In this document: in pieces, positions 1 through 64,000 of the stretch
Layout of the letters: the number at the start of each line of letters is the position of its first letter
Position numbering within the stretch: the first letter of the stretch is position 1
From: an uncultured Gammaproteobacteria bacterium
GTDB lineage: Bacteria > Patescibacteriota > Patescibacteriia > UBA1558 > UBA10009
DNA: 64,000 bases
Assembly (NCBI GenBank): GCA_964588165.1
Contig: CAZPMS010000001.1
Location: forward strand, 164,722 to 228,721
Direction: 5' to 3'
The notes under the pieces: model-generated
What the model saw: the letters and a program-made list of their open reading frames with translations, nothing else
Databases searched by the model: none
What the model was told of the DNA's origin: nothing
Made by a program: the position numbers and the translations under genes

Positions 1-1780
1 AATCATAAAAACTATCACTATAAACTAATTTCTTTTCTTTAATTGCTTTAACGCTGATGTTTATCGGATCATCAAGCGGAACTTTAAATTTACTGGGGTC
101 ATCGGGCAACATAGAAATAACTTTCTGAATTTTAGTGGTGTTAGAAATCGCCCCTACGCTTATGGTATTATCTTCAAAATTTATAAAACTTAAAATACCC
201 CCTATAAAACCCAGTTCTTTGCTTATTCCATCGGCAATGGTTTGCATAACTTTTTTAAAATCCAAAGACCTAGTAATTACATTTATTAAAGTCTGTAAGG
301 CGGTTAAATACTTATTCCTTTCTTCTAAATCCGCTGTTCGCTGCTCTACTAAAACTTCTAAATTGGTTTTAGCCAGCTGGACTTCTTCAAACAATTTAGA
401 TTTTTCTAAAGCCGTGGCCACCTGCGGTTCTAAAACTTCAAAAAAGTCTAAATCTGCTTGAGTAAATGGGCTTCCTGAAAGCTTATTTTCTATCAAAAAA
501 ATGCCCATCAATCCTTCTTCAGAAAATATCGGCACCACTAAAGAAATTTTTAAATCATCTAACCTTTTCTCCAACCTTTCTAAAACTTCAACTTTATCCC
601 TATTTTTTTTATCACTTTTTTTTCTGGAAATTTCTTCAGTAACCACTATCTCTTGATGCATTTTAAAAAATTCAAAAATAGTATCATCAGCTGGAAGTTC
701 CAATTTATTTTGCTCGTCTAAATTTTCATAACTTTTACCGTCATTTTTCAAAATTAAAAATGTAACTTTATGAAGCTTAATTCTCTCCTCTAATTTTATA
801 GTTAACGAAGATAATAATTTTTCAAGATCCAACTCTTTGGCTAAAATTTGGCCGGTTTCCCTTAATGCATCCTGATAATCTATCTTAGCTTTAAAGAAAA
901 ATTTATCTGTTAAGCTGGAAAGTAATTTTTTTAGAGGATCTAAGCCAATAACTATAATAAGTGAAACAAATAAAGTTACCCAAATCTGCCCTTGGCCTTC
1001 AAAAAACTGGGCTGATGAGAAGGTTATGAAAGTAAATGAAAGAGCAACAGTAAGAATTAAGATGAAATATAAAATACTTCTGGAAATAACAAACCGAATA
1101 TCCATGAGACGGTATTTTATTATTGCATATGAAATTAATATTGGATATATCGGGATAATAAAATTTCCATAAGGAGGAATTAAAATATCAAACCAAAGAA
1201 AAAAATTAAAAAAACCACCCGTTAACGCAATTAGACAAGCTATAGTTACATACTTTATTTGACTTTTTAAGTAACCCGATGTTTTTCCATAATAATTAAT
1301 CAATAAAATACCTGCATATACTGTAAGTAATAAATAATATAAAATATAAAATTTATATAACGGCCCAGCATTGGGCCAAAATGTAAAAAATAATTTTTGC
1401 TGAACACTTTCAACTAATAGAGGAGTGAAAAAATTAAAAAATGTAAATACTACTGCAACAATATATGAAATAACAAAAATCAACCTATTAAATTTTTTAA
1501 TTACTAAACCTTTAAAAATCAATGAAATCCATTGAACAAATAATACAGGTATCCAAATTGAGCCAATTGTTAAAAACTTTAACCAAAAAATTGCATTATC
1601 ATAATTATCATATTCTAATAACCACCTCCAATAACCAAACGACCAAAAAGCTGTGCAGAATGTTAACAACGAAAAAATTATATTAGAAAAATTCTTTCGT
1701 TTAACTAAAACAAAAATACTTATAAATAAAAAAACAATAAAGTTAATTAAACCCGAAACTGCAAAAATAAATTGATTCAT
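1..1780 (-). CDS. Membrane sensor protein, partial (C-terminus beyond window start). It has about 7 N-terminal TM helices followed by GAF-like and coiled-coil regions, so it is likely the N-terminal part of a sensor histidine kinase.
   Basis: By-eye translation of the minus strand from the ATG at 1780 gives MNQFIFAVSGLINFIVF... and a long stop-free frame running to position 1. It is absent from the ORF track because it is truncated at the window edge. There is a hydrophobic N-terminal third, then hydrophilic domains. Confidence 0.5.
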   Translation of the reverse strand, partial: MNQFIFAVSGLINFIVFLFISIFVLVKRKNFSNIIFSLLTFCTAFWSFGYWRWLLEYDNYDNAIFWLKFLTIGSIWIPVLFVQWISLIFKGLVIKKFNRLIFVISYIVAVVFTFFNFFTPLLVESVQQKLFFTFWPNAGPLYKFYILYYLLLTVYAGILLINYYGKTSGYLKSQIKYVTIACLIALTGGFFNFFLWFDILIPPYGNFIIPIYPILISYAIIKYRLMDIRFVISRSILYFILILTVALSFTFITFSSAQFFEGQGQIWVTLFVSLIIVIGLDPLKKLLSSLTDKFFFKAKIDYQDALRETGQILAKELDLEKLLSSLTIKLEERIKLHKVTFLILKNDGKSYENLDEQNKLELPADDTIFEFFKMHQEIVVTEEISRKKSDKKNRDKVEVLERLEKRLDDLKISLVVPIFSEEGLMGIFLIENKLSGSPFTQADLDFFEVLEPQVATALEKSKLFEEVQLAKTNLEVLVEQRTADLEERNKYLTALQTLINVITRSLDFKKVMQTIADGISKELGFIGGILSFINFEDNTISVGAISNTTKIQKVISMLPDDPSKFKVPLDDPINISVKAIKEKKLVYSDSFYD

Positions 1781-1784
1781 ATTT

Positions 1785-2561
1785 TTACTTAACACCGCTT
1801 ATAAGATAAGCCTGTTTTGCAAAAACCCTTTTAATTTTTACATCTCTAAAGCCAACCTCACTCATTAATTTATACAATAATTCTTTACTTAGAAAATGGT
1901 AAATTCCTTTTTTACCATTTAGTTGAATCTTGTTCGCATAATTTAATATCCTTGGACCAAAATAAATATATTGTGGGGTTAAAGGATTAAGTAATTCCCT
2001 CCAAGAAGCGATAAAAACTTTATAAAATTTTACGTTGTCGATAGGTGTTGTCCAAATTATAGTACCATCATTTTTTAATACTCTATACATTTCTTTTAAT
2101 GCCATCTTTAATGCCTCGTTTCCAACAAATCTATTTTCAAAAATAATTATATAAGATAAAACTAAATTTGCTATAACACCATCAAAATAACTATCAAAAA
2201 AAGTTAATTTATGCGATAAATCAACGTGTTTAATCTCAACATTCGCTCTTTTTTTCATTCTTTGAGTGGCCTGATCTAACATAACACCGTCAAAATCAAT
2301 ACCATAAACCTTGTAAACTTCCCTTTGATTCTTTAACAGTAAATCTATCATTGTACCTGGTCCGCAACCAGCATCAAGCCAAATTTTACGATTTTCTTGC
2401 GAAACAATGATACTTATTTCTTCTAGCATTTTTTTATATGGAGTGGCACCCTCTAAATACTTATAAATTTTTCCATAACTATTCCAAAATTTAGCTTCTT
2501 TCTCCCAAAAGCTTTTATTCTCATTTTTTATTGTTTTATCCTTATCTAAAAATAGTTCCAT
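1785..2561 (-). CDS. Class I SAM-dependent methyltransferase
   Basis: LDAGCGPGT glycine-rich SAM-binding motif (motif I), about 258 aa; immediately upstream of the sensor gene on the same strand. Confidence 0.7.
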   Translation of the reverse strand: MELFLDKDKTIKNENKSFWEKEAKFWNSYGKIYKYLEGATPYKKMLEEISIIVSQENRKIWLDAGCGPGTMIDLLLKNQREVYKVYGIDFDGVMLDQATQRMKKRANVEIKHVDLSHKLTFFDSYFDGVIANLVLSYIIIFENRFVGNEALKMALKEMYRVLKNDGTIIWTTPIDNVKFYKVFIASWRELLNPLTPQYIYFGPRILNYANKIQLNGKKGIYHFLSKELLYKLMSEVGFRDVKIKRVFAKQAYLISGVK

Positions 2562-2648
2562 ATTTCCTTAATTCTACCAAAAAAAGGGGTTTTCAGCAAA
2601 ATAAAAAACCAGCAACCTCTGCTGGTAAATTATCTAAATAATTTTAAC

Positions 2649-3419
2649 TTAAACTGATTGGATAAACTCATTAATTTTATTAAATATTATATCCTTTCTT
2701 TTAGAAGTAAGCGGGTTGTGGTTAACATCATCCAACATTAAAAGTTCTTTTTCAGAAGAATTAATTTTATCGTAGACAAATTGGGAACTCAAGGGATGGG
2801 TAATAGAATCATCCCGTGAATGGATTATAAGTGAAGGCATTTCTATTTTATGCAATTCTCTTTTAGTATAATTATTTATAAAGCTATAAAAATCATAAAC
2901 ATTTTTTGTTGGCACCATAACATAACAACCGCTATCTTCATATTCATACAAATATTCTTTTTTTACGTATTTTTTCTTATATTTTTTTATAAAAAGGTGG
3001 AAAAATGGCATTGCCATCTTAATTAATAATTCCTTCCTTAAAAAAACCGAAACCCCCATAGTGGTTATACCATCAACAATATCAGGATATCTGGCTGCCA
3101 AATCTAAAGACAAATTACCGCCAAAAGAATAACCAACTAAAAAAATTTTTTTAAATCTTTTGGAAGAATTTTTTAATTCATTTTCAACTGTTTCCCACCA
3201 GTCAAAATAAGAAGTTTTTTCCAGCTGGGTCCAATGGGAACCATGGCCAGCTAAAAGTGGCACTTTTACTGAAATGCCTTTAGAAACTAAAAATTCCGCT
3301 AATTCTTTCATATCATAAGGGCTCCCGGTAAAACCATGGACTAAAATAGCTAAGGTACCTGAGCCTGCATCAATAAAAAAAGGCTTAGCTTTCTCTCTAA
3401 TTTTGGTATTACTCTGCAT
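2649..3419 (-). CDS. Alpha/beta-hydrolase fold esterase/lipase
   Basis: HGFTGSP oxyanion region and GYSFGG (G-x-S-x-G nucleophile elbow) motifs. Confidence 0.7.
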   Translation of the reverse strand: MQSNTKIREKAKPFFIDAGSGTLAILVHGFTGSPYDMKELAEFLVSKGISVKVPLLAGHGSHWTQLEKTSYFDWWETVENELKNSSKRFKKIFLVGYSFGGNLSLDLAARYPDIVDGITTMGVSVFLRKELLIKMAMPFFHLFIKKYKKKYVKKEYLYEYEDSGCYVMVPTKNVYDFYSFINNYTKRELHKIEMPSLIIHSRDDSITHPLSSQFVYDKINSSEKELLMLDDVNHNPLTSKRKDIIFNKINEFIQSV

Positions 3420-3463
3420 AATTTACCTAAAATTAGCAAAAAAACAAAACTTTGTCAATATAT

Positions 3464-3718
3464 TTATTTTTCTTTTTTAGGCTTTTTTAAATGGCTTTGA
3501 TATTCTTTATCTTTAGTAATAGCCTCATCTATCATTTTTCTTAAAAAATCAGCTTTACTTAGCTTTTTTTGAAAAGCTTTTTGTTCCAACCATCGATTCA
3601 TAGTTTTTGAAATCCTTAGCGTATATTTAACGTGTGCGCCTAAAATCACTTTTTCTTTTGGTAAATACTCATCAACTATTTTTTTTATTTTTAATATTGC
3701 AATATCTATTTTATCCAT
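3464..3718 (-). CDS. Small basic hypothetical protein; possible DNA-binding accessory protein of the adjacent recombinase
   Basis: 84-aa ORF, Lys-rich, directly downstream of the serine recombinase gene; no recognisable motif. Confidence 0.3.
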   Translation of the reverse strand: MDKIDIAILKIKKIVDEYLPKEKVILGAHVKYTLRISKTMNRWLEQKAFQKKLSKADFLRKMIDEAITKDKEYQSHLKKPKKEK

Positions 3719-3890
3719 AATAATTCTTAATAATAAGGCAGTTTAGTATAGTTCGACGACCCTAAAATTACCATAGCCTCTTTTTTTTATTATGTCAATT
3801 TTTACTCCCATTCAAACCTAATTGAAATTACGATATTAACTGATGGGAAATTATCATTTTTTACTCGTTCTGACGATTTTACCCAGTTGC

Positions 3891-5663
3891 TTATTTTTCA
3901 AACATAATACAACTATTATTATAAGAATTCATTATCTTTGCTCCAATATTATCAAAATCTTTAATATTTCTAACAGGATTTCTGACCCAAACACCATTTT
4001 CTCTATAATTTACCCATAATTTAAATACATTAAACTCAATCTCAAGAAAAGAATATTTAGTTTTATAAATAACCCTTTTCTTCGTAATTACTTCTTCAAC
4101 ATCTTTTATGCCTAATAAAAACCTTCTTATATTACCGAATAAATTATGAACTTCCATAATAACTCTTCTGTTAATTAATTCACCAAGCACATATTGGTCG
4201 CCGATTTTCCTCTTTAATAGTTTTCCTTTATTGATTAATCTTGAATTTACGTTAAAATTTATTTTTTCATACTTTAAATCAAAATTAAACTTAATATATC
4301 TAATTGACTCCGAATTTGAATCTAAACTTTGATTATTAAACTCATTTTTATTAATTGCAGGAATAGAACAGTATAACTTTAAATAATTTTTATAAACAAT
4401 AACTTTTTCAATAATTGACCTTATTATTTCCCTTTTTTGTTTAAAACTTAAACAGCTTAAAGAATTTTTATACTCAACTAATAATAATTTGTGAAAATTA
4501 TAACTTTTAAAATACAAATCCTTATCAATATAGCTATAAAGTGACTCTGGTCTAGTTAATAACTCTTTAACCTTATACCAAACAACATCATCAAGTATAC
4601 ATGTTCTAATTTGTATAGCTGGACATAATTTATCAGTTTTAAATTTTCTCTTATTAGTGCAAATATAATATTTAGTTCGATAAAAATGTTTTTTCTTAAA
4701 ATGGTTTTGTATTGATCTTGTATACGCGCGCCCACAAATGCCACATTTTAAAATTGAACGCAATAATGAATCACTAACTTTTTTAAAATTTTCTCTACTT
4801 TTAAATCTGCTATCTCTTATACTCTCTGCTCTAATAAAAACTTTTTTATCAATAATTTTGGGAACATTAATTTTTATCCAGTCTTCTTTCGGTCTTAAAA
4901 TTTTTCTAGCTCTAAATTTACTCCTGTCAGCATATTTCCTAAAATAAGTTTCACCAGTATACGCCTCATTTCTTAGTACGTGGTATATTGTATTCTGATC
5001 CCAAAATATTTTTTTATTTTTTTTCTTATGCGTACGCCTGTATGCATATTTTGTAGAAATTTTCATACCAATAATTGTTTTTTGTATTCTTCCTACGCCC
5101 ATACCTTTATTAATAAATAAATGATAAATTAGTTTTACTATCTCTGCTTCCTTTTTATTTATTATTAAATTTTTATTTTTTCTGTTGTAACCAAATGGGA
5201 CACTTCCGAACCAAGTACCTTTGTTCATAGATTTAATCATGCCGCCCACATTTCTTTCTTTGATAAGATTGCGTTCAAATTCAGCAAATGCTGATAATGT
5301 TGAAATAATTAATTTTCCAGTAGTTGTAGCTACTTCAAACGGCTCACTTACACTCCTTACTTCTATTCCTAAATTATTTAACTCGGCGATTAAATTTAAA
5401 AACATTATTTGATTCCGGGCTAATCTATCAATTCTATAAAAAACAAGGGCATCAAATTTTTTTTCTCTTGCTTCTTTTATTAATTGAGTTAATTGCGTTC
5501 TTTTTAATACATAGCCGCTCTCACCTTCCTCTCTAAATAATTTATAAAACTCCCAACCTTTTAATTCAATAAATTTTTTACAACTTTCAAACTGATTTTC
5601 TAAAGAAAATCCCTTAATTTGTTCGTCTGAGCTAACGCGGGTATATATTGCTGCTTTTTTCAT
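3891..5663 (-). CDS. Large serine recombinase (resolvase/invertase N-terminal catalytic domain plus recombinase domain and Cys-rich zinc ribbon)
   Basis: N-terminus MKKAAIYTRVSSDEQ carries the catalytic Ser motif of serine recombinases. 590 aa with Cys pairs (CGICG...C...C) typical of large serine recombinases/phage integrases. Confidence 0.85.
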   Translation of the reverse strand: MKKAAIYTRVSSDEQIKGFSLENQFESCKKFIELKGWEFYKLFREEGESGYVLKRTQLTQLIKEAREKKFDALVFYRIDRLARNQIMFLNLIAELNNLGIEVRSVSEPFEVATTTGKLIISTLSAFAEFERNLIKERNVGGMIKSMNKGTWFGSVPFGYNRKNKNLIINKKEAEIVKLIYHLFINKGMGVGRIQKTIIGMKISTKYAYRRTHKKKNKKIFWDQNTIYHVLRNEAYTGETYFRKYADRSKFRARKILRPKEDWIKINVPKIIDKKVFIRAESIRDSRFKSRENFKKVSDSLLRSILKCGICGRAYTRSIQNHFKKKHFYRTKYYICTNKRKFKTDKLCPAIQIRTCILDDVVWYKVKELLTRPESLYSYIDKDLYFKSYNFHKLLLVEYKNSLSCLSFKQKREIIRSIIEKVIVYKNYLKLYCSIPAINKNEFNNQSLDSNSESIRYIKFNFDLKYEKINFNVNSRLINKGKLLKRKIGDQYVLGELINRRVIMEVHNLFGNIRRFLLGIKDVEEVITKKRVIYKTKYSFLEIEFNVFKLWVNYRENGVWVRNPVRNIKDFDNIGAKIMNSYNNSCIMFEK

Positions 5664-5949
5664 ATTTTTTTTGTTAAAAAAATTTTTAAATATTTCAATG
5701 ATCCTTTCTAAAAGTATATTTTTTATTAAAATTTAACACAATAAAAAAGGTGAGGTTAAGAAGCTACTCGAGCTCTTACCTCACCCTATATTTGGCTTTT
5801 TTAGCCAAAATACTACTCGAGAAAAATTTTCTAAATTTTTAGGCGAAATATATTATTTTATACCCAACATTTAGAAAAGAAGTTTAAGTGGTCAAAACAG
5901 GGTCGGATTGGATTATTCTAGTCTAGCCCTGTTTTTTTATTATATCAAT

Positions 5950-5990
5950 CAAAAAACCGCCTATAAAATAAAAGCGGTTTTTAAAAAAAT
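5950..5990. terminator. Bidirectional intrinsic terminator (aaccgc...gcggtt flanked by A/T runs) downstream of gap
   Basis: Perfect 6-bp GC stem with a T-run on one side and an A-run on the other. Confidence 0.6.
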
Positions 5991-6070
5991 TTTTTTTATA
6001 ACTTCCACCATTTCCACCCCTCGGCTTTGCTCAGGGTCTTCACTATAATATCAAATAAAACTAAACAGTA

Positions 6071-7069
6071 TTAACTTACTACGGAAATCATCTCAACCAA
6101 TCTATTGGCATAACCCCATTCGTTATCATACCAAGAAATAATCTTCAATAAATCACCATCTACAACTTGGGTAAGTGATAAATCAACTATTGATGAATGC
6201 GAATTGCCGATAATATCAGAAGAAACAATCGGCTCTTCGGTAACTTCCAAAACATTTTTATAAAGCGGCATTTTGGCTGCGGCCTTAAAAGCTTCTATAA
6301 CTTCTTCTCTGGTGGTGGATTTTTCTAAAACAATAGTAAAATCGGAAAGTGAACCGGTTGGAGTAGGTACTCTAACTGACATGCCGTCAAATTTATTTTC
6401 CAGTTCCGGAATTGTTTCGGCTGTGGCTTTAGCTGCTCCGGTTGTGGTAGGAATAATATTAATTGCTGCGGCCCTGGCCCTTCTTAAATCCTTATGGGGT
6501 GAATCTACTATTCTCTGGTCAGCCGTATAAGAATGGATGGTGGTCATTAAAGCTTTTTTAATCCCCCACTTCCCCATTACCACAGCCATTACAGGAGCTA
6601 CGCAGTTGGTAGTACAAGAAGCATTATCTATAATTTCTTCACCATTATATTCTTTATCATTAACACCTAAAACTAAGGTTTTGGTTTCATTATCTTTAGA
6701 AGGTGCAGACATTATTACTTTTTTAGCGCCAGCCGTAAGGTGGGCACTAGCTGTTTCCTTGGTCCTAAAAACGCCGGTACATTCCAAAACAACATCAACT
6801 TCCAAATCCTTCCAAGGGAGCTTTGCCGGCTCTTTTATGGTTAGCGATTTTATTTTTTTGCCATCGACAATTAAATACTCTTTATCAGCTCCTATTGATT
6901 TGGCAAATTTGCCGTAAACAGAATCATACTTTAATAAATGAGCTAAGGTGTTATTATCAGTTAAATCATTAATGGCTACAACTTCTAAATTTTTATTTTC
7001 TACAGCTATTTTAAAGGCGGCTCGGCCAATACGGCCAAATCCGTTAATAGCTACTTTAATTTTTGCCAT
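6071..7069 (-). CDS. gap: Glyceraldehyde-3-phosphate dehydrogenase (type I)
   Basis: MAKIKVAINGFGRIGR NAD-binding N-terminus, catalytic SCTTNC region, 332 aa. Confidence 0.95.
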   Translation of the reverse strand: MAKIKVAINGFGRIGRAAFKIAVENKNLEVVAINDLTDNNTLAHLLKYDSVYGKFAKSIGADKEYLIVDGKKIKSLTIKEPAKLPWKDLEVDVVLECTGVFRTKETASAHLTAGAKKVIMSAPSKDNETKTLVLGVNDKEYNGEEIIDNASCTTNCVAPVMAVVMGKWGIKKALMTTIHSYTADQRIVDSPHKDLRRARAAAINIIPTTTGAAKATAETIPELENKFDGMSVRVPTPTGSLSDFTIVLEKSTTREEVIEAFKAAAKMPLYKNVLEVTEEPIVSSDIIGNSHSSIVDLSLTQVVDGDLLKIISWYDNEWGYANRLVEMISVVS

Positions 7070-7104
7070 AAATATAAAAAGTTAATTTTCTTACTATTAT
7101 TATA

Positions 7105-7911
7105 TTACTTAATAGGAACTTCCACAATATTATAGTTTTTTTCATCGCCAATATTAACATCTATAGTACCCTTTAAAGTATGCCAGGAAACAACTACGCC
7201 AGCGCCTTTTTCGGTTTTAACGGTTGTGCCTAGTGCCGGAAATTTTTTAGCCAGCTCTTCATATATTGGCTGTTCATACCTAAGGCAACATTTTAACCTG
7301 TCACAAACTCCAGAAAGCCTTTCTGACCCCCGATGGGCCACCTGCTGGCATTTAGCAAAATCGGTGGTAACATTGCCCAGCTCTTTAAGATGAGTTCTGC
7401 AACAAAGAGTTTTTCCGCATTGGCCGATATCTCCCCTAAATTTTGCTTCATCCCTTACGCCTATTTGCTGCATCCGGATTGTTATGGAATATTTTCTGGT
7501 TAGTTCTTTAACTAGCTCCCTAAAATCTATTCTGCCATCAGCAATAAAAGCAAAAACCAATCTTTGATTATCAAAAGAAGTGTGGACATCAACTAGCTTC
7601 ATATCCATCTTATATTTTTTAATTAAACTACGGCAAAATTCTATTTTTTCCAACCTGTTTTTATTTAATTCTAAATACTTTAATTGGTCAGCGGCTGTGG
7701 CCTTTCTAATAACCGGCTTAATTTCATCTATTCCTTCCGGTTTTTGACTAAGCTCGCCCGCAGCCTTTACTTTGCCTAAATCTGTTCCTACGGTTGTTTT
7801 AAGGATAACTTCATCCCCCTTTTTTAAATCTAAAAGCCTGCCCTCACTATCCTCGGGTTTAAAATAATAACTTTGATCCCAAGGAGTAAATTGTACTTCT
7901 ATAATCTGCAT
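7105..7911 (-). CDS. PSP1/RicT (YaaT)-like Cys-rich regulatory protein
   Basis: 268 aa with a conserved Cys cluster (GQCGKTLCCRTH...CDRLKCCLRYE) resembling the PSP1 C-terminal domain of RicT-family proteins. Confidence 0.45.
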   Translation of the reverse strand: MQIIEVQFTPWDQSYYFKPEDSEGRLLDLKKGDEVILKTTVGTDLGKVKAAGELSQKPEGIDEIKPVIRKATAADQLKYLELNKNRLEKIEFCRSLIKKYKMDMKLVDVHTSFDNQRLVFAFIADGRIDFRELVKELTRKYSITIRMQQIGVRDEAKFRGDIGQCGKTLCCRTHLKELGNVTTDFAKCQQVAHRGSERLSGVCDRLKCCLRYEQPIYEELAKKFPALGTTVKTEKGAGVVVSWHTLKGTIDVNIGDEKNYNIVEVPIK

Positions 7912-7967
7912 ATATTAACAAATAAAAATTGATGAATAATGATTGATTAATTTTTAATTATTATTTT

Positions 7968-8663
7968 TTAATCATTAATAATACTTCCTAAATTCTTACC
8001 ATTTATTAATTTGACCAAATTATCTTGTTCCCATTTAATAATTCTAATCGGCAGTTTATTCTCACGGGCTAACGAAACTGCCGTAGTATCAATTACTTTA
8101 AGATCTTTCTCCAAATATTTTTGATATGAAATTTGTTTGATTTTTTTTGCTGACTTATTTTTTACTGGGTCAGCCGTATAAATGCCGTCTACTTTAGTTG
8201 CTTTTATAAAAACTTCGGCACCAACTTCTAAAGCCCGCAAAATTGCGGCCGTATCAGTTGTGAAGAAAGGATGGCCGGTTCCGCCGCCAAAAATTAAAAC
8301 TTTATTTTTCTGCCAGTCTTTTTTTACTTTGGCATAATTAAAAATAGGATATTTTGACTTTATAGAAAAGCTGGTATAAACCTGGACAGGAATTTTTGAT
8401 TTTTTTAAAAATTTTTCTAAAGGATATACATTCTTTAAAGTACCTTTTATTCCTTTTATATCCACTTCTACCCTATCCCCCTTTTTAGTATCTTTCCACC
8501 GGCTTACATTTCCGCCACCGCAAACAACGGCAACTTTAACTTTTGACTTTCTTAATTGCTTTATTTCGTCCACTATTTTTTGGACACCGGCTGAATCTAT
8601 TTTTTTACCCTTTTTTCCAAAGGATTCACCGGAAAATTTTATGAGAACTTTTTTATATTTCAT
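7968..8663 (-). CDS. pyrH: Uridylate (UMP) kinase
   Basis: KVLIKFSGESF...VAVVCGGGN amino-acid-kinase family motifs; position downstream of tsf. Confidence 0.9.
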   Translation of the reverse strand: MKYKKVLIKFSGESFGKKGKKIDSAGVQKIVDEIKQLRKSKVKVAVVCGGGNVSRWKDTKKGDRVEVDIKGIKGTLKNVYPLEKFLKKSKIPVQVYTSFSIKSKYPIFNYAKVKKDWQKNKVLIFGGGTGHPFFTTDTAAILRALEVGAEVFIKATKVDGIYTADPVKNKSAKKIKQISYQKYLEKDLKVIDTTAVSLARENKLPIRIIKWEQDNLVKLINGKNLGSIIND

Positions 8664-8679
8664 ATGGCACTAATAACCC

Positions 8680-8790
8680 ACCGATCTATCACTGATGAAG
8701 CGCTGATTAATCACTGATATTAATATCGGTGAGCCATCTGTGATATATCCGTGATAGCTCAGCGTATATCCGTGATTTATCCGTGGTACT
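8680..8790. repeat. Interspersed palindromic repeat element, copy A (inverted relative to copies B and C)
   Basis: Reverse complement of 8680-8765 is near-identical to 13270-13352 (gagctatcac(a/g)gatata...ctcaccgatattaatatcagtgattaatcagcgcttcatcagtgatagatcggtgg). The internal palindromes caccgat/atcggtg, tgattaatca and atattaatat, and three ~10-bp tatccgtgat sub-repeats, are all seen directly in the sequence. Confidence 0.8.
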
Positions 8791-8863
8791 TTAATTCATT
8801 TTAGCAATAAAACACTAATCTGACTATTACTTAAAAGACCCGCCGATGAGGCGGGCCTCCTTA

Positions 8864-9643
8864 TTATAAACTAATTCTGATAAATCGTTCAACTTTTGCT
8901 TCACCCAAATATTTTTCTATTGTTAGCTTATCATCCTTTATATACTGTTGTTTTATTAAACAAACTTCGGCGTAAAATTTTTGGACCTTTCCTTCAAGAA
9001 TTTTTTCCAGCATTTCTTCGGGTTTATCTTCCTTCTTTAATTGTTCCCTGTAAATTTCTTTTTCCTTTTCTAAAACGTCTGCCGGAACATCTTCTGGTTT
9101 TAAGTAGGTTGGGTTCATAGCAGCTACATGCATAGCTACATCTTTGGCTTTTTCTTCGTCACCGCCAGTTAAAACAACTACAGAAGCGATTTTATTATTG
9201 GCATGCAAATAGCTTCCTATAATCTCTCCAGCTGAGCTGGATTCAATAATATCAAAACCGCCCAACTTTATATTTTCACCTATTTTAACAATTAAATTAT
9301 TCTGGATTTCTGCCTCGGCCCATTTGGCAAATTCATCTTTGCCAACTTCCAAAAGTTTTTTAGAAAATATATCTACGGCCGAAATAAAATTTTCGTTTCT
9401 GGCTACAAAATCCGTTTCACAAGCTAAAGCCACCACTGCAATTTTATTTCCTTCTTGATGCATAGCCACCAAACCTTCATTAGTGGAACGTTCGGCTTTT
9501 TTGGCTGCAATTTTTTGGCCAGATTTTCTTAAAATTTCTACGGCACCAGTTTCGTCTCCGCCAGCTTCATCCAAAGCCTTTTTAATATCTCCAATGCCAG
9601 CGCCGGTTTCGTCTCTTAATTTTTTTATAATTTCTAATGACAT
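8864..9643 (-). CDS. tsf: Elongation factor Ts
   Basis: N-terminal UBA-like MSLEIIKKLRDETGAGIGDIKKAL; rpsB-tsf-pyrH synteny. Confidence 0.9.
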   Translation of the reverse strand: MSLEIIKKLRDETGAGIGDIKKALDEAGGDETGAVEILRKSGQKIAAKKAERSTNEGLVAMHQEGNKIAVVALACETDFVARNENFISAVDIFSKKLLEVGKDEFAKWAEAEIQNNLIVKIGENIKLGGFDIIESSSAGEIIGSYLHANNKIASVVVLTGGDEEKAKDVAMHVAAMNPTYLKPEDVPADVLEKEKEIYREQLKKEDKPEEMLEKILEGKVQKFYAEVCLIKQQYIKDDKLTIEKYLGEAKVERFIRISL

Positions 9644-9661
9644 TTGATTATTGATTATGGC

Positions 9662-10357
9662 TTATTGATTATTGATTTCTGCTTTCCCCTCATTTACAGC
9701 CTCGGCAACTGAATTAGTGATTAAATTAATAGATTTCACAGCATCATCATTGGCTGGAATAGGATACTTGATATCTTTTGGATTAACGTTGGTATCAACC
9801 ATAGCCAGCATAGGCACTTTCTTTTTAGCTGCCTCGGCTACTGCGCTTTTATCTTTTTTAATATCTACCACAAACATGGCTTCCGGCAATCTGGACATTT
9901 CTTTAATGCCACCAACTAAATCATTAAGTTTGGTAATTTCTCTGGTAAAATCCAGCTGTTCTTTCTTTGTATATTTTTCCAATTCACCAGTCCGCTTTTT
10001 TTCTTCCAATTCTTTAAGCCTTTTAGTTAATTTAATGATGTTGGTAAAATTAGTAAATGTTCCGCCCAGCCATCTGGAATTAATATAAGGCATGCCACAG
10101 CTTTCTGCAGCCGTTTTAATTATTTCTTTAGCTTGTTTTTTTGAAGAAATAAAAAGGACTACTCCGCCTTTGGAAGCAATCTCTTTAACAAAATCTAAAG
10201 CCTCTTTCAGCTTTTCTGCTGTCTGCTCTAGATCAATGATACTTATCCTGTTACGGGTGGTATGAACATACTTGCCCATTTTAGGATATTTTTTTGAAGA
10301 TTGATGGCCAAAATGCACACCGGCCTTAAGCATCTCCAATAATTCTGGGGTTTTCAT
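9662..10357 (-). CDS. rpsB: 30S ribosomal protein S2
   Basis: MKTPELLEMLKAGVHFGHQ, the conserved S2 N-terminus. Confidence 0.95.
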   Translation of the reverse strand: MKTPELLEMLKAGVHFGHQSSKKYPKMGKYVHTTRNRISIIDLEQTAEKLKEALDFVKEIASKGGVVLFISSKKQAKEIIKTAAESCGMPYINSRWLGGTFTNFTNIIKLTKRLKELEEKKRTGELEKYTKKEQLDFTREITKLNDLVGGIKEMSRLPEAMFVVDIKKDKSAVAEAAKKKVPMLAMVDTNVNPKDIKYPIPANDDAVKSINLITNSVAEAVNEGKAEINNQ

Positions 10358-10646
10358 AATTTTTTCCTTTCTATCAAGCTAAGCTTGATACCTCCATTCC
10401 CGCTTTCGTTCTAATGAACGCAAGGAAAATATGGGAATGTGAGAGATAGTTAATAATCATGTATCGTATATCGTTTTTCGTATATCCTTATTTTTATTGA
10501 ACTTTATGGATACACTATACACAAAATACGTTACATGAAAAGATTTTAACACAATAGCCTATTTTTGGCAAGGCTATAACCTTAGGGATTGACAAAACAA
10601 CCTTCATTTAATAACCTAAGGGCGAAAGATAAAAGCTCATTCACAT

Positions 10647-11087
10647 TTGGAGTTACAAATGATCAAGAAATTGATAGTCAGCCTTGGCTGCCTAATACTC
10701 GTTGGCCTGCTGGTAAGCCTTTTTTTCGGCTCACAAATAGAAGGAATGTATAAATTTGTAACTACTTGCTATAGCTACTTTGACGCCGAAATGCAAACCG
10801 TAATAAATGACATGGTAATCTTTGGCGCCTCAATAGCATTAATATTTGCGGCAGTAATGGCATTTATTGGTAAAATGATTAAAGGAATTATCCCTCTTGG
10901 CTACTTTTTGATTTCGACAGCCATGATATGTTTCTCTTCTGTGTTTTTAAAAGTACCCGGAGGTTCGCTGGTGATGGTCGTACTTTTGGCCTCCTTTGGT
11001 ATTTCCAGTGTTATTTCCTTCTTATTGTTCTACCTAATATTTAGAACAATACCCAAACATAAACACCAATTATTCTACCCCGCTTGA
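10647..11087 (+). CDS. Small integral membrane protein (4 predicted TM), paralog 1 of a tandem family
   Basis: 146 aa, four hydrophobic segments, C-terminal KHKHQ...P motif shared with paralogs 2 and 3; followed by a hairpin terminator. Confidence 0.5.
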   Translation: MELQMIKKLIVSLGCLILVGLLVSLFFGSQIEGMYKFVTTCYSYFDAEMQTVINDMVIFGASIALIFAAVMAFIGKMIKGIIPLGYFLISTAMICFSSVFLKVPGGSLVMVVLLASFGISSVISFLLFYLIFRTIPKHKHQLFYPA

Positions 11088-11195
11088 AACAAAACGGGGT
11101 TTTTTCTTTGTTAAATAATTGACAAAATAATCAATTATAAACTAATATACTATATAAGCATAGAACATTCACAAGATAGATAAGGAGAAGTAAAG

Positions 11196-11636
11196 ATGAG
11201 GAAACAATGGTTTAAATTCGCCTTCGTCCTTGGGATACTGGTTATAATCGGATACTTTGTGTTCTCTCCAGTCATGGAGTGGTACAATGGTTTCAGTCAA
11301 TACAAACAAACATCTGCAATTCTTATCTTAACCTCTGCGTGTATTTCTGGCTTGATCATGGGTATAATCGTCGGCCTGAACACTAAGCAAAGTGAATTCT
11401 TAAAACCTGATAAATTGATTGCTAAACTTTTTATCTGGGAAGTGTTCGGTCTTGCGATTAGCTTTATTATTATTACTGGTTTTCTTTTTTTTGTAGATCG
11501 GATTAGCGGAGCTATTGAAATAGATATTATTCACATTTCCAGCTTTTCCATTATCTACTTAACCACTTCCTCCCTGGTCTATTTGATTAAGGAAACAATG
11601 TCAAAACATCACCAACCAATACTTGACCCTGTCTGA
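11196..11636 (+). CDS. Small integral membrane protein, paralog 2
   Basis: 146 aa, same architecture, C-terminal SKHHQPILDPV. GGAGAAG RBS. Its upstream roughly 100-bp promoter/UTR is near-identical to that of paralog 3. Confidence 0.5.
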   Translation: MRKQWFKFAFVLGILVIIGYFVFSPVMEWYNGFSQYKQTSAILILTSACISGLIMGIIVGLNTKQSEFLKPDKLIAKLFIWEVFGLAISFIIITGFLFFVDRISGAIEIDIIHISSFSIIYLTTSSLVYLIKETMSKHHQPILDPV

Positions 11637-11771
11637 TCTTTTCTATCCACAAATCCCCCCGTTTGGAAATTCAAGCGGGGTTTTTTCTTTGTTAAATAAT
11701 TGACAATATAAATTTTTTATAGTTAACTATCAATATAGAACATTCACAAACGTAGTGAGAAGGAGAAAACC

Positions 11772-12191
11772 ATGTTGATCAAATGGATTATCTACTTAGC
11801 TAGCCTTTTTGCTTTATTCCTATTCAAAGATCCCATATCATCTTTTGTAATAGATTCGTATGGTGATCTTAATCAAGTAGAACAAAAATTCATAACTGAT
11901 GGTTTTATATTTTGTGCGATCATTGGCATATTTAGTGCTACACTCACCGGTTTAGCACTTATTAAACCTCTAATTGATGTAAAAAGATGCCTTTATGCTG
12001 GAATAATACTGGGCTTAATATTTGGCTTCAGCCTTGGCATGACTTTTATCTCGTCCAAACAAAGCTTTAATATTGGTTTAACCGCTGGTTCAATATATCT
12101 TATAAGCCATTTAATTATTTTCTTCTCTATTTATTTAATAAATGAAACGGTAAAACACTATCGCCATAAGGCCCAGCCATTCCTAGTCTGA
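11772..12191 (+). CDS. Small integral membrane protein, paralog 3
   Basis: 139 aa, C-terminal VKHYRHKAQPFLV; AGGAGAA RBS; own promoter and terminator. Confidence 0.5.
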   Translation: MLIKWIIYLASLFALFLFKDPISSFVIDSYGDLNQVEQKFITDGFIFCAIIGIFSATLTGLALIKPLIDVKRCLYAGIILGLIFGFSLGMTFISSKQSFNIGLTAGSIYLISHLIIFFSIYLINETVKHYRHKAQPFLV

Positions 12192-12285
12192 AAGCAGTTC
12201 TATCCACTTACAACACCCTAAGTTATACAAAACTTGGGGGTTTTTCTTTTTAAAAAAATTAAATAAGTGATATAATGAATTTTGT

Positions 12286-12681
12286 ATGAAACAATCTTTT
12301 TGGCAAAATTTGCCCATTTTAAGATTTTTAGCCGGCTTTTGGGGCTGGGTTACCATGCTCCTGTTTATTGTTGATTTTTTTAGCCACCATCTGCTTTCTG
12401 AAGGTATAACTACGGCAGCTGTAATTTATGGCGCTATTTTAGCTATGTACGCAGGCTCTAAAGAATACAAGCGTTGGCAACAAAAAAAGAACTATAAATC
12501 CGACCATTTTGGTGAACTATATATTATTACCTGGACCCTGGTAATGGTAATCTTTGTGGCTTTAACCTTTTTACTTAGCGGTTACTACAAAATCCCCGGT
12601 GAATTTCCAGCTGTTTATTTAACAGTTTTATCAGTTTTTATCCTTTCCAGGGAATCCAAATCATTTATTGCTAAAAGTTAA
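12286..12681 (+). CDS. Small integral membrane protein, a divergent fourth member of the array
   Basis: 131 aa, 3-4 TM segments, preceded by a hairpin plus T-run terminator of the previous unit. Confidence 0.4.
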   Translation: MKQSFWQNLPILRFLAGFWGWVTMLLFIVDFFSHHLLSEGITTAAVIYGAILAMYAGSKEYKRWQQKKNYKSDHFGELYIITWTLVMVIFVALTFLLSGYYKIPGEFPAVYLTVLSVFILSRESKSFIAKS

Positions 12682-12690
12682 TTATCAATA

Positions 12691-12765
12691 GCTCACCGAT
12701 ATTAATATCAGTGATTAATCAGCGCTTCATCAGTGATAGATCGGTGGTTTATCAGTGACTATAGT
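12691..12765. repeat. Interspersed palindromic repeat element, copy B (direct with copy C)
   Basis: gctcaccgatattaatatcagtgattaatcagcgcttcatcagtgatagatcggtggtttatcagt, identical over about 70 bp to 13290-13358. Confidence 0.8.
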
Positions 12766-12821
12766 TTGACTCATAGTAAATAATTGATTAAAATCAAATA
12801 AATAATTAATCAAAAGCGATT

Positions 12822-13247
12822 ATGATGTCTAAAAACAAGCCTCTTTTTTTGTTGGAGGAAAAATTAACTTACAAATTAAGAGGGATTTTTATTGAAATTA
12901 GTAAACAACATGGTTGTTTATTTAAAGAAAAGGTCTATCAAAAAATAATTATTGATGAATTTCAAAATAAAAACGTTAAATTTGAATCCCAGCCAAGAAT
13001 TTCTATATATAACTTAATTACAGGTAAAGAAATTGGTTACTATTCCCCAGATTTTCTAGTAGAAAATAAAGTAATTGTCGAAATAAAAGCTCAGGGTCAA
13101 ATCTATAATAGTCATATTAATCAACTGATTAAATACTTAAATTCTACAAAATTTGAAATTGGACTAATAGTGAACTTCGGAACTCCAATGGTTCAAATTA
13201 TTAGAAAAATATTTACAAACGACAAAAAATCATTTATTCACAAATAA
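12822..13247 (+). CDS. GxxExxY-family / PD-(D/E)XK nuclease-like small protein
   Basis: HGCLFKEKVYQK (G..E..Y-like) motif plus PDFLVENKVIVEIKA (D...E.K) typical of the GxxExxY PD-(D/E)XK family. 141 aa. Flanked by direct repeat copies B and C. Confidence 0.5.
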   Translation: MMSKNKPLFLLEEKLTYKLRGIFIEISKQHGCLFKEKVYQKIIIDEFQNKNVKFESQPRISIYNLITGKEIGYYSPDFLVENKVIVEIKAQGQIYNSHINQLIKYLNSTKFEIGLIVNFGTPMVQIIRKIFTNDKKSFIHK

Positions 13248-13358
13248 ATCACAGATATTCACGGAGCTATCACAGATATACCACAGATGGCTCACCGATA
13301 TTAATATCAGTGATTAATCAGCGCTTCATCAGTGATAGATCGGTGGTTTATCAGTAGT
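13247..13358. repeat. Interspersed palindromic repeat element, copy C. It includes three atcacagata sub-repeats and lies just 5' of the rpmE promoter.
   Basis: Sequence identity to copy B and to the reverse complement of copy A. A TTGACA-17-TAGAAT promoter for rpmE follows at about 13355-13385. Confidence 0.8.
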
Positions 13359-13399
13359 TACTTGACAAAAAATACTATTTAAACTAGAATGTAAGCCAT

Positions 13400-13708
13400 A
13401 TGAAAAAAGAAATCCATCCAGAATACCATAAAGATGCCAACATAAAATGTGCTTGTGGCAATGTTTTTAAGGTTGGTTCAACCCAAAAAGAAATAGAAGT
13501 GGAAATCTGTTCTGCTTGCCATCCTTTTTATACTGGCAAACAAAAATTGGTTGATACGGCCGGTATGGTTGATAAATTTAAAGCCAGGGCCGCTAAGCAA
13601 GAAAAAGTTGCTTCCAGCAGAAAAGGCAAAAAAGTTAAAAAAGCCAAAGCCAAGGCGAAAAAAGACGCTGACGCCAAAGCTTCTGACAAAAAAAAGGATA
13701 AAAAATAA
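13400..13708 (+). CDS. rpmE: 50S ribosomal protein L31 (Zn-ribbon type) with a Lys/Ala-rich C-terminal extension
   Basis: [10 protein letters not shown]...CACGN...[13 protein letters not shown] matches L31. The tail [23 protein letters not shown] is an extension. Confidence 0.9.
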
Positions 13709-13851
13709 CAGTTTATTTTTAATAAAAAGTTCTTGTAATTCAGGAACTTTTTTGTATTTTATGATAGAATAATAATTGATGACTAATAATTAATAACTGA
13801 TTAAATCTGTGAAATACCTTTGCGATTTTATCATTTTGCGTTTTTGCGATT

Positions 13852-14907
13852 ATGGATAAATTCAAACAAAAAATTGAAGAATTAAAAAGTAAATTTGATA
13901 CTTTAGAAAGAGACCTCCAAGACGGAGAGGTTGTTTCTGATCCTAAAAAATTGCAGAAAATTTCCAAAGAATATAACGAAATTAAAGAAATATTAAATTT
14001 AAATAATAAATTAGAAAAAATTGAATTAGAAACAGTGGATTTAAAAAATATTATTAAGGATGAAACGGAAAAAGAATTAACCCAAATGAGCGAAGAAGAA
14101 CTCAATAAACTTAATAAAGAAAAAGAAGCCCTGGAAAAAGAACTAACAGAAGCTTTAAATCCGGCTGATCCGATGGATAAAAAAGATATTATTATGGAAA
14201 TAAGAGCAGGCACCGGCGGCGATGAGTCTGCCTTGTTTGCCGCTGACCTTTTTAGAATGTATTCCAGATACGCTGAAGCTAAAGGTTGGAAAATAAAAAT
14301 TATTTCCCAAAACAGAATTTCTATCGGCGGCTTTAAAGAAATTATTTTTGAAATAACCGGCAAAAACGTTTATAAAGATTTAAAATACGAAAGTGGAGTC
14401 CACCGGGTCCAGCGGGTGCCGGAAACGGAAAAATCCGGCCGGATCCATACTTCGGCTGCCACTGTGGCCGTAATGCCGGAAGCGGAAGAAATAGATTTAA
14501 CCATTGATCCTAAAGATTTAAGGATAGATACTTTTTGTGCCTCCGGCCACGGCGGACAAAGCGTTAATACTACCTACTCAGCCATTAGAATTACCCATTT
14601 GCCAACTAATTTGGTTGTTTCCTGCCAAGACGAAAAATCACAGCTGCAAAATAAAGAAAAAGCCATGCAGGTTTTACGGTCCAGGTTACTGGCTTATGAA
14701 CAAGAAAAAAAAGCTAAAGAAGAGGCAGCCAACAGGAAAAGCCAAATAGGCACCGGTGATAGGTCAGAAAAAATCAGGACTTATAACTTCCCCCAAGATA
14801 GGATGACTGACCACCGCATAAAATTAACTCTGCATAATTTAGATAAAATTTTAAACGGTGATATTAATGAAATTATTGAAGCCATAAGAAAAGTAGATCT
14901 TGAATAA
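13852..14907 (+). CDS. prfA: Peptide chain release factor 1
   Basis: GGQ motif ([10 protein letters not shown]) and RF1-type PxT tripeptide (RVPETE); followed by prmC. Confidence 0.9.
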
Positions 14908-15035
14908 ATTCTAAATTTTAAGTTACAAATTTTAATTGAAACTCTAATTTTAAATTTTAAAACTATATTCTCATTAAACTACCTGGCAAAAAAAATTTGA
15001 AATTTTGACTTTAAAATTCTTTTAAAATTTATAAT

Positions 15036-15815
15036 TTGAAATTAATATATATGACTATAAATACCGCCCTAAACTGGGCTTTAAAAAAAATTGAAAAAAA
15101 ATACCCTAACTCGGCCTCCCTTGACGCCGAGATTTTATTATCTTTTGTTTTTAAAAGACCAAAAGAATTCTTATATACCTATCCCGAAAAAAAATTAAAT
15201 TTTTTACAAAAGCTTAAACTAGCTAAACTGATTAAAAAAAGGTTGGATAACTTCCCTATTGCTTATTTGACCCATCAAAAAGAATTTTACGATTATAATT
15301 TTTTTGTTAATAAACATGTTTTAGTGCCCAGACCTTTAACCGAACAAATGGTTGATTTAGCCCTCCGAGAGATAAAAAAACGTCACTCGTCACTCGTCAC
15401 TCGTCACACGATTTGCGACGTAGGCACAGGCAGCGGCAATATCATCATCAGCTTAGCTAAAGAACTTCAAAAAAAATATAGCATTGACGATTTTAAACTT
15501 TACGGACTGGATATTTCCGGTAAAGCTTTAAAAGTTGCCAAAAAAAATGCCAAACTTAATAAGGTTGATAAACATATTACTTTTTTAAAAAGTGACCTGC
15601 TTAATACGGTAGTTGATAAACAAATTGACTTAATTTTAGCTAATCTCCCCTATCTTGAGGCTGACGACCTCAAGGAACAATCAATTACCAAGGAACCTAA
15701 ACTGGCCTTAGTTGGAGATTACCAAAAACTTTTTAAACAAATTGATTCTCTAAAAAATAAGCCGATAGTTATTTACGAAGATAAAAACGGCATAAATTTA
15801 AAATCTCTTAAATAA
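15036..15815 (+). CDS. prmC: Release-factor glutamine N5-methyltransferase PrmC/HemK
   Basis: DVGTGSGNI SAM motif and NLPY (NPPY-type) motif; immediately downstream of prfA. The start may be the internal Met at 15051. Contains a (cgtcact)x4 heptamer repeat at 15381-15408. Confidence 0.8.
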   Translation: MKLIYMTINTALNWALKKIEKKYPNSASLDAEILLSFVFKRPKEFLYTYPEKKLNFLQKLKLAKLIKKRLDNFPIAYLTHQKEFYDYNFFVNKHVLVPRPLTEQMVDLALREIKKRHSSLVTRHTICDVGTGSGNIIISLAKELQKKYSIDDFKLYGLDISGKALKVAKKNAKLNKVDKHITFLKSDLLNTVVDKQIDLILANLPYLEADDLKEQSITKEPKLALVGDYQKLFKQIDSLKNKPIVIYEDKNGINLKSLK

Positions 15816-15820
15816 AATAA

Positions 15821-15850
15821 GCTCCTGTTAGAAAATGTTTTAACAGGAGC
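15821..15850. terminator. Intrinsic terminator hairpin (gctcctgtta/taacaggagc) between convergent prmC and a 73-aa ORF
   Basis: Perfect 10-bp inverted repeat, with a T-run on the minus-strand side. Confidence 0.6.
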
Positions 15851-15866
15851 TAGGTGGTAGTGGATT

Positions 15867-16088
15867 TTAAGTAGCTTGGCCTGCTACTCTTTCGAATATT
15901 GCATCGATTAGTTTGGCAAATCGTGCAGCTAAACATAGCAACTCCTCCCTCAATTCACTTTTAGTGATATTCTCATCTTGGAAAGCTTTTATAAGCTTTT
16001 CCGCTTCCCCCGCTGCTTCAGGTGATAAAAAAGCTATGTTTTCGAGCAATATATCGCTCACCTGACTATGAATGCCTTGCTTAGCCAT
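15867..16088 (-). CDS. Hypothetical small acidic protein
   Basis: 73-aa ORF with a strong GGAGG Shine-Dalgarno 8 nt upstream; helical, no known motif. Confidence 0.4.
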   Translation of the reverse strand: MAKQGIHSQVSDILLENIAFLSPEAAGEAEKLIKAFQDENITKSELREELLCLAARFAKLIDAIFERVAGQAT

Positions 16089-16124
16089 TTTAGTTTCCTC
16101 CTTTCTTGAAGTAGGTTAACATGG

Positions 16125-16622
16125 CTATTCTTCACTAAACCAGGTAAAGCCCTCAGGTGCCAGGTTTACCCAGTCCATGTCCGGACAACTGCCGCTGCCG
16201 GGATTGTTGTTTTTGGTTTCAAAACTGAAAATTTGAAACACCGCAAAAGAACGACTGCAGCCAAAATCGCCTCGGTTAAATTTTTGGTATCTATAAAAAT
16301 GCGTTTCATTGTTTTTGGGATCAAATATCAAGCTTGGTAATAAACCTACTTTGGATAAAGTTTCTAAAAAAGTCCTTTGGTCTTCTTCATTGCTCATATC
16401 CCAGCCTTCACCGTCATCATCTAAATTTTCCGGATATTCTCCAAATTGAACATTATAAAAATCCAAAGCTTTAACTATTGATTTAGCATCTGCCTGCCGC
16501 CTGATATCCCTAATTTTAGCCCAGCGCTTATTTAAATAAATTGTTGAAGATATTAAAAGGCCCGCTATGAATATTACCAATAATACTTTACCTATTGTAT
16601 TTCTGAATATTTCCTTGTTCAT
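16125..16622 (-). CDS. Type IV pilin-like / pseudopilin-like protein lacking a canonical prepilin cleavage motif
   Basis: N-terminal TM helix, then IRDIRRQADAKSIVKALDFYNVQFGEYP. This matches the R-D-x-x-R-x-x-D...A-L-x-x-Y...G-x-YP pattern of pilin and GspG-like N-domains. No G-F-T-L-I-E was seen. Confidence 0.4.
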   Translation of the reverse strand: MNKEIFRNTIGKVLLVIFIAGLLISSTIYLNKRWAKIRDIRRQADAKSIVKALDFYNVQFGEYPENLDDDGEGWDMSNEEDQRTFLETLSKVGLLPSLIFDPKNNETHFYRYQKFNRGDFGCSRSFAVFQIFSFETKNNNPGSGSCPDMDWVNLAPEGFTWFSEE

Positions 16623-16688
16623 TTTATAAAATTAAAACTACCCCTATTTCTAAGGGTAGCAAAATTTTTAGCTATTTTCAAGAAATAA

Positions 16689-17438
16689 TTATTTTTCTTT
16701 TTTATCATCCGATTTGCCCTCTGAAAATTTATCGGAAGAGGGAACCTCAGTGGAAGATGATTCTTTCTTTCCTTCGCCTTCTTTAGCATCGCCAGGGCCG
16801 GCAGAAGTTTCTTCACCTTCTTCTTTGGCCTCTTCACCTTCTTCTCCTTCAGCTATTTCAGTTTCTACAGGCTCTTCTTTAACCTTAACCGGTACCACAG
16901 TGGCGATATTTTTTTCTAAGTCGGTTAAAATTTTAATTGTTTCCGGAACTTTTAAATCAGAAACTTTAATAACCACATCAAAAGATTCCAAAACATTGAT
17001 ATCAACCTCTATGCTGGAAATTAAATCTTTCGGCAAACAGGAAATTTCTATTTCTTCCAAAGATTTAACAAAAATACCATTAAGCTCTTTAACTGCTTTG
17101 GATTCACCAACAAAAACCAAAGGCACAACAGTTTGCAGTTCCTGGCCCATTTTAATCTTATAGAAATCAAGGTGGATTATTTCATCAGTGACCGGATCTC
17201 TCTGGATATCTTTAATTAAAACTGTTATCGGATCAGCGCCATCCACTTCTAAATCAATCAGGTTGCTTTCTTCAGCTTTTCTGTATATTTTATCAAGATC
17301 TTTTTTTTCTACGAATAAATGGATGTTTTCCTCTGTTTGTCCATAAACTTCAGCAGGAACCCTGCCTTGTTTTCTGGTCTGATTTTTTTCAGCTGTCGGC
17401 ACCTGGCGGACGCTGGCATTTAATTTTATTGCTTTCAT
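16689..17438 (-). CDS. rplY: 50S ribosomal protein L25 / general stress protein Ctc, with an acidic low-complexity C-terminal tail
   Basis: MKAIKLNASVRQ...GRVPAEVYG...EIIHLDFY matches L25/Ctc. The C-terminus EEGEEAKEEGEE...SDDKKEK is a low-complexity extension. Confidence 0.8.
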   Translation of the reverse strand: MKAIKLNASVRQVPTAEKNQTRKQGRVPAEVYGQTEENIHLFVEKKDLDKIYRKAEESNLIDLEVDGADPITVLIKDIQRDPVTDEIIHLDFYKIKMGQELQTVVPLVFVGESKAVKELNGIFVKSLEEIEISCLPKDLISSIEVDINVLESFDVVIKVSDLKVPETIKILTDLEKNIATVVPVKVKEEPVETEIAEGEEGEEAKEEGEETSAGPGDAKEGEGKKESSSTEVPSSDKFSEGKSDDKKEK

Positions 17439-17547
17439 ATGTAACTTAATTTAAGAATTGTTAGATAATATTTTACTAAACCTTAATTACTTTGTCAAGT
17501 AAGTTATTCCTTAGAAAAATTGATAAAAATATGGAAAAAATTCCCGG

Positions 17548-18675
17548 TTAAAGCTCTTTTTCTGAGGCGAACATAGAGCTTCTGCTCTTAATATGTATAT
17601 TTAACACTATTCCAAGGGCTATTAAAACCGAAAGTAGCGAGCTGCCGCCATAGCTAACCAATGGCAAAGGAATGCCCGTTACCGGCGCAATGCCCATATT
17701 CATGCCAATATTTATGAATGTTTGGATGGTTAAATAAATTATAATTCCCATAGCCAGTAAATTGCCAAAATTATCCCTTATTTCCCGCGAAATTTTGTAA
17801 ATTCTTAAAAACAGGCTTAAAAACAAAACTAAAACTAAGCCCGCCCCTACAAAACCCAGCTCTTCGGCAATAACAGCAAAAATAAAATCAGTTTCCTGCT
17901 CAGGTAAAAAATTGAGCTGGCTTTGGGATCCTACAGCAAGCCCCCGGCCAATTAACTGGCCCGAGCCCACAGCCACTACCGATTGCCGGACATTGTAGCC
18001 GGAACCTAAAGGGTCACGCTGTGGTTGGATAAAAGTTAATAATCTTTCCTTTTGATAATCTTTTAAGAAAAACAGCCAAGCACTAGCGGCTAAAACTAAA
18101 ATGATCAAAAAAATTATAAAAAAAGTTTTTTTCTTAATTGGAAGCAGTAAAACCATTATCAGCCAGGTTAAAAAAAGTATCATGGCCGAACCCAAATCCG
18201 GCTGCAACATTACCAATAATATTAAAACGCCCGTAATTAATCCCGAAATAAAAACATCCGTGATTAACCTGGGCTCTTTTCCACGAGCTGTAAAAAATTT
18301 AGCTAAAAATATTACTAAGACAATTTTTGCCAGCTCTACAGGTTGAAAGGTTTGGCCAAAAAATTCCAGCCAGCCTGTTGTTCCCCTGATATTTATTCCG
18401 GCAATTAACACTATTAATAACAACAAGCAAACAATAACTAAAACCATTTTATAATAATCTCCCCAAACCCTAAAGCTAATATGGCTAATTAAAAAAAACA
18501 AAACCAAACCAATCCCCACAAAAGTAAGTTGGCGGTTTAAAAAGAAAAAATTCGGTTCCAAAACATTAATTTGCAGGCTATACAAGGCAGCCAAACCAAA
18601 AATCATCAATAGTATTATATTGATGACTAAATACCAATCGTATAGTCTGGTCCAAATAAATAATCTTTTAAACAT
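17548..18675 (-). CDS. SEDS-family peptidoglycan glycosyltransferase (FtsW/RodA)
   Basis: 375 aa, about 10 TM segments, conserved SEDS regions (PDLGSA, YGGSSLL-like C-terminus). Confidence 0.85.
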   Translation of the reverse strand: MFKRLFIWTRLYDWYLVINIILLMIFGLAALYSLQINVLEPNFFFLNRQLTFVGIGLVLFFLISHISFRVWGDYYKMVLVIVCLLLLIVLIAGINIRGTTGWLEFFGQTFQPVELAKIVLVIFLAKFFTARGKEPRLITDVFISGLITGVLILLVMLQPDLGSAMILFLTWLIMVLLLPIKKKTFFIIFLIILVLAASAWLFFLKDYQKERLLTFIQPQRDPLGSGYNVRQSVVAVGSGQLIGRGLAVGSQSQLNFLPEQETDFIFAVIAEELGFVGAGLVLVLFLSLFLRIYKISREIRDNFGNLLAMGIIIYLTIQTFINIGMNMGIAPVTGIPLPLVSYGGSSLLSVLIALGIVLNIHIKSRSSMFASEKEL

Positions 18676-18679
18676 GTTT

Positions 18680-19534
18680 TTAAAAATCTACCGCCTGGGA
18701 AGGGATTTCAAATAAATTTTCTGGATTGTAAATATCAACTATTGGCACAACTTCGGCTTGGCTTACCCTGGGCAAACGTTCAAACCAGCTTATTTCCACT
18801 TCCCTTTCTTGATTTGATAAAAACTCTTCTAAAGTAATTTGGTTAACGCCCACAATCTTATTGCCGGAAAATAAAATAGCTTGGAAATCCACTTGCCAAA
18901 AATTTTCTATGCTTATATTGGCGGCGGTAAAATTAACAGATGAGCGGAATTTTTCTAAACTTGTTTTAAAAACCGGCTCGCTGATTTCAAAAGGTTGGTA
19001 TAAATACTCCAGCCTACTTCTTAAATCCTGCCACTTTATATCCATTATCTTTAAAGTTGGGGCTGCCAGCCGGCTTGCGCTTTGGTTGGCCAATGAAAGC
19101 AAATAAACTGTCTGGTTGGGTAAAATGGATAGGCTGCTGGTAGGAGTTATGTAATCACCGGAAATAAACTGATAACTTATGTTAACCACTCCTCTGGCTT
19201 GATTAGGATTTGTAACACGGGCTACAAAATCATATTTATTGGCACCTGTGTAAATTACTTGGGCCTGGGTGATTCTTAAATCTTTGGGCTTATTTTCTTC
19301 AATAAAGCTCCTATAATCTATAACTGCCGATGCCATGCTATTTATTATCTGTTTATCTTGGGGAAATTCAATAAAATAAACTACCAGGCCGTATATTGGC
19401 GCAATCCAAATAGCCACACATAAAAAAATTAAGAGCCCTAATAAAACTTTTTTAATTTTTTGCTTATTGGTAACCATCCAATAACCGAACTTTAATTCGG
19501 AATCGGTTACATCATTTACTTTATATTCCTCCAT
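18680..19534 (-). CDS. Hypothetical membrane-anchored protein co-oriented with the SEDS gene
   Basis: 284 aa, single N-terminal TM; 4-nt gap to the SEDS gene suggests co-transcription. Confidence 0.4.
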   Translation of the reverse strand: MEEYKVNDVTDSELKFGYWMVTNKQKIKKVLLGLLIFLCVAIWIAPIYGLVVYFIEFPQDKQIINSMASAVIDYRSFIEENKPKDLRITQAQVIYTGANKYDFVARVTNPNQARGVVNISYQFISGDYITPTSSLSILPNQTVYLLSLANQSASRLAAPTLKIMDIKWQDLRSRLEYLYQPFEISEPVFKTSLEKFRSSVNFTAANISIENFWQVDFQAILFSGNKIVGVNQITLEEFLSNQEREVEISWFERLPRVSQAEVVPIVDIYNPENLFEIPSQAVDF

Positions 19535-19646
19535 ATGCTTTATTTTAGCATAGTTAACTGTTTTTTTGAATTGTGGTATAATTATAAATGATAAACAAAA
19601 TATTAGGAATATTAACAGCCATTATTTAATATTTAAATTTTATATT

Positions 19647-19943
19647 ATGTTAGAAACATCAAAAGACCTTTTATACATCGTAATAGCTTTTTGTGTTTTA
19701 TGGTTTACTATTTTCATCTGCTGGATGATTTATTATGTGGCCATGATTTTAAAACGAGTCCATATTGTTATGGAAACTTTTACCAAAACTCTGGAAGCAG
19801 TTAGAGGTTTTTTTAACCACGCCAAAGATAAAGTAAACAATATAGGTTCTACCATTACCACAGCTGTAGAAGTTGGCAAAAAAGTAGCTGATTATGTGGG
19901 TGAAAAAAAATCTACCAAAACCACACGCAAAAAGAAAAAATAA
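19647..19943 (+). CDS. Hypothetical small membrane protein (likely start at the internal Met of ORF 19566..19943)
   Basis: MLETSKDLLYIVIAFCVLWFTIFICW... one or two TM segments, basic C-terminal tail; hairpin plus T-run terminator at about 19960-19995. Confidence 0.35.
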   Translation: MLETSKDLLYIVIAFCVLWFTIFICWMIYYVAMILKRVHIVMETFTKTLEAVRGFFNHAKDKVNNIGSTITTAVEVGKKVADYVGEKKSTKTTRKKKK

Positions 19944-19994
19944 ATATTTTTTTAAAAAAAATAAACTCCATCTTTTTAGACGGAGTTTTTTGAT

Positions 19995-20285
19995 TTAGCT
20001 GACTTGTTCACACAAATCATGGACTCTGAAACCATTTTCGCTGAGTATTCGATGTTGCCTATCGGTTAAACAAATTGGCACACAGGGTTTTTGGTTATCC
20101 AGGTAGCACTGATTGAATCTTCTTCCAAAAACCCGAAAATATCCATAACCGTCTAGCTTCTGCCTAATTTCCATTATAAGTAATGAAGAATCTGTTATAC
20201 CATTTGTACTGGATACTAAATAAAGATGTGTATGTAAAACATCACTGGAATTTCTTGCCGCTATAGGCCCCCTCCTCCTACCCAT
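19995..20285 (-). CDS. Hypothetical protein in a GC-richer segment upstream of dnaE
   Basis: 96-aa ORF with an AAGGGGG Shine-Dalgarno 4-5 nt before the ATG; local GC is clearly above genome background. Confidence 0.35.
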   Translation of the reverse strand: MGRRRGPIAARNSSDVLHTHLYLVSSTNGITDSSLLIMEIRQKLDGYGYFRVFGRRFNQCYLDNQKPCVPICLTDRQHRILSENGFRVHDLCEQVS

Positions 20286-20501
20286 AAATCCCCCTTTTTA
20301 TGGTTGAAAAAAAGACTTAACTTTTTAAATTACAATTTTAAAACCTTAAAACAAATTTATAAATTAGTCAATAATCCTAACCTTGCCAAAAACCCTAATT
20401 TCAGGCAAAATACCCGTGAAGTATAACTCCCCTTCGGCATGCTCAGGGTCGTTAACTTCAGGGTATTCAAATAATCCATCAACCTATCAGTCAAATAACA
20501 A

Positions 20502-23500
20502 ATGTTCATTCATCTACATACTCATAGCCATTATTCTTTACTTGATGGCCTTTCTAAAATTCCGGAACTGGTGGCCAAGGCTAAAGAATTTAAAATGCCT
20601 GCTTTGGCTTTAACAGACCATGGCTCTATGTACGGCTCAATTGAATTTTACCAGGAGTGTAAAAAACAGGGTGTAAAGCCAATTATCGGCGTAGAAGTTT
20701 ATTTAGCCCAAACCAGCAGGTTTGATAAGCAGGGAAAAATAGATAGCGAACCTTACCACTTGGTACTTTTGGCTAAAAATAAAACCGGTTACCAAAACCT
20801 TCTTAAACTTATAACTCTTGCCCATCTAGAAGGTTTTTATTATAAGCCCAGAGTAGATTGGGAGCTTTTAGAAAAATATAACGAGGGCTTGATTGCCTTA
20901 ACTGCTTGCCTGCAAGGCGAAGTGCCGCGGACAATTTTGGCAGGCGATATAAATAAGGCTAAAGAGCTGGCAAAAAAATATAAAAAAACCTTTGGCCAAG
21001 AAAATTTTTATTTAGAACTCCAGCACAATCCAAACATTCCTAAGCAAGAAATTATTAACAACCAATTAATAAAATTCTCCGAAGAGCTAAATATCCCACT
21101 TGTAGCTACTAATGACGCCCACTATTTAAATCCGGAAGATGCCGAAGCCCAAGATATCCTACTGTGCATCCAAACAAAAAAGAAACAATCGGATACAGAA
21201 AGAATGACCATGATGGGAGAAGATTTTTCTTTTTCCTCTCCAGAAAAAATGAAGGCCGCCTTTTCTCATTTGCCATCTGCTCTGGAAAATACCCAAAAAA
21301 TTGCTGACCTATGCAATTTAGAAATTGAACTGGATAAAGTACTGCTACCTCACTTCCAAGTCCCAGCAGGCGAAACGCCCGATAGCCATCTAAAAAAGCT
21401 TTGCCAAAAAGGCTTAGAAAAAAGATTCAAAAATAAAATAACTCCACAAATCCAAAAAAGGCTGGATTATGAACTTTCGGTAATTGCCAAAACCGGTTTT
21501 GCCTCATATTTTTTAATTGTCCAGGATTTTGTTAACTGGTCCAAACAAAACGGAATCGTGGTAGGGCCCGGCCGTGGCAGTGCTGCCGGCAGCTTGGTTT
21601 CTTATCTTTCTAATATAACTAATATTGATCCTTTAAAATTTGAGCTTATTTTTGAAAGATTTTTAAACCCCGATCGTGTATCTATGCCTGATATAGATCT
21701 GGATTTTGCCGATATCAGGCGAGATGAAGTTATTGACTATGTATCTGAAAAATACGGCCAAAACCAAGTAGCCCAGATTATTACTTTTGGAACCATGGCC
21801 GCCCGTGCTGCCATTAGGGATGTGGGGCGGGTATTGGGCCTTTCTTACTCTTATTGCGATAGAATTGCCAAAATGATACCAATGTTTATGAGTTTGGATG
21901 ATTCTTTAAAAAAAGTTCCTGAGCTTAAAGAAGTTTATGCCGAAGATCCCGAAGCCAAAAATTTAATAGACTTTGCCAAAAAATTGGAAGGCGTAGCCAG
22001 GCATTCTTCTACCCATGCCTGCGGCGTTTTAATAACTCCAGATAGCCTGGATAACCACGTACCTGTCCAGCATGCCTCTACTGATGACCAAAATATGGTT
22101 TCTCAATATTCACTCCACCCCATTGAATCTTTAGGGCTTTTAAAAATGGATTTTTTGGGCCTTAAAAATTTAACCATTGTAGAAACGGCTCTAGAAGTTA
22201 TATCTAAAACAACCGGCGATAAAATTGATATAGATAATATCCCGCTTGATAACCAAAAAGCTTTCCAGCTTCTTAAAAAAGGCCAAACCATTGGAGTCTT
22301 CCAGTTGGAATCCTCTGGCATGAAACGTTATTTGATCCAGCTGGAACCCAGCAATATTGAAGATATTATTGTGATGATTTCCTTATATAGGCCCGGGCCT
22401 ATGGAGCTTATTCCGGATTATATTTCCGGTAAAAAGGGGCTTCGCAATATTACTTATCTTCACCCTAAACTAAAACCGATTTTAGAAAAAACTTTTGGCA
22501 TTGCTGTTTACCAAGAACAAATAATGGAAATCGCCCGCGAGCTGGCCGGTTTTTCTTATTCTGATGCCGATGTTTTAAGAAAAGCCGTTGGTAAAAAAAT
22601 AAAATCCCTACTGATTAAACAAGAAGAAAAAATGGTTCAGGGCATGATAAAAAATGGAGTTAACGAAAGGGTGGCTAAAAAAATCTGGGAATATATTCTG
22701 CCTTTTGCCCGTTACGGTTTTAACAGGGCTCATGCCGCCTCTTATGCCATGATTTCTTACCAAACGGCTTATTTAAAAGCTAACTACCCTACCCAATTTA
22801 TGGCAGCTCTCTTAACGGCCGACCGGGAAAATACCGAAAGGGTAGCTTTAGAAATTGCCGAATGTGAAAAAATGGGCATCCAGGTATTGCCACCGGATAT
22901 AAACGAAAGTTATACAATTTTTACCATGGTTGTTTCGGATGAAACTAAAGATAGTCCAAGGATCCGCTTTGGCCTGCAGGCCATTAAAAATGTTGGTAAA
23001 AATATAACCAAAGTTATCATCCATGAAAGAAAAGAAAATGGGCCATACAAAAATTTGGAGGATTTTTTATTAAGGATCCAAGATAAAGATTTGAATAAAA
23101 AATCTTTAGAGAGCCTGATAAAATCCGGATCTTTAGATAAATTCGGTTCCAGGAACCAGATGCTCCATAATATAGACAAGCTTTTAAAATTTTCCAAAAA
23201 AGAAAACGGCAACAAAAACCAACCAAATCTTTTTGACGCCTCTGGAATAAAAACCAAGCCAACGCTAAAACTGGATGAAATTAATGAGGATGAAAAACAA
23301 GACAGACTGGCATGGGAGAAAAAACTTTTAGGAGTTTATATTTCCGCCCATCCCATGAAAGAAATTTCTAATTTTTTACCGACTGATGTAACTAAAATCG
23401 CCAAACTTGATAATATTCCAAACGGCAAACGGATAAAAATAGCCGGTGTTATAAATAATATACATAAAGTAATTACCAGAAACGGCAAGCCCATGATGTT

Positions 23501-23894
23501 CGTTACCCTAGAAGATGAAACAGGCAATGTAGAAACTTTGGTTTTTCCAAATATCTTAGAGCAAACTCGCGACTTATGGGAGGAAGATAAAATAATTATT
23601 GTTGAGGGTAAAATGTCTGATAAAGACGGCACGCCAAAAGTAATTTGTGATATTGTTAAAAATCTTGATCCTTCAAAAAAACAGCTTCAAAAATTAATTA
23701 TTTCGATAGCAGAAGAAAAAAAACATATCGTGCCAAAGCTTAAAGACATTTTTGCCAAATATGCCGGGTCCAGTTCTATTTATTTAAACATTAGCGGCCA
23801 AAAAATAAAGTTAACTCAAAAAGTTTCTATTTATCAAAAACTTGTTGATGAGCTAACAGGGCTTATTGGTGAAGAAAATATTAAAGTTGAATAA
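20502..23894 (+). CDS. dnaE: DNA polymerase III alpha subunit
   Basis: PHP-domain N-terminus FIHLHTHSHYSLLDG, 1130 aa, polymerase core motifs (PDIDLDF, GLLKMDFLGL), OB fold near the C-terminus. Confidence 0.95.
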   Translation: MFIHLHTHSHYSLLDGLSKIPELVAKAKEFKMPALALTDHGSMYGSIEFYQECKKQGVKPIIGVEVYLAQTSRFDKQGKIDSEPYHLVLLAKNKTGYQNLLKLITLAHLEGFYYKPRVDWELLEKYNEGLIALTACLQGEVPRTILAGDINKAKELAKKYKKTFGQENFYLELQHNPNIPKQEIINNQLIKFSEELNIPLVATNDAHYLNPEDAEAQDILLCIQTKKKQSDTERMTMMGEDFSFSSPEKMKAAFSHLPSALENTQKIADLCNLEIELDKVLLPHFQVPAGETPDSHLKKLCQKGLEKRFKNKITPQIQKRLDYELSVIAKTGFASYFLIVQDFVNWSKQNGIVVGPGRGSAAGSLVSYLSNITNIDPLKFELIFERFLNPDRVSMPDIDLDFADIRRDEVIDYVSEKYGQNQVAQIITFGTMAARAAIRDVGRVLGLSYSYCDRIAKMIPMFMSLDDSLKKVPELKEVYAEDPEAKNLIDFAKKLEGVARHSSTHACGVLITPDSLDNHVPVQHASTDDQNMVSQYSLHPIESLGLLKMDFLGLKNLTIVETALEVISKTTGDKIDIDNIPLDNQKAFQLLKKGQTIGVFQLESSGMKRYLIQLEPSNIEDIIVMISLYRPGPMELIPDYISGKKGLRNITYLHPKLKPILEKTFGIAVYQEQIMEIARELAGFSYSDADVLRKAVGKKIKSLLIKQEEKMVQGMIKNGVNERVAKKIWEYILPFARYGFNRAHAASYAMISYQTAYLKANYPTQFMAALLTADRENTERVALEIAECEKMGIQVLPPDINESYTIFTMVVSDETKDSPRIRFGLQAIKNVGKNITKVIIHERKENGPYKNLEDFLLRIQDKDLNKKSLESLIKSGSLDKFGSRNQMLHNIDKLLKFSKKENGNKNQPNLFDASGIKTKPTLKLDEINEDEKQDRLAWEKKLLGVYISAHPMKEISNFLPTDVTKIAKLDNIPNGKRIKIAGVINNIHKVITRNGKPMMFVTLEDETGNVETLVFPNILEQTRDLWEEDKIIIVEGKMSDKDGTPKVICDIVKNLDPSKKQLQKLIISIAEEKKHIVPKLKDIFAKYAGSSSIYLNISGQKIKLTQKVSIYQKLVDELTGLIGEENIKVE

Positions 23895-23897
23895 TTT

Positions 23898-24326
23898 ATG
23901 AATTCTAAAAAATATAATTGGGTTGTTGCAATTGTCTACTTAGATGAAAACCCAAAAATGTTTGCTGTTTCTCAAAATAAACGTGGATATTCTTTACCAG
24001 GCGGCAGTATTGAAAATGAAGAATCATTAGAAACTGCAATCTGTCGGGAAATAGAAGAAGAATTAGGTTTATTACCGGAAAATATTCAACTTACAAAAAC
24101 TGATCTAGAAGAAACATTTGTTTATGATTCAAAAAAAATTGGCAGAGAAAATAAACAAACAGTTAGAAAAATATTTTTGGCAAAATCAAATAAAAAAGAA
24201 TTAAAACCAAATGATAAAGAGGTATTAAAATCTGATTGGTATAATTTTGATGAAGCTATCAGTATTTTAACCTGGCCAAATGCCAAAGAAACCTTAAAAG
24301 AAGCTTCAAAATTAATCATAAATTAA
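23898..24326 (+). CDS. NUDIX hydrolase
   Basis: Nudix box GGSIENEESLETAICREIEEELGL (G-x5-E-x7-REUxEExGU). Confidence 0.8.
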   Translation: MNSKKYNWVVAIVYLDENPKMFAVSQNKRGYSLPGGSIENEESLETAICREIEEELGLLPENIQLTKTDLEETFVYDSKKIGRENKQTVRKIFLAKSNKKELKPNDKEVLKSDWYNFDEAISILTWPNAKETLKEASKLIIN

Positions 24327-24409
24327 TATTACCCTACTAGCTACTTACCTACCTGCTACTAGCTAATTAACATAGACACAACTCAACTAATTTTATATAC
24401 TTCAAACAT

Positions 24410-25555
24410 ATGATGAATGAACCCCTAAAACCGGTTTCTAAAATAAAATCCAGCTATCAAAATCTGATTGTTGTTTTTATAATATTGGCCATTATTTTAA
24501 TTGGCGTGATTCTTTATTTCGCCCTTTCTCAGGCAACTGTAAATATTACTCCTTTTTACAACCAGCAAAGGGTCGGTTTTGCCATCCAAATTGTTGATAA
24601 AAATAATTTATCTCCCAATGAAAATTTTGTAGAAAAATTACCGGGTGAAATTTTAGAGATAGCCATAGAAGACAGCCAAACTTTTAAAGCTACAATTTAT
24701 GAAGAAACACAGAGCAAGGCTTCCGGTTTGGTAACAATTTATAATACCCATAATAGCAATCAAAAATTAGTAGCTACCACTAGGCTACTCACCGCCGATG
24801 GTAAACTTTATAGAATTACTGATTTTGTAGAAGTACCAGCCGGTGGACAAGTAACAGTGCTGGCTGTGGCTGATCAAGAAGGCGGCAAATTTGAAATCGG
24901 TTCGGCCAAGCTAACAATCCCCGGCTTATGGGAACCCCTCCAAGAAAAAATTTACGCCCAAACCAAAGGCTTTAAAATCCAGAGTATTACTAAATACAAA
25001 ATTGACCAGCCAGTTATAGATAACGCCCGCCTAGAGCTGACTAAAAAAATTAGTGAAGCTGCCATTGTTGAGCTATCTGAACTATTGCCGCCCGGCCAAA
25101 AAATTTCGGAACAGGCTTTAGTTTTTGAAACCATTAAATACTCAACTGATGCCGAGCTTGATTCAACAGCTAAAGAGTTTAATATGACATTAGGCTTAGG
25201 TGTAAAAGCTGTTATTTTTGACGAGGCAGAGCTTAAAAAAATCGCCTCCTCTAATCTTCCAGAAATTTTTATAACCAACAACGCCTTGGTTAATGTTGAT
25301 CCTGAAAGTTTTATTTATGAAATAATTTTACTTGATGAAAATTCCGAAAATCTTATTGCCCAAATAAAAGGCGATTACGTAATTGAAATTTCTAATGTAA
25401 AGATTGATCCTTCGGAACTTACCGGCCTTTCTAAAACTGAAGCTAAAAAATATTTAGAAAATTTAAGCGATGTTAAAGAGGCTTCTATTTCTTTACCTTT
25501 TTGGACAAAATTTTTACCGCCACTTACAGATAAAATTAACATTGAAATTAAGTAA
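24410..25555 (+). CDS. Hypothetical membrane-anchored extracytoplasmic protein
   Basis: 381 aa, single N-terminal TM (LIVVFIILAIILIGVILYFAL), no recognised motif. Confidence 0.4.
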   Translation: MMNEPLKPVSKIKSSYQNLIVVFIILAIILIGVILYFALSQATVNITPFYNQQRVGFAIQIVDKNNLSPNENFVEKLPGEILEIAIEDSQTFKATIYEETQSKASGLVTIYNTHNSNQKLVATTRLLTADGKLYRITDFVEVPAGGQVTVLAVADQEGGKFEIGSAKLTIPGLWEPLQEKIYAQTKGFKIQSITKYKIDQPVIDNARLELTKKISEAAIVELSELLPPGQKISEQALVFETIKYSTDAELDSTAKEFNMTLGLGVKAVIFDEAELKKIASSNLPEIFITNNALVNVDPESFIYEIILLDENSENLIAQIKGDYVIEISNVKIDPSELTGLSKTEAKKYLENLSDVKEASISLPFWTKFLPPLTDKINIEIK

Positions 25556-25678
25556 TAATAATTAAAAACTGATGATTAATAAATCGTCAGTTTTTTTATA
25601 AAAGAAAAAAGGTGCCCTAGTTATAAAAACTTGAACACCTTGGATTGTTACTTTCTAACTCAAAGAACTAAACGGAAA

Positions 25679-26317
25679 CTACTCTGGATGAGAAAAAACA
25701 GCTTCATAACTGTCTAATCCAGACCAATTATCATCTTCTATACTAACAGCGCTCAAACACCAGCCACCCTGCTCAAAAAACAATATTACCCAAAATTTGG
25801 ATTCTTCAAGGGTGATCAAAAATTTATTCTGTAATCCGTCAACCAACAATATTCCTGATTCCCCTTCTGGCTGTTGTTCCATTAAAAAATAAATCTCTGA
25901 TAGTGACACTCTTGCAATATCCTCACCGCCCAAATCTTCAACAACGGATATTCCAAGCATGTGACCTAGAGACTTAGAACAATGAATAGTTGAAGCCTCG
26001 CAAGCTTCTTCAGGGTAAGAACTTAATAAACTCATAAAGCTACCATTAACACGGTTGATACTCACCCCAGATTCGGGATGAACACCGGGCACAAACCAAT
26101 CCTGAGGTTTAAACATTCCATCACGCTTTGGAATATCTGTAAACTCAACAAACCTGAGGTTGAAAGGATTTTCCTTGCGCAAAAATTTACCCAAGTCTTT
26201 AAACCACCTCTTGGCATTCTTGCCACGAAGCTTTTCAACCAGGTCATACAATGTACCCAAATATTCTTTGGGTAATGGCACGAGCAGGCGAACAACAGAA
26301 CCGAGCATGTCTTTCAT
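25679..26317 (-). CDS. Hypothetical protein in a GC-richer islet
   Basis: 212 aa; AAGGAA RBS; codon usage and GC differ from neighbours. Confidence 0.4.
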   Translation of the reverse strand: MKDMLGSVVRLLVPLPKEYLGTLYDLVEKLRGKNAKRWFKDLGKFLRKENPFNLRFVEFTDIPKRDGMFKPQDWFVPGVHPESGVSINRVNGSFMSLLSSYPEEACEASTIHCSKSLGHMLGISVVEDLGGEDIARVSLSEIYFLMEQQPEGESGILLVDGLQNKFLITLEESKFWVILFFEQGGWCLSAVSIEDDNWSGLDSYEAVFSHPE

Positions 26318-26406
26318 GGTCAGTTTCCTTCGTTACTTTTTTTACCGTCTTTTTGGCAGACGATCAGCCTTTGTAAATGAGCTACTTTATGTAATAAACT
26401 AGTATA

Positions 26407-26694
26407 TCATTTTATTAAATTCTCGTCAATATTATAGTTTTTATAAAAAACACCCATACCATGAAAATTCATGATACGGGTTTTTGATTCCTCCGGTATT
26501 TGTTGTAATTGTTTTGGTGAAGATACCGGCGATAGCTCTTGTTCGAGCTCATGGGAAGATGGGACATTCAAAGCAACACAAAGTGCAATGACAATCACCG
26601 AAATAATTATTATAATGCCAGTATACTTTGCAGCCCGATCCCAACGCCTTGGATCATCCTTTGGCCTATCTAAGGCCCATGAATTTCTATTCAT
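26407..26694 (-). CDS. Hypothetical small membrane protein in a GC-richer islet
   Basis: 95 aa, one TM (GIIIIISVIVIALCVAL); GGAGG Shine-Dalgarno 6 nt upstream of the ATG. Confidence 0.4.
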   Translation of the reverse strand: MNRNSWALDRPKDDPRRWDRAAKYTGIIIIISVIVIALCVALNVPSSHELEQELSPVSSPKQLQQIPEESKTRIMNFHGMGVFYKNYNIDENLIK

Positions 26695-26768
26695 AACAAC
26701 CTCCGGTTAAAAAATTCTATTTCGCGAGTTTTTTAGAATACCATATCTTAAAATCTTTGTCAATATTA

Positions 26769-27165
26769 TTGCTTTTCATTCAAAAATAATCTATAATTAT
26801 ACTTACCTAAATGATTGAGTAGTTTACCAACCTGCGTCCCGATGTTCGCTAACAGCGAAATCGGGTCCGAGGACTCCGATGAGTCTCGGACTCCATCGGA
26901 GATCCCGACTTTACATCGGGACTAAGTTTAGGTGACAATTTAAATAAGAGGGTTGATATTTTATCAAAAAATCTTTTAATCAACTAATCTTCCTATCTTT
27001 GATTTTTCAATGGAAGACTAAATGACTAAAAGATTAAATGATTATATTAAGAATTAGTATGATAATTATCAATCAAGTCAGGTGGAACCGCGGAAAGTTT
27101 ATACTTAAACCTTTCGTCCTGAGAATATCAAAATTGGTATTTTAAGGATGAGGGGTTTTTAAATT
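26769..27165 (+). promoter_or_regulatory. T-box riboswitch leader of thrS. Components: a TTGCTT-17-TATAAT promoter at 26769-26797, a GC-rich multi-hairpin Stem I candidate at 26836-26922, the T-box sequence at 27078-27093, and a terminator hairpin plus U5 at 27110-27160.
   Basis: Seen directly: ucAGGUGGAACCGCGG fits the conserved T-box motif AGGGUGGNACCGCGG. The downstream CCUUUCGUCCU...AGGAUGAGGGG helix (GU wobbles allowed) followed by UUUUU is an alternative terminator. The roughly 430-nt leader directly precedes thrS, a classic T-box-regulated gene. Confidence 0.55.
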
Positions 27166-27234
27166 GATTATTAATGAATGATGACTGATGATTAGCAATT
27201 AATCATTGATCATCAATTATTAATTTTTAACATT

Positions 27235-29043
27235 ATGAAAAATAATACACAAATAGAAAATCAAGCTCAGCTAGAAAAAGTCAGGCACTCCATATCTCAT
27301 TTAATGAGCATGGCGATAATTGAACTTTATCCTAAAACCGGCCTTGGCGTCGGACCTTTTATTGAAAATGGTTTTTATCAAGACTATGATTTGTCTGAAC
27401 CAATTTCTGAAGAAATCCTGCCCAAGCTGGAAAAAAGAATCAAAGAGTTAATTAAACAAGATATTAAATTTGAACAGCATGCCATGGATTTTAAAGAAGC
27501 CTTAAAAGAATATAAACATGATCCGTATAAAACTGAGATGATTGAAAATTTAAAAAAAGACGGAGAAAAAAACGTAAGTTTTTATAAATCCGATTGGTTT
27601 GAAAATTTATGCAAAGGCCCCCACGTAAAATCTACCAAAGAAATTGACCCCAGGGCTTTTAAACTTACCTCCATTGCAGGAGCTTATTGGCGTGGTGATG
27701 AAAAAAATAAAATGCTTACCCGAATTTACGGTGTTGCCTTTGAATCAAAAAATAAACTTAATGACTATTTAAAAATGGTAGAAGAAGCCAAAAAACGCGA
27801 CCACCGGAAAATCGGCAAAGATCTGGATTTATTCACTTTTTCCGAAACTGTAGGTAAAGGCTTGCCACTCTGGACCGAAAAAGGCGCCGTTATAAAACGC
27901 GAACTGGAAAATTTTATAATAAACGAAGAATTAAAACGCGGCTATAAACATGTAGTAACTCCAGATATGGCCAGGGTGGCTCTTTATAAAAAATCAGGCC
28001 ACTATCCTTACTATAAAGATTCCATGTATCCGCCAATTAAACTGGATGAAGAAGAATTCATGCTAAGGCCCATGGCTTGTCCTCACCATTTTGAGCTTTA
28101 TTTAAGCAAACCCCGCAGTTACCGCGATCTGCCACTTAGAATCGCCGAGTTGGCTAAGCTATACCGTTACGAAAAATCTGGTGAACTGACCGGCCTAATG
28201 AGAGTAAGAAATTTCTGTTTGGCTGATTCGCATATAATTTGCGCAGATAGCAAACAGGCCAAAGACGAAATAAATAATGTTTTAAATTTAATAGAATATG
28301 TGGCCGGAGTTTTTGGACTAAAATCAGGCAAAGATTATTCTTACAGATTTTCTTTAGGTGATAGAAAAAATGATAAAAAATATTACAAAGATAATAAAGC
28401 TTGGGATAGCGCCGAAAAAAACCTTAAAGCTGTTTTAGATAAAAGAAAAAGTAAATATGTAATAGCTCCAGATGAAGCGGCCTTTTACGGCCCTAAGGTT
28501 GATATCCAGATGAAAAACGTCATGGGCAAGGAAGACACCGCCTTTACTGTACAGTACGATTTTGTAATGCCAAAAAGATTCAACCTAACCTATACCAATA
28601 AAAAGGGAGATAATCAGGAGGCTATTGTTATCCACCGCTCTTCTATTGGCGCCATAGAAAGAAGCGTAGCCTTTTTAATTGAACATTTTGCCGGCAACTT
28701 CCCGTTATGGCTCTGCCCTATCCAAGTTAAAATAATTTCGGTTGGCTCGGACCATAAAAAGTTCTGCCAGAAATTAGCTAATAAATTAATAGCAGAAGGC
28801 TTGCGCGTAGAAACTGACTTGATAAATGAAACTGTTGGTAAAAAAATCAGAAATGCTTCTAAAGAAAAAATTCCTTACACCTTGGTAATTGGTGATAAAG
28901 AACTAAAATCCCTGCCTGCTGGCAGGCAAGGTGATAAGTTGGCTGTAAGAGTTAGGGGCGAAGAAAAACTATTGGAAATTGATTATGCTAAATTCGTTAA
29001 GAAGCTAAAGAAACTGATATCTGAAAAATCTCTTGGATTATGA
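27235..29043 (+). CDS. thrS: Threonyl-tRNA synthetase
   Basis: Class II aaRS motifs (FRNFCLADSH, HRSSIGAIER), anticodon-binding C-terminus; 602 aa, so a short form lacking part of the N-terminal extension. Confidence 0.95.
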   Translation: MKNNTQIENQAQLEKVRHSISHLMSMAIIELYPKTGLGVGPFIENGFYQDYDLSEPISEEILPKLEKRIKELIKQDIKFEQHAMDFKEALKEYKHDPYKTEMIENLKKDGEKNVSFYKSDWFENLCKGPHVKSTKEIDPRAFKLTSIAGAYWRGDEKNKMLTRIYGVAFESKNKLNDYLKMVEEAKKRDHRKIGKDLDLFTFSETVGKGLPLWTEKGAVIKRELENFIINEELKRGYKHVVTPDMARVALYKKSGHYPYYKDSMYPPIKLDEEEFMLRPMACPHHFELYLSKPRSYRDLPLRIAELAKLYRYEKSGELTGLMRVRNFCLADSHIICADSKQAKDEINNVLNLIEYVAGVFGLKSGKDYSYRFSLGDRKNDKKYYKDNKAWDSAEKNLKAVLDKRKSKYVIAPDEAAFYGPKVDIQMKNVMGKEDTAFTVQYDFVMPKRFNLTYTNKKGDNQEAIVIHRSSIGAIERSVAFLIEHFAGNFPLWLCPIQVKIISVGSDHKKFCQKLANKLIAEGLRVETDLINETVGKKIRNASKEKIPYTLVIGDKELKSLPAGRQGDKLAVRVRGEEKLLEIDYAKFVKKLKKLISEKSLGL

Positions 29044-29375
29044 CCAAACAACTTAAATATTATATCTGGGCGCTGGGTTGCGCCATGAATAAAGCAGATG
29101 GCGAACGTATCGCCACTGTTTTAGATTCTGCAGATTACATTCAGGTTGATTCTGAAAACAAAGCTGATTTTATTATGGTAGTAGCTTGCTCTGTTAGGCA
29201 ATCAGGAATTGATAGAATCTTGGGTAAATTTAATGTATGGAAAAAGAAAGGCATTAAAACAATAATAACCGGTTGCGTTTTAGATTTAGATAGGCCTAAA
29301 ATGGAAAAACTATTTGATTTGGTTTTTGATATTAAAGATTTAGAAAAACTACCAAATTTGATTAAAAATTTATAA
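29040..29375 (+). CDS. miaB: MiaB-like methylthiotransferase, N-terminal MTTase domain fragment (split gene or pseudogene)
   Basis: YYIWALGCAMNKADGE matches the MTTase N-domain (ETLGCQMN-type). Ends at a TAA that is in frame with the following radical-SAM ORF. Confidence 0.6.
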   Translation: MTKQLKYYIWALGCAMNKADGERIATVLDSADYIQVDSENKADFIMVVACSVRQSGIDRILGKFNVWKKKGIKTIITGCVLDLDRPKMEKLFDLVFDIKDLEKLPNLIKNL

Positions 29376-29429
29376 TATCTGCGAAATATCCGCGGGTCAT
29401 CCGCGGGTCATCCGCGGGTCATCCGCGAT

Positions 29430-30341
29430 ATGAATAAAATAGAATACCTAGAAATAAATCCAAAACACTCTTCAAAATATAAAGCCAACGTGCCAATTTC
29501 TTTTGGGTGTAATAATTTTTGCACTTACTGCGCCGTGCCTTATACCCGCGGTAAAGAAATCTCCAGGCCTTCAGCAAAAATTATTGAAGAATGCAAAAAA
29601 TTAATAAATGACGGTTATAAAGAAATTACTTTGCTGGGCCAAAATGTAAATAGCTATGGTTTAGATTTAGATGACGAGATCAAATTTCCTGAATTATTAA
29701 AAGGAGTTGATGAAATTGAAGGTGATTTTTGGATCCGCTATACCTCTCCCCACCCTAAAGATATGAGTGATAAATTAATACAAATCATGGCCAAAGGCAA
29801 GCATATCTGCAAACAATTGAATCTGCCAATGCAGTCTGGCGATGATGAAATTTTAAAACGCATGAACCGGACTTACACTAGTCAGCATTATTTAGATCTG
29901 GTTGCTAAAATCAAACAAGCCATGCCAAATATTTTTCTATCTACCGATATTATTGTAGGTTTTCCCGGTGAAACTAAAAAACAGTTTAATAATACAGCCA
30001 AACTGTTTAAACAAGTCGGTTTTAGCATGGCCTATGTTGCCCAGTTCTCTCCCCGTCCGGGAACCCCAGCCGCCAAAATGCCGGATAATGTAACTAAAGC
30101 AGAAAAAAAACGCCGTGAAGAAAAACTGAATAAAATTTTAAAAAAATCAGCTTTAAAAATTAACAAAAAATTATTAAATAAAAAAATTTTAGTTTTAGTT
30201 GATGGGCGCGGTATTGGACGAAACGAATTTTTAACCAAAGTTACCTTTAAAGGTTCCCATGATTTAATCGGTCAGTTTTTAAAGATAAAAATAACCAAAG
30301 CTAAAAGCTTTGGTTTAGAAGGATCGATCGCTGAAAACTGA
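29430..30341 (+). CDS. miaB: MiaB-like methylthiotransferase, radical SAM plus TRAM domains
   Basis: CNNFCTYCAVPYTRG (CxxxCxxC radical SAM), C-terminal TRAM-like region; same frame as 29040..29375. Confidence 0.7.
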   Translation: MNKIEYLEINPKHSSKYKANVPISFGCNNFCTYCAVPYTRGKEISRPSAKIIEECKKLINDGYKEITLLGQNVNSYGLDLDDEIKFPELLKGVDEIEGDFWIRYTSPHPKDMSDKLIQIMAKGKHICKQLNLPMQSGDDEILKRMNRTYTSQHYLDLVAKIKQAMPNIFLSTDIIVGFPGETKKQFNNTAKLFKQVGFSMAYVAQFSPRPGTPAAKMPDNVTKAEKKRREEKLNKILKKSALKINKKLLNKKILVLVDGRGIGRNEFLTKVTFKGSHDLIGQFLKIKITKAKSFGLEGSIAEN

Positions 30342-30342
30342 T

Positions 30343-30786
30343 CTATTTATCAACTCCCAGTAAATCGAAAAGTTGTTCTCGGGTAAAAGGCTTGGGCAGG
30401 GTACCGCCTATACCATCTTCGATTCTTTCTTTTACAACGCGTAGGCCATCTGCCTTGTCAATAAACTTGCCGCTCATCATGAAAATATTTTCTTTGTCCA
30501 TTCCGGCTTTCAACGCTGCTAAGACAACATCAAAGCCTTCGTTCCGTTCCGGAATATGCCTATCTGTTAGTAATAAGTCCGGTAATGTATCATTAATTTC
30601 TTGGATAGCATAATGAGCAGAGGTGATAAAAACCATCTCCAATGGCTCTCCATTGATGGTTTTATTTTCAATAAATCGACCTATTAAATCTCTGAAATAG
30701 GGCTTGTCGTCAACTACAAGAAGTCTGATCATGATCTTCTCCTTGAAAGGAATAACTGCTTGGTTTTTTTGTATGTACGGTTTCAA
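30343..30786 (-). CDS. Stand-alone response-regulator receiver (CheY-like) protein
   Basis: IRLLVVDDKPYFRDL...LLLTD...K receiver signature. The start is possibly the internal Met at 30733. Confidence 0.6.
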   Translation of the reverse strand: MKPYIQKNQAVIPFKEKIMIRLLVVDDKPYFRDLIGRFIENKTINGEPLEMVFITSAHYAIQEINDTLPDLLLTDRHIPERNEGFDVVLAALKAGMDKENIFMMSGKFIDKADGLRVVKERIEDGIGGTLPKPFTREQLFDLLGVDK

Positions 30787-30872
30787 ATAACCTTATCATA
30801 TAGTAAAATTTGAGTCAATATTTTGGTAAAAAGAAAAAGCTGACCCGATGTGTCTTGGGTCAGCTTGAAATG

Positions 30873-31274
30873 TTAAGCTGCTTGTTTTGCCAATGCTTGA
30901 ACGGCTTTGGCAATTTCAATCGTTTGATGAGGCTTGACAAAGACATTGCCTTTGCCCGCGAGTCGCTCAATATCGGCAATTTTACCTTCGCCCGTGAAAA
31001 CAAAAATCGTTTTCACTTTTTTCTGAGCTGCCTTTACTACGGCTGCCCCACCTTCATTAAAACCTTCAGGGAATCTTTCAGCATCAATATCTACTACCGG
31101 CATATGCCAATCAGTAACAACAACATCCCATCCGCCTTGAGACAACTTATCAATGGCTTCTGGGGCTGCCAGGCCACCATAGCAATAATCAACCCGGTGG
31201 CCTAAATATTCCAGCATCTTAACTAAAGGTTTAGAATGATTATGATGGTCATCAGCTACCAATATTTTCATCAT
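30873..31274 (-). CDS. Stand-alone response-regulator receiver (CheY-like) protein, GC-richer
   Basis: MMKILVADDH...VVVTDWHMP...K receiver motifs; 133 aa. The + strand ORF 30810..31205 is its antisense artefact. Confidence 0.6.
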   Translation of the reverse strand: MMKILVADDHHNHSKPLVKMLEYLGHRVDYCYGGLAAPEAIDKLSQGGWDVVVTDWHMPVVDIDAERFPEGFNEGGAAVVKAAQKKVKTIFVFTGEGKIADIERLAGKGNVFVKPHQTIEIAKAVQALAKQAA

Positions 31275-31421
31275 CCCTCCAAGAAATGTACAAAATTAAC
31301 GAATGTTAGCAATGAATTCAATTATAGCATAAATATCAATATAAGTCAATAATTACTAGTAAGCATTTCTTTTAAATACAGTTTCCTGTTAAAATATATA
31401 AGTAAATTAATTTAAAAAATA

Positions 31422-31595
31422 ATGACCAATCCTATTCAAACTAAAGCTGAAAAGCGACAAAAAAAATCAGACAAATCAAAAAAAGCCCCTAAAGGTGCTA
31501 AATTTTCCGGACAGGTTGTAAAAATGAAAACTTCTAAAAACTATACCGGTAAATCGCCTCGACGGCGATCTATCAAGGAGGCAGAAAAACGATGA
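31422..31595 (+). CDS. Small Lys/Arg-rich hypothetical protein upstream of miaA (below the ORF-track size cutoff)
   Basis: By-eye translation: MTNPIQTKAEKRQKKSDKSKKAPKGAKFSGQVVKMKTSKNYTGKSPRRRSIKEAEKR, with stop at 31593-31595. Confidence 0.25.
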   Translation: MTNPIQTKAEKRQKKSDKSKKAPKGAKFSGQVVKMKTSKNYTGKSPRRRSIKEAEKR

Positions 31596-31598
31596 TTT

Positions 31599-32483
31599 AT
31601 GAACCATAAACAATTACCAAAATTAATAGTTGTCCTAGGGCCTACTTCTGCTGGTAAAACCGGCTTAGCTGTAAAACTGGCTAAGCAGTTTAATGGTGAA
31701 ATTGTTTCGGCCGATAGCAGGCAGGTCTATATTGGCATGGATATTGGCACTGGTAAAGATCTCAATGAATATGGCAATATCCCCCATCATTTAATTGATG
31801 TGGTAAAGCCAAAATTTCAATTTAGTTTGGCTAAATTCCAAAAACTGGCTTACAAAGCTATTGATGACGTTATTAAACGAGGCAGAACTCCTTTTTTGGT
31901 TGGCGGCAGTGGACTTTATTTGCAATCAATCATTGATGGTTACCAGTTGGCCAAAATAAAACCTAAAAAGCACTTGAGATTGTTTTTAAATTTTTTAAAT
32001 ACCAGCCAACTTCAACGGCTGGCTAAAAAACAAGGTCTTAAATTAAATGAATCTGACTTTAATAATAAACGCAGGTTAATCAGACAAATTGAAATTTCTC
32101 AGAAAAAAAATAAATTTAAACCATCCGATTTGCCAAAATATGACTGTTTACAAATTGGATTAGCCCTTACTAAAGATGAGCTGGATAAACGAATTGATGC
32201 CAGGCTAAAACATCGTTTAGAAAAAGAGGGTTTAATTGAGGAAGTTAAAAAACTCCAACAAGACGGCGTTAGTTGGAAAAGGTTGAATGATTTTGGTTTA
32301 GAATATAGGTTTGTTTCAAAATATTTGCAAAACGAGCTTTCTTATGAGGAAATGTTTGAAAAATTAAGAACAGCTATTCATCAATTTGCCAAAAGGCAGA
32401 TGACTTGGTTTAAAAGAGATAACCGGATTAATTGGATAAATAACTATCTTGAGGCTGAAAAAATAACTAAAAATTTTATATAA
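31599..32483 (+). CDS. miaA: tRNA dimethylallyltransferase
   Basis: LIVVLGPTSAGKTGLA P-loop and ADSRQVYIGMDIGTGK motifs. Confidence 0.9.
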   Translation: MNHKQLPKLIVVLGPTSAGKTGLAVKLAKQFNGEIVSADSRQVYIGMDIGTGKDLNEYGNIPHHLIDVVKPKFQFSLAKFQKLAYKAIDDVIKRGRTPFLVGGSGLYLQSIIDGYQLAKIKPKKHLRLFLNFLNTSQLQRLAKKQGLKLNESDFNNKRRLIRQIEISQKKNKFKPSDLPKYDCLQIGLALTKDELDKRIDARLKHRLEKEGLIEEVKKLQQDGVSWKRLNDFGLEYRFVSKYLQNELSYEEMFEKLRTAIHQFAKRQMTWFKRDNRINWINNYLEAEKITKNFI

Positions 32484-32600
32484 TTTTCCTGTAAGCCTTT
32501 AAAAATTCAGCTGGAATTTGACGAGTCTAAACCCTCGTCTTAACATTAAATTTTTGTTCATACGTTTAGCGGAGGGTTTAGCCTCCGTGTAAGTTAAAAT

Positions 32601-33593
32601 TTAAATAATTGCGGCTTTGTTAGAAGGAAAAGTAACTGCCTCTCTAATATCAGTTGCGCCCATTATCCACTGGATAATTCTGGCCATGCCAAAACCACAA
32701 CCAGCATGAGGCACGCTCCCCTGCTTAAGCTGTTCAATATACCAGCTAAAATCATTAATACTGCCGCCCATTTTCTCCAAACGTTTAAACATTTTGGAGT
32801 TTTTTAATCGGCTTACCATTTCATCAGCCATATGGACCCTAGCTGCCGAACCAACTGCTTCTCCTCCGTAAGGCAGAATTAAATCACTGGATAAAACCCG
32901 ACCTGGATTTTCTTTATCAGGCAACATGTTAAAAAACTTTTCTACTTCGATTTCTTTGCCAAAATCATACATTGGATCCGGATAACGGGTTATAAATATA
33001 GGCTGATTGCCAAAATATTCTACCAAAATTTTTTCTCTGGCTGAACTTATGTCATCCCCCCATTCAATTTTTTCGCCTAACTCCTTAAGTTTTTCAATTG
33101 CCTCATCGTAAGTAACCTTAGTGAAAATCTTGGGGCAACTAGAAAGCCTTTTTAAATTTTCATCAGAAATCCCCAAATCCTTTTCCTTGGAAACAGCCAC
33201 AACGCTTTCGGCGATATCTTTGACAAAAAATTCAATTTCAGCGAGTAGATTATCAAAGTCGCCGGCAAATTCAATTTCCATCATCATAAACTCAGTTAAA
33301 TGGCGGTTATCAACCGAACCCTCGGCTCTAAAAGAAGGGCCACAGCAATAAACTCTTTCCAATTTTGGCACATAAGCTTCTAAATAAAGCTGTCCGGTTT
33401 GTGCCAGATAAGCCTGGCTGTTAAAAAAATTAAAATCTTTGTTAACTGCCACCTCAAAAAGGGTATTAACATTTTCACAAGCTCCGGTAGCCCTTACAAT
33501 TCTGGGCACTACCATTTCTGTATAACCTCTTTTTTCTAAGCTTTCTCTCCCTGCTTTAAGGATTTGAGAGATAAGAGTAACCTTTTTTTCCAT
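32601..33593 (-). CDS. Class II aaRS-like catalytic-core protein, asparagine synthetase A (AsnA)-type
   Basis: 330 aa with no anticodon-binding domain. C-terminal GCGFGMARI resembles class II motif 3 as found in AsnA (GGGIGQSRL); PYGGEAVGSAARVH region. Confidence 0.45.
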   Translation of the reverse strand: MEKKVTLISQILKAGRESLEKRGYTEMVVPRIVRATGACENVNTLFEVAVNKDFNFFNSQAYLAQTGQLYLEAYVPKLERVYCCGPSFRAEGSVDNRHLTEFMMMEIEFAGDFDNLLAEIEFFVKDIAESVVAVSKEKDLGISDENLKRLSSCPKIFTKVTYDEAIEKLKELGEKIEWGDDISSAREKILVEYFGNQPIFITRYPDPMYDFGKEIEVEKFFNMLPDKENPGRVLSSDLILPYGGEAVGSAARVHMADEMVSRLKNSKMFKRLEKMGGSINDFSWYIEQLKQGSVPHAGCGFGMARIIQWIMGATDIREAVTFPSNKAAII

Positions 33594-33841
33594 AGTTATT
33601 TAGTTAATTATTAATGGATAAAAAAATAACCCCATTTCTGGGGCTATAAATTCAAAAATTTAAACAGTTGTGTTGATATTGGATCTTTCCAGTGTATTAT
33701 ATTCAGCATACTGCACTTTATTATACACCTTAAAACAATCATTCTCAATAATACTTTTCCACATGTATAAATACCTCAAATCTCCACACTGTTTGCAATC
33801 ACTCACAATAAATTAAAGTATAAGGTTGGTATTTTTAAACT

Positions 33842-35578
33842 TTATTTTTTAATAATTTTTTTCTTAGGCAACTTTACTTTATTACGCTTTTTAATCTTCT
33901 TTTGTTTAAGGGACAACTTTCTTACAATCTTAAGTTCCTTTTTAGTTAATTCTTTTTTAGCTTTAATTTTTTCTAAAAGCTCCACTCTTTCTTGAATATC
34001 GTTCTTTAATAAGAAAATAGTACCGTTTAATTCTTTTTTAATAGTATCCATATCTTCAAAAAAACGTTTATTGTAAGGTCTTAATCTATATTTACGTGAA
34101 CTGAATAACAATAGTAAAATTGCCAGAATTATTATAAACAAGGATAAGGCTATTTTAAAATCAGTCGGCCAGCTGGTAAAATTAAATATATTTTCTCTTT
34201 CCACCAAAATAGAATATTTTACTGTTGGCAGGCTTTTAGCGCCACGAGTATCAATTATTTCTACCCACATTTTATAGGTCCCACTAGACATTTCCTTATC
34301 AGAAATAAAAATAAACTCACCTGTAGAGTCACTAACTACATAATAATTTATTGCCTCTTCGCCTTTCTTTTGCAGCCAAATGTCCACTTTGCTATCAGGG
34401 TAAGTTGAGCCTTTAATTACTAAATGGTCCTCGGTGGTAAGATGCTTAGTGTATTTAGTAATAATCGGTGTATCTAATGGTTTAATTGTAAAATCAATTG
34501 ACTTTAAAAGGAAATTACCGGCTTTATCCAAGGCTTTAATGGCCGCCACATATTCTCCCGGAGCTAAAACTTCTGACTGGTACTTATGGCTGCCATCATC
34601 CTGCCAGGCAAGCCACTCTCCCCCGTTAAATTGAATTTCATAATGATTTATTCCGGAAGTTTCATCCTCGGCCTCCAGATTGAATTTAATTTGAGGCTCT
34701 GTTAAATCAATTCTTTCTTCCAAAGTAACTTTTAAAAACTCAGGTTCTTTAGTATCTATCTGAAATTTATAGTGGGCAATATTACCCCAACCCTCATTGT
34801 TTTTAAACCTAGCATGCAAATACCAAGTGCCATCGCTTACTTCATCCAGTTCTTTATAATTTATGGGTGGGCTATAATTAACAGAAGGCGCATCTTGAGC
34901 GCTACTGCTAAGCAATAATCTAAGCCCGCTAGCACCTGCGGGTACTGGCCAGCTGAATTTAGGGTTAGTGTTGTTGTACCATTTGTTTTGATCAGGATGG
35001 GTAGTTGAACTTATCTGAGGTTCAAAGGGAACTCGGGTAGTATCGAGAAGTTCTGCTGCCATGGCTGAATCTGTTATCACATCCGATAAATGAAAGGTGG
35101 CGCCGCTCATGCCAGTTAATATATTGGTGCCTAAGCCGTCATTCGCCAATACAGAGCCGGAGGTAAGCCTTACTTCGGCCGAACCCACTGCTTTAACTTT
35201 AAAAGACAAGCTGATTATTTTTCCACCGGTGCCAATAAAGCCAGGATTTAAAACAATGCCTTCAAAATTCATTATTCCGGTACTATTAGAGTAAGAAGGT
35301 TCTTCTATCCAAAAATTTATAATAGTATCACCCTTAGATAGAGATAATAATTCCAACTTATTTTGGGGAAAGGAAATTGTGCCAGAGATAGCGTTTAAAG
35401 CTTCCTGTGGAGTGCTAACATAAACAGCTACCGAAAATGTTTTTCCTAAATTATAAGAACCAGAAGCAGGAGACATATACAAACCAGCCGCTGAAGCACT
35501 TGAACTTCCAATACCAAAAAACATCCAGCAGACAAAAATAGCTGTGGAAATTATTACTATTTTTTTTGCTTTGGGCAT
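33842..35578 (-). CDS. Cell-surface protein. It has a signal peptide, a cohesin/Ig-like beta-rich ectodomain, a single C-terminal TM anchor and a Lys-rich cytoplasmic coiled-coil tail.
   Basis: N-terminal signal (IVIISTAIFVCWMFFGIGSSSASA), beta-rich repeats, TM LSLFIIILAILLLLF near residue 470, then a KKELK-rich tail. Confidence 0.45.
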   Translation of the reverse strand: MPKAKKIVIISTAIFVCWMFFGIGSSSASAAGLYMSPASGSYNLGKTFSVAVYVSTPQEALNAISGTISFPQNKLELLSLSKGDTIINFWIEEPSYSNSTGIMNFEGIVLNPGFIGTGGKIISLSFKVKAVGSAEVRLTSGSVLANDGLGTNILTGMSGATFHLSDVITDSAMAAELLDTTRVPFEPQISSTTHPDQNKWYNNTNPKFSWPVPAGASGLRLLLSSSAQDAPSVNYSPPINYKELDEVSDGTWYLHARFKNNEGWGNIAHYKFQIDTKEPEFLKVTLEERIDLTEPQIKFNLEAEDETSGINHYEIQFNGGEWLAWQDDGSHKYQSEVLAPGEYVAAIKALDKAGNFLLKSIDFTIKPLDTPIITKYTKHLTTEDHLVIKGSTYPDSKVDIWLQKKGEEAINYYVVSDSTGEFIFISDKEMSSGTYKMWVEIIDTRGAKSLPTVKYSILVERENIFNFTSWPTDFKIALSLFIIILAILLLLFSSRKYRLRPYNKRFFEDMDTIKKELNGTIFLLKNDIQERVELLEKIKAKKELTKKELKIVRKLSLKQKKIKKRNKVKLPKKKIIKK

Positions 35579-35688
35579 ATTTAGCTCCTCCCTAACCTTT
35601 TATAAGGATTAAAATCAGCTAATATAATAACCTTACTATTATATCAAACAATTACATTTTAAAAAATACCCATTTAAAAAGATAGATT

Positions 35689-36432
35689 TTAATAAATAAC
35701 CACCGGTGTGCCAATATCTGCCCAGTTATACAAAAATTCTGCCGGTCCTATGCCTAACCTAACACAACCATGAGAAGCTGCTTTCCCTAAATGATCCTCC
35801 CCCTCTCTGTAACCATTGGGCCAATAAGGCAGCTCATGCAGGCCATAAGCCCCGCTGGGAGTAAAGGCCATCCAATAAGGCATCCATAGGCCGGCCATAT
35901 TAGACCAGGCATTGGCAAACTTATTATATATTTGGAACGTGCCTTTCGGCGTCTCCCATCCGGGAAGGCCGGCCGAAATAGGAAATGATCCAATTAAAAT
36001 ATTATTAACTAAATAACTTAATTCTTGGCGCTCTAAGCTTATTTCTATCTTTTTAGGCAACTTAACTGATTCATGACCGAGCGGATTATAGGCTTTTAAA
36101 ACTTCATCGCCGTCTAAATAGCCATCGCCATCGGAATCAGGATTTTGCATATCAGTGCCAAATTTAAGTTCCAAAATATCGTTTAAGCCGTCCTTATCCC
36201 AATCCAGCTGATGCATCATCCACTCACCTGCCCTATGAGGCGAATAGCCGTTTTCTATTTCTATTTTATCATTATAGCCATCACCGTCAGTATCGGCCTT
36301 ATCCGGAAAAGTATAATAAATATTTATTTCCTCTTCATCCGTTAAACCGTCGCCGTCGGTATCAACAGCTTCGGCCGATGCAAAAAATGGTGTTAACAAT
36401 AAAACTGAAAAAATTAAAAATTTTTTAGCCAT
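35689..36432 (-). CDS. L,D-transpeptidase (YkuD domain) with N-terminal calcium-binding DxDGDG repeats
   Basis: Catalytic HGCVRL motif; signal peptide; DTDGDGLTD / DTDGDGYND / DSDGDGYLD thrombospondin-type-3-like repeats. Confidence 0.7.
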   Translation of the reverse strand: MAKKFLIFSVLLLTPFFASAEAVDTDGDGLTDEEEINIYYTFPDKADTDGDGYNDKIEIENGYSPHRAGEWMMHQLDWDKDGLNDILELKFGTDMQNPDSDGDGYLDGDEVLKAYNPLGHESVKLPKKIEISLERQELSYLVNNILIGSFPISAGLPGWETPKGTFQIYNKFANAWSNMAGLWMPYWMAFTPSGAYGLHELPYWPNGYREGEDHLGKAASHGCVRLGIGPAEFLYNWADIGTPVVIY

Positions 36433-37927
36433 CGCCTAATTTCTCTTTAAATAATTTTGCCAAGGTTTCTGGATCAGCCTTGCCCTTGGTTTCCATCATG
36501 CCTTTGCCGATAAAAAATTTAATTAATGGAATTTTACCTTTTTTATACTCATCTACCTGTTGTGGATTTTCCTTAATAATTTTTTCTACTACCTCTGATA
36601 TTTGGCTTTCATCTTCCACTTGGACTAAATCTTCCTCCTCCATAATTTGTGAAGGATCACCGCCGGTTTGATACATCTTTCTTAACAAAACCTGAGCTGC
36701 TGAAGAATTAACTTTTCGTTTATAAACGATGGAAATAAATTCCGCAAAATTTTCCGGCGTAATTTTAATATCCAAAATTGACTTACTTTCCTCTTTTAAT
36801 AATTTAAATAATTCCGAAAGCAGCCAGCCGGTAACCAGCTTGGTTAATCTCTGGCGGTTAAGTTGCCAAATTTCTTCAGATGTTCCCATTGGATCGCCCA
36901 TTGATTCCAGCCAAGCCCTGGCCTCTGTTAAAACCTGTTCAAAATAGTCAGCCACATTTTCATCCTCAACCAAAATTTTTGCGTCAACTGAATTAACCAA
37001 ATATTCTTTTTCCAAACGGACTCGCTTATCTCTGGGCAGTTCCGGCAATTTTTGCTGAATTTGGTCAATAGCTTCCTTGGTAAAAATTAAAGGCGGCAAA
37101 TCCGGTTCCGGAAAATACTGGTAATCAGCTGACTCTTCTTTATCCCTTTGTTCTTCTGTTTTTAATAATTTTTCATTCCAACCCCTGGTTGATTGATAAT
37201 TAGGAGGCGTACCCTGGTTCCATAAATCGGTTTGCCTTTTAATTTCATATTCTAAAGCCCGTTCTACAGATTTAAAAGAGTTTAGATTTTTAATTTCCGT
37301 TTTAGGATATAATTTAGTTTCACCCGGCTTTCTTAAAGAAATATTGGCATCACATCTTAAGTGGCCCTTTTCCATATCGGCGCTGGAAACCTTTAAATAC
37401 CTGGCCATCAATCTAAGTTCCTGCAAAAAAGCTTTGGCCTGGGCCGGAGTTTTAAAATCAGGATTGGTTACAATCTCCATTAAAGGGGTTCCACCACGGT
37501 TATAATCTACTAAAGTTTTTTCTTTGGAATGAAAATTTTTAGCGGCATCTTCTTCTAAATGCAGCCGTTCTATGCCTATTCTTGATTCCTCTTTATTGGC
37601 CAAAACAGTTAAATGGCCTTCAATAGCCAGTGGCTCTTCGAACTGGGAAATCTGATAGCCTTTAGGAAGATCGGGATAAAAATAATTTTTTCTGGCCCAA
37701 ATTGATTTTTTATTAATCTGGCAATTTAAAGCCAGGGCCATCATTAGGCCAAACTCCACCGCTTTTTTATTAGCTACCGGCAATGTTCCGGGATGGCCTA
37801 GACAAATAGGACAAACAGTGGTGTTAGGCTTTTGATTCTCACCATCATTAGAGCAATCACAAAACATCTTAGACTTGGTCCTTGTTTGAATGTGTATTTC
37901 TAAACCAATGACGGGTTCTAAATTCAT
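36425..37927 (-). CDS. gatB: Asp/Glu-tRNA(Asn/Gln) amidotransferase subunit B
   Basis: N-terminus VIGLEIHIQ...FCDCS...CPICLGHPG; 500 aa. Confidence 0.95.
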   Translation of the reverse strand: MNLEPVIGLEIHIQTRTKSKMFCDCSNDGENQKPNTTVCPICLGHPGTLPVANKKAVEFGLMMALALNCQINKKSIWARKNYFYPDLPKGYQISQFEEPLAIEGHLTVLANKEESRIGIERLHLEEDAAKNFHSKEKTLVDYNRGGTPLMEIVTNPDFKTPAQAKAFLQELRLMARYLKVSSADMEKGHLRCDANISLRKPGETKLYPKTEIKNLNSFKSVERALEYEIKRQTDLWNQGTPPNYQSTRGWNEKLLKTEEQRDKEESADYQYFPEPDLPPLIFTKEAIDQIQQKLPELPRDKRVRLEKEYLVNSVDAKILVEDENVADYFEQVLTEARAWLESMGDPMGTSEEIWQLNRQRLTKLVTGWLLSELFKLLKEESKSILDIKITPENFAEFISIVYKRKVNSSAAQVLLRKMYQTGGDPSQIMEEEDLVQVEDESQISEVVEKIIKENPQQVDEYKKGKIPLIKFFIGKGMMETKGKADPETLAKLFKEKLGDG

Positions 37928-38457
37928 AGATTAATAATTCTTTCTAAAAATTTTATTCTATCCTCAAAAGGCAAACACATATCTAAATGTTGGTAAGGAA
38001 ATTTAAACTGGTCGGCCAATTTTTTATGGTTGTCTGGGAAAACCCTTTTTAACCTCCTCTCAAAAGCGGGCTGGCCCATGTCCCTGCTGCCGTCTGCCGT
38101 AATTCTTTGCTGATGTCGGTTCGCACACTCCTCAATATCCAACTCGCAGAAAACTAAATTGATTTTAAACTTTTTTGCCAGTTCTTTTAAATTATCAAAA
38201 TTAAACTGATGATGATTGGTGCCAAGCTCCAATATAATACTTTGGTCTTCTTTAAAAATTTCCTTATACATATCCTGATAAGCTTTTAAAGTAAACTTTT
38301 CGGGAACAACGGTGGTGTCTTTTGGTTTATACTGTTTTAAAAAATTATAAACATCAAAAAATTTAAATTTTTGATTCTTGCTTAAAAATTTTTCAATCAA
38401 AGTGCTTTTACCACATCCCGGCCGACCTACTAAAACCAATAATTTATTTTTATTCAT
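37924..38457 (-). CDS. P-loop NTPase / putative (deoxy)nucleotide kinase
   Basis: Walker A GRPGCGKST; 177 aa; overlaps the gatB start by 4 nt. Confidence 0.45.
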   Translation of the reverse strand: MNKNKLLVLVGRPGCGKSTLIEKFLSKNQKFKFFDVYNFLKQYKPKDTTVVPEKFTLKAYQDMYKEIFKEDQSIILELGTNHHQFNFDNLKELAKKFKINLVFCELDIEECANRHQQRITADGSRDMGQPAFERRLKRVFPDNHKKLADQFKFPYQHLDMCLPFEDRIKFLERIINL

Positions 38458-38468
38458 AGATAAATAAC

Positions 38469-39071
38469 CTAATTACCTAATTCCTTAACTTTCTTTTCAA
38501 TTATCTTTAAAATGTCTTGATGGACATCTTCTTGCTCTTGATTGGCATTAACCACTTCCCAGCCAAAACGGGCTGCCAATTCCAAATGGTTCTTACGGCA
38601 CAGTTCCATCAGTTCATCGTTTGACTCGTGCTGATGGTTTTCTTCTTTGCCGGATAAAAAACGCTCGCCATCTAATAAAATTTCTATATCCGGTTTTACC
38701 AAACCTTTATTTGATTCTATTAATTTTTCCAAATCAGCGCCCTTAGTTAGACCCCAAGCAATACCGGTGCCAATATAATCTTCGGCAATAATATTTACGC
38801 CCTCGGTAATTTTTTTGCACAATTGTGGCTGGAAATCCCGGCGGTTTTTAGTGTATAGAGCCTGAAAATCCTCTTCAGAAATTTCTTGGTCACCATTACT
38901 TCTTAAAATTTTATTTATCTGTTCACCAGTCGGTTTTAAGCTATAAATTGGGTACTTTAAATACTCCGCTTTTAAAGCGGACTTTTCTAAGGCATCCACC
39001 AACATGGCCGCCTGGGTAGACTTGCCTAAATTATTAGTGCCGTAAATTACGATAAATAAACCTTCTTTCAT
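38469..39071 (-). CDS. tmk: Thymidylate kinase-like P-loop kinase
   Basis: FIVIYGTNNLGKSTQAAML resembles the dTMP kinase N-terminus (FIxxEGxxGxGKTTQ); 200 aa. Confidence 0.5.
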   Translation of the reverse strand: MKEGLFIVIYGTNNLGKSTQAAMLVDALEKSALKAEYLKYPIYSLKPTGEQINKILRSNGDQEISEEDFQALYTKNRRDFQPQLCKKITEGVNIIAEDYIGTGIAWGLTKGADLEKLIESNKGLVKPDIEILLDGERFLSGKEENHQHESNDELMELCRKNHLELAARFGWEVVNANQEQEDVHQDILKIIEKKVKELGN

Positions 39072-39236
39072 AATAAACCTATTTTACCCTTTTTTACCCT
39101 TTTTTTCAATCAAATTTTTAAAAATTTTGTTTTTTTGATATACTAATATAACCTATATAACCTAACTAAATAATTAGGATGCTAGAATGCCAGTTTTATT
39201 ACCTCCTTACATTCTAGCCTCCTTACATTCTAATTT

Positions 39237-40052
39237 ATGAAACAATATTTATCACTTCTTCAAGAAATTTTGGATAGCGGACAAACAAGGGATGACAGAA
39301 CCGGCGTGGGTACAATTTCCATGTTTGGTGCCCAAAGAAGATATAATCTGGCCGAAGGCTTTCCATTAGTTACCACAAAAAAAGTTCATTTAAAATCAAT
39401 TATTTATGAACTACTATGGTTTTTAAAAGGTGAAACAAACATTAAATATTTGAATGATAACGGCGTAACTATTTGGGATGAATGGGCTGATGACAAAGGT
39501 GACCTAGGGCCAATCTACGGTAAGCAATGGACTGCCTGGCAAGGTTATGACGGTGAAACTATAAACCAGATTGAGTACGCAGTTGATCAAATAAAAAATA
39601 ATCCTAAGTCCAGAAGAATTATAGTTTCCGGCTGGAATGTGGCCGATTTGCAAACTTTAATTGCCGGCCAAAAATCTGCTCCGCCTCCTTGTCACACGAT
39701 GTTCCAATTTTATGTATCAGGTGATAAAAAACTTTCCTGCCAGTTGTATCAAAGAAGTGCTGATGTATTTTTAGGTGTGCCGTTTAATATTGCCTCTTAC
39801 GCTCTGCTGACCATGATGATGGCACAAGTTACCGGACTTGGTTTGGGTGATTTTGTCCATACTTTTGGTGATGTCCATATCTATAAAAACCATACTGAGC
39901 AAGTTAATAAACAACTGGCCAGAAAACCAAAAAAACTCCCGGTTATGAAGCTTAATCCGGAAGTAAAAAATATTTTTGATTTTAAATTTGAAGACTTCAC
40001 CCTGGAAGGTTACGACCCGTATCCGGGAATTAAAGCGCCGATAGCAATTTAA
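39237..40052 (+). CDS. thyA: Thymidylate synthase
   Basis: [16 protein letters not shown]...RTGVGT...; catalytic Cys region PPCH; 271 aa. Confidence 0.95.
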
Positions 40053-40069
40053 AAAACCAAATTTTTAAC

Positions 40070-40162
40070 GACGTCATTCTGAGCTTTAGCGAAGAATCCC
40101 ATTAAACAGGCAACGTCGCTAAACAATGGGATCCTTCGGTTGTCCCTCCCTCAGGATGACAT
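40070..40162. repeat. Long imperfect palindrome, family GTCATTSYGAG...CTCRSAATGAC (copy 1)
   Basis: cgtcattctgagc...gaagaatcccatt | aatgggatccttcg...ctcaggatgac, with arms that are reverse complements of each other. Related copies at 43709-43795 and 46952-47075. Confidence 0.7.
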
Positions 40163-40192
40163 TGAAAAATTTGGGTTTCAAAAAATAAAAAT

Positions 40193-40714
40193 ATGAAAAA
40201 TTTCTCCCACATCGTGGCCCTAGACCAAAAACACGGTATTGGCATAAACAATAAAATGCCTTGGCTAATTAAAGCCGATTTTAAATTTTTTACAGATACT
40301 ACCACCGGTAATAATCCTGATAAAAATAATGTGGTTATAATGGGACGCAAAACCTGGGATTCAATTCCTAAACATCATCAGCCGTTATCAAACCGGCTAA
40401 ATGTTGTTTTATCCAGGCAAAAAAACCTGGATCTGCCTAAAGGTGTTTTGCATTATACTTCTTTTGACCAAGCTCTTGAAGAACTGGCCAAAAATGATAA
40501 TATTGGTGAAGTTTTTAATATCGGCGGCGGCAAACTTTATGCCGAAACCATTAACCATCCAAACTGCAACAAATTATATATCACAAAAATTGAACGGACT
40601 TTTAACTGTGATACATTTTATCCGCCTATACCAAGTAAGTTTAAAAAAGTTGAAGAAAGTAAAATTTTTGAAGAAAACAATATTAAATTTAAGTTTGTAG
40701 TTTATAAAAGGTAA
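40193..40714 (+). CDS. folA: Dihydrofolate reductase
   Basis: IVALDQKHGIGINNKMPW...VIMGRKTWDSIP matches the DHFR signature. Confidence 0.9.
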   Translation: MKNFSHIVALDQKHGIGINNKMPWLIKADFKFFTDTTTGNNPDKNNVVIMGRKTWDSIPKHHQPLSNRLNVVLSRQKNLDLPKGVLHYTSFDQALEELAKNDNIGEVFNIGGGKLYAETINHPNCNKLYITKIERTFNCDTFYPPIPSKFKKVEESKIFEENNIKFKFVVYKR

Positions 40715-40737
40715 GGTTAATATAAAATACTTGTTAA

Positions 40738-40768
40738 GCCGACGGTTTTACACCGTCGGTTCTTTTTT
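40738..40768 (+). terminator. Intrinsic terminator of folA (gccgacggtttt aca ccgtcgg + T6)
   Basis: 8-bp GC-rich stem followed by TTCTTTTTT. Confidence 0.7.
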
Positions 40769-40794
40769 ACAAAAATAAATTATAAAAAAGACAA

Positions 40795-41140
40795 GCCCGC
40801 AACTTTTCTTTGGATGACCAGGGGGTTATCCATTGAAGTTTGCGGGCTTTTTTGCTGCTTATAGGCGCTGTGTGTCACTTGTTATTAGAAGTAGCCTCCT
40901 CGTGAGGCACATGTGATGTCACACAGAACTTAATGAACCTGTTCGCAGCAACTGCAGCGCTTCCTGACTTTCTCAGCCCCGTAGAGTTCCTCTCCTAAGG
41001 AGAGGTTCTGATTGTCGGTGGAACTTTTGGCCATTGAGGCGGTACAGGCTTTTGCCTGTAAAAGTGTGGAAGCTGCTCGGAAATAAATAATTCCATAGAG
41101 ACGTATGATTCGTCTCTTAAATAAGCAATATAATGATCGG
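40795..41140 (-). ncRNA. Candidate ncRNA transcription unit A, minus strand, about 350 nt. It has a TTGACA-16-TATAGT promoter at 41148-41180 and a nested hairpin plus U-run terminator at 40790-40855.
   Basis: No ORF of 60 aa or more in any frame. GC well above background. Multiple local hairpins (cctctcc/ggagagg, acaggc/gcctgt, agagacg/cgtctct). Identity unknown; no tmRNA or RNase P signatures were seen by eye. Confidence 0.35.
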
Positions 41141-41196
41141 GGATATTTACTATAGCATACTTAAATTATTTGTCAACCCTTTATTTTAAGTAAAAA

Positions 41197-41770
41197 AAGA
41201 CCGCCGTTTTTCCTAAGAAAAACGGCGGCTTCGCGGGCTGGCTGGTATACCGTACTTTTGGCCACGTCGCCTCTAATGGGCGGCGAAATGCCTGTATCGG
41301 CTACCTGTTGTGTATCGGCTGTGTGCCGAATTTGCGATCTTTGCCGATCCGATTTCCGGAACTTTCGCCAGGATTGTGCTTTCCCTGGCGGATAGATCGC
41401 TGTAAACCAGCATCGCTGTTGTACTTGCCGTCACTGTTTTAACGGCTCCCTTTCTGGCCTAGTTCCACTAACGTTTTCGTCATTGTCATAAATGACAAAT
41501 CATTGATAACGCAGTGACTTCTGGCAATTTGCGGTTGAACGCCTACGCGTTTTTTTCATGGATTTAACCATGTGCCAACAGTGACAACTACCGGTGTTCA
41601 TCCGGTCAGAAGAGGATCAACGCCTTTTCTGAATGTTCCGGAACGATGATTGGAAAGCATAGCTCTCCCGTCTCGATTTCGCACTCCCTAAGGAGTGGTA
41701 CCCAAACGTCCTTCGCGGACTGGGATTTTCAAATAACAATATTGCAGTGTATCACAATATTAAAATATTG
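41197..41770 (-). ncRNA. Candidate ncRNA transcription unit B, minus strand, about 550 nt. It has a TTGACA-17-TACACT promoter at about 41765-41795 and a 12-bp-stem terminator (gccgccgttttt/aaaaacggcggc + U-run) at 41197-41240.
   Basis: ORF-free, GC-elevated and hairpin-dense (gtcc-gcgaa-ggac, cactcc-ttag-ggagtg, ccagg...cctgg, aacgc-gtag-gcgtt). Might alternatively be a structured 3' UTR of the kinase gene. Confidence 0.3.
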
Positions 41771-41831
41771 TCAAGGGCTAATTTATGAATAAATATTACT
41801 TTTGCCTAATATTAGCCAAATTTAATTAATT

Positions 41832-42392
41832 CTATTCTTTAATTTCAGCTAATATTTCTTCAACCTTTTTATATAAATCATCCAAAGATCCATCGTTATT
41901 AAAAATGAATTTTGCCTCGTTGGCCACCTCCTCAATAAGGCTTTCTGCCTCTGCTGACTCATTTTTTTGGAATTGTTCAAAAGTCAACTCATCCTTTCCC
42001 TCCCCGGGATTCTGGCCACGGCCCATTATACGTTCATATCTTAATTTTTGATCAGCCTCTACACTAATTAAATAAAAATTTTTCAGCTTCTTTAAAAATT
42101 CTATATCTTTCGGCCTTCTAACTCCATCCACGCAAACTATCTTAGCTTGGGAGTTCTCAGCGTCTTTGGCTAAAACTTTGGCTAAAACTTCCTGCCCCAA
42201 AGCTTCACGTAATCCTTGAGAAACCTGTTGAAGATTTTCTCTGGAATGTGGCAAATAAAATCTATCTAAAACATCTCTTAGGGGTTTAGAAAAACCAAAA
42301 ATCTCTGCCTGATAATTTTCTACCAAATATTTACAAAAGGTAGTTTTTCCAGAACCAATTTTACCAACAAAACCAAAAATTATTTTATTCAT
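41832..42392 (-). CDS. P-loop nucleoside-monophosphate kinase-like protein (dNMP kinase / dephospho-CoA-kinase fold)
   Basis: Walker A GKIGSGKTT; 186 aa; immediately downstream of dCMP deaminase with a 1-nt gap. Confidence 0.45.
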   Translation of the reverse strand: MNKIIFGFVGKIGSGKTTFCKYLVENYQAEIFGFSKPLRDVLDRFYLPHSRENLQQVSQGLREALGQEVLAKVLAKDAENSQAKIVCVDGVRRPKDIEFLKKLKNFYLISVEADQKLRYERIMGRGQNPGEGKDELTFEQFQKNESAEAESLIEEVANEAKFIFNNDGSLDDLYKKVEEILAEIKE

Positions 42393-42393
42393 A

Positions 42394-42909
42394 CTAATTA
42401 CTTTTTTCAGTTTTAACTGCCGAGCTAAAATTTTTCAAATCATAATCAATTATGGTTGGCGGCATAGGCAATTTATCTATTTTAACCCCAGCTTTGGAAT
42501 AAAATTCAGTAGCTTTGGTATCATGAAAATCTGTAAAAACTACTACTCTTATTATACCCGCCGCAATCAATGCCTTAGCGCAGGTTGTACAAGACATATT
42601 TGTAACATAGGCAGTAGCGCCTTCTATATTATCACCTTGGTTAGCAGCTTGGACCAAGGCGTTCATTTCCGCATGATTGGTTCTAATACAATGATTATTT
42701 TCCACCATACAGCCCACATCTTCGCAATGCTCCTCCCCTGGGATAGAACCATTGTAACCAGTGGCTAAAACATGGTTATTTTTAACAAAAACACAGCCAC
42801 AATGCATTCTAAGGCAAGTTGATCGTTCCGAAGCCAACATAGCTAATTTTAAAAAGTATTCATCCCAGTTAGGACGAGGTTGAGTTCTGCCTGATGGTAA
42901 TTGAGTCAT
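42394..42909 (-). CDS. Deoxycytidylate (dCMP) deaminase, ComEB-type
   Basis: HAEMNAL (H-A-E) and SCTTCAKAL (P-C-x-x-C) zinc-binding motifs of the CDA superfamily; 171 aa. Confidence 0.8.
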   Translation of the reverse strand: MTQLPSGRTQPRPNWDEYFLKLAMLASERSTCLRMHCGCVFVKNNHVLATGYNGSIPGEEHCEDVGCMVENNHCIRTNHAEMNALVQAANQGDNIEGATAYVTNMSCTTCAKALIAAGIIRVVVFTDFHDTKATEFYSKAGVKIDKLPMPPTIIDYDLKNFSSAVKTEKSN

Positions 42910-42972
42910 ATTTAAAAAAATTAATAATAAATATTTGCTATTTTAGCAAAAATAAAATTTTAAAACAACTTG

Positions 42973-43263
42973 TTAGTTAGCCGAAATTCTGGTTCCACCG
43001 CCTTTGCCGACTTTCCTTACGCCCGCCCTATAACTCATAGAACCAGAATCATAAGTTTGAGTGTCTCGGACTAATTTCCGCTGCCTGTTTCTCGCTGCTT
43101 CTTTTGGATAGGTTTTTTTAACATCAGCTTTACGAACCAATTCACTATTAACAACCTCCTCTGCCTCCTTTAACATTTGTCTATATTTTCTTACTGGCAT
43201 ATTGGCAGCAGCAGCCAGTTCCTGGATTGAAGGCTCCTCATTTTTTACAGTTTCGTATCCCAT
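42973..43263 (-). CDS. Hypothetical small basic protein, possibly helix-turn-helix
   Basis: 96 aa; the IQELAAAANMPVRKYRQMLKEAE region looks HTH-like; low confidence. Confidence 0.3.
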   Translation of the reverse strand: MGYETVKNEEPSIQELAAAANMPVRKYRQMLKEAEEVVNSELVRKADVKKTYPKEAARNRQRKLVRDTQTYDSGSMSYRAGVRKVGKGGGTRISAN

Positions 43264-43427
43264 ATTTTTTAAATTAATTATAGGCTTAGCTTAGCAAAAT
43301 TAATAATTTTAGACAAATCAAAAACCCATCATTTTTTTATAATGAAAATATTCATTTTAAAGTCTTGATCTATTTCCTAAAATATGCTATTATATGGCAT
43401 TAACGTAAATTCAAAAAGGAGGCAGAT

Positions 43428-43670
43428 GTGTATCCCCTTTCGGTTGTTGAGCACGTTTTTAAAATAGTAACCGCGCTTGATAATAGCCGAGAAGTGTACT
43501 GGGCCGTTATGACCTTATTCCAGGTTCAGGCCTTTTACCAACACGCGAAGTTTATCAAATTAGAAAAATCAAACAATCGGGGCTTTATTTCCTTTAAACA
43601 TACTTTTGAATTTAGAGGGAAAACAATCATTACCAGAACCCATTGCGGGTTAACAAAAATAAACCAGTGA
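43428..43670 (+). CDS. Hypothetical protein (GTG start)
   Basis: 80-aa ORF with an AAGGAGG Shine-Dalgarno 7 nt upstream of the GTG. Confidence 0.35.
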   Translation: MYPLSVVEHVFKIVTALDNSREVYWAVMTLFQVQAFYQHAKFIKLEKSNNRGFISFKHTFEFRGKTIITRTHCGLTKINQ

Positions 43671-43708
43671 GTAAGCTCGCTGGTTTTTCATTTAAAAAAT
43701 CTTACACT

Positions 43709-43795
43709 TTCGTCATTCCGAGCAAGGCCGAGGAATCCCGTAATTAATATCGTACATAAGTAATGGGATCCTTCGACTCCGCTCAGGATGACAAG
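43709..43795. repeat. Long imperfect palindrome, family GTCATTSYGAG (copy 2)
   Basis: cgtcattccgagc...gaggaatcccgt | aatgggatccttcg...ctcaggatgaca. The arms are conserved with copy 1 while the central loop differs. Confidence 0.7.
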
Positions 43796-43824
43796 TTGGG
43801 AGTAAGATTTTTTTATTTAGAGAA

Positions 43825-44505
43825 TTAAACTTGGACTTTTATTCCCGGGCCCATACTGGAGCTTAGAGTAACTGATTTAAGGTAAGTGCCTTTAAAGGTA
43901 TCTGGTTTAGCTTTTTTAATAACATCAATAAAAGCTGTAATATTTTCTTTAAGCTGTTCCTCTGTAAATGATGTTTTGCCAACCATAATATGGACGTTGG
44001 CCGAATCATCATTTTTAAAATCAACTTTGCCTTTTTTTATTTCCTCAATGGCTTTTTTAACATCTTTAGTAACTGTACCAACTTTAGGATTTGGCATTAA
44101 GCCTTTTTGACCCAAGGTTTTGGCAATTACCGCTAAATCTCTCATTATTTCCGGCATGGCTACAGCAACTTCAAAATCACATTTACCGTCTTTTTTAATT
44201 TTATCAATCAATTCTTTGCCGCCCACAATTTCTGCTCCGGCTTCTTTGGCCTCTTTTTCCTTCTCCGGTGTTACAAAAGCAGCTATCTTTTTTACTTTAC
44301 CGGTACCATGAGGCACGGTAACTGAAGCTCTGACCACTTGGTCGCCTTTTTTAGGGTCTATGCCTAATTTGATATGAACTTCAACCGAAGCATCAAATTT
44401 AGTGCCAGAAGTTTCTTTTACTAACTTTACAGCTTCATTAAGGCTATAAGTTTGATCTATGCCAATTTTTTCCTTAGCCTGTTTATATCTTTTTGATCTT
44501 TGCAT
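43825..44505 (-). CDS. rplA: 50S ribosomal protein L1. The ORF extends to 44562, but the likely start is the internal Met giving [15 protein letters not shown]...
   Basis: [12 protein letters not shown]...[16 protein letters not shown]...VPHGTGK matches L1. Confidence 0.9.
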
Positions 44506-44577
44506 TTCTTTACACTTTCTTTTCGAGGTAATGATGCATGATTTATCATCACGCTCCCTCAATTAATTTATTAGTAA

Positions 44578-45012
44578 TTAAGCAATTTTATTATCTTCTT
44601 TTTTTCTATCTCTCTTAATTAGACTCCAGTGGATCCAATAAATTGGGAAGCCAACTAAAATCATAGCTACTGCCTGGGCTGCCTGGCGCTCTCGTTGAGC
44701 CCTTTTACGATCCATATTTTTTTCACTTTCTACAGTTTCCTGATAATCTGCTATCCAATTTTTAATCTTTTGTTTATCATCCTCTGTTAATTCATCACAT
44801 GTTTTTAAAGCCTCGGCTTGATCTAAATTATTAACTAAACGGACTGCCGTTGGCTTTTCTGCATAAAAATCTGTGTCTGCCTGGGTGAAAATAAAAACCT
44901 TAAGCCCAATGTTAATAAGTGATACAGCACCGATAATAAATACCACCAGGCCAATGCCTGTCATTAAATAAAGGTAAACCAGCCTGATCCAAGAATATTT
45001 TTTTGTCTCCAT
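44578..45012 (-). CDS. Hypothetical membrane protein inserted between rplK and rplA
   Basis: 144 aa, two TM segments flanking a charged central region. Confidence 0.4.
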   Translation of the reverse strand: METKKYSWIRLVYLYLMTGIGLVVFIIGAVSLINIGLKVFIFTQADTDFYAEKPTAVRLVNNLDQAEALKTCDELTEDDKQKIKNWIADYQETVESEKNMDRKRAQRERQAAQAVAMILVGFPIYWIHWSLIKRDRKKEDNKIA

Positions 45013-45092
45013 GCTTTTTTACTTTCTAGGATGCGAGAAGGTTAGTATGCCAGTTTCCTGACATTCTGACATTCTGACATTCTTAATTTTAT

Positions 45093-45515
45093 TTACTCAA
45101 CCACCAAGCCCATTTGCCTGGCCGTGCCTTCAATAATTTTCATAGCACCTTCTATATCGTTGGCGTTTAGATCTTCCATTTTCTTTTCGGCAATTTCCTT
45201 TACCTGGGTTTTGGTTACTTTACCTACTTTTTCGGTATTAGGCGTGCCCGAACCTTTTTTTAAACCAGCTGCCTTTTTTAAAAGTTCAGCTGCCGGCGGA
45301 GTTTTTAATTTAAAGTCGTATGATTTATCTTCATAAACAGAAATTTCTACAGGAATAATATCGCCGCCTTTATCTTTTGTGGCATCATTAAACTTAGTAC
45401 AGAATTCCTGGATGTTTAAACCATGCTGTCCTAAGGCAGGACCAACCGGAGGAGCCGGATTAGCAGCACCTGCTTTAATTTGTAGTTTAATTACAGTAGT
45501 TACTTTCTTTGCCAT
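45093..45515 (-). CDS. rplK: 50S ribosomal protein L11
   Basis: [30 protein letters not shown] matches the conserved L11 region. Confidence 0.95.
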
Positions 45516-45548
45516 ATTATTTGATAATTAATAAATGATAATTGATAG

Positions 45549-46094
45549 TTATATTTTTTTAATCTGAAGTGAATCAAGCTCAACCGGTGTTTCACGGCCA
45601 AACATGGTAACCAATACTTTAATTTTACCTTTAGATTCATCAACTTCAGAAACTTTACCCTCAAAATCTTTAAAAGGTCCGTCAATAATTTTAACTGGCG
45701 AACCAACAGAAACATCCACTTTATAAGTTGGCTCTTCTACGCCCATTCTTCTTTGCAGTTCGGCTACTTCTTCTTCAGAAATAGGTGTTGGAGTTGTTCC
45801 AGAGCCTACAAAGCCTGTAACGTTAGGCGTGTTCCTTACTACATACCAAGAATCATCAGTTACAATCATATTAACTAAAACATAACCGGGAAAGATCTTT
45901 TCTCTAACTGTGCTCCTTTTTCCGTTCCTGATTTTAATTTTAGTTTCGGTTGGCACTAAAACATCAAAGATTTTATCTTCCATATCCATAGATTCAATAC
46001 GCTGTTTTAAATTTCTGGTTACATTTTCTTCATAGCCGGAATAAGTATGTAAAACATACCAGCGTTTTCCTTGTTGTAAAGTTTGCTTTGGCAT
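45549..46094 (-). CDS. nusG: Transcription termination/antitermination factor NusG
   Basis: WYVLHTYSGYEENV NGN domain and C-terminal KOW; 181 aa; secE-nusG-rplK order. Confidence 0.9.
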   Translation of the reverse strand: MPKQTLQQGKRWYVLHTYSGYEENVTRNLKQRIESMDMEDKIFDVLVPTETKIKIRNGKRSTVREKIFPGYVLVNMIVTDDSWYVVRNTPNVTGFVGSGTTPTPISEEEVAELQRRMGVEEPTYKVDVSVGSPVKIIDGPFKDFEGKVSEVDESKGKIKVLVTMFGRETPVELDSLQIKKI

Positions 46095-46164
46095 AATAAT
46101 TATTACTAAAAATTGAAAATTAATGATTAATTAACTAATTTATAAATCATTATTCATCATTAAA

Positions 46165-46350
46165 TTAGTATACGAAAATTTCTAAAATTTTATTTAGTAT
46201 ATAGTCTACCGCACCCAAAAAAGCGGCTACCGCAATAGAAATGCCGATAACCATAATGGTGTGATTTCTGGTCTGTTTTTTAGTTGGCCAGACAACTTTT
46301 TTAAGTTCTGCCCGGGAATCTTTAATGTAAGCTCCTAATTTTTTAATCAT
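46165..46350 (-). CDS. secE: Preprotein translocase subunit SecE
   Basis: 61 aa, single TM, KKVVWPTKKQ motif; directly upstream of nusG. Confidence 0.8.
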   Translation of the reverse strand: MIKKLGAYIKDSRAELKKVVWPTKKQTRNHTIMVIGISIAVAAFLGAVDYILNKILEIFVY

Positions 46351-46552
46351 ATTTTTAGTGTTACCCTGAACCTGGCAAAATCATAGTTTAGGGCTAATAT
46401 TAGCGATTTTTGAGATTTTTAAAAAGCCCTTTCTGGGCTGATGTAAGAAATATACCATATTAATTTAAATATGGCAATACTTTTCCACAGTTCCCTCTTG
46501 ACGATATTACTAGTTATGTTATTATTTAGATAGTTGTCTAAATATCTAAATA

Positions 46553-46656
46553 CTACAAATTACTAATCTATACAAATATACTAATAATTCCAATTCGTAT
46601 ATTTAGTAACTATTGGTAGATTAGTATATTAGTAATAATTCGTAATTAGTAATTGT
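46553..46656. repeat. TACTAAT/ATTCGTAT-rich intergenic element, copy 1 (immediately 5' of the ArsR-family gene)
   Basis: attactaatctatacaaatatactaataatt..aattcgtatatttagtaa...agtaataattcgtaattagtaat. Closely related to 49566-49640 and 56053-56132. Confidence 0.75.
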
Positions 46657-46947
46657 ATGACATTAAATAATACTTTTAAGGCTTTATCTGACCCTACCCG
46701 CAGGAAAATCTTGGAACTTCTGAAAAAAAAAGATATGTCGGCCGGCGCTATTGCCGAGCATTTTAAGATTACCCTACCCTCTTTAACCCACCATTTTAAT
46801 ATTTTAAAGCAGGCTGATTTAATTACCCAAGAAAGGCAGGGCCAACAAATAATCTATTCACTAAACTTAACTGTTTTAGATGAATTAATTGATAAATATT
46901 TTAATTTGTTTTCCGCCAAAGGCGGATCGGCCTCTGGTCGAAAATAA
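46657..46947 (+). CDS. ArsR/SmtB-family transcriptional regulator (SdpR-like)
   Basis: LSDPTRRKILELL...AIAEHFKITLPSLTHHFNILKQADL winged-HTH signature. Confidence 0.75.
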   Translation: MTLNNTFKALSDPTRRKILELLKKKDMSAGAIAEHFKITLPSLTHHFNILKQADLITQERQGQQIIYSLNLTVLDELIDKYFNLFSAKGGSASGRK

Positions 46948-46951
46948 TAAA

Positions 46952-47075
46952 AGCCTTGCCCCACTGTCATTGCGAGGAGCACTAGCGACGAAGCAATCTC
47001 ACACATTTCTAGCTAAAACAAATTAGATTGCCACACTCCTTTCAGTCGCTCGCAATGACCGCTAGGCAAGGCTTA
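46952..47075. repeat. Long imperfect palindrome related to the GTCATTSYGAG family (copy 3)
   Basis: gccttgcc..tgtcattgcgag... | ...ctcgcaatgacc..ggcaaggc; about 120 bp of dyad symmetry between the regulator and the SdpI-like gene. Confidence 0.6.
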
Positions 47076-47091
47076 CCTAACAACTAACTAT

Positions 47092-47739
47092 ATGAAATTC
47101 ACATTCAAAACCGAAATTATTCCCATTCTAATTATTTTAATTTCAATTGGACTGGGGTTCTATTTCTATTCTGCCTTCCCTGATACTGTCCCTGTTCATT
47201 GGGGCGTAAATGGTGAAGTTGATAGATGGGGATCTAAATTTGAAGGAGCCTGGCTAATGCCGATGATTGCAGTTGGCATGTATGTTTTATTTTTGGTGCT
47301 GCCACTGATTGACCCGAAAAAAGAAAAATACCAGCAATTTTTTAAAGTCTATTTGATGTTTAGGACGTTGATACTGTTGATGATGTTCGGCATCTACTTA
47401 ATAGCTTCCTTAAACACTTTAGGCTACAACGTTAGGGTAGAGGTTTGGATACCGGTAGCGATTGGACTTTTGTTTTTGATAATGGGCAACTACATGGGCA
47501 AACTTAAAGCCAATTGGTTTATGGGCATTAGAACTCCTTGGACCTTATCTTCTGATGAAGTTTGGAATAAAACCCATAGGCTTGGCGGCAAAATGTTTAT
47601 GATCCTTGGTGTGTTGTTGATGATCACTCCCCTTCTGCCTTACAGTAATATATTTTTGACTGTGGTAATGCCGGTTTTAATTGTAGGGCTGGTGCCGGTT
47701 GTTTATTCTTTTGTTCTCTATAAAAAAATTAAGAAATAA
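47092..47739 (+). CDS. SdpI/YhfL-family membrane protein (DUF1648 plus SdpI immunity-like domain)
   Basis: VPVHWGVNGEVDRWGSK matches the DUF1648 motif; 6 TM segments; paired with an ArsR-type regulator as in sdpR-sdpI. Confidence 0.6.
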   Translation: MKFTFKTEIIPILIILISIGLGFYFYSAFPDTVPVHWGVNGEVDRWGSKFEGAWLMPMIAVGMYVLFLVLPLIDPKKEKYQQFFKVYLMFRTLILLMMFGIYLIASLNTLGYNVRVEVWIPVAIGLLFLIMGNYMGKLKANWFMGIRTPWTLSSDEVWNKTHRLGGKMFMILGVLLMITPLLPYSNIFLTVVMPVLIVGLVPVVYSFVLYKKIKK

Positions 47740-47796
47740 AAAACCACCTCCATATTGATTGAAGGTGGAACATCTTGTCATAGAATGAGACATTTG

Positions 47797-47869
47797 CGGG
47801 GACAGAGGGACTTGAACCCCCGACTTCCTGCATTCCATGCAGGCGCTCTACCAGCTGAGCTATGGCCCC
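47797..47869 (-). tRNA. tRNA with anticodon GGA on a class-I (short variable arm) body; identity ambiguous
   Basis: Cloverleaf read by eye: acceptor GGGGCCA/UGUCCCC (one C-U mismatch), D arm GCUC-AGCUGGUA-GAGC, anticodon arm CCUGC-AUGGAAU-GCAGG, T arm GGGGG-UUCAAGU-CCCUC, discriminator G. The scaffold resembles tRNA-Ala(GGC) but lacks G3:U70. Confidence 0.55.
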
Positions 47870-47876
47870 TATTTTG

Positions 47877-47951
47877 AGCGAGAAACCGGACTCGAACCGG
47901 TGACAACCTCCTTTGGAAAGGGAGATGCTCTACCAACTGAGCTATTCTCGC
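47877..47951 (-). tRNA. tRNA-Gly-like gene with a predicted 9-nt anticodon loop (CUUUCCAAA)
   Basis: Near-identical scaffold to E. coli tRNA-Gly (GCGAGAA-UA-GCUC-AGUUGGUA-GAGC..., T arm ACCGG-UUCGAGU-CCGGU, U73). The anticodon stem UCUCC/GGAGG encloses 9 nt, and the gene is 75 nt from position 1 to the discriminator (position 73), two more than standard. Confidence 0.5.
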
Positions 47952-47958
47952 TATTTTG

Positions 47959-48033
47959 GGCCGCTGATCGGGATTTGAACCGACGACCGCCGGAATCACA
48001 CTCCGGACCTCTACCAACTGAGCTACAGCGACC
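47959..48033 (-). tRNA. tRNA-His (GUG) with G-1 and a probable 8-nt T-loop
   Basis: Extra 5' G pairing with C73, anticodon loop GUGUGAU (U33, GUG, A37). The T region GUCGG-UUCAAAUC-CCGAU has one extra nucleotide, and there is a G10:G25 mismatch in the D stem. Confidence 0.6.
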
Positions 48034-48065
48034 ATAAAGAACAAACGTAATAAAAAAATATTAGA

Positions 48066-48095
48066 TTATAATTAAATTTTTGTCAAATAAAAAAG
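48066..48095 (-). promoter_or_regulatory. Putative promoter of the tRNA cluster (minus strand: TTGACA-17-TAATAT); duplicated at 48549-48582
   Basis: The reverse complement of tataattaaatttttgtcaaataaaaaag gives TTGACA ... TAATAT. An approximately 30-bp near-identical copy lies upstream of the 130-aa gene. Confidence 0.45.
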
Positions 48096-48102
48096 CCCTG
48101 AC

Positions 48103-48495
48103 TTAATTATAGCAGGGCTCTCCTTGCGGAAAAATGTCACCAAGCGAATAGCTCTCGGTAATGGAAGATCCGTCGGCCTGGACTAAAACTCCCGGCATAC
48201 GGAAAGGTTTTATTGTTAACATATCAAAGAAGTCTTCGGCGAAGTCTTCTTCTTCCCAGGCCTGACGAGTTTTCAGATCAAAATTTCCGTCGGCCTCAAT
48301 ATCCAAATAATTCTGAAGGTTGCGTACTGAATAGGCAGTAACTTCTTCATAAATAGCATTAACCTGCTGGTCTTCATCGGCATGACCAAATGCTATGAGC
48401 AACATTTGCAACACTGCAACTGGCAAACCGGAAGAACCTATGCCGTTATGGTCTTGGGGTCCATCACAGGAATGATCTCCAAATAACTGTTTCAT
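48103..48495 (-). CDS. Hypothetical acidic protein, GC-richer than the genome, flanked by duplicated promoter-like segments
   Basis: 130 aa; TAGGAGGA Shine-Dalgarno; hairpin terminator (agccctg...cagggct) at 48095-48120. Confidence 0.45.
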   Translation of the reverse strand: MKQLFGDHSCDGPQDHNGIGSSGLPVAVLQMLLIAFGHADEDQQVNAIYEEVTAYSVRNLQNYLDIEADGNFDLKTRQAWEEEDFAEDFFDMLTIKPFRMPGVLVQADGSSITESYSLGDIFPQGEPCYN

Positions 48496-48548
48496 TTGAA
48501 TATCCTCCTAAATGTTTGAATTTTGAATAATACGAGGTTTTAAAACCT

Positions 48549-48582
48549 TATAATTAAACATTATTTTTGTCAAATAAAAAAC
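48549..48582 (-). promoter_or_regulatory. Putative promoter of the 130-aa gene (duplicate of the tRNA-cluster promoter segment)
   Basis: tataattaaacattatttttgtcaaataaaaaac versus tataattaaatttttgtcaaataaaaaag at 48066-48095. Confidence 0.45.
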
Positions 48583-48640
48583 CGTCGAGTTTAGCTCAAG
48601 CGGTACCCACTAACTACAGGTTACTAACCTGCCTCATCGG

Positions 48641-49558
48641 CTAAATTATATCTTTCCTATTTAGATAAATAAAAATGCCTAAAATAGCTACTGCCAAACC
48701 GCCAAAAATATACCAAACTAAATTCTCATTATGAATTAAAGGCAATGACTGTAAATTCATGCCATAAAGTCCGGTTAGTAAAGTAAGCGGCAGCATGGAC
48801 ACGGAAAAAACAGTTAAAATTTTAATTACCCTGTTTAAACGATGGCTGGATAAAGATTCATTGGTTTCGTGAAGTCCGTCTATAAGTTCCTTGCTGGTTA
48901 TAAGCAAGCCAAAAATTCTTTCTACATAATCGGCAATATCATCAAAATAGTTTGCTAAATCGCCGCTTAAATAATCTTTCTTTAAGTTAACTAAAGTTCT
49001 AATAACCAACCGCTGTGGATCTATAATACCCTTAAAAGTTAAAACGTTCCTTCTAACCAAGGCTAAATTTTTAACGGCCTGCTTGGTTTCTTCTTCATAA
49101 ACTTGCTGTTCTATCTTATTAATTTCCTTTAATTGCCAATCGGTTAACGGCATGGTTTTGCGGTACATTTCTTCTAAAACATGGTAAAGCAGTAAAGCCG
49201 CCTTGCCTTTAAAAATTTCGTTCTGTAATTTTTTATTGTTGGCGATTTTATAAAAATACTGGTTTAGGGTTTTAATTTTCTTTTTTTGAATGGTAACTAA
49301 ATAATCTTTACCTAAAAAAATATCCAGTTCATGGCTGCCAATTAAATTATTGGTTTTGTAAGTAATGGGAAAACGTAAAATTAAAAAAGCGTAGTTGGCA
49401 TAAACATCTATTTTAGAGCGTTGAGCTTCGCCTTCTACGTCTTTTACATCCAGGGGATGGAATTTAAATTTATCTTTTAAGTATCTTAAATCTTCATTGT
49501 TAGGCTCTACAATGTTAATCCAAGTTATGTTGTTGTACTTCTTAATCTTAGTCGCCAT
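48641..49558 (-). CDS. corA: CorA-family magnesium/cobalt transporter
   Basis: C-terminal two TM segments with the LYGMNL (GMN) signature; 305 aa. Confidence 0.8.
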   Translation of the reverse strand: MATKIKKYNNITWINIVEPNNEDLRYLKDKFKFHPLDVKDVEGEAQRSKIDVYANYAFLILRFPITYKTNNLIGSHELDIFLGKDYLVTIQKKKIKTLNQYFYKIANNKKLQNEIFKGKAALLLYHVLEEMYRKTMPLTDWQLKEINKIEQQVYEEETKQAVKNLALVRRNVLTFKGIIDPQRLVIRTLVNLKKDYLSGDLANYFDDIADYVERIFGLLITSKELIDGLHETNESLSSHRLNRVIKILTVFSVSMLPLTLLTGLYGMNLQSLPLIHNENLVWYIFGGLAVAILGIFIYLNRKDII

Positions 49559-49565
49559 ATCTTTT

Positions 49566-49638
49566 CTACAAATTACTAATTACTACTAATATACAAATAA
49601 TTCGTATATTTGTACAGATTCATAACTAGTAGTAATAA

Positions 49639-49640
<2 letters not shown>
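49566..49640. repeat. TACTAAT/ATTCGTAT-rich intergenic element, copy 2 (immediately 5' of corA, 3' of gyrB)
   Basis: caaattactaattactactaatatacaaataattcgtatatttgtaca...agtagtaataatt. Confidence 0.7.
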
Positions 49641-51735
<2,095 letters not shown>

Positions 51736-51820
51736 CTAAGATTAGCCATTTATTATACATATATATTATCATAAAAAAGGCTTTTTTGCAAGCCCTTTTT
51801 ACCTATAAAAAACTTTAAAT

Positions 51821-53032
51821 TTAGCTATTTTTCACCCACTTATTTTTAGGTAATCCGAACCTAATAAAAATAAAATAAGCGGCCATTAGTATAATAAAAC
51901 TCACACCTCCAAAATACATATAACCTAGTGAGTATAAATATCTGCCTATTAAAAATGCTATTATTAAATTTGTAAAAAAGGCAAATAAATTTAATGAAAG
52001 ACCTCCTATTGATAACAATGTGGCTTTAAAATGACTTGTTTTTATATAATCTAACTTATAATGATCAAATAAAGAGGTTGATCCCCACAAAGATCCAACT
52101 AATATAATAAAGGCAGTAACCACATACCAAATATTTTGAATGTAGCCGATGCTAAATATAATTAATGAATAAACAATAATGATAATAAGTAAGTATGCTT
52201 GAGCTGATAGTTTATGGTAAATTTTATAAATATATCGGCTGGTGGCTGAAGAAATCAAACGCGATAAAGCCATAAAAATTCCCAAATAAATTATATTTAT
52301 TCCTAAAAACTGTTGATATACATCTCTATAGGCACCGCAACTTATTATAATAGAAGTAATGAGGCCCATTACAATTGCTATCGGGTAAAATCTTAGTACT
52401 CTACCCTCTTTAAAAACTGCTTTAAAATTTGTTTTATTTATTTCTTCAACTTGAAATTTAGTTTGCCTGGGTACTACAAAAGATAAAGTAATTAGTAACC
52501 CAATGAAATCAAAAAATAAAGCGATAATAAAAGGCAGTTTAAAATTAATAGCTACAGTAAAAGGCAAGGCTGCCAATAATATTGCTGAAACAATAAATGA
52601 TTTGGAGCGAATAGAGCCGATAATTTTTGAATACTGGTGGTCTTTCTTTAAAGCCGATAAAACTTCGTGGGTGAAAGCGCCAAAAGTTCCGCTGTTAAAA
52701 GCAAAGCCAGCAGTAAATAATATTGCTCCCAAAGAAAAAATATAAACATTGCCTCCGATAACAAACAAAGTTGTTGAAGCTAACAATAATATTTTAGATA
52801 ATATCAAGGCTTGTTTATGTCCGATTTTGTCGGAAATATAACCACTGGGGATTTCAAAAATAAAGCCGCCTATTTGGCCGATAGCTAAAAATAAACCAAC
52901 TTGTTGGGCAGTATTATCTGGGAATGATAAAAAATAAACGGTTAAAAGAGGCCAATATATTCTGCGGTGGGTAATGTAATATAAACTGAATTTCCAAATA
53001 TTAGATTGTAGCTTCTTTTGCTGATTAACCAT
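51821..53032 (-). CDS. Polytopic membrane transporter, probably major facilitator superfamily
   Basis: 403 aa, about 12 predicted TM helices arranged as two 6-TM halves. Confidence 0.45.
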   Translation of the reverse strand: MVNQQKKLQSNIWKFSLYYITHRRIYWPLLTVYFLSFPDNTAQQVGLFLAIGQIGGFIFEIPSGYISDKIGHKQALILSKILLLASTTLFVIGGNVYIFSLGAILFTAGFAFNSGTFGAFTHEVLSALKKDHQYSKIIGSIRSKSFIVSAILLAALPFTVAINFKLPFIIALFFDFIGLLITLSFVVPRQTKFQVEEINKTNFKAVFKEGRVLRFYPIAIVMGLITSIIISCGAYRDVYQQFLGINIIYLGIFMALSRLISSATSRYIYKIYHKLSAQAYLLIIIIVYSLIIFSIGYIQNIWYVVTAFIILVGSLWGSTSLFDHYKLDYIKTSHFKATLLSIGGLSLNLFAFFTNLIIAFLIGRYLYSLGYMYFGGVSFIILMAAYFIFIRFGLPKNKWVKNS

Positions 53033-53100
53033 AGATTAATAAGTTGACCTGTTAAAAATAAAACACCCGAATTAAAAAAGGTGTTTTAAAAACATTCAAT

Positions 53101-53574
53101 TTAAGAGCTTAAAAAATTAGGGTTTGAATCTGAATAATTATCATCTTTTTTAGATTCTTTTTTACCAGATGATATGCCTTTATTAATAATGTTATCTATT
53201 TCTTGCTGGGGATTCTTTGGCTTTTTTGATTTAAATAAAGTTCCTTTTACTTCTATTTCTTCCCAGCCAATGCCGCCAACAATAGAGGCGGCCAAATTAT
53301 AAAGCCATCCTAAAATAGCTCCTAAAATAAAACTTATAGAGCCAACCAAAAGCGCCACTAAAAAAGTTGCCAATAAACCGGAGCCAAAGCCCAATACATC
53401 AAAATCTTTAAAAGCAGGTATCCCAAACAATAACACCATTATATTTATAAAAACGCCGGCCACTAAATAAACACCGCCAAATAAAATACCGGAAATTTTA
53501 GCTGCGGACAAAATGTTAATTTTTATAATTACTTTCATATTTATTTTCCCCCAAAGAAATCCACTATAATTCAT
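53101..53574 (-). CDS. Hypothetical membrane protein
   Basis: 157 aa, 3 TM segments, Lys/Ser-rich C-terminal tail. Confidence 0.35.
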   Translation of the reverse strand: MNYSGFLWGKINMKVIIKINILSAAKISGILFGGVYLVAGVFINIMVLLFGIPAFKDFDVLGFGSGLLATFLVALLVGSISFILGAILGWLYNLAASIVGGIGWEEIEVKGTLFKSKKPKNPQQEIDNIINKGISSGKKESKKDDNYSDSNPNFLSS

Positions 53575-53590
53575 GATGCGCGATTCATGA

Positions 53591-56047
53591 CTAACGGACT
53601 TCTATTTTAAATTTCTTTTTTAAAATATCAATAATTTTATCCCTTAAGTTATCTGCCTCTTCTGAAGTTAAGGTCTTTTTTTCATCCAAAAAATCTACAT
53701 GGAAAGCTAAAGATTTTTTATCGGTTCCGAATTTGCCTTTTTGGTAAATATCAAATAGCTCTACCCGCTTAATTAATTTACTTACATCCATAACTTCTTT
53801 CCTTATGTCTGCCCAAGCTGTTTTAGAAGGCACCAAAATTGAAAAATCGTAAATTATGCCGGGGTACTTTGGCAACTGTTGATACTTTTTACTTTCATGA
53901 GTATATTTTAGTAAACCAGCTGAATTTAATTGCCAAACCGCTACCGATTTTTTAACATCTAATTTGGATAAAACTTTATTATTTAATTCTGCCAGCCAGC
54001 CTAAAACTTCGTCGCCTGCTTTTATTTCTAGATAACTTTTATTATCTAACCAGTTAATCTGGCATTTGGACTGATTGTTGTAACTATAATTAATTTCTAA
54101 ATTGGCAAGCAATAATTCAACTAAGCCTTTAGCCTGTAAAAATACATTTTCATCATTAACTATTAAGCCGGCCAGCATTTTTGGCTGGCGTCCTAAAAAT
54201 TCCTTACTATCTTTTTTTGCCTGATGCTCCCCTTTTTCTTTTAGATAGACCCTGCCCAGTTCAAAAATATTAAATTCACCATAAAATCTTAAATTATCTT
54301 CTAAGTTTATGGTTAAATTTTCAAATAAAGTTGTTCGCAAAAATTTTTGGTGTTCGGAAAAATAATTTTGCAATTGATAATGGTCGCCGGCAGATGTTCC
54401 TAAAATATCCAAATTTTTCTGGCCGGTAAAGGAATAGTTATAAATCTCAGTAGAACCGCCTGCCAGAGTTAAAATTTGCCTTATTTTGCGGTCTAAAGCC
54501 TGATCTAGGTTATCTGCAGGCGGCTCCATGGAAATAAAAGGCATAAGCGGCTTTATATTATCAAAGCCGTAAATCCTGACTACTTCTTCCACTAAATCTT
54601 CTTGAATGGAAATACTTTTATTGGTTCTAAAATCGGGCCTTTCAACCAATAATTTTTCGCCTTTATCTTTAACCTTAAATGACAAACTTTCTAAAATTTT
54701 TATAACTTCTTTTTTAGGAATCTCCTGGCCGATGCGCCTGTTTAAAAAATCGAGATCCAATTCAATTTCTTTTTTTAAATCTTCATCAAAGTTTACATCA
54801 ACAACTTTGCTGATTAATTTAGCTTCCGGAATTAATTCAAAAATTAAAGTAATAATTCTATCAAGGCCCAGTTTGGCCAAAGAAGGAGCTAAACCCTTTT
54901 CAAACCTGGCAGCAGCATCGGTTCTAAGGCCCAAGGCAGTTGAGGTTTTTCTGATATTTGTCGAATTGAAATTTGCCAGCTCTAATAAAATTTCAGTTGT
55001 GTCTTCCTTTACTTCGGAATTTTCACCGCCCATAATGCCCCCTAGATCAATCGGCCTTTTGGCATCACAAACTAAACACATATTTGAAGTTAATTTTCTT
55101 TCCTGCCCATCTAAAGTTTTAAATTTTTCTCCCTGTTTGGCTTTCCTGATAATTATAGTATCCCTCTCCACGTCTCTTCTATCAAAAACATGTGAAGGCC
55201 GGCCAAGTTCTAACATTACATAATTGGTAATATCTACAATATTATTTATTGGTCTTACGCCAACGGCCTTTAATAAATTTTGCATCCATAAAGGCGAGGG
55301 TCCGATCTTTATATCTCCAACTAGCGCGCCAATATATCTTGTGCAGTTTTCTTTATCTTCAATTTTTATTTTCAAATCTGCTCCTTTGCCCTCTTTATAA
55401 TTTTTAAATTCCAAATCTTTTGCTTTGGTTCCTAAAATGGCAGCTACTTCTCTGGCCATGCCATGGTGGCCCCATAAATCTGAACGATGGGTAATGGATT
55501 TATTGTCTATATCAAAAATAACGTCATCCAAGCCCAATGCCTCAACTGCCGGCTGACCAGATTTAGCTTCATCACCTAAATCGATCACCCCCTCTTCCTT
55601 GCCCGCCATAGCCTTGGCAAAGGAGGGCTCATTAAATTCATCAGACACTAAAGCAACTTCTGAGGGCGCACAAAGCATACCATTGGATTCTACTCCCCTT
55701 ATCTTTGTTTTTTCTAGCTTAACTAAATCACCCTGTCCGTGCCATTTAACTAAAGCCCCTGATAAGGCTAAAACGCCTTTCATGCCTTTATAAATATTAT
55801 CTGCCCCGCAAATAACCTGATATTCTTCTTTACCAGCTTTAACTTTGCAAACTTTAAGCTTATCGGCGTTGGGATGATCCACAATATTAACTATTTCACC
55901 AACAACCATATTTTTATATTGACTTTTTTGGTCAATAACTTCTTCTACTTCTACTGTAGACATGGTCAATTTTAAGGCCAGCTCCTCGGGTGAGAGATCT
56001 TTAGGAATATCTACATATTGTTTTAACCAATTAAGTGAAATTTTCAT
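53591..56047 (-). CDS. pheT: Phenylalanyl-tRNA synthetase beta subunit
   Basis: 818 aa; N-terminal tRNA-binding domain (MKISLNWLKQYVDIP), B3/4 and B5 domains; downstream of pheS. Confidence 0.95.
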   Translation of the reverse strand: MKISLNWLKQYVDIPKDLSPEELALKLTMSTVEVEEVIDQKSQYKNMVVGEIVNIVDHPNADKLKVCKVKAGKEEYQVICGADNIYKGMKGVLALSGALVKWHGQGDLVKLEKTKIRGVESNGMLCAPSEVALVSDEFNEPSFAKAMAGKEEGVIDLGDEAKSGQPAVEALGLDDVIFDIDNKSITHRSDLWGHHGMAREVAAILGTKAKDLEFKNYKEGKGADLKIKIEDKENCTRYIGALVGDIKIGPSPLWMQNLLKAVGVRPINNIVDITNYVMLELGRPSHVFDRRDVERDTIIIRKAKQGEKFKTLDGQERKLTSNMCLVCDAKRPIDLGGIMGGENSEVKEDTTEILLELANFNSTNIRKTSTALGLRTDAAARFEKGLAPSLAKLGLDRIITLIFELIPEAKLISKVVDVNFDEDLKKEIELDLDFLNRRIGQEIPKKEVIKILESLSFKVKDKGEKLLVERPDFRTNKSISIQEDLVEEVVRIYGFDNIKPLMPFISMEPPADNLDQALDRKIRQILTLAGGSTEIYNYSFTGQKNLDILGTSAGDHYQLQNYFSEHQKFLRTTLFENLTINLEDNLRFYGEFNIFELGRVYLKEKGEHQAKKDSKEFLGRQPKMLAGLIVNDENVFLQAKGLVELLLANLEINYSYNNQSKCQINWLDNKSYLEIKAGDEVLGWLAELNNKVLSKLDVKKSVAVWQLNSAGLLKYTHESKKYQQLPKYPGIIYDFSILVPSKTAWADIRKEVMDVSKLIKRVELFDIYQKGKFGTDKKSLAFHVDFLDEKKTLTSEEADNLRDKIIDILKKKFKIEVR

Positions 56048-56052
56048 AATAA

Positions 56053-56132
56053 GTCTACGAATTACTAATCTATACGAATATACTAATAATTTGTAATTCG
56101 TATATTAGTAATTATTCGTACATTAGTAGTAA
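56053..56132. repeat. TACTAAT/ATTCGTAT-rich intergenic element, copy 3 (fills the 85-bp pheS-pheT spacer)
   Basis: ctacgaattactaatctatacgaatatactaataatttgtaattcgtatattagtaattattcgtacattagtagtaat. Confidence 0.75.
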
Positions 56133-57149
56133 TCAAAATTGTTTTAAAAATCTTAAATCGCCGGATAAAAACAGGCGGATATCATTAATGCCGTATTTCA
56201 TCATGGCCAGCCTGGTTAAACCTAAGCCAAAAGCAAAACCGGAATATTCTTTGGGATCCAAACCCCCGTATTCCAAAACTTTTGGATGAACCAAGCCGCT
56301 ACCTATCATCTCTATCCAGCCGGTTTGTTTACAAACGCTACAGCCTTGACCATTGCAAAAAATACAGCTGCAATCCATTTCAAAACCGGGCTCTACAAAA
56401 GGAAAATAACCTGGCCTAAGCCTTACTTTTATATCTTTCTTAAAAATACCTTTTAACATTTCTTTCATGGTGGCTACTAAATTTGCCACCGAAATATCTT
56501 TACCTATCATTAGGCCTTCCAATTGATAAAAGGTTGTATCATGAGAAGTATCTGTGGCCTCGTATCTATAAACCCTGCCGGGAAAAACAACCCTTAGCGG
56601 TGCGCCATATTTTTCTATAGCCCTAACTTGTTGATTAGAAGTATGGGTTCGCATAACCCAACTTGGCTTATCTTTAATATAAAAAGTATCCATTGTATCA
56701 CGAGCCGGATGAGTTGCCGGAATATTTAAAGCTTCAAAATTATAATACTCTGATTCCAATTCCGGGCCTTCTATAACCATAAAGCCCATCTTGGCAAAAA
56801 CATCCTCCAATTGCTCTTTTACAACGGTAATTGGGTGCAAGCTACCAACATCTTTTTTAATTCCGGGCAAAGTTACATCTAACTGAACACCGGACTTGCC
56901 GGTGCTTTGGCCCAGTTCTAACTTAACCTGATCCACAAAATTTTCCAAATCAGTTTTAATTTCGTTAGCCAGCTGGCCGATCTTTGGTTTTTCTTCTTTA
57001 GCCAAATCTTTAAGCCCACGTAAAACTTTGGTCAACTCCCCTTTCCTACCCAAATACTTGCTCTCAAGTTTTTTGAGTTCTTCGGAAGACTTTATTTTTT
57101 TGAATTCAGCTAAAGCTTTTTCTTTTAATTTTTTTATTTGTTGCTCCAT
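56133..57149 (-). CDS. pheS: Phenylalanyl-tRNA synthetase alpha subunit
   Basis: Class II motifs (FPGRVYRYEA, GLGLTRLAMM); 338 aa. Confidence 0.95.
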   Translation of the reverse strand: MEQQIKKLKEKALAEFKKIKSSEELKKLESKYLGRKGELTKVLRGLKDLAKEEKPKIGQLANEIKTDLENFVDQVKLELGQSTGKSGVQLDVTLPGIKKDVGSLHPITVVKEQLEDVFAKMGFMVIEGPELESEYYNFEALNIPATHPARDTMDTFYIKDKPSWVMRTHTSNQQVRAIEKYGAPLRVVFPGRVYRYEATDTSHDTTFYQLEGLMIGKDISVANLVATMKEMLKGIFKKDIKVRLRPGYFPFVEPGFEMDCSCIFCNGQGCSVCKQTGWIEMIGSGLVHPKVLEYGGLDPKEYSGFAFGLGLTRLAMMKYGINDIRLFLSGDLRFLKQF

Positions 57150-57197
57150 GTTTTAAAATTGTGACGGTATAAAACCGTCACCTTAACGGTTTATAAA

Positions 57198-57626
57198 TTA
57201 TTTAACCTGCTGTTCAGCCGACGGTTTTATACCGTCGGGTTGACCACCGGTATCTCTCTTCAACGATATTATTAAAAATTCTACAAAAGTTACCAAAGCA
57301 ACTAACAAAATAGTGTTAAACCAGCTAAGTAATTTATTGGCCTGCAAAAAAAACGAGCCGGTAATAACTATTGAAAAAAATATTGCCTGCCGAAAAGAAA
57401 TTTGCACGCCTTCGGCCTTGGTATATCTTCTGGTAAAAATAAATCTTAAAAAATAACTCATTAGCGCCAGCGTGCCCACTAGGGCAAAAAATAAACTGGC
57501 GTAGAATAAAAAGAATCCCAAAAAATTTGTAGATTCCGGATTAACTAAAAACAATACTAAAAGCCATCCTCCCCAGCACAAAATAGTACATGTTACCATT
57601 AGCCATAAATACTGTTTTATTGTCAT
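57198..57626 (-). CDS. Hypothetical 4-TM membrane protein
   Basis: 142 aa; the 3' end of the ORF contains the hairpin gccgacggttttataccgtcggg, near-identical to the folA terminator. Confidence 0.4.
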   Translation of the reverse strand: MTIKQYLWLMVTCTILCWGGWLLVLFLVNPESTNFLGFFLFYASLFFALVGTLALMSYFLRFIFTRRYTKAEGVQISFRQAIFFSIVITGSFFLQANKLLSWFNTILLVALVTFVEFLIISLKRDTGGQPDGIKPSAEQQVK

Positions 57627-57707
57627 AAACTGGTTATTTTATGGCCTAATTTTACCAGTTTTTTATGAATTTGACAAATAAAAAACGTGCAAAAAATTTG
57701 CACGCTA

Positions 57708-57998
57708 TTAACTGTTTGATGTCCAGGTGTTGCCGCAATCTTGGCATTCGTAATAATAACGAAAACCGTTGCTTGGCATTAAAATACTAACGGCCGACTT
57801 TTGACCCACCGGATTAATTAGATAGCATCGCGAGCTACATTCTGGACAAACTGGCTTTGTTGCTGCAACCTGCTTTTTGATTTCCGACTTAGGTAATATC
57901 GGAACTAAAAAAAGGCAAATAATCATTAATGGATTGATAGTTAAAGCAAAAAAAATTATCATACCCACTGCCTGAAAACGGCTCATGACTTCCTCCAA
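57708..57998 (-). CDS. Small membrane-anchored zinc-ribbon protein
   Basis: TM segment followed by CPECS...CQDCG (two CxxC pairs). Confidence 0.35.
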   Translation of the reverse strand: MEEVMSRFQAVGMIIFFALTINPLMIICLFLVPILPKSEIKKQVAATKPVCPECSSRCYLINPVGQKSAVSILMPSNGFRYYYECQDCGNTWTSNS

Positions 57999-58076
57999 AT
58001 AATTATTGAATGATCAATTTTTTTCAGCTTAGCAAAAAAATTTTTTAATGTCAAACACTATCTTATATCTTAAAAA

Positions 58077-61076
58077 CTAAATTATATCTTTACAAAAGAA
58101 ACAATCAGGCTTATGATTTTTTAATTCTTTTTCCCAATCACAATTTTTAATTTCCTCAATTGTTTTAACTATAAACTCTTCTGTTTCTTTAATATCTTCC
58201 TTGGAGGCCACAAAAGACATATCAATATTATCAATTTCATTCTCTAAATAATAATAAGATAACTCTTTAATTTTACCATCGAGGAATGTATTTGCAGCCA
58301 TTTGATATAAAATTAGCTGTCTTTTATCCTCCAGCCTTAATTTATCTTTAGGTTTGCCGGTTTTATAATCTATTATTTTATAACCATCTTTAAATTCATC
58401 AATTCTATCTATCTTACCTGTTACCATATATTTTTGAATTTTTATTCCAAATCCTTTTTCTAAATAAGCTGGTAAGGACCGGTCTATAAAATCGCTTTCA
58501 TAAAATCTTTTTAGAATATCTTTACCTTTTTTAAAATAACTATTCTTATCACTAACTGATTCATACCAATCGTCTATCCAGACCTCTTGATAAATGTTAA
58601 GCAAATAATCAAGACTTACTAAATCTCTAATGGTTTTTGATTTCTTACCTTTTCGGTCTGTCCCGAGCGAAGCCGAGGGACCCCTTAGTTTTGAATCCGT
58701 CTGGTCAAAAAGACCAACTTGACTAGAGCCTTGTCTGCGTTTAACTTCTTCATAAAATTTCTGCAGCGCTAGATGAATTGTTGAACCAAAACTAAAGCGA
58801 AAATTACCTTTTGAAGGAACCTTTAATATTGTGTTATAAAAATAAGCTCGTTTACATAGTTTAAAACTGGACAGTTGCGAAAATGAAAATCTAGTCGGTA
58901 ATGGATATTTATAGGTTGTAGGTTGTAGATTGTAGGTTGTAGGTTTAATTTTTTCAATTGACTCAAGTTTCTCATTTTTAGAAGATTTTTGTTTTGATTG
59001 ACTGAATCTTAAATCATCTAGGAAAACTGAAATTTTCTTGTTCCTTACACCGCCATAATCTTCGGCTGAAGTAAAATACAGGCCTTCCTTGGCACGCGTC
59101 ATGCCTACATAAAACAACCGCCTTTCTTCTTGTAAATGAATATTGCCTTCCGGGATAATTTCCTTAACCAAACTATCTGGCAATAAAATTGGATCTTTCC
59201 TTTCTGAAGTTGGGAAGCGCCTATCTACCATATTCACTAAAAAAACATGTTTAAATTCCAAACCTTTAGCTCCATGAACTGTCATCACTTTTACCATTTC
59301 TGGACTCTCATCTTCTGTTAACGGCTGGATATCACCTTGTTCGCCCGATTCTATTTCTAAACCTAACTGCTTTAAAAAGTTTTTTACTGATTTATCGTCG
59401 TTTAATTCTTCAAAAACCTTTATTCGCCTATAAAATTGGCCCAGGTATGAAAATTGCTGCCTTTTATTAAATTCATCTAAAGAATCAACATATTTTAGAT
59501 AACCTGACTCATTTAAAAAATCAAAAATAATTCTGCTGGTTTTGGCATTCTTGGCCTGGCTAATAAATTTTTCTAATAAACGGACTGACTTATCTAACTC
59601 AGCCTGGCTCACATCTGATAATCTGATCAATGCCCGGGCCTGCCTGGCCACTTCGTACAAATTCCATCTTTTTTTATAAGCTTGATGGGTAATTTTTATT
59701 ATTTCTTCCTGCTCCATTTTAAAAATCGGCATAGTTAAATACCTATACATGGCATCTGATTCATGGAAATCATCAAGTAACTTTAAAAAGGCTACCAAAT
59801 TTAAAATGACCGGTTTTGCATAAAGGCCTTTAGAGGCCACGAATTGATAAGGAATTCCGGCCCGTTCCAAACCTTCAATAAACGGCTTAGCCTGGTTATT
59901 GGCCCTTACCAATATTGCGAAATTTGACCAATTATTTTTTAGTGGATCTTTTTTGTAAAGTGAGCCGATTTTATTTATTACTTTTGCCACCTCTTCGTCA
60001 GCAGTAGGCAAATGCAAATGTTCAATGGTGCCTTTAGATTTTGAAGGTGACTTTAATTCCTTGGAAAGTTTTTTATTGCCTATTTTAAGCTGGGCTTCCA
60101 AACGGTTAGGATTATTGAGCTGAATGAATTTATAGGCTAAATCTAAAATATTCTGCTTGGTTCGGTAATTGATACTTAAATAAACTTCTGCAGATTTTGG
60201 AAAATCTTTTTTAAATTCTAAAATGTTTGAAATTGATGCTCCGCGGAATTTATAGATTGACTGATCATCATCCCCTACCACAGTGATGTTGTTTTGAGGC
60301 AGGGCTAAAAGTTTAATTAATTGATACTGGGCATAATTAGTATCCTGAAATTCATCAACCAAAACATATTTAAATTGATTTTGGTATTGTTTTAAAATCT
60401 TAGGCCGTTTTTGGAAAAGTTCATAACAATAATTTATTAAATCACCAAAATCCAAATAATCATTATCCAATAGCAGTTGCTGATACACATGATAAGCATT
60501 GGCTACTTCTTCTAATCTTTTAACTTCAAGAGCTGCGTCTTCATCTTTCCTTAAATCATTATCCAAACGATATGATTCGGCATATTTAAGATAATCTTTT
60601 GGTTCTACCATTTCGTCTTTGGCTTTGGAAAAATGTTTTAGCAAGGCATGAATAAATTTATTAGGATTGCCAAGGGGCTTATAATAATCCAGATCAAACT
60701 TATTTAAATTATTCCTAACCAACAACCAGGCTGCTGTTTGGTCTAAAACTTTAAATTCCGTGGTTAAACCGACTTCCAAACCGTGCTTTTTTAAAATCCG
60801 TTCAGCAAAAGCATGGAAAGTGGAAATCCATAAATCCACATAACCCATTGGTAAAGCCCTATCCACCCGCTCCTCCATTTCTGCGGCCGCCTTTTCCGTA
60901 AAAGTTAAAGCCAATACTTCTTCCGGCTGGATTTTTTGCTTGGTAATAAGCCAGTTTATCCTTTCGGTAATAACGGTGGTTTTACCGGTACCGGCGCCGG
61001 CCACAATTAAAAGCGGCCCCTTTGCATGTTGAACCGCCTTTTTCTGCTCTGGATTTAACTTGTCTGCATAACTCAT
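58077..61076 (-). CDS. UvrD/PcrA-family superfamily-1 helicase fused to a C-terminal PD-(D/E)XK (RecB/AddA-like) nuclease domain with a 4-Cys cluster
   Basis: Walker A AGAGTGKTT at the N-terminus and UvrD motifs. The C-terminal region has ...DYKTGKPKDK and CDWEKELKNHKPDCFFCKD Cys residues. 999 aa. Contains an (aggttgt)x5 heptamer repeat at 58913-58946. Confidence 0.8.
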   Translation of the reverse strand: MSYADKLNPEQKKAVQHAKGPLLIVAGAGTGKTTVITERINWLITKQKIQPEEVLALTFTEKAAAEMEERVDRALPMGYVDLWISTFHAFAERILKKHGLEVGLTTEFKVLDQTAAWLLVRNNLNKFDLDYYKPLGNPNKFIHALLKHFSKAKDEMVEPKDYLKYAESYRLDNDLRKDEDAALEVKRLEEVANAYHVYQQLLLDNDYLDFGDLINYCYELFQKRPKILKQYQNQFKYVLVDEFQDTNYAQYQLIKLLALPQNNITVVGDDDQSIYKFRGASISNILEFKKDFPKSAEVYLSINYRTKQNILDLAYKFIQLNNPNRLEAQLKIGNKKLSKELKSPSKSKGTIEHLHLPTADEEVAKVINKIGSLYKKDPLKNNWSNFAILVRANNQAKPFIEGLERAGIPYQFVASKGLYAKPVILNLVAFLKLLDDFHESDAMYRYLTMPIFKMEQEEIIKITHQAYKKRWNLYEVARQARALIRLSDVSQAELDKSVRLLEKFISQAKNAKTSRIIFDFLNESGYLKYVDSLDEFNKRQQFSYLGQFYRRIKVFEELNDDKSVKNFLKQLGLEIESGEQGDIQPLTEDESPEMVKVMTVHGAKGLEFKHVFLVNMVDRRFPTSERKDPILLPDSLVKEIIPEGNIHLQEERRLFYVGMTRAKEGLYFTSAEDYGGVRNKKISVFLDDLRFSQSKQKSSKNEKLESIEKIKPTTYNLQPTTYKYPLPTRFSFSQLSSFKLCKRAYFYNTILKVPSKGNFRFSFGSTIHLALQKFYEEVKRRQGSSQVGLFDQTDSKLRGPSASLGTDRKGKKSKTIRDLVSLDYLLNIYQEVWIDDWYESVSDKNSYFKKGKDILKRFYESDFIDRSLPAYLEKGFGIKIQKYMVTGKIDRIDEFKDGYKIIDYKTGKPKDKLRLEDKRQLILYQMAANTFLDGKIKELSYYYLENEIDNIDMSFVASKEDIKETEEFIVKTIEEIKNCDWEKELKNHKPDCFFCKDII

Positions 61077-61206
61077 ATAGCCCTATTTTAGCATAAAAAC
61101 CTTTTATTCAAAACTATTCTAATACTTGACATAAATCCAATTTTTTGATAATTTAACTTATTAAAAGAACATTTAAAGCCAACGATATCCTAGTGGGAGA
61201 AAAAAA

Positions 61207-61623
61207 ATGAGGATTACAATTTTTTACCAAGGTGGGCAAGACGACACTCAACGATTCAATGGTAAAGACACGCCATTTAACCCGGAAAAAACAGTTGTAG
61301 CAAACATATTTGCTATACTGAAAACTATTCACCGGGAAAAGAAAAAGGGGAAATACAGAGGGAAACAATCAAGTTACCATATCGCCTTTACTGATAAAGA
61401 TATGAGATATATCTTTCATCAATTTGAAAGTATAACCGGTTATTTGCCGGAATGGTCACGTAATGTTCACTCTCTTTTTGAATTAATATTGGGGTATTTA
61501 AAAGTTCAAGAAAACTACCATGAGTTAAATATCTCGATCTTGGAGTTAGCTGCTATACCGGCCGAAGGAGTAATGGTAGCGTCTGAATCATCACTTCATT
61601 GTCTTAATGTTAAATTTGGCTAA
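61207..61623 (+). CDS. Hypothetical protein (GC-richer)
   Basis: 138 aa; GGGAGA RBS; hairpin terminator at about 61640-61675. Confidence 0.4.
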   Translation: MRITIFYQGGQDDTQRFNGKDTPFNPEKTVVANIFAILKTIHREKKKGKYRGKQSSYHIAFTDKDMRYIFHQFESITGYLPEWSRNVHSLFELILGYLKVQENYHELNISILELAAIPAEGVMVASESSLHCLNVKFG

Positions 61624-61684
61624 ATCGTCAATCTAGCTTTCCAACTCCGGACACCAGTCTGGAGTTTTTCTTTATATTGACATA

Positions 61685-61881
61685 TTGACAAAAAAAGCAT
61701 AATCATTTAATATGGCCTTATAATCGTAATTTTGGGACAGGCCGTTGCTAAGTAAACGGTTTACTCGGCAAGCTAGCTATTATTGCTTCCAATGGCCTGT
61801 CCTCGTTTTTCCCCCACGGCATGGGACAAAAGTCTCATGCCACCCCTGATCCCGCTTCTACAGTTGAGGCGGGATTTTTTT
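61685..61881 (+). ncRNA. Candidate stand-alone sRNA, about 160 nt. It has a TTGACA-17-TAATAT promoter at 61685-61713 and an intrinsic terminator (cccgc...gcggg + U7) at 61851-61881.
   Basis: Two strong internal helices (gggacaggcc...ggcctgtcc enclosing about 65 nt, and ggcatg...catgcc); GC-rich; no + strand coding gene downstream. Confidence 0.4.
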
Positions 61882-61916
61882 GTTTAAAAAAACGCCTCTT
61901 TTTTTAAAAGAGACGT

Positions 61917-62378
61917 TTAGAGAACATGCTTTGTGTATTCTCTTACTTTAGGCGTAGTCAAATCCAACAGAATAATCTCCTCAGCTGCCTGCGGTGTTAC
62001 CAAATCTAGATAAATTTCGGGCAAGTTACCGTTGGCTTGGCTAATTATTTCAGCTGCCTGCTTTGGGCTATATTTCCCAAAAATTATCAGCCAGCCAAAG
62101 CCATGCCAAATGCTCCATTCATCAAAAATTTCCTCTTCGCACCTTAATGAGCTAATTACTTCCCAGGGGGTTTGCCTTAAAAACATTTTGTGCCATAACT
62201 GATGAGGCGGCTGGTCTAGCCTGATTTTATTCCATCCTTGGCCATTAGGCTTCATGCCAAAAAAATTAGAAGCATCTCTAATAGCCTCAGGCCGACTCCT
62301 GGGAATACAATGATGAATTGAAATACCCCGATCAAGCCTCCCAGACCAATCTCTGTAAACTAAAAAGGGGTCCTCCAT
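61917..62378 (-). CDS. HNH-like endonuclease domain protein (putative), GC-richer
   Basis: ISIHHCIPRS...N...LDQPPHQLWH resembles an HNH core (HH...N...H) but without the Cys zinc finger; 153 aa. Confidence 0.3.
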   Translation of the reverse strand: MEDPFLVYRDWSGRLDRGISIHHCIPRSRPEAIRDASNFFGMKPNGQGWNKIRLDQPPHQLWHKMFLRQTPWEVISSLRCEEEIFDEWSIWHGFGWLIIFGKYSPKQAAEIISQANGNLPEIYLDLVTPQAAEEIILLDLTTPKVREYTKHVL

Positions 62379-62513
62379 TTTGAACCTCCTCTTGTTAAAT
62401 TAAATGTTCAGTTTTCTTTATTTAATCTTAATATTTTTACTAGATTTTGACTAGTGGATATTTAAAAAACCGCTCCAAATTGAAACGGTTTTTTTATATT
62501 CTATTAGCTTATT

Positions 62514-64000
62514 TTAACTTGCGAATCCGGAAACCAATGATACAGCTTTATTCTGGCCATTAGCAATAGCTAACTTGGCATCCTCCACAGCGGGCTTGGA
62601 ACAATCCATAAAGAGCTGTTTATCTTGCCTGCGGATAGTTACTATTTTTGCCTTATCATCATCATGAGCAAGTTCTATAATTCTGTCTTCTGATTCTGAT
62701 CTCAAAACATTATAGTTCATGTCAGCAAAAGCCGTAATTAAATTTTCCTGAAATAAATCCAAAGCTTTCTCTGAATTTTGCCAATTAAAGAATGGTTCCA
62801 GTTCAGTTTGTGGCACAACTGTTGATTCTTCACCCTTTAAGCCGGATTTATTATTTTTGAATAGCGGAACCAAAACTAATGGCGCCATTAAAGTTGTAAT
62901 AACTGTCATCATAATTGCTACACCAAAAATTTCTTGGTTAATAATTCCGGCAGCAAGCCCTACGCCGGCAACAATTAAAGCAACTTCTCCCCTGGGCAAC
63001 ATGCCAAAACCGATTCTAAGCGAGCCTAAAAAATTAAAGCCGCTGAATAAAGCTGGGAGTCCGGAACCAACAACTTTACCTATAATAGCAAATACAGTTA
63101 TTACCAATCCAAATACTACAGCAGACATCATAGCTTTAAAGTCAACTAACATTCCCATAACTGCAAAAAAGACCGGGACGATAATATGTGAAGCCCAAAC
63201 TAATTTTTCTTCCACTTCATGGCCAAGTTTAGTAACTGATAAAATTATACCAGCCAGGTATGCACCGATAATCATAGCCAAACCAAATTCTTCGGCCAAA
63301 GCTGCAACTAAGAAACATAAACCTGCTGTAATTGCTAAATAAGTTTTACCTTGGAACTTAAGCAATAAGTTAGATAATTTTTTAGCAAACAACATCCCTA
63401 GAATTAATAGGACGCCAATAAAGCCGATAGCTTTAACTCCTATCATTCCCAGTGCGCCTAAAGAGACATCTCCGCCGCTTGTGCCAAGAGAAATAACTAC
63501 GGCTAAAACTAAAATTCCTAAAATGTCATCAATAACTGCGGCCGCCAAAATTGATACACCTTCCGAAGTATCTAATTTATAAATATCTGATAAGACCCGA
63601 GCCGTAATACCAACTGAAGTGGCCACCATTACGGCACCCATAAATAAGGCTGGCACAGCAAACATAGAATCAGCAAAACCGAATAATACTGTTCCCCAAG
63701 CGCCTAAAAAGAATGGCAAAACAACACCGCCAATGGCAACACCTAAAGCTTTAACGCCATATTTCATAAACATCTTGGCGTCTGTTTCCAAGCCGACCAA
63801 AAATAATAAAATAATTGCGCCAATTTGAGCGAAAACATATAGTTCCGGCGAAACCGGAATAGCGGCAGCGTGCCCGTCTAAACCGTGAGGTATAGGAAAC
63901 AGCTGTCCAAAAAACGGCAGGTTTAGGGCGCCTAAAGCGTAGGGTCCAATTACCATACCGGCGATCAGTTCACCCAAAACGGATGACTGGCCCATTCTTT
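62514..64000 (-). CDS. Cation/proton antiporter (CPA2, KefB/NapA-like) with a C-terminal regulatory domain; partial, N-terminus beyond window end
   Basis: Ten or more TM helices with SVLGELIAGMVIGP at the N-terminal region of the ORF. The ORF runs to the window edge. Confidence 0.7.
   Translation of the reverse strand, partial: RMGQSSVLGELIAGMVIGPYALGALNLPFFGQLFPIPHGLDGHAAAIPVSPELYVFAQIGAIILLFLVGLETDAKMFMKYGVKALGVAIGGVVLPFFLGAWGTVLFGFADSMFAVPALFMGAVMVATSVGITARVLSDIYKLDTSEGVSILAAAVIDDILGILVLAVVISLGTSGGDVSLGALGMIGVKAIGFIGVLLILGMLFAKKLSNLLLKFQGKTYLAITAGLCFLVAALAEEFGLAMIIGAYLAGIILSVTKLGHEVEEKLVWASHIIVPVFFAVMGMLVDFKAMMSAVVFGLVITVFAIIGKVVGSGLPALFSGFNFLGSLRIGFGMLPRGEVALIVAGVGLAAGIINQEIFGVAIMMTVITTLMAPLVLVPLFKNNKSGLKGEESTVVPQTELEPFFNWQNSEKALDLFQENLITAFADMNYNVLRSESEDRIIELAHDDDKAKIVTIRRQDKQLFMDCSKPAVEDAKLAIANGQNKAVSLVSGFAS

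Follow-up and report, generated by a model that had tools for sequence, protein, structure and literature searches.

A dispersed palindromic repeat with four-heptamer arms docks at start and stop codons in Patescibacteria and Bacteroidota

Three copies of a small dispersed palindromic repeat are present in the window (the whole 64-kb stretch of DNA analyzed here), and what sets this repeat apart is an arm of four heptamers that recurs across phyla, together with tight docking at start and stop codons. The explanation we favor, with about even confidence, is that the element is a dispersed palindrome of the MITE/REPIN type that resides in leader or intercistronic RNA and whose words are recognized by a putative conserved protein.

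The architecture is common to all three copies: an arm of four TACNAAT words is followed by a variable loop and by an inverted arm of four ATTNGTA words (Table 1). In the left arm, the order is TACNAAT TACNAAT nnn TACNAAT n TACNAAT, that is, the spacers are 0, 3, and 1 nt long; the inverted arm reads ATTNGTA n ATTNGTA nnn ATTNGTA ATTNGTA. Slight degeneracy is seen in the right arms of copies 2 and 3, and copy 1 contains three additional inner words. A repeat search of the window assigned the left halves (46553–46589, 49566–49602, and 56055–56091) to one repeat family with 86–95% identity; copies 1 and 3 are identical at 35 of 37 nt, the free positions included. The 29-nt run TACTAATCTATACRAATATACTAATAATT occurs exactly twice in the window (0.00 expected), and TACNAATNNNTACNAAT occurs five times (0.02 expected), always within the three copies. 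A profile of 169 arms taken from other genomes, with which the 64 kb were searched, matched only the six arms of the three copies (E values between 1e-8 and 3e-3); no further arms or decayed relics were found below E = 1. The initial annotation, which had described three repeat copies with long shared runs, built from inverted TACNAAT/ATTNGTA words, was thus borne out on each of these points. In size and structure (80–104 nt, two inverted 32-nt arms, no ORF), the copies correspond to a MITE, and they are dispersed in multiple copies, three in 64 kb and at least 116 loci elsewhere. All three have the same orientation on the + strand, so that copy 1 faces its downstream gene in the direction opposite to that of copies 2 and 3. 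Of other word palindromes of the form 3+N+3, the only ones seen in the fetched loci were CACNGAT, which is in the window, and scattered singletons at other places.

Table 1. Positions of the three copies, their parts, and the features next to copy 1 in the window (L067 is a syntenic Patescibacteria MAG).
Feature	Position	Strand	Remarks
Copy 1 (104 nt)	46553..46656	+	no counterpart at the orthologous L067 site
Copy 1, left arm	46554-46585		TACAAAT TACTAAT cta TACAAAT a TACTAAT
Copy 1, extra inner word	46593-46599		ATTCGTA
Copy 1, extra inner word	46601-46608		ATTTAGTA
Copy 1, extra inner word	46612-46618		ATTGGTA
Copy 1, canonical right arm	46620-46651		ATTAGTA t ATTAGTA ata ATTCGTA ATTAGTA
Copy 1, right flank			attgt, then ATG at 46657
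Copy 2 (80 nt)	49559..49638	+	whole gyrB-corA spacer
Copy 2, left arm	49567-49598		8 nt from corA ATG
Copy 2, right arm, degenerate	49600-49631		adjoins gyrB stop
Copy 3 (85 nt)	56048..56132	+	whole pheS-pheT spacer
Copy 3, left arm	56056-56087		8 nt from pheT ATG
Copy 3, right-hand words	56089-56129		3 nt short of the pheS stop codon (tca, 56133-56135)
ArsR/SdpR-like HTH gene	46657..46947	+	Pfam HTH_20 3e-13, HTH_5 7e-12
SdpI-family gene	47092-47739		next after the ArsR-type gene; Pfam SdpI 1.7e-23
Predicted sigma-70-like promoter	46498..46525	+	TTGACG-16-TATTAT, TG before -10; 10/12 matches; outside element
Dyad stretch	46524..46552	+	TAGATA 46527-46532 / TATCTA 46543-46548; between promoter and element; outside element

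Each copy abuts the 5′ end of a gene, as the initial annotation had it, but copy 2 is as tight against the 3′ end of gyrB as against the 5′ end of corA. The right arm of copy 1 ends 5 nt upstream of the ArsR-type ATG. Copy 2 extends over the whole interval that separates gyrB (stop at 49639) from corA (start at 49558), both on the − strand, and copy 3, in agreement with the earlier description, fills the gap that separates pheS (stop at 56133) from pheT (start at 56047) inside a − strand operon. Because the predicted promoter lies upstream of it, copy 1 falls within the 5′-UTR. The best promoter-like match of the pheS operon is located upstream of the whole operon (57677–57649), none directed toward pheT was found within the pheS–pheT spacer, and at copy 2 there is one weak match (9/12) toward corA; the simplest view of copies 2 and 3 is, therefore, that they are intercistronic RNA. 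Transcription of the element as leader or spacer, which had been proposed at the outset, thus agrees with the promoter predicted upstream of copy 1, but its role as a pure 5′ leader does not hold because arms also adjoin stop codons (see below). For the ArsR/SdpR-like protein, the dyad at 46524–46552 would, judged by its sequence, be a better candidate operator than the element. The genome is poor in Shine–Dalgarno sites: a motif of this kind (GGAG, GAGG, or AGGA within 22 nt upstream of the start) precedes 14 of the 66 genes of the window. The exact ArsR protein was found on 17 contigs of public metagenome assemblies, and in the six of them that were fetched, the upstream sequence was identical. 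Some of the contigs carrying it look marine, judged by assembly name alone, and DUF5671 is among the genes neighboring this protein. The window is syntenic with the Patescibacteria MAG L067 (about 70–74% nucleotide identity) and also with Candidatus Komeilibacteria L013.

The distribution of the arm was determined by scanning GTDB species representatives with the pattern TACNAATTACTAATNNNTACNAAT, which yielded at least 116 stretches from Patescibacteria and Bacteroidota/Ignavibacteria; the 116 listed loci were fetched as 8-kb stretches for the analyses of arms, genes, and pairs. The carriers listed are Yanofsky-, Doudna-, Komeili-, Giovannoni-, Morani-, Nomura-, Falkow-, Howlett-, and Saccharibacteria, and other Patescibacteria, besides the Bacteroidota/Ignavibacteria, and several genomes give three to seven loci each among the matches listed. 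Small contaminating CPR contigs do not explain the Bacteroidota matches, since megabase-scale contigs are among these. A tolerant search of the listed loci identified 236 arms, 180 of which are of canonical length with 0/3/1 spacers. Among the matches listed, Patescibacteria have 69 paired elements versus 35 single arms, and Bacteroidota/Ignavibacteria have 51 single arms versus six paired elements. The single arms of Bacteroidota/Ignavibacteria are often preceded on their inner side by ACACAG, upstream of which no conserved box was found for the Bacteroidota arms. True tandem word arrays are confined to a few Bacteroidota/Ignavibacteria loci among those listed (L045, L053, L074, and L115). 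Where inverted arm pairs are 0.2–2 kb apart in the 116 loci, the genes always read outward from the arms; no transposase or autonomous element convincingly flanked by arms was found in these 8-kb stretches. The full 32-nt arm had no match in 2.9 million viral contigs, in which a shorter arm pattern matched once, to a non-canonical tandem, and plasmid and phage collections searched by BLAST contained no match to the element. Rfam families overlapping the element were detected neither in the whole window (searched at the gathering threshold) nor in copy 1 (searched in E-value mode) nor in 16 related loci, and full-text searches of the literature (for the word strings and for CPR, MITE, REP, and heptamer terms) found no description of it.

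What is conserved in the element are its words and not their pairing. Among the 180 canonical-length arms in the matches listed, the 24 word positions are 87–100% conserved (median about 97%), and the eight free positions (the four word centers, the 3-nt spacer, and the 1-nt spacer) carry 0.2–0.7 bits each. The word center is mostly G or T. The base preceding the arm is usually C or T, with ends of the form YTAC ... GTAR; on either side, the first flanking base is R and apparently belongs to the element. The loop between paired arms varies from 0 to 110 nt. In 43 paired elements, the free positions were not more complementary between the true arm pairs than between shuffled partners, and complementarity was below chance at positions 11 and 15–17; pairing is, thus, not the conserved feature of the element. 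Folding of the RNA gave −31 kcal/mol (z −8) for L059, −27 kcal/mol (z −5) for L072, −24.1, −18.9, and −22.4 kcal/mol (z −3.2, −1.7, and −3.8) for copies 1, 2, and 3 of the window, respectively, and −8 kcal/mol (z −1.0) for a copy in the Giovannonibacteria operon described below (L044). A structured cis-regulatory RNA defined by conserved pairing was rejected because the free positions show no covariation and the L044 copies barely fold. In the latter, each word center is mismatched, all words being nevertheless intact; the word array itself is, therefore, the conserved object. Such an array points to sequence-specific recognition by a putative protein. Identity at the free positions is 0.45 within a genome versus 0.35 between genomes. 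Partner arms are either near-perfect (80 of 108 have 0–2 mismatches) or missing, and intermediates are few; this bimodal distribution is partly due to ascertainment because the search started from one intact arm.

The outer end of the arm marks gene boundaries. In 98 of 242 arms it lies no more than 25 nt from the start codon of a gene reading away from the arm, with a peak at 5–9 nt and median distances of 8 nt (CPR) and 5 nt (FCB). Among the remaining 144 arms, 74 have their outer end a few nucleotides from the stop codon of a gene reading inward (median 5 nt in CPR), and stop codons are, overall, adjoined about as often as start codons. Neither an operator nor a pure 5′ leader, the two functions considered in the initial annotation, would be expected to do so; the small MITE-like element with a bias for gene ends, which it had named as well, is in line with these counts. 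A plain MITE, randomly placed and framed by target-site duplications, does not describe the element as a whole, since its copies are placed far from randomly and a TA duplication is no more than possible. Single arms are strictly polar: 49 of 72 have their outer end no farther than 15 nt from a gene boundary, and 3 of 72 have their inner end that close. Paired elements occupy co-directional spacers (33 start/end, two start/start, and one end/end). In L044, 8 kb of the spc/S10 ribosomal-protein operon contain seven junctions with arms; at five of the seven, the element is complete with two arms, and all five have the same orientation. The polarity relative to the gene is mild. The center of W2 (the base in TAC orientation) is T in 22 and G in seven start-side arms, and G in 21 and T in eight end-side arms, W2 being mostly ATTAGTA on the start side and mostly TACGAAT on the end side. 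The downstream genes at the listed loci encode 85 proteins with 127 Pfam families, among them S7, S3, L18, S17, EF-Tu, EF-Ts, RRF, GatB, RecA, DnaA, DnaE, and PGK; a regulon was, therefore, rejected, the genes 3′ of the arms being diverse housekeeping genes. A promoter was discarded as well: the arm offers at best a −10-like TATATT, and a consistent −35 is absent; to the TAnnTTTG box of Bacteroidota, only the minority ATTTGTA words fit.

Comparison of orthologous sites revealed both gain or loss and retention. In L067 (here about 72% nucleotide identity to the window), the orthologue of the ArsR-type gene has kept the promoter (TTGACT-16-TATTAT) and the dyad TTTAGAYAGTTRTCTAAATATCTAAAT, the latter (4443–4471) directly against the ATG, without the element; the difference between the two sites is a single 104-nt block located exactly between dyad and ATG. 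The junction reads CTAAA-TA-[insert]-TA-TG in the window versus CTAAAT-TA-TG in L067, so that a TA duplication is possible, the sequences being ∼28% diverged. Between pheS and pheT, about 40 of 80 metagenomic relatives of pheS (54–74% amino acid identity) have a spacer of 1–12 nt, and empty and filled junctions are too diverged for an exact target-site duplication to be aligned. The closest pheS relative, L123, contains a TACNAAT element at this junction, and many others contain different, lineage-specific word palindromes of 70–230 nt; these operon junctions have, therefore, been colonized repeatedly. In L123, the whole junction with its element occurs twice, on either side of a 141-aa ORF (without Pfam match) that is inserted between pheS and pheT. 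The duplicated stretch takes in 17 nt of the pheT reading frame and could be the result of homologous recombination or of metagenome mis-assembly. In the unbiased 437-kb pheS sample, arms were present at six of 80 loci and patchy among relatives; we take these six to represent four genomes because L162/L165 and L182/L186 are the same sequence by contig identity. Four copies in Doudnabacteria JACQJI01 (L014, L056, L081, and L121) have an identical loop and different flanks. The gyrB/corA junction, on the other hand, is filled in both the window and L067 (6488–6616), as are, in other diverged pairs, the junctions upstream of tuf (L024/L072) and of S7 (rpsG; L049/L066) and one in L078/L084. At all four, the words are intact, while spacers and loops were changed or replaced. 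Lineage-specific word repeats directly 5′ of start codons were also seen in many other spacers of the window and its relatives.

In the explanation that we favor, the conserved unit would be the heptamer array and not the hairpin, and the array is most likely the binding site of a putative conserved protein that acts in trans to copy or insert the element. Copies would land, or survive, only in stop-to-start gaps of a few nucleotides or just 5′ of starts, and would, therefore, be transcribed with the flanking genes. Being AT-rich, free of ATG, and rich in stop codons, they are probably tolerated as extra leader or intercistronic spacer, owing to the paucity of Shine–Dalgarno sites in the genome. 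That starts and stops are served about equally is expected for the terminus of an insert. What argues for a mobile element is the occurrence of copies above chance in the window and at the many loci elsewhere, several per genome and in two phyla, the empty ArsR site, the short pheS–pheT spacers, the loops shared by copies with differing flanks, the patchiness, the lack of covariation at the free positions, and the diversity of the downstream genes. What argues against it is that an autonomous element was not found in the 8-kb loci, that a TA duplication is no more than possible, and that the arms extend across phyla, whereas MITE families are typically genus-specific (PMC11602168). The junctions filled in both relatives, the randomized free positions, the lack of relics, and the bimodality of partner arms fit purifying selection in situ at least as well as repeated insertion, and the mild W2 polarity fits such selection too; all five facts are also compatible with recurrent insertion at favored junctions and fast deletion of dead copies in streamlined genomes. 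Mobility by means of a word-recognizing protein, and near-neutrality for the host, are what we infer from this body of evidence.

It is possible, although in our view doubtful, that the element is a cis-acting RNA of the host, in which four AUUNGUA words 5′ of the AUG and four UACNAAU words after the stop would constitute a platform for Shine–Dalgarno-independent initiation or coupling, or an intercistronic processing site. The putative binder would then be conserved, for instance bS1 or an OB-fold protein of the cold-shock type, and the 5′ arm might mask the start until a ribosome terminating upstream opens the stem. Such a function would account for the Shine–Dalgarno-like distance of the outer arm end from the start in CPR and FCB, for the predominance of start/end pairs in co-directional spacers, for the presence of elements in essential, highly expressed operons (spc/S10 in L044, tuf, and rpsG), for words kept at four orthologous junctions while loops change and relics are absent, and for the partial polarity at the W2 center together with the uniform orientation of the paired L044 copies; the Shine–Dalgarno-poor genome is consistent with it, and the TAACTGA heptamer repeats 5′ of starts, proposed as sites for a translational regulator (PMC4679880), are a precedent. 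It accounts poorly, however, for single arms that put the same outer end on stops nearly as often, which results in the opposite RNA sequence in the 3′-UTR, for the ArsR orthologue and about half of the pheT orthologues, which do without the element, for its patchiness among relatives, and for the absence of gene-class specificity; with hairpins between −8 and −31 kcal/mol, no single structural mechanism fits all copies. That the four-heptamer array would be a protein-bound, transferable “ribosome landing pad” common to Patescibacteria and Bacteroidota, which organizes Shine–Dalgarno-independent initiation or coupling at operon junctions, spreads in a mobile-like manner, and is kept by selection, is a tentative and rather unlikely proposal.

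The position of copy 1 between the predicted promoter and the ArsR-type ATG, and the dyad symmetry of the element, would suit an operator shared by a small regulon (ArsR–SdpI, corA, and pheT) of the adjacent ArsR/SdpR-like factor. Such an operator was contradicted by the L067 orthologue, which has kept promoter and separate dyad without the element, and by arms at more than 100 loci in two phyla beside unrelated genes; moreover, copy 1 begins only after the −10 hexamer, copies 2 and 3 sit between cistrons with at most the weak (9/12) promoter-like match, and the 32-bp arms of four direct repeats are unlike the operators of ArsR/SmtB proteins, which have a 12-2-12 form. We consider an operator extremely improbable. 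In integron cassette arrays, imperfect palindromes lie between a stop and the next start of co-directional genes, and this geometry (stop, few nucleotides, imperfect palindrome, few nucleotides, start) is also that of the element, as is the size range of attC sites (57–141 nt); the duplicated L123 junction around its 141-aa ORF, a single odd locus, would fit a site-specific recombinase that inserts and excises genes at operon junctions bounded by such sites. The neighbors, however, are core genes in conserved order (ribosomal proteins, pheST, and tuf) and not cassettes, an integrase was not seen nearby, and the R/L box consensus (core GTTRRRY/RYYYAAC) is absent, the ends reading YTAC ... GTAR; the L123 duplication has the other possible origins given above. 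An attC-like site is, thus, very improbable. Local slippage, by which AT-rich word arrays would arise 5′ of starts in Shine–Dalgarno-poor genomes and resemble each other by convergence, could draw on the lineage-specific word repeats directly 5′ of starts in many other spacers and on the tandem arrays of L045, L053, L074, and L115. It is hardly reconcilable with a four-word arm of fixed 0/3/1 spacing at more than 100 loci, with the agreement of copies 1 and 3 at 35 of 37 nt including free positions, with identical loops between different flanks in one genome, and with the ArsR site, which differs from that of L067 by one block of 104 nt; orthologous sites did not show arrays graded in word number and spacing. 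We rate slippage as very unlikely.

Several known repeats resemble the element in part. REPINs and BIMEs, the inverted REP doublets mobilized by RAYTs, share with it that they are non-coding, dispersed, hairpin-forming doublets of about 70–110 nt, extragenic and mostly between co-directional genes, co-transcribed, present in many copies per genome, and of long persistence; like them, the element is an inverted doublet able to fold as one hairpin (weakly so in the L044 copies). Its outer end reads ...GTAG, although this GTAG is only the last word plus the following G, whereas a REP unit is a GC-rich palindrome of 20–40 bp with an unpaired GTAG or CGTC tag (PMC3733652). Whereas the REP unit is palindromic, the arm is an AT-rich array of four direct heptamers that is not self-complementary, and a RAYT was not seen in the 8-kb loci. 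REP families are reported mainly from Proteobacteria, and none of the papers retrieved by the REP/REPIN literature search mentions Patescibacteria. Bacterial MITEs such as the Correia elements of Neisseria are likewise small and intergenic, with terminal inverted repeats and no ORF, are co-transcribed, are present or absent between relatives, and may share a TA target. Unlike in MITEs, the arms are conserved in both Patescibacteria and Bacteroidota, each is made of four 7-bp sub-repeats whose central base is free, and the copies are placed within a few nucleotides of start and stop codons; a parent IS was not found in the 8-kb loci. Beggiatoaceae, Cyanobacteria, and Bacteroidetes use Shine–Dalgarno sites sparingly. 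In these groups, TAACTGA heptamer repeats occur directly 5′ of start codons (MacGregor, 2015; PMC4679880). They and the cyanobacterial STRRs are, like the element, made of several copies of a 7-nt unit near starts in distant phyla, Bacteroidetes included, and the TAACTGA repeats are the closest published analogue in placement. The word is different, however, and their tandem array is open-ended, whereas in the element the number of words is fixed at four and the spacers at 0/3/1, an inverted partner is usually present in Patescibacteria, and stops are adjoined as well.

In genomes as small and compact as those of Patescibacteria, one would not expect dispersed repeats within essential operons. 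In the present case, a repeat of 80 nt occupies spacers of ribosomal-protein, tuf, pheST, and gyrB operons, and the same 32-nt array is present in Bacteroidota. The arms are a simple, searchable marker (TACNAATTACNAATNNNTACNAATNTACNAAT), and they advise caution in gene calling and operon prediction, in that gaps of 80–100 nt need not be promoters or terminators here. If the element is selfish, a mobilizing enzyme of conserved specificity must be common to, or exchanged between, two phyla that differ greatly, and insertion at stop/start junctions must occur without killing essential operons. If it is functional, it would be a new general expression signal in bacteria that do not rely on Shine–Dalgarno pairing.

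The spacer between pheS and pheT, which in the window holds a copy of the main element, varied widely among the 80 metagenomic relatives. It was just 1–12 nt long in about half of them; in various Patescibacteria, it held word-palindromes of 70–230 nt that were lineage-specific and unrelated (words including TAGGTTGTAG, CGTGTAT, CACGAAT, ATACTAAT, GTTTCAAG, AACACGTAAC, CGCGAAT and AACGAAT, among others; see the table). In L123, the locus with the closest pheS relative, an ORF of 141 aa (without a match in Pfam) was inserted between the two genes, and the entire junction, TGAAAATCAC-[element]-GTT-ATGAAAGTTTCCCTAAA, was present twice, flanking this ORF. The duplication reflects either recombination at the element or mis-assembly of the metagenome. 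In some loci of Bacteroidota and Ignavibacteria, the arm of four TACNAAT heptamers, or the lone word TACTAAT, had multiplied to form long head-to-tail arrays with a period of 32 or 7 nt, one of which is broken by an assembly gap.

Within the window, a second family of word-palindromes was observed, composed of CACNGAT/ATCNGTG heptamers, which have the same 3+N+3 design as TACNAAT. Complementarity of its arms between copies was 91–96%, and the copies adjoin gene ends, lying either immediately past stop codons or ahead of a start codon.

Coordinates of the repeats and other features
Feature	Locus	Position
Spacers of short repeated words, directly 5′ of start codons	window	7912-7967, 13775-13851, 24327-24375, 27180-27234, 29376-29429, 39170-39236, 45040-45092, 46095-46164
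CACNGAT/ATCNGTG word-palindromes	window	8664-8790, 12688-12757, 13248-13355
Row of five ORFs	window	10659-13708 (+)
ORF-free region	window	40715-41831
GC-richer REP-like palindromes, GTCATT[CG]CGAGGAG...CGACGAAGCAATC...	window	40070-40170, 43700-43810, 46950-47075
Same	L063, L120, L171	
Duplicated pheS-pheT junction	L123	2230-2313, 2768-2877
Lineage-specific pheS-pheT word-palindromes	L126, L132, L136, L141, L149, L153, L160, L163, L171, L182, L188, L202	
Head-to-tail arrays	L053	6130-6476
Same	L045	5926-6028
Same	L074	4849-4920
Same	L115	about 5355

Most gene leaders in the window are plain A/T-rich sequence, and an SD-like GGAG, GAGG or AGGA was found within 22 nt upstream in only 14 of the 66 genes (all gene starts considered). 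Many start codons are directly preceded by spacers of short repeated words (3.5 copies of GTCATCCGCGG, three of GACATTCT, TGATGA/ATTAAT words and CTACTAGCTA, among others); the same junctions in L067, a syntenic Patescibacteria MAG, carry other words.

Two further regions stood out. The five consecutive ORFs (each ∼130–146 aa), at least three of which are preceded by a near-identical terminator-plus-promoter block (AAACGGGGTTTTTTCTTTGTTAAATAATTGACAA...), look like a candidate tandem array. The other, 1.1 kb without any ORF of at least 50 aa, contains several GC-rich inverted repeats discernible by eye, and its G+C content, judged by reading the sequence, is apparently above that of the flanking DNA. 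When this region was compared with Rfam, no match at the gathering score or with a convincing E-value was obtained. The region may encode a large RNA that has escaped annotation, or it may be the remnant of a decayed gene.

One REP-like palindrome with the motif GTCATT[CG]CGAGGAG occupies the intergenic space between the ArsR-like and the SdpI-family gene. The motif is also present in another Patescibacteria locus and, beside TACNAAT arms, on a Bacteroidetes scaffold (L120). This palindrome is a second repeat common to both phyla, Patescibacteria and Bacteroidetes.

Follow-up and report, generated by a model that had tools for sequence, protein, structure and literature searches.

Between gyrB/corA and sdpI/secE on a low-GC chromosome, probably that of a member of the Patescibacteria, lies a 0.9-kb insert that holds a unit of three tRNA genes and an orphan open reading frame. 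With moderate confidence, we read this insert as a real three-tRNA operon that was added together with the orphan ORF, and its genes as supernumerary, off-consensus copies under relaxed constraint. The context of the insert, the presence of rare defects in every gene, and Rfam scores below the median for related tRNAs favour accessory, partly degenerate genes over essential, specialised decoders, and supernumerary tRNA operons that include pseudogenes have been documented elsewhere (PMC8421152). Nothing indicates that the three tRNAs alter the reading of the genetic code.

Three tRNA genes in a self-contained unit

Within the window (i.e., the whole 64-kb stretch of DNA analysed here), ARAGORN calls exactly three tRNAs, all on the minus strand: His(GUG) at 48032–47958, Gly(UCC) at 47951–47876 and "Ser"(GGA) at 47869–47796. 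The same three genes are matched by the Rfam model RF00005, with 62.6 bits for the GGA tRNA, 60.2 for tRNA-Gly and 45.2 for tRNA-His (gathering score, 29). Tested as canonical bacterial elongator tRNAs, all three span model positions 1–71 of 71 and lie above the threshold, and none has every canonical feature (an anticodon stem of 5 bp closing a 7-nt loop, a T loop of 7 nt, and acceptor and D stems free of mismatches), as checked by covariance-model alignment and in the ARAGORN drawings. The original prediction of three clustered tRNAs, each deviating from the cloverleaf, is thereby confirmed by ARAGORN, RF00005 and covariance-model alignment alike. Compared with 13 tRNAs from relatives (Rfam scores of 49–73, median near 69), the scores of the operon are at or below those of the relatives, and below the median.

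The unit is ordered as a promoter-like site, tRNA-His, tRNA-Gly(UCC), the GGA tRNA, and a terminator-like hairpin. The promoter-like TTGACA-17-TAATAT that had been proposed ahead of the cluster was found on the minus strand at 48086–48058 (consensus scan, 10/12 matches) and ends 24 nt upstream of the G-1 of tRNA-His. At the other end, an intrinsic-terminator-like hairpin of nine pairs followed by a T-run (47744–47768, minus strand) closes the operon and abuts the convergent sdpI-like gene, and the 7-nt spacers between the tRNA genes (CAAAATA) are identical. An exact second copy of the 19-nt stretch around the -35 box (TTTTTTATTTGACAAAAAT) lies upstream of the orphan ORF, at 48563–48581 on the minus strand; the window contains no exact match other than these two, which both fall within the insert. 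No further tRNA is present in the window or in about 18 kb beyond its ends, where extensions of about 10 kb and about 8 kb were read (about 82 kb in total). Retained identity elements, an encoded G-1, a strong promoter and terminator, and identical spacers fit selected, expressed genes and recent duplicates equally well. An Rfam YrlA match across the Gly/GGA junction, at 26.9 bits against a gathering score of 69, was discounted as tRNA-like similarity, and we take the complementarity of the GGA and UCC anticodons for a coincidence, with a chance of roughly 7–10% for three tRNAs.

Metagenome-derived assemblies can carry indels, and such errors had been suggested as one cause of the unusual loops. 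Five independent assemblies that differ in sample and pipeline (ENA ERZ23499079, JGI 3300009374, Logan SRR9166048, Logan SRR8062333, and ENA ERZ23498905) agree at every position of the 363-bp region, which excludes indel or assembly error. All are of one clone (100% identity over 14 kb), and the surrounding 8–14 kb are collinear among them at 100% identity. Artefacts of sequencing or assembly as the source of the deviations, or a chimeric join as the source of the block, were a matter of prior suspicion only, and we assign them a negligible probability.

A lineage-specific insert with no detected donor

The block is lineage-specific. None of the eighty related loci that were fetched with NusG carries the tRNA cluster, a few of them carrying unrelated tRNAs, and a proposed alignment with orthologous tRNAs accordingly yielded no orthologue. 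Of the related loci, 33 contain gyrB as well as secE; in none of them does a tRNA lie between the two genes, and in about 14 the gap is only about 100–240 bp. Because the block is missing from these 33 loci, the His and Gly genes of the relatives must be located elsewhere. In the closest relatives (L126 and L129, with NusG 89–91% identical), the gap between corA and sdpI measures only about 100–190 bp and contains neither an ORF nor a tRNA, nor is there a tRNA remnant at this site, even at E ≤ 10. Since these are the only two relatives with both flanks of the insertion site, a loss of the block in their common ancestor could also account for its absence there.

The orphan ORF (48103–48495, minus strand) encodes 130 amino acids with a weak Pfam match to PG_binding_1 (24.8 bits against a cut-off of 23). 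It is missing from L126 and L129, has no relative in IMG/VR, and among 5.8 billion proteins matches only itself and a 77-aa fragment that is identical over 25% of the query. The search for a donor of the operon was similarly negative: no phage, plasmid, IMG/VR or metagenomic counterpart was found, and BLAST against phage and plasmid collections returned only generic tRNA similarity of about 71%. Exact anticodon-arm patterns gave two non-tRNA matches for one arm and zero for another (a first pattern was too loose, with 120 chance matches and no tRNA among them), and ORFs that overlap the tRNAs on both strands matched, in the 5.8-billion-protein set, ordinary tRNA-His overprints of unrelated bacteria or nothing. 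The genes near the insert are housekeeping genes, without plasmid, ICE or phage hallmarks nearby, and a phage or other mobile origin is not supported.

An L,D-transpeptidase gene is located 12 kb from the insert. The probable placement of the host in the Patescibacteria draws on its low GC content, a DUF5671 gene, a group I intron adjoining tRNAs in one relative, and the origin of relatives from 0.1–0.2 µm groundwater filtrates.

tRNA-His and tRNA-Gly(UCC) retain their identity elements

The tRNA-His gene (47959–48033, minus strand), recovered by ARAGORN and RF00005, has the cloverleaf as its minimum-free-energy fold. With an encoded G-1 (48033) opposite C73 (47959) and the anticodon GUG, the HisRS identity set is complete; CCA is not encoded. 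The gene was described correctly in the original prediction as having G-1:C73, an extra T-loop nucleotide and a G10:G25 clash: the mismatch is accompanied by an 8-nt T loop (UUCAAAUC), in which the RF00005 alignment places the extra nucleotide, and position 32 is a purine (G32) where a pyrimidine is usual. Both features are rare in the 172 reference tRNAs that ARAGORN called in the loci fetched for this analysis, 171 of which have a 7-nt T loop and only 6 of which have G32.

The tRNA-Gly(UCC) gene (47877–47951, minus strand, 75 nt; RF00005, with an alternative drawing by ARAGORN) contains G1:C72, C2:G71, G3:C70, U73, C35 and C36, i.e., the full GlyRS identity set, and its D loop (AGUUGGUA, with GG) and T loop (GGUUCGAGU, UUCGAGU) are normal. 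Its anticodon arm, UCUCC-CUUUCCAAA-GGAGG, forms in one reading a 5-bp stem with a 9-nt loop, which together with the identity set had been noted correctly, and the RF00005 alignment places five loop nucleotides where the consensus has three. The drawing by ARAGORN, which recovered all three tRNAs and their deviations, differs: UUUCCAA forms a loop of 7 nt above a closing C·A mismatch, the D stem and the anticodon stem are separated by 2 nt, and the variable region comprises 6 nt. What reads as a 9-nt loop can just as well be taken for a canonical UUUCCAA loop on top of one additional C·A layer, yet two extra nucleotides remain under either reading.

In a survey of 1.7 million bacterial tRNAs, anticodon stems were of 5 bp in 94.2%, of 4 bp in 5.6%, and of other lengths in 0.2% (PMC13092985). 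The glycine arm shares with the unusual tRNAs of that survey a departure in the helix (a terminal mismatch in the ARAGORN reading, or an altered length); however, those cases are mostly 4-bp stems in an arm of normal length, whereas the arm here is longer by 2 nt, with six layers or a 9-nt loop, and falls into the 0.2% class of other lengths, without demonstrated function (PMC13092985).

Frameshift suppressors such as the Salmonella sufD-type tRNA-Gly, with its 8-nt loop, have one extra nucleotide by the anticodon that produces a 4-base anticodon. They and the present gene are both glycine tRNAs with an enlarged anticodon loop (in one reading), but here a canonical UUUCCAA loop has one extra nucleotide on either side, C and A, and we saw no gene that needs a frameshift.

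An alanine-type tRNA with a serine anticodon

The third gene (47797–47869, minus strand; ARAGORN and RF00005) is a class-I tRNA of 73 nt with the anticodon GGA. As originally described, it has a 5-nt variable loop (AAGUC), the discriminator G73, and a C5-U68 mismatch. The further description as an Ala-like scaffold that lacks G3:U70 also proved right: of the fetched tRNAs, those closest to it in body are tRNA-Ala(GGC) and Ala-type GGA variants, it resembles tRNA-Ala(GGC) in body, anticodon arm and the A32-U38 loop, and its anticodon loop, AUGGAAU, differs from the AUGGCAU of tRNA-Ala(GGC) at position 36 only. The AlaRS determinants G3:U70 and A73 are both missing, the former being replaced by G3:C70. 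There is no long variable arm, the hallmark of a class II tRNA-Ser, and the Ser-type elements G73, G1:C72, G2:C71 and C11:G24 are present, as read from the alignment and the drawing. Judged by its sequence, the GGA tRNA is a derivative of tRNA-Ala(GGC) with the change C36A and without the original G3:U70 and A73, and the "tRNA-Ser(GGA)" label that ARAGORN assigns is wrong here.

Recognition by bacterial SerRS relies heavily on the long variable arm, and the i6A37 context that MiaA requires, A36-A37-A38, is missing from the GGA tRNA, which carries U38. Class-I tRNAs with this anticodon are not confined to the present genome: among the matches listed in a pattern scan, which did not include the present organism, at least 19 are complete class-I GGA tRNAs in other genomes, and many of the others are tRNAs with introns or truncated repeats that resemble tRNAs. 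In four unrelated MAGs (L045, L047, L099 and L100), the GGA anticodon occurs on tRNAs of full Ala identity, which are candidate natural mistranslators. They share with human tRNA-Ala anticodon variants that mistranslate (PMC12084884), and with the GGA tRNA here, a tRNA-Ala body with a changed anticodon, in our case through the single change at position 36 (GGC to GGA) on the body and anticodon arm of tRNA-Ala(GGC). However, the mistranslating variants keep G3:U70 and A73, whereas the GGA tRNA has G3:C70, G73 and C5-U68, and appears to be a disarmed form instead of an active mistranslator.

Codons keep their standard meanings

UCY, GGA and CAY codons keep their standard meanings. UCU and UCC align mostly with Ser in relatives (TCT 0.41 and TCC 0.49), at least as often as UCA and UCG, occupy 9 of 16 strongly conserved Ser columns, and stand at invariant Ser positions of GyrB, NusG and SecE; GGA codons align with Gly and CAU codons with His. 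Codon usage shows no shift against that of the closest relatives: UCY is not raised, and there is no signature of the gain of a GGA tRNA or of a weak Gly(UCC). Pfam-annotated ORFs of the window match full-length domain architectures under table 11, and no gene that requires a frameshift was seen among them; the only interrupted gene that we noticed (MiaB-like, 29040–30341) owes its interruption to an in-frame TAA and not to a frameshift.

These observations bear directly on the idea that the operon recodes, with the GGA tRNA inserting an amino acid other than Ser at UCC/UCU, the Gly tRNA reading four or five bases, or both. Engineered tRNAs are able to read extended codons when their loops comprise 8–9 nt, GGA tRNAs with full Ala identity exist in other genomes, and 4 of 33 UCY sites fall in columns that are dominated by Ala in relatives, compared to 0 of 30 sites with other Ser codons, an excess that we judge not significant (Fisher p about 0.1, an estimate and not a computed test). 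Against this, the GGA tRNA is devoid of the Ala determinants G3:U70 and A73, UCY falls on Ser overall no less often than UCA and UCG and is used at invariant Ser positions, GGA aligns with Gly, and the annotated genes are full-length under table 11. The analogy to quadruplet decoders or frameshift suppressors that had been drawn for tRNA-Gly finds no support in view of its readable UUUCCAA loop, the alignment of GGA with Gly, and the in-frame TAA in the sole split gene. We regard recoding of either kind as highly improbable.

Origin and role of the operon

Under the reading that we favour, a self-contained tRNA operon and an orphan ORF would have been added at a variable spot between gyrB/corA and sdpI/secE, and the three genes would most likely be supernumerary, off-consensus derivatives under relaxed constraint. 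Judging from their identity sets, tRNA-His and tRNA-Gly(UCC) are probably still processed and charged with His and Gly, and would be usable as ordinary triplet decoders, likely with reduced efficiency; the additional C·A layer (or the loop of 9 nt) and the T loop of 8 nt would count as defects that are tolerated and not as new means of decoding. The GGA tRNA would have started out as a tRNA-Ala(GGC) whose anticodon then shifted to GGA via C36A and whose alanine identity was erased; because G3:U70 and A73 are gone, it presumably cannot put Ala at Ser codons. Without the long arm that SerRS requires and without the i6A37 context, it would be at best weakly charged, or an uncharged orphan. If the genes are indeed only accessory or decaying, the operon provides a clean example of an anticodon-mutated tRNA-Ala made harmless by the loss of G3:U70.

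Accessory tRNA operons such as the trn operon of Anabaena PCC 7120 are similarly co-transcribed blocks in variable locations, mix chargeable with non-functional tRNAs, and are missing from sister lineages, but the L-arrays comprise 26–43 genes compared to the three found here (PMC8421152). Unlike tRNA arrays that spread horizontally, the block is chromosomal, without mobile hallmarks and without a donor found, and its supernumerary status is a deduction.

The operon might instead hold the genome's only tRNA-His and tRNA-Gly(UCC), relocated and functional, with the GGA tRNA as a SerRS-charged decoder of UCY, i.e., a remoulded class-I tRNA-Ser, an account that we consider unlikely. It would treat the deviations as idiosyncrasies tolerated by a fast-evolving, reduced translation system, in keeping with the intact His and Gly identity sets, the encoded G-1, the promoter-like and terminator-like sites, and the absence of any other tRNA from about 82 kb. 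However, the block is missing from all 33 related loci, relocation of three genes and an orphan ORF is less parsimonious than their addition, and essential genes present in a single copy would not be expected to show three independent rare defects within one operon. As for remoulding toward serine, U70C and A73G relative to tRNA-Ala both move toward the acceptor pattern of tRNA-Ser, the anticodon reads heavily used Ser codons (including those at invariant Ser sites), and SerRS recognition could be proposed to proceed via G1:C72, G2:C71, G3:C70, C11:G24 and G73 without a long arm; the dependence of SerRS on that arm, U38 in place of the context that MiaA needs, and UCY usage no higher than in relatives all argue against it. 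The complete scenario, in which the only His and Gly(UCC) genes work on the ribosome and the GGA tRNA accepts serine after an anticodon shift and an acceptor-stem identity swap on tRNA-Ala, seems to us more doubtful still. If true, it would be a case of natural alloacceptor remoulding and of a long-arm-independent tRNA-Ser in a bacterium, and a serylated GGA tRNA would be the first known tRNA-Ser of a bacterium to lack the long arm; sole His and Gly(UCC) genes would mean that neither a T loop of 8 nt nor a lengthened anticodon helix stops a tRNA from working with a bacterial ribosome, with EF-Tu and with the enzymes of tRNA processing, a tolerance that bears on tRNA engineering.

It is also improbable, in our estimate, that the three are special-purpose tRNAs, serving either as backups that evade toxins or as aminoacyl donors for non-ribosomal reactions such as the building of cell-wall cross-bridges. 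Altered anticodon arms and T loops would let backups escape tRNA-cleaving toxins, as phage tRNAs do (anticodon-loop changes allow these to evade anticodon nucleases; PMC10264068), and the deviations do sit in the anticodon arms (that of tRNA-Gly, and G32 of tRNA-His) and in the T loop; odd shapes would likewise keep donors away from the ribosome, and the weak peptidoglycan-binding match of the orphan ORF and the L,D-transpeptidase gene 12 kb away would suit such a role. Yet no tRNA nuclease, toxin or Fem/MurM-type transferase was found in the annotated window, searches gave no phage or IMG/VR counterpart of the operon, and histidine is not known as a residue of cross-bridges. The non-proteogenic tRNA-Gly(UCC) species of staphylococci, the only bacteria in which they have been reported, are likewise additional, of unusual structure, and endowed with GlyRS identity, but differ in their D and T arms, whereas in the tRNA-Gly described here the D loop (GG) and T loop are normal, it is the anticodon arm that deviates, and no Fem-type transferase was seen in the window (PMC7826273).

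Three tRNA genes in a compact transcription unit

ARAGORN calls three tRNAs and no others across the 64 kb of the window, each encoded by the minus strand: tRNA-His(GUG) at 48032-47958 (with an encoded G-1 at 48033), tRNA-Gly(UCC) at 47951-47876, and a nominal tRNA-Ser(GGA) at 47869-47796. Each is a full-length match to the Rfam tRNA model (45.2, 60.2 and 62.6 bits, respectively; threshold, 29 bits), none encodes a CCA end, and an identical 7-nt spacer, CAAAATA, separates each adjacent pair. With a promoter-like TTGACA-17-TAATAT ending 24 nt upstream of the His G-1 and a 9-bp hairpin plus T-run downstream of the GGA gene, the three form a compact transcription unit.

Covariance-model alignment and the ARAGORN drawings reproduced the off-canonical anatomy that the original prediction had assigned to all three tRNAs. 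In tRNA-His, G-1 faces C73, G10 and G25 are mismatched, the T loop is 8 nt long, and position 32 is a G, a feature that had escaped the initial description; among 172 ARAGORN-called tRNAs in the fetched loci, the T loop is 7 nt in 171, and G occupies position 32 in only six. The GGA tRNA is a class-I molecule of 73 nt with a 5-nt variable loop, G73 and the anticodon loop AUGGAAU, whose acceptor stem pairs G1-G4 with C72-C69 and contains a C5-U68 mismatch. tRNA-Gly carries the complete glycine acceptor set (G1:C72, C2:G71, G3:C70, U73) and an anticodon arm, UCUCC-CUUUCCAAA-GGAGG, that can be read in two ways: the Rfam model places a 9-nt loop on a 5-bp stem (extended to 6 bp by A26:U44 in the ViennaRNA fold), and ARAGORN draws a canonical 7-nt UUUCCAA loop whose closing layer is an additional C·A, the top U·G pair being displaced into the connector and variable regions. 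In either reading, two extra nucleotides flank an otherwise normal tRNA-Gly(UCC) loop. Across 1.7 million bacterial tRNAs, 94.2% of anticodon stems have 5 bp, 5.6% have 4 bp and 0.2% have other lengths (PMC13092985). Thirteen tRNAs of relatives have Rfam scores of 49-73 bits (median ~69), which the three tRNAs here match or fall below.

Indel or assembly errors, initially considered as a source of these deviations, were ruled out: a 363-bp stretch that starts at the upstream terminator and ends with the downstream hairpin recurs with 100% identity in five assemblies, produced from different samples by different pipelines (ENA ERZ23499079, JGI 3300009374, Logan SRR9166048, Logan SRR8062333 and ENA ERZ23498905), and the His gene is additionally covered by a sixth. 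Since the assemblies are 100% identical to one another over as much as 14 kb, they represent a single clone and hold no population variation.

A lineage-specific block in a variable interval

By gene annotation, the window is ordinary chromosome (dnaE, thrS, miaA, gatB, thyA, folA, tmk, pheST, gyrB, corA, secE-nusG-rplK-(DUF5671)-rplA, prfA/prmC, rpsB-tsf) of low GC content (~35%). The low GC, the DUF5671 gene, a group I intron next to tRNAs in one relative, and the 0.1-0.2 µm groundwater filtrates that yielded some relatives suggest a probable Patescibacteria chromosome. The tRNA operon lacks synteny with relatives. In the two closest relatives holding both flanks of the insertion site (loci L126 and L129; NusG identity, 91% and 89%), corA is separated from the convergent sdpI-like gene by ~190 bp and ~100 bp that contain no ORF or tRNA, and no tRNA remnant was detected there even at E<=10. 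None of 33 related loci holding both gyrB and secE has a tRNA between these genes, and in ~14 of them the gap is only ~100-240 bp, marking this interval as a variable spot.

The lineage-specific block spans 0.9 kb (47740-48640) and contains the tRNA operon and a 130-aa orphan ORF (48103..48495, minus strand), for which a search of 5.8 billion proteins retrieved, besides the ORF itself, no more than a 77-aa fragment with identity across 25% of the query. The two are tied together by a 19-nt promoter-like motif, TTTTTTATTTGACAAAAAT, present in the window in two exact copies, one upstream of the tRNA operon (48076-48094) and one upstream of the orphan ORF (48563-48581). Searches of phage, IMG/VR and plasmid collections, and for ORF overprints, returned no donor.

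Elsewhere in the window, ORF 3891-5663 encodes a 590-aa large serine recombinase (Resolvase + Recombinase + Zn_ribbon_recom); its segment (1-6000; 26-28% GC versus ~35% elsewhere) could derive from the integration of a mobile element and lies 42 kb from the tRNA operon. Positions 32601-33593, ~3 kb from gatB, encode a 330-aa class II (D/K/N-type) aminoacyl-tRNA synthetase core, EpmA/PoxA-like or AsnA-like, without an anticodon-binding domain. Five similar-sized small ORFs (131-146 aa) on the same strand at 10647-13247 may be a paralogous cassette array; of three scanned, two lack a Pfam match and one matches PDDEXK_3. A MiaB-like methylthiotransferase gene (UPF0004 + radical SAM + TRAM; 29040-30341) is split by an in-frame TAA (29373-29375), followed by ~3.6 copies of a GC-rich 11-nt tandem repeat, ATCCGCGGGTC (~29385-29427), and an in-frame ATG at 29430.

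Identity of the GGA tRNA

In line with the Ala-like scaffold originally described, the body of the GGA tRNA is closest to tRNA-Ala(GGC), its best-scoring neighbours being Ala-type. Its anticodon arm (GCCUGC-AUGGAAU-GCAGG) differs from that of tRNA-Ala(GGC) in several fetched genomes (GCUUGC-AUGGCAU-GCAAG) at two places only: position 36, where A replaces C, and one stem pair, whose change is compensated. The tRNA has G3:C70 and G73 in place of the G3:U70 and A73 of tRNA-Ala, and so does not carry the defining alanine identity. It also lacks a long variable arm, the main bacterial SerRS determinant, and has A36-A37-U38, whereas MiaA, whose gene lies within the window, requires A36-A37-A38 for i6A37 on tRNAs reading U-starting codons. 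ARAGORN's "tRNA-Ser" label thus reflects the anticodon only. The gene reads best as an anticodon-shifted tRNA-Ala disarmed by losing G3:U70 and A73, and we infer from these elements that its product would be uncharged, or weakly serylated at most.

Codon meaning and origin of the operon

Seven conserved proteins of the window (PheT, GyrB, CorA, SecE, NusG, L11, L1) and five neighbouring ORFs of lower conservation were aligned with 80 related loci. At positions where the window has TCT (n=29) or TCC (n=20), relatives mostly carry Ser (0.41 and 0.49), which is as high as or higher than for TCA (0.30) and TCG (0.47); GGA columns are Gly at 0.66 and CAT columns His at 0.73. UCY codons occupy nine of 16 columns with >=80% Ser among relatives, including invariant GyrB and NusG serines. 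Codon usage (GGA/Gly, 0.14; UCC/Ser, 0.20) matches that of the closest relatives, and the domain architectures of Pfam-annotated window ORFs are matched over their full length under table 11. Nothing in these comparisons thus points to UCY reassignment, to strong mistranslation or to genes that need frameshift decoding, and recoding by the operon is disfavoured. Known quadruplet suppressor tRNAs have their extra base adjoining the anticodon, a geometry unlike that of the Gly tRNA. The suggested analogy to such suppressors is unsupported; with errors excluded as well, the observation is confirmed and the earlier interpretation holds in part.

Three independent rare defects, low Rfam scores and an accessory location suggest, as the simplest account, a recently added, probably supernumerary operon whose members drifted from consensus; supernumerary tRNA operons mixing chargeable tRNAs and pseudogenes are known (PMC8421152). 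Since the His and Gly tRNAs keep all their identity elements, we would expect them to accept their amino acids and to serve in triplet decoding. The window and ~18 kb of its flanks hold no further tRNA, and it is conceivable, if unlikely, that the genome has no other His or Gly(UCC) gene, which would make the operon essential and an interesting case of tolerated non-canonical geometry. Special-purpose tRNAs are also possible, either nuclease-evading backups, as among phage tRNAs (PMC10264068), or cell-wall donors resembling staphylococcal non-proteogenic tRNA-Gly (PMC7826273); however, the window holds no supporting partner gene, and the D and T loops of the Gly tRNA are normal. 

Class-I GGA tRNAs in other genomes

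A pattern scan of 185,579 species genomes for the D arm of the GGA tRNA followed by UGGAA recovered at least 19 complete class-I GGA tRNAs from scattered phyla. Full alanine identity (G3:U70 and A73) is present in four of the 19 listed, each from a MAG of a different phylum: L045:7011-7086 (Rhodospirillales), L047:128-201 (Elusimicrobiaceae), L099:2723-2796 (Actinomycetota) and L100:1891-1966 (Clostridiales). The four could be natural Ser-to-Ala mistranslators or could reflect single-base MAG errors. Others among those listed resemble tRNA-Phe (GAA to GGA) or tRNA-Thr (GGU to GGA), and together the listed examples indicate that one-step anticodon mutants to GGA arise sporadically. Judged by its sequence, the window's GGA gene is distinctive in having lost the alanine determinants as well.

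The Thr-like case, another one-step shift to GGA, comes from a Magasanikbacteria (CPR) MAG (L070:5386-5459), where a tRNA-Thr(GGU)-like gene with a GCC... acceptor and U73 adjoins tRNA-Val(UAC). In a Solirubrobacterales MAG, a tight off-consensus array (L105:6159-7013) of two His(GUG), Thr(UGU), a class-I GGA tRNA and Met(CAU) resembles actinobacterial accessory tRNA arrays. Tandem arrays with an ~80-nt period lie directly upstream of genuine tRNA-Ala(GGC) genes (L014:5578-5917, L054:6412-6650, L068:7033-7760, L104:741-1000, L120:2699-2990, and many other Chitinophagaceae/Sphingobacteriia loci); their units, not called as tRNAs by ARAGORN, join a truncated tRNA-Ala-like 5' half (GGGGGGTTAGCTCAGTTGGCTAGAGC) to a differing hairpin (GTCCCGATGGAA(A)TCGGGAAGGTC). 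In a relative, a tRNA cluster has a group I intron beside it (L203:3827-4038; Rfam, 85.7 bits), and in several Saccharibacteria loci (L074, L075, L084, L094 and L111) tRNA 5' halves are interrupted directly past CUGGAA, as would fit the intron-containing tRNAs that have been described in Patescibacteria.

Follow-up and report, generated by a model that had tools for sequence, protein, structure and literature searches.

A candidate small RNA gene with its own promoter and terminator beside a helicase-nuclease gene in a Patescibacteria genome

A stretch of 64,000 nucleotides (the window) from an uncultured member of the Komeilibacteria, a group of the Patescibacteria, contains, on its + strand at 61677–61881, a unit of about 160 nt that carries a promoter, three stable hairpins and a U7 terminator. 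This unit is a real, well-delimited candidate gene for a small RNA (sRNA). It is an orphan among known RNAs, and its RNA may act by base pairing. The class to which its promoter belongs is enriched in the window, terminators set the boundaries, the fold is specific to one strand, the unit has neither a coding nor a leader role, and related genomes carry RNA genes in the same slot. An initial annotation of the window had called the unit a stand-alone candidate sRNA running from promoter to terminator, and every element that it named (promoter, helices and terminator) is present. The stand-alone character of the unit stands, and no homologue was found beyond identical contigs of the same strain.

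It is likely that the unit is an independent RNA gene. The full proposal, in which the unit gives rise to an independently transcribed, non-coding, strand-specific sRNA of about 150–160 nt that base-pairs at ribosome-binding sites (RBSs) through one or more C-rich linkers, is a tentative one, to be taken as a serious possibility. The RNA is presumably expressed, and its base-pairing action and the mRNA that it may target are suggested by candidate single-stranded segments and a predicted duplex. The unit is so far a single-strain candidate for a regulatory sRNA of the promoter-to-terminator type, without an assigned function. Its parts and surroundings are listed in Table 1, together with the RNAs that occupy the same slot in related genomes.

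Table 1. Features in and around the candidate sRNA gene (window positions), followed by the RNAs in the same slot of related loci (lengths)
Feature	Position or length	Strand	Description
Promoter of the 138-aa gene	61126–61154	+	TTGACA-17-GATAAT type; one of 14 strict-motif sites
Predicted sRNA target site	61193–61204	+	GUGGGAGAAAAA; Shine-Dalgarno sequence and A-rich spacer of the 138-aa gene (ATG 61207)
138-aa orphan ORF, putative target	61207–61623	+	Shine-Dalgarno sequence, promoter, terminator
Terminator of the 138-aa gene	61643–61675	+	10-bp stem AACUCCGGAC/GUCUGGAGUU, then UUUUUCUUU; terminator scan
sRNA promoter	61677–61713	+	Tandem −35 TTGACA (61677–61682, 61685–61690), 17-nt spacer, −10 TAATAT (61708–61713)
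Predicted transcript	61720–61881	+	About 150–162 nt; start placed from the −10 box
P1 domain	61734–61803	+	14-bp closing stem (GGGACAGGCCGUUG / CAAUGGCCUGUCCU), two G-U pairs; RNAfold
Linker L1	61804–61817	+	CGUUUUUCCCCCAC; 14 nt, single-stranded, C/U-rich candidate seed
P2 hairpin	61818–61841	+	10 bp, AAAA loop (GGCAUGGGAC-AAAA-GUCUCAUGCC)
Linker L2	61842–61847	+	ACCCCU; second unpaired C-run (C4 at 61843)
Intrinsic terminator of the RNA	61848–61881	+	11-bp stem (61848–61876), 7-nt loop, U7
Terminator of the convergent 153-aa gene	61887–61920	−	AACGUCUCUUUU/AAAAGAGGCGUU, then U-run; read from the sequence
153-aa orphan ORF	61917–62378	−	Convergent with the RNA
Slot RNA L015	~190 nt		MFE z −6.9; L009 and L096 essentially the same sequence
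Slot RNA L095	~340 nt		MFE z −8.5
Slot RNA L017 = L103	~350 nt		MFE z −5.7
Slot RNA L011	~420 nt		MFE z −6.6
Slot RNA L099	~480 nt		MFE z −4.6
Slot RNA L105	~514 nt		MFE z −8.0
Slot RNA L097	~554 nt		MFE z −8.6
Slot RNA L008	~604 nt		MFE z −9.3

The promoter of the unit has a tandem −35 region, in which a second TTGACA sits 8 nt 5′ of the main box. A perfect TATAAT also occurs at 61719–61724, and its use would move the start of transcription to near 61731. A generic promoter scan of the window is not above chance (5 sites versus 4.8 expected) and is uninformative in such AT-rich DNA. Therefore, the stricter motif TTGACA-N16-18-TAnnnT was tested over the whole window. This motif occurs 14 times in the 64 kb compared to 2.2 ± 1.8 times in dinucleotide shuffles, a 6-fold enrichment, and all 14 sites are intergenic, in a window of which intergenic DNA makes up 15%. 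The sites include the promoter of the tRNA-His/Gly/Ser operon (48086) and that of the 138-aa gene upstream of the unit (61126), and the sRNA promoter has the same design as the tRNA operon promoter (TTGACAAAAA...TAATAT). The motif is a genuine promoter class in this genome and the sRNA promoter is a good member of it, which bears out the TTGACA-17-TAATAT promoter that the initial annotation had placed at 61685–61713.

On its 5′ side, the unit is divided from the upstream mRNA by the terminator of the 138-aa gene, whose stem (61643–61666) is followed by a T-run. On its 3′ side, the 153-aa gene converges on the unit and has a terminator of its own, which is also echoed in sub-threshold Rfam alignments of the terminator type. 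With no + strand gene following it, the unit is not a leader; nor is it primarily a 3′ untranslated region (UTR). The initial annotation had likewise argued that the unit is not a 5′ leader.

The unit is also set apart by its composition and by its fold. Local GC content is 0.45–0.48 at the unit compared to 0.35 for the window. The + strand has a minimum free energy (MFE) of −66.6 kcal/mol versus −41.0 ± 3.8 kcal/mol for shuffled sequences (z −6.7), and none of 200 shuffles is as stable. The − strand reaches an MFE of only −55.0 kcal/mol (z −3.4), which gives the + strand an advantage of 11.6 kcal/mol. The fold is thus specific to the strand that bears the promoter and the terminator, because five G-U pairs turn into C-A mismatches on the − strand. 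The closing helix of P1, described in the initial annotation as 10 bp long, is in fact 14 bp long in the RNAfold structure and encloses an imperfect internal hairpin (inverted repeat I4); the second helix (P2) and the terminator with its U7 tail are present as described there. The linker L1 is unpaired in the MFE and centroid structures alike and contains a C5 run at 61811. Runs of four or more C residues occur twice in the 162 nt, both times unpaired, compared to 0.15 expected from the window. A general excess of C over G was dropped as evidence for anti-Shine-Dalgarno pairing, since the value at unpaired positions (0.79) is not above that of shuffled controls (0.74 ± 0.06).

Searches against known RNA families returned no assignment for the unit. 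At the gathering threshold, Rfam 15 finds only three tRNAs in the whole window. At E ≤ 10, the region 61550–62000 yields only sub-threshold alignments of the terminator type, which score 14–18 bits compared to gathering thresholds of 39–50 bits. The nearest families, anti-hemB (RF02837), NsiR1 (RF02399) and the Betaproteobacteria toxic sRNA (RF02278), align only to the terminator hairpin and U-tail of the window RNA, and these alignments are chance terminator matches. The Rfam search that the initial annotation had proposed therefore matched no family at gathering or at permissive thresholds. ARAGORN finds no tRNA or tmRNA in the unit or in the corresponding gaps of its relatives. RNase P, SRP and 6S RNA, a riboswitch with a lost gene and a retron were each rejected on reading, as diagnostic motifs and partner genes are absent and Rfam is silent. 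A repeated or mobile element was rejected for want of a second copy in the window and of flanking repeats, and a phage or plasmid origin for want of a match to the unit among viral contigs, phage records and plasmid records. Elsewhere in the window there are further unclassified promoter-to-terminator RNAs of approximately 135, 366 and 556 nt.

The homology search in related genomes, phages and plasmids, also proposed in the initial annotation, matched only identical contigs of the same strain. The DNA over the unit is 100% identical in at least six metagenome assemblies (L001–L006). In a 99% variant strain (L106), whose contig includes no more than 68 nt at the 3′ end of the RNA, the sequence is identical over that part. 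Searches with blastn and Smith-Waterman (SW) against 105 related loci return identical copies only, and no hit is obtained across 738 kb of related loci with R1, a covariance model built from the single sequence of the window RNA. The RNA is without covariation or conservation support, because it has no homologue except these 100% identical contigs. The initial annotation had held that a lack of both expression and conservation would speak against an sRNA; with regard to conservation, nothing beyond the identical contigs was found.

Of the genes around the unit, the two that flank it are orphans. An AddA-like UvrD/PD-(D/E)XK helicase-nuclease gene adjoins on the − strand (58077–61076), and the closest named relatives of its product are found in Candidatus Komeilibacteria and other Patescibacteria metagenome-assembled genomes (MAGs), at 66–75% identity. 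Judged by the Shine-Dalgarno sequence and terminator that each possesses, both ORFs flanking the unit look like real genes. Pfam, NCBIfam and PADLOC assign neither protein to a family, and the PHROGs matches are all below threshold and of unknown function (one for the 138-aa protein). In a word-indexed search of 5.8 billion proteins, the 138-aa protein retrieves no protein but itself, and the 153-aa protein adds a single 99% variant to its self-match. When 1.8 billion representatives were searched exhaustively with HMMER, the 138-aa protein gained only three weak partial matches, of about 45 residues each. The AlphaFold models are poor, with a pLDDT of 59 for the 138-aa protein and 34 for the 153-aa protein, the latter being unusable, and Foldseek with the better model returns only noise. 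From its translation, the 138-aa protein is hydrophilic and rich in charged residues. The 138-aa ORF shows no homology to the positionally equivalent ORFs of L105 and L099, and in L105 and L098 the ORF that lies between the helicase gene and the RNA, or that replaces the RNA, is unrelated to it.

The two flanking genes had been described as GC-richer small genes, one of them HNH-like. The description of composition applies to the 153-aa gene (about 0.42–0.45 GC) and fails for the 138-aa gene (0.31–0.37), which is at about the level of the genome. The HNH label was derived solely from the short string HHCIPRSR...N...H..WH in the translation of the 153-aa gene, and it is unsupported: no HNH match was found in Pfam (E ≤ 10), NCBIfam, PHROGs, PADLOC or PDB sequences, and the HNH endonuclease profile PF01844 does not match the protein over a ββα-metal core.

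The slot upstream of the helicase gene hosts structured RNAs in other Komeilibacteria. The comparison covered 7 genome loci and 80 metagenome loci, with 11 further contigs, all anchored on the helicase. The gene order in Komeilibacteria is atpD, atpC, (NhaP), a gap, the helicase gene, a small ORF, pheS and pheT. On the strand opposite to the helicase gene, at least eight distinct lineages have in this gap a GC-rich structured RNA with a TTGAC-type promoter and an intrinsic terminator. These slot RNAs span 190–600 nt, with MFE z-scores of −4.6 to −9.3 (Table 1). In L023, L100, L102 and L104, the gap is short, empty or unstructured. Rfam at gathering thresholds and ARAGORN leave the slot RNAs of L008, L009 and L011 unmatched, and permissive Rfam searches of the L008 and L011 gaps also return no match. 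The helicase-upstream slot RNAs form an unclassified structured RNA family that has no entry in Rfam 15.

Six of the slot RNAs are linked by sequence, with SW z-scores of 4–79 among them, and five share a conserved 5′ domain, made of helices H1 and H2, with compensatory changes. The RNAs of L097, L105 and L008 align from end to end with their helices conserved, and compensatory changes are seen in 30 of their 118 predicted pairs. Their 5′ domain is also found in L011 and L095. All five keep helix H2 (GGCGUU...AACGCC), the tip of which covaries. A family model of this domain (R2), which consists of H1 (GCGGCUUG..CAAGCCGC), H2 and a GAGUUU linker, scores its five members at 118–181 bits. The L015 RNA is equivalent to an L095-like RNA reduced to its 3′ part, with the same promoter immediately in front of it (SW z of approximately 15). 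The slot therefore hosts an RNA gene that is specific to the lineage and evolves as whole hairpin modules are gained or lost. The slot RNAs differ from one another by such modules.

The window RNA occupies this same slot, divergent from the AddA-like helicase gene and convergent with atpC/NhaP, and it shares the promoter core TTGACAAAA with L015, L017 and L095. Its P1 domain starts with UUUUGGGACAGG and ends with CCUGUCC, and helix H3 of L011 starts with UUUUCGGGACAAGG and ends with CCUUGUCCC. In addition, the window RNA and L015 have the terminator 5′ arm CCCGCUUCU in common. As read from the sequences, these short shared strings, together with the slot and the orientation, are suggestive but anecdotal. 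In SW comparisons of the window RNA with every slot RNA, z does not exceed 1.4. The best match of the R2 model in the window (14.9 bits, E 0.7) is at 10359–10512 and not at the unit, and the window RNA lacks the H1-H2 domain that five slot RNAs possess. Homology of the window RNA to the slot RNAs cannot be shown.

One alternative reading is that the window RNA is a strongly diverged and minimised ortholog of the slot RNA, in which one or two of the hairpin modules would be retained between promoter and terminator. The slot RNA is a modular, hairpin-built molecule of 190–600 nt that may bind a protein rather than base-pair, and this explanation is compatible with a base-pairing sRNA and not strictly exclusive of it. 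It is favored by the position and orientation common to L008, L011, L015 (with L009 and L096), L017 (= L103), L095, L097, L099 and L105, by the shared promoter core, by the similar ends of P1 and of H3 in L011, by the shared terminator arm, and by the precedent of whole-module variation between L015 and L095-like RNAs. Orthology is nevertheless rather unlikely: sequence similarity to the slot RNAs is not significant, neither R1 in the related loci nor R2 in the window finds a match, and two orphan genes share the slot with the RNA in the window, which may mean that the cassette as a whole was replaced. The evolutionary instability of the slot, which is empty or unstructured in the four loci named above, could mean that the unit has no function of its own. 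It could be what is left of a former RNA gene in decay, or hairpins stacked as an insulator between convergent transcription units, with its promoter firing to no effect. Conservation confined to one strain and a location flanked by orphan genes on both sides, where genes turn over, point the same way. A duplicated −35 box of consensus quality with a good −10 box would not be expected in decaying sequence, and neither would three near-perfect helices, G-U pairs that favor the transcribed strand and a canonical terminator. Extra insulation would be needless because both flanking genes are already terminated by their own terminators. A unit without function is therefore unlikely, somewhat more so than orthology.

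The remaining alternatives concern the relationship of the unit to its neighbors and to translation, and all are far less probable. The initial annotation had named a 3′ UTR of the 138-aa gene as the alternative to an sRNA. The unit does have the same orientation as that gene and lies 60 nt past its stop codon, and intrinsic terminators are rarely 100% efficient, which would allow a read-through extension. What makes this improbable is that the 10-bp terminator and its U-run intervene, directly followed by a promoter of the validated class. A small protein of 28–34 aa is more improbable still. The only ORFs in the unit are two 34-codon TTG-initiated frames (61745–61849 and 61783–61887), to which a 28-codon frame that opens with ATG at 61821 and an internal ATG (61792) can be added. 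Coding is unlikely because none of these starts is preceded by a Shine-Dalgarno sequence, whereas the real genes here have strong ones, and because the TTG starts are buried in P1; in general, the candidate starts fall within stable helices, the frames cross the terminator, and no homologues were seen. Finally, the RNA could be a partner or guide for the adjacent 153-aa protein, whose motif recalls an HNH core. This is scarcely credible in light of the failed HNH searches, which included permissive thresholds, the convergent orientation of the 153-aa gene with its separate terminator, the lack of repeats or of a guide-like array, and a protein model that cannot be used.

For the independent sRNA gene, which is the preferred reading, the following mechanism can be proposed. 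A strong promoter of the housekeeping type would start transcription just 5′ of P1, and the transcript would run through P1, the 14-nt C/U-rich linker, P2 and the short C-rich linker to the intrinsic terminator. One or both of the unpaired C-rich linkers would pair with G-rich RBSs and thereby block the initiation of translation. The best candidate target would be the adjoining, co-oriented orphan 138-aa gene. In the predicted pairing, 5′-UUUUUC-C-CCCAC-3′ of the sRNA (61806–61817) pairs with 5′-GUGGG-A-GAAAAA-3′ at the target site, giving 11 bp with one C/A mismatch. Judged by eye and not from a computed structure, the duplex might be extended, with a 3-nt bulge, to CCUC:GAGG over codon 2.

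The main linker was scanned against all 69 predicted translation-initiation regions of the window. The start of the 138-aa gene ranks first of the 69, with a seed duplex of −20.9 kcal/mol (mean −7.0, sd 3.9) that shuffled seeds attain in 0.3% of trials; part of this duplex pairs a run of U with a run of A, as happens often in an AT-rich genome, and the target was noticed post hoc. When the whole RNA is cofolded with P1, P2 and the terminator intact, the same site again ranks first of 69, with a ΔΔG of −14.5 kcal/mol (mean −5.0, sd 3.0), with close runners-up at −12.8, −12.7 and −12.4 kcal/mol. No analogous complementarity between RNA and ORF is found in L105, where an ORF is also followed by an RNA. 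It is conceivable, and a reasonable conjecture, that the window RNA acts by base pairing at RBSs, and doubtful that the 138-aa gene is its target.

A more speculative reading joins the two genes. The 138-aa gene and the sRNA could form a two-gene cassette, similar to a type I toxin-antitoxin system or self-limiting, in which the sRNA masks the RBS of its neighbor, in a slot that in Komeilibacteria would be a hotspot for the rapid birth, module shuffling and replacement of structured RNA genes. This reading is a long shot. If true, it would make the pair one of the first sRNA-mRNA pairs proposed for a bacterium of the candidate phyla radiation (CPR), and the locus would illustrate how RNA genes turn over de novo at one fixed position.

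CPR bacteria, or Patescibacteria, have reduced genomes and are mostly uncultivated. A literature search on regulatory sRNAs and structured RNAs in this group found nothing relevant. A well-delimited sRNA gene with a testable neighboring target would offer a concrete entry point for sRNAs of the CPR, since surrogate hosts would make a reporter assay feasible. The slot RNAs of the relatives, which reach 600 nt and look unrelated or diverge fast, are probably worth more than the single 160-nt unit. Together with the three further unclassified RNAs of the window, which are likewise among the more notable observations, they point to a set of lineage-specific structured RNAs in Komeilibacteria that lies outside Rfam.

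Among known systems, RsaE/RoxS (RF01820) and the hairpin loops of Staphylococcus aureus RNAIII are examples of sRNAs in low-GC bacteria that base-pair through C-rich motifs. Like these, the window unit is a stand-alone gene with a sigma-70-type promoter, an intrinsic terminator, a length in the range of approximately 100–500 nt and a few stable hairpins. As in RsaE/RoxS, its RNA has unpaired C-runs that would be able to pair with G-rich Shine-Dalgarno sequences, a resemblance that is functional only. Unlike RsaE/RoxS, the window RNA has no match to RF01820 even at E ≤ 10 (61550–62000), its host belongs to the CPR, and its targets are predicted.

Type I antitoxin sRNAs that do not overlap their targets include IstR-1, which acts on TisB, and RalA, which acts on RalR; SymR/SymE is an example with a larger toxin. 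The toxins of type I systems are usually shorter than 60 aa and hydrophobic. As in these systems, the window sRNA is encoded beside a gene with whose RBS region it is predicted to pair (11–16 bp), and each gene has its own strong promoter. In contrast to them, the neighbor is a hydrophilic orphan of 138 aa rather than a short hydrophobic peptide and matches no toxin family, the two genes are arranged in tandem rather than divergent or overlapping, and neither PADLOC nor Pfam lends support. By analogy, the window RNA would most resemble the sRNAs with C-rich motifs in its function and the type I antitoxin sRNAs in its arrangement, as a member of neither group.

In other Komeilibacteria, the region upstream of the gene for the AddA-like helicase-nuclease carries a conserved structured RNA of about 510–600 nt, which is divergent from that gene. 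Its helices H1–H5 are kept among relatives, with compensatory changes in 30 of 118 predicted pairs, and its fold is far more stable than those of shuffled sequences (z between -8 and -9.3). The RNA is absent from Rfam 15, as tested with the copies from two related loci (L008 and L011), and it is also absent from the window.

The structured RNAs found at this position in relatives share a conserved promoter, and behind it they differ by whole hairpin modules. One of them (L015:3180-3370, - strand) corresponds to the 3′ part of an RNA like that of another relative (L095:2250-2590, - strand), and two internally repeated modules are apparent by eye in a third (L099:2455-2935, - strand). Together, these features suggest that an RNA gene whose position stays the same turns over rapidly, module by module.

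The window also contains further structured elements at other sites (see the table). A 1.1-kb gap without ORFs of at least 90 aa (40714-41832) is occupied by two promoter-to-terminator units on the - strand. The longer, of about 556 nt, has a TTGACA-17-TACACT promoter at about 41774, a terminator consisting of GCCGCCGUUUUUCUUAGGAAAAACGGCGG followed by a U-run, and a very high stability (MFE -199.6, z -7.4). It matches no Rfam, tRNA or tmRNA model and has no similarity to the window's candidate sRNA or to the helicase-upstream RNAs, and is a candidate large structured RNA, as yet unclassified. The unit of about 366 nt, the third such unit, has the promoter GGGTTGACAAATAATTTAAGTATGCTATAGT at about 41176 and a terminator formed by AAGCCCGCAAAC and GUUGCGGGCUU before a U-run; its fold has an MFE of -123.3 (z -7.1), and it has no match in Rfam. 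Likewise, nothing in the intergenic gap 26694-27235, which holds a GC-rich structured element and an additional hairpin region, matches Rfam at the gathering threshold.

Structured and intein-bearing features in the window and in related loci (L, loci retrieved by the helicase anchor; P, helicase homologues)
Feature	Location	Strand	Remarks
Unit of ~556 nt	window 41190-41775	-	promoter, terminator and fold
Unit of ~366 nt	window 40780-41180	-	immediately 3′ of the 556-nt unit
GC-rich structured element, 135 nt	window 26800-26935	+	z -5.0
Additional hairpin region	window 27070-27160		5′ of ORF starting at 27235
Conserved RNA	L097:2372-2925	-	
Conserved RNA	L105:1857-2370	-	
Conserved RNA	L008:5287-5890	-	
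Conserved RNA, 5′ domain	L011:5676-5875	-	
Conserved RNA, 5′ domain	L095:2353-2580	-	
Intein-bearing helicases	P0004, P0006, P0007, P0015; L105:3001-7104		Pfam Intein_splicing / Hint

The helicase ATG lies at 61076 on the - strand of the window. Reading of the region upstream (61077-61110) and of the equivalent positions in L008, L011, L015, L023 and L097 reveals a conserved (G)GTAAAATA motif that, in all relatives, precedes the start codon by only 6–8 nt; a Shine-Dalgarno sequence is lacking. Judged from its sequence, the motif looks like a -10 box, which would yield a leaderless helicase mRNA.

Several Komeilibacteria helicase-nuclease orthologues are about 350 aa longer and contain an intein; the window copy has none. 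In one relative, a gene of the bAvd / 23S rRNA IVS-protein family (L099:1520-1867) lies just 5′ of atpC. No reverse transcriptase was seen in this 9-kb locus; proteins of the bAvd type are accessory proteins of diversity-generating retroelements.
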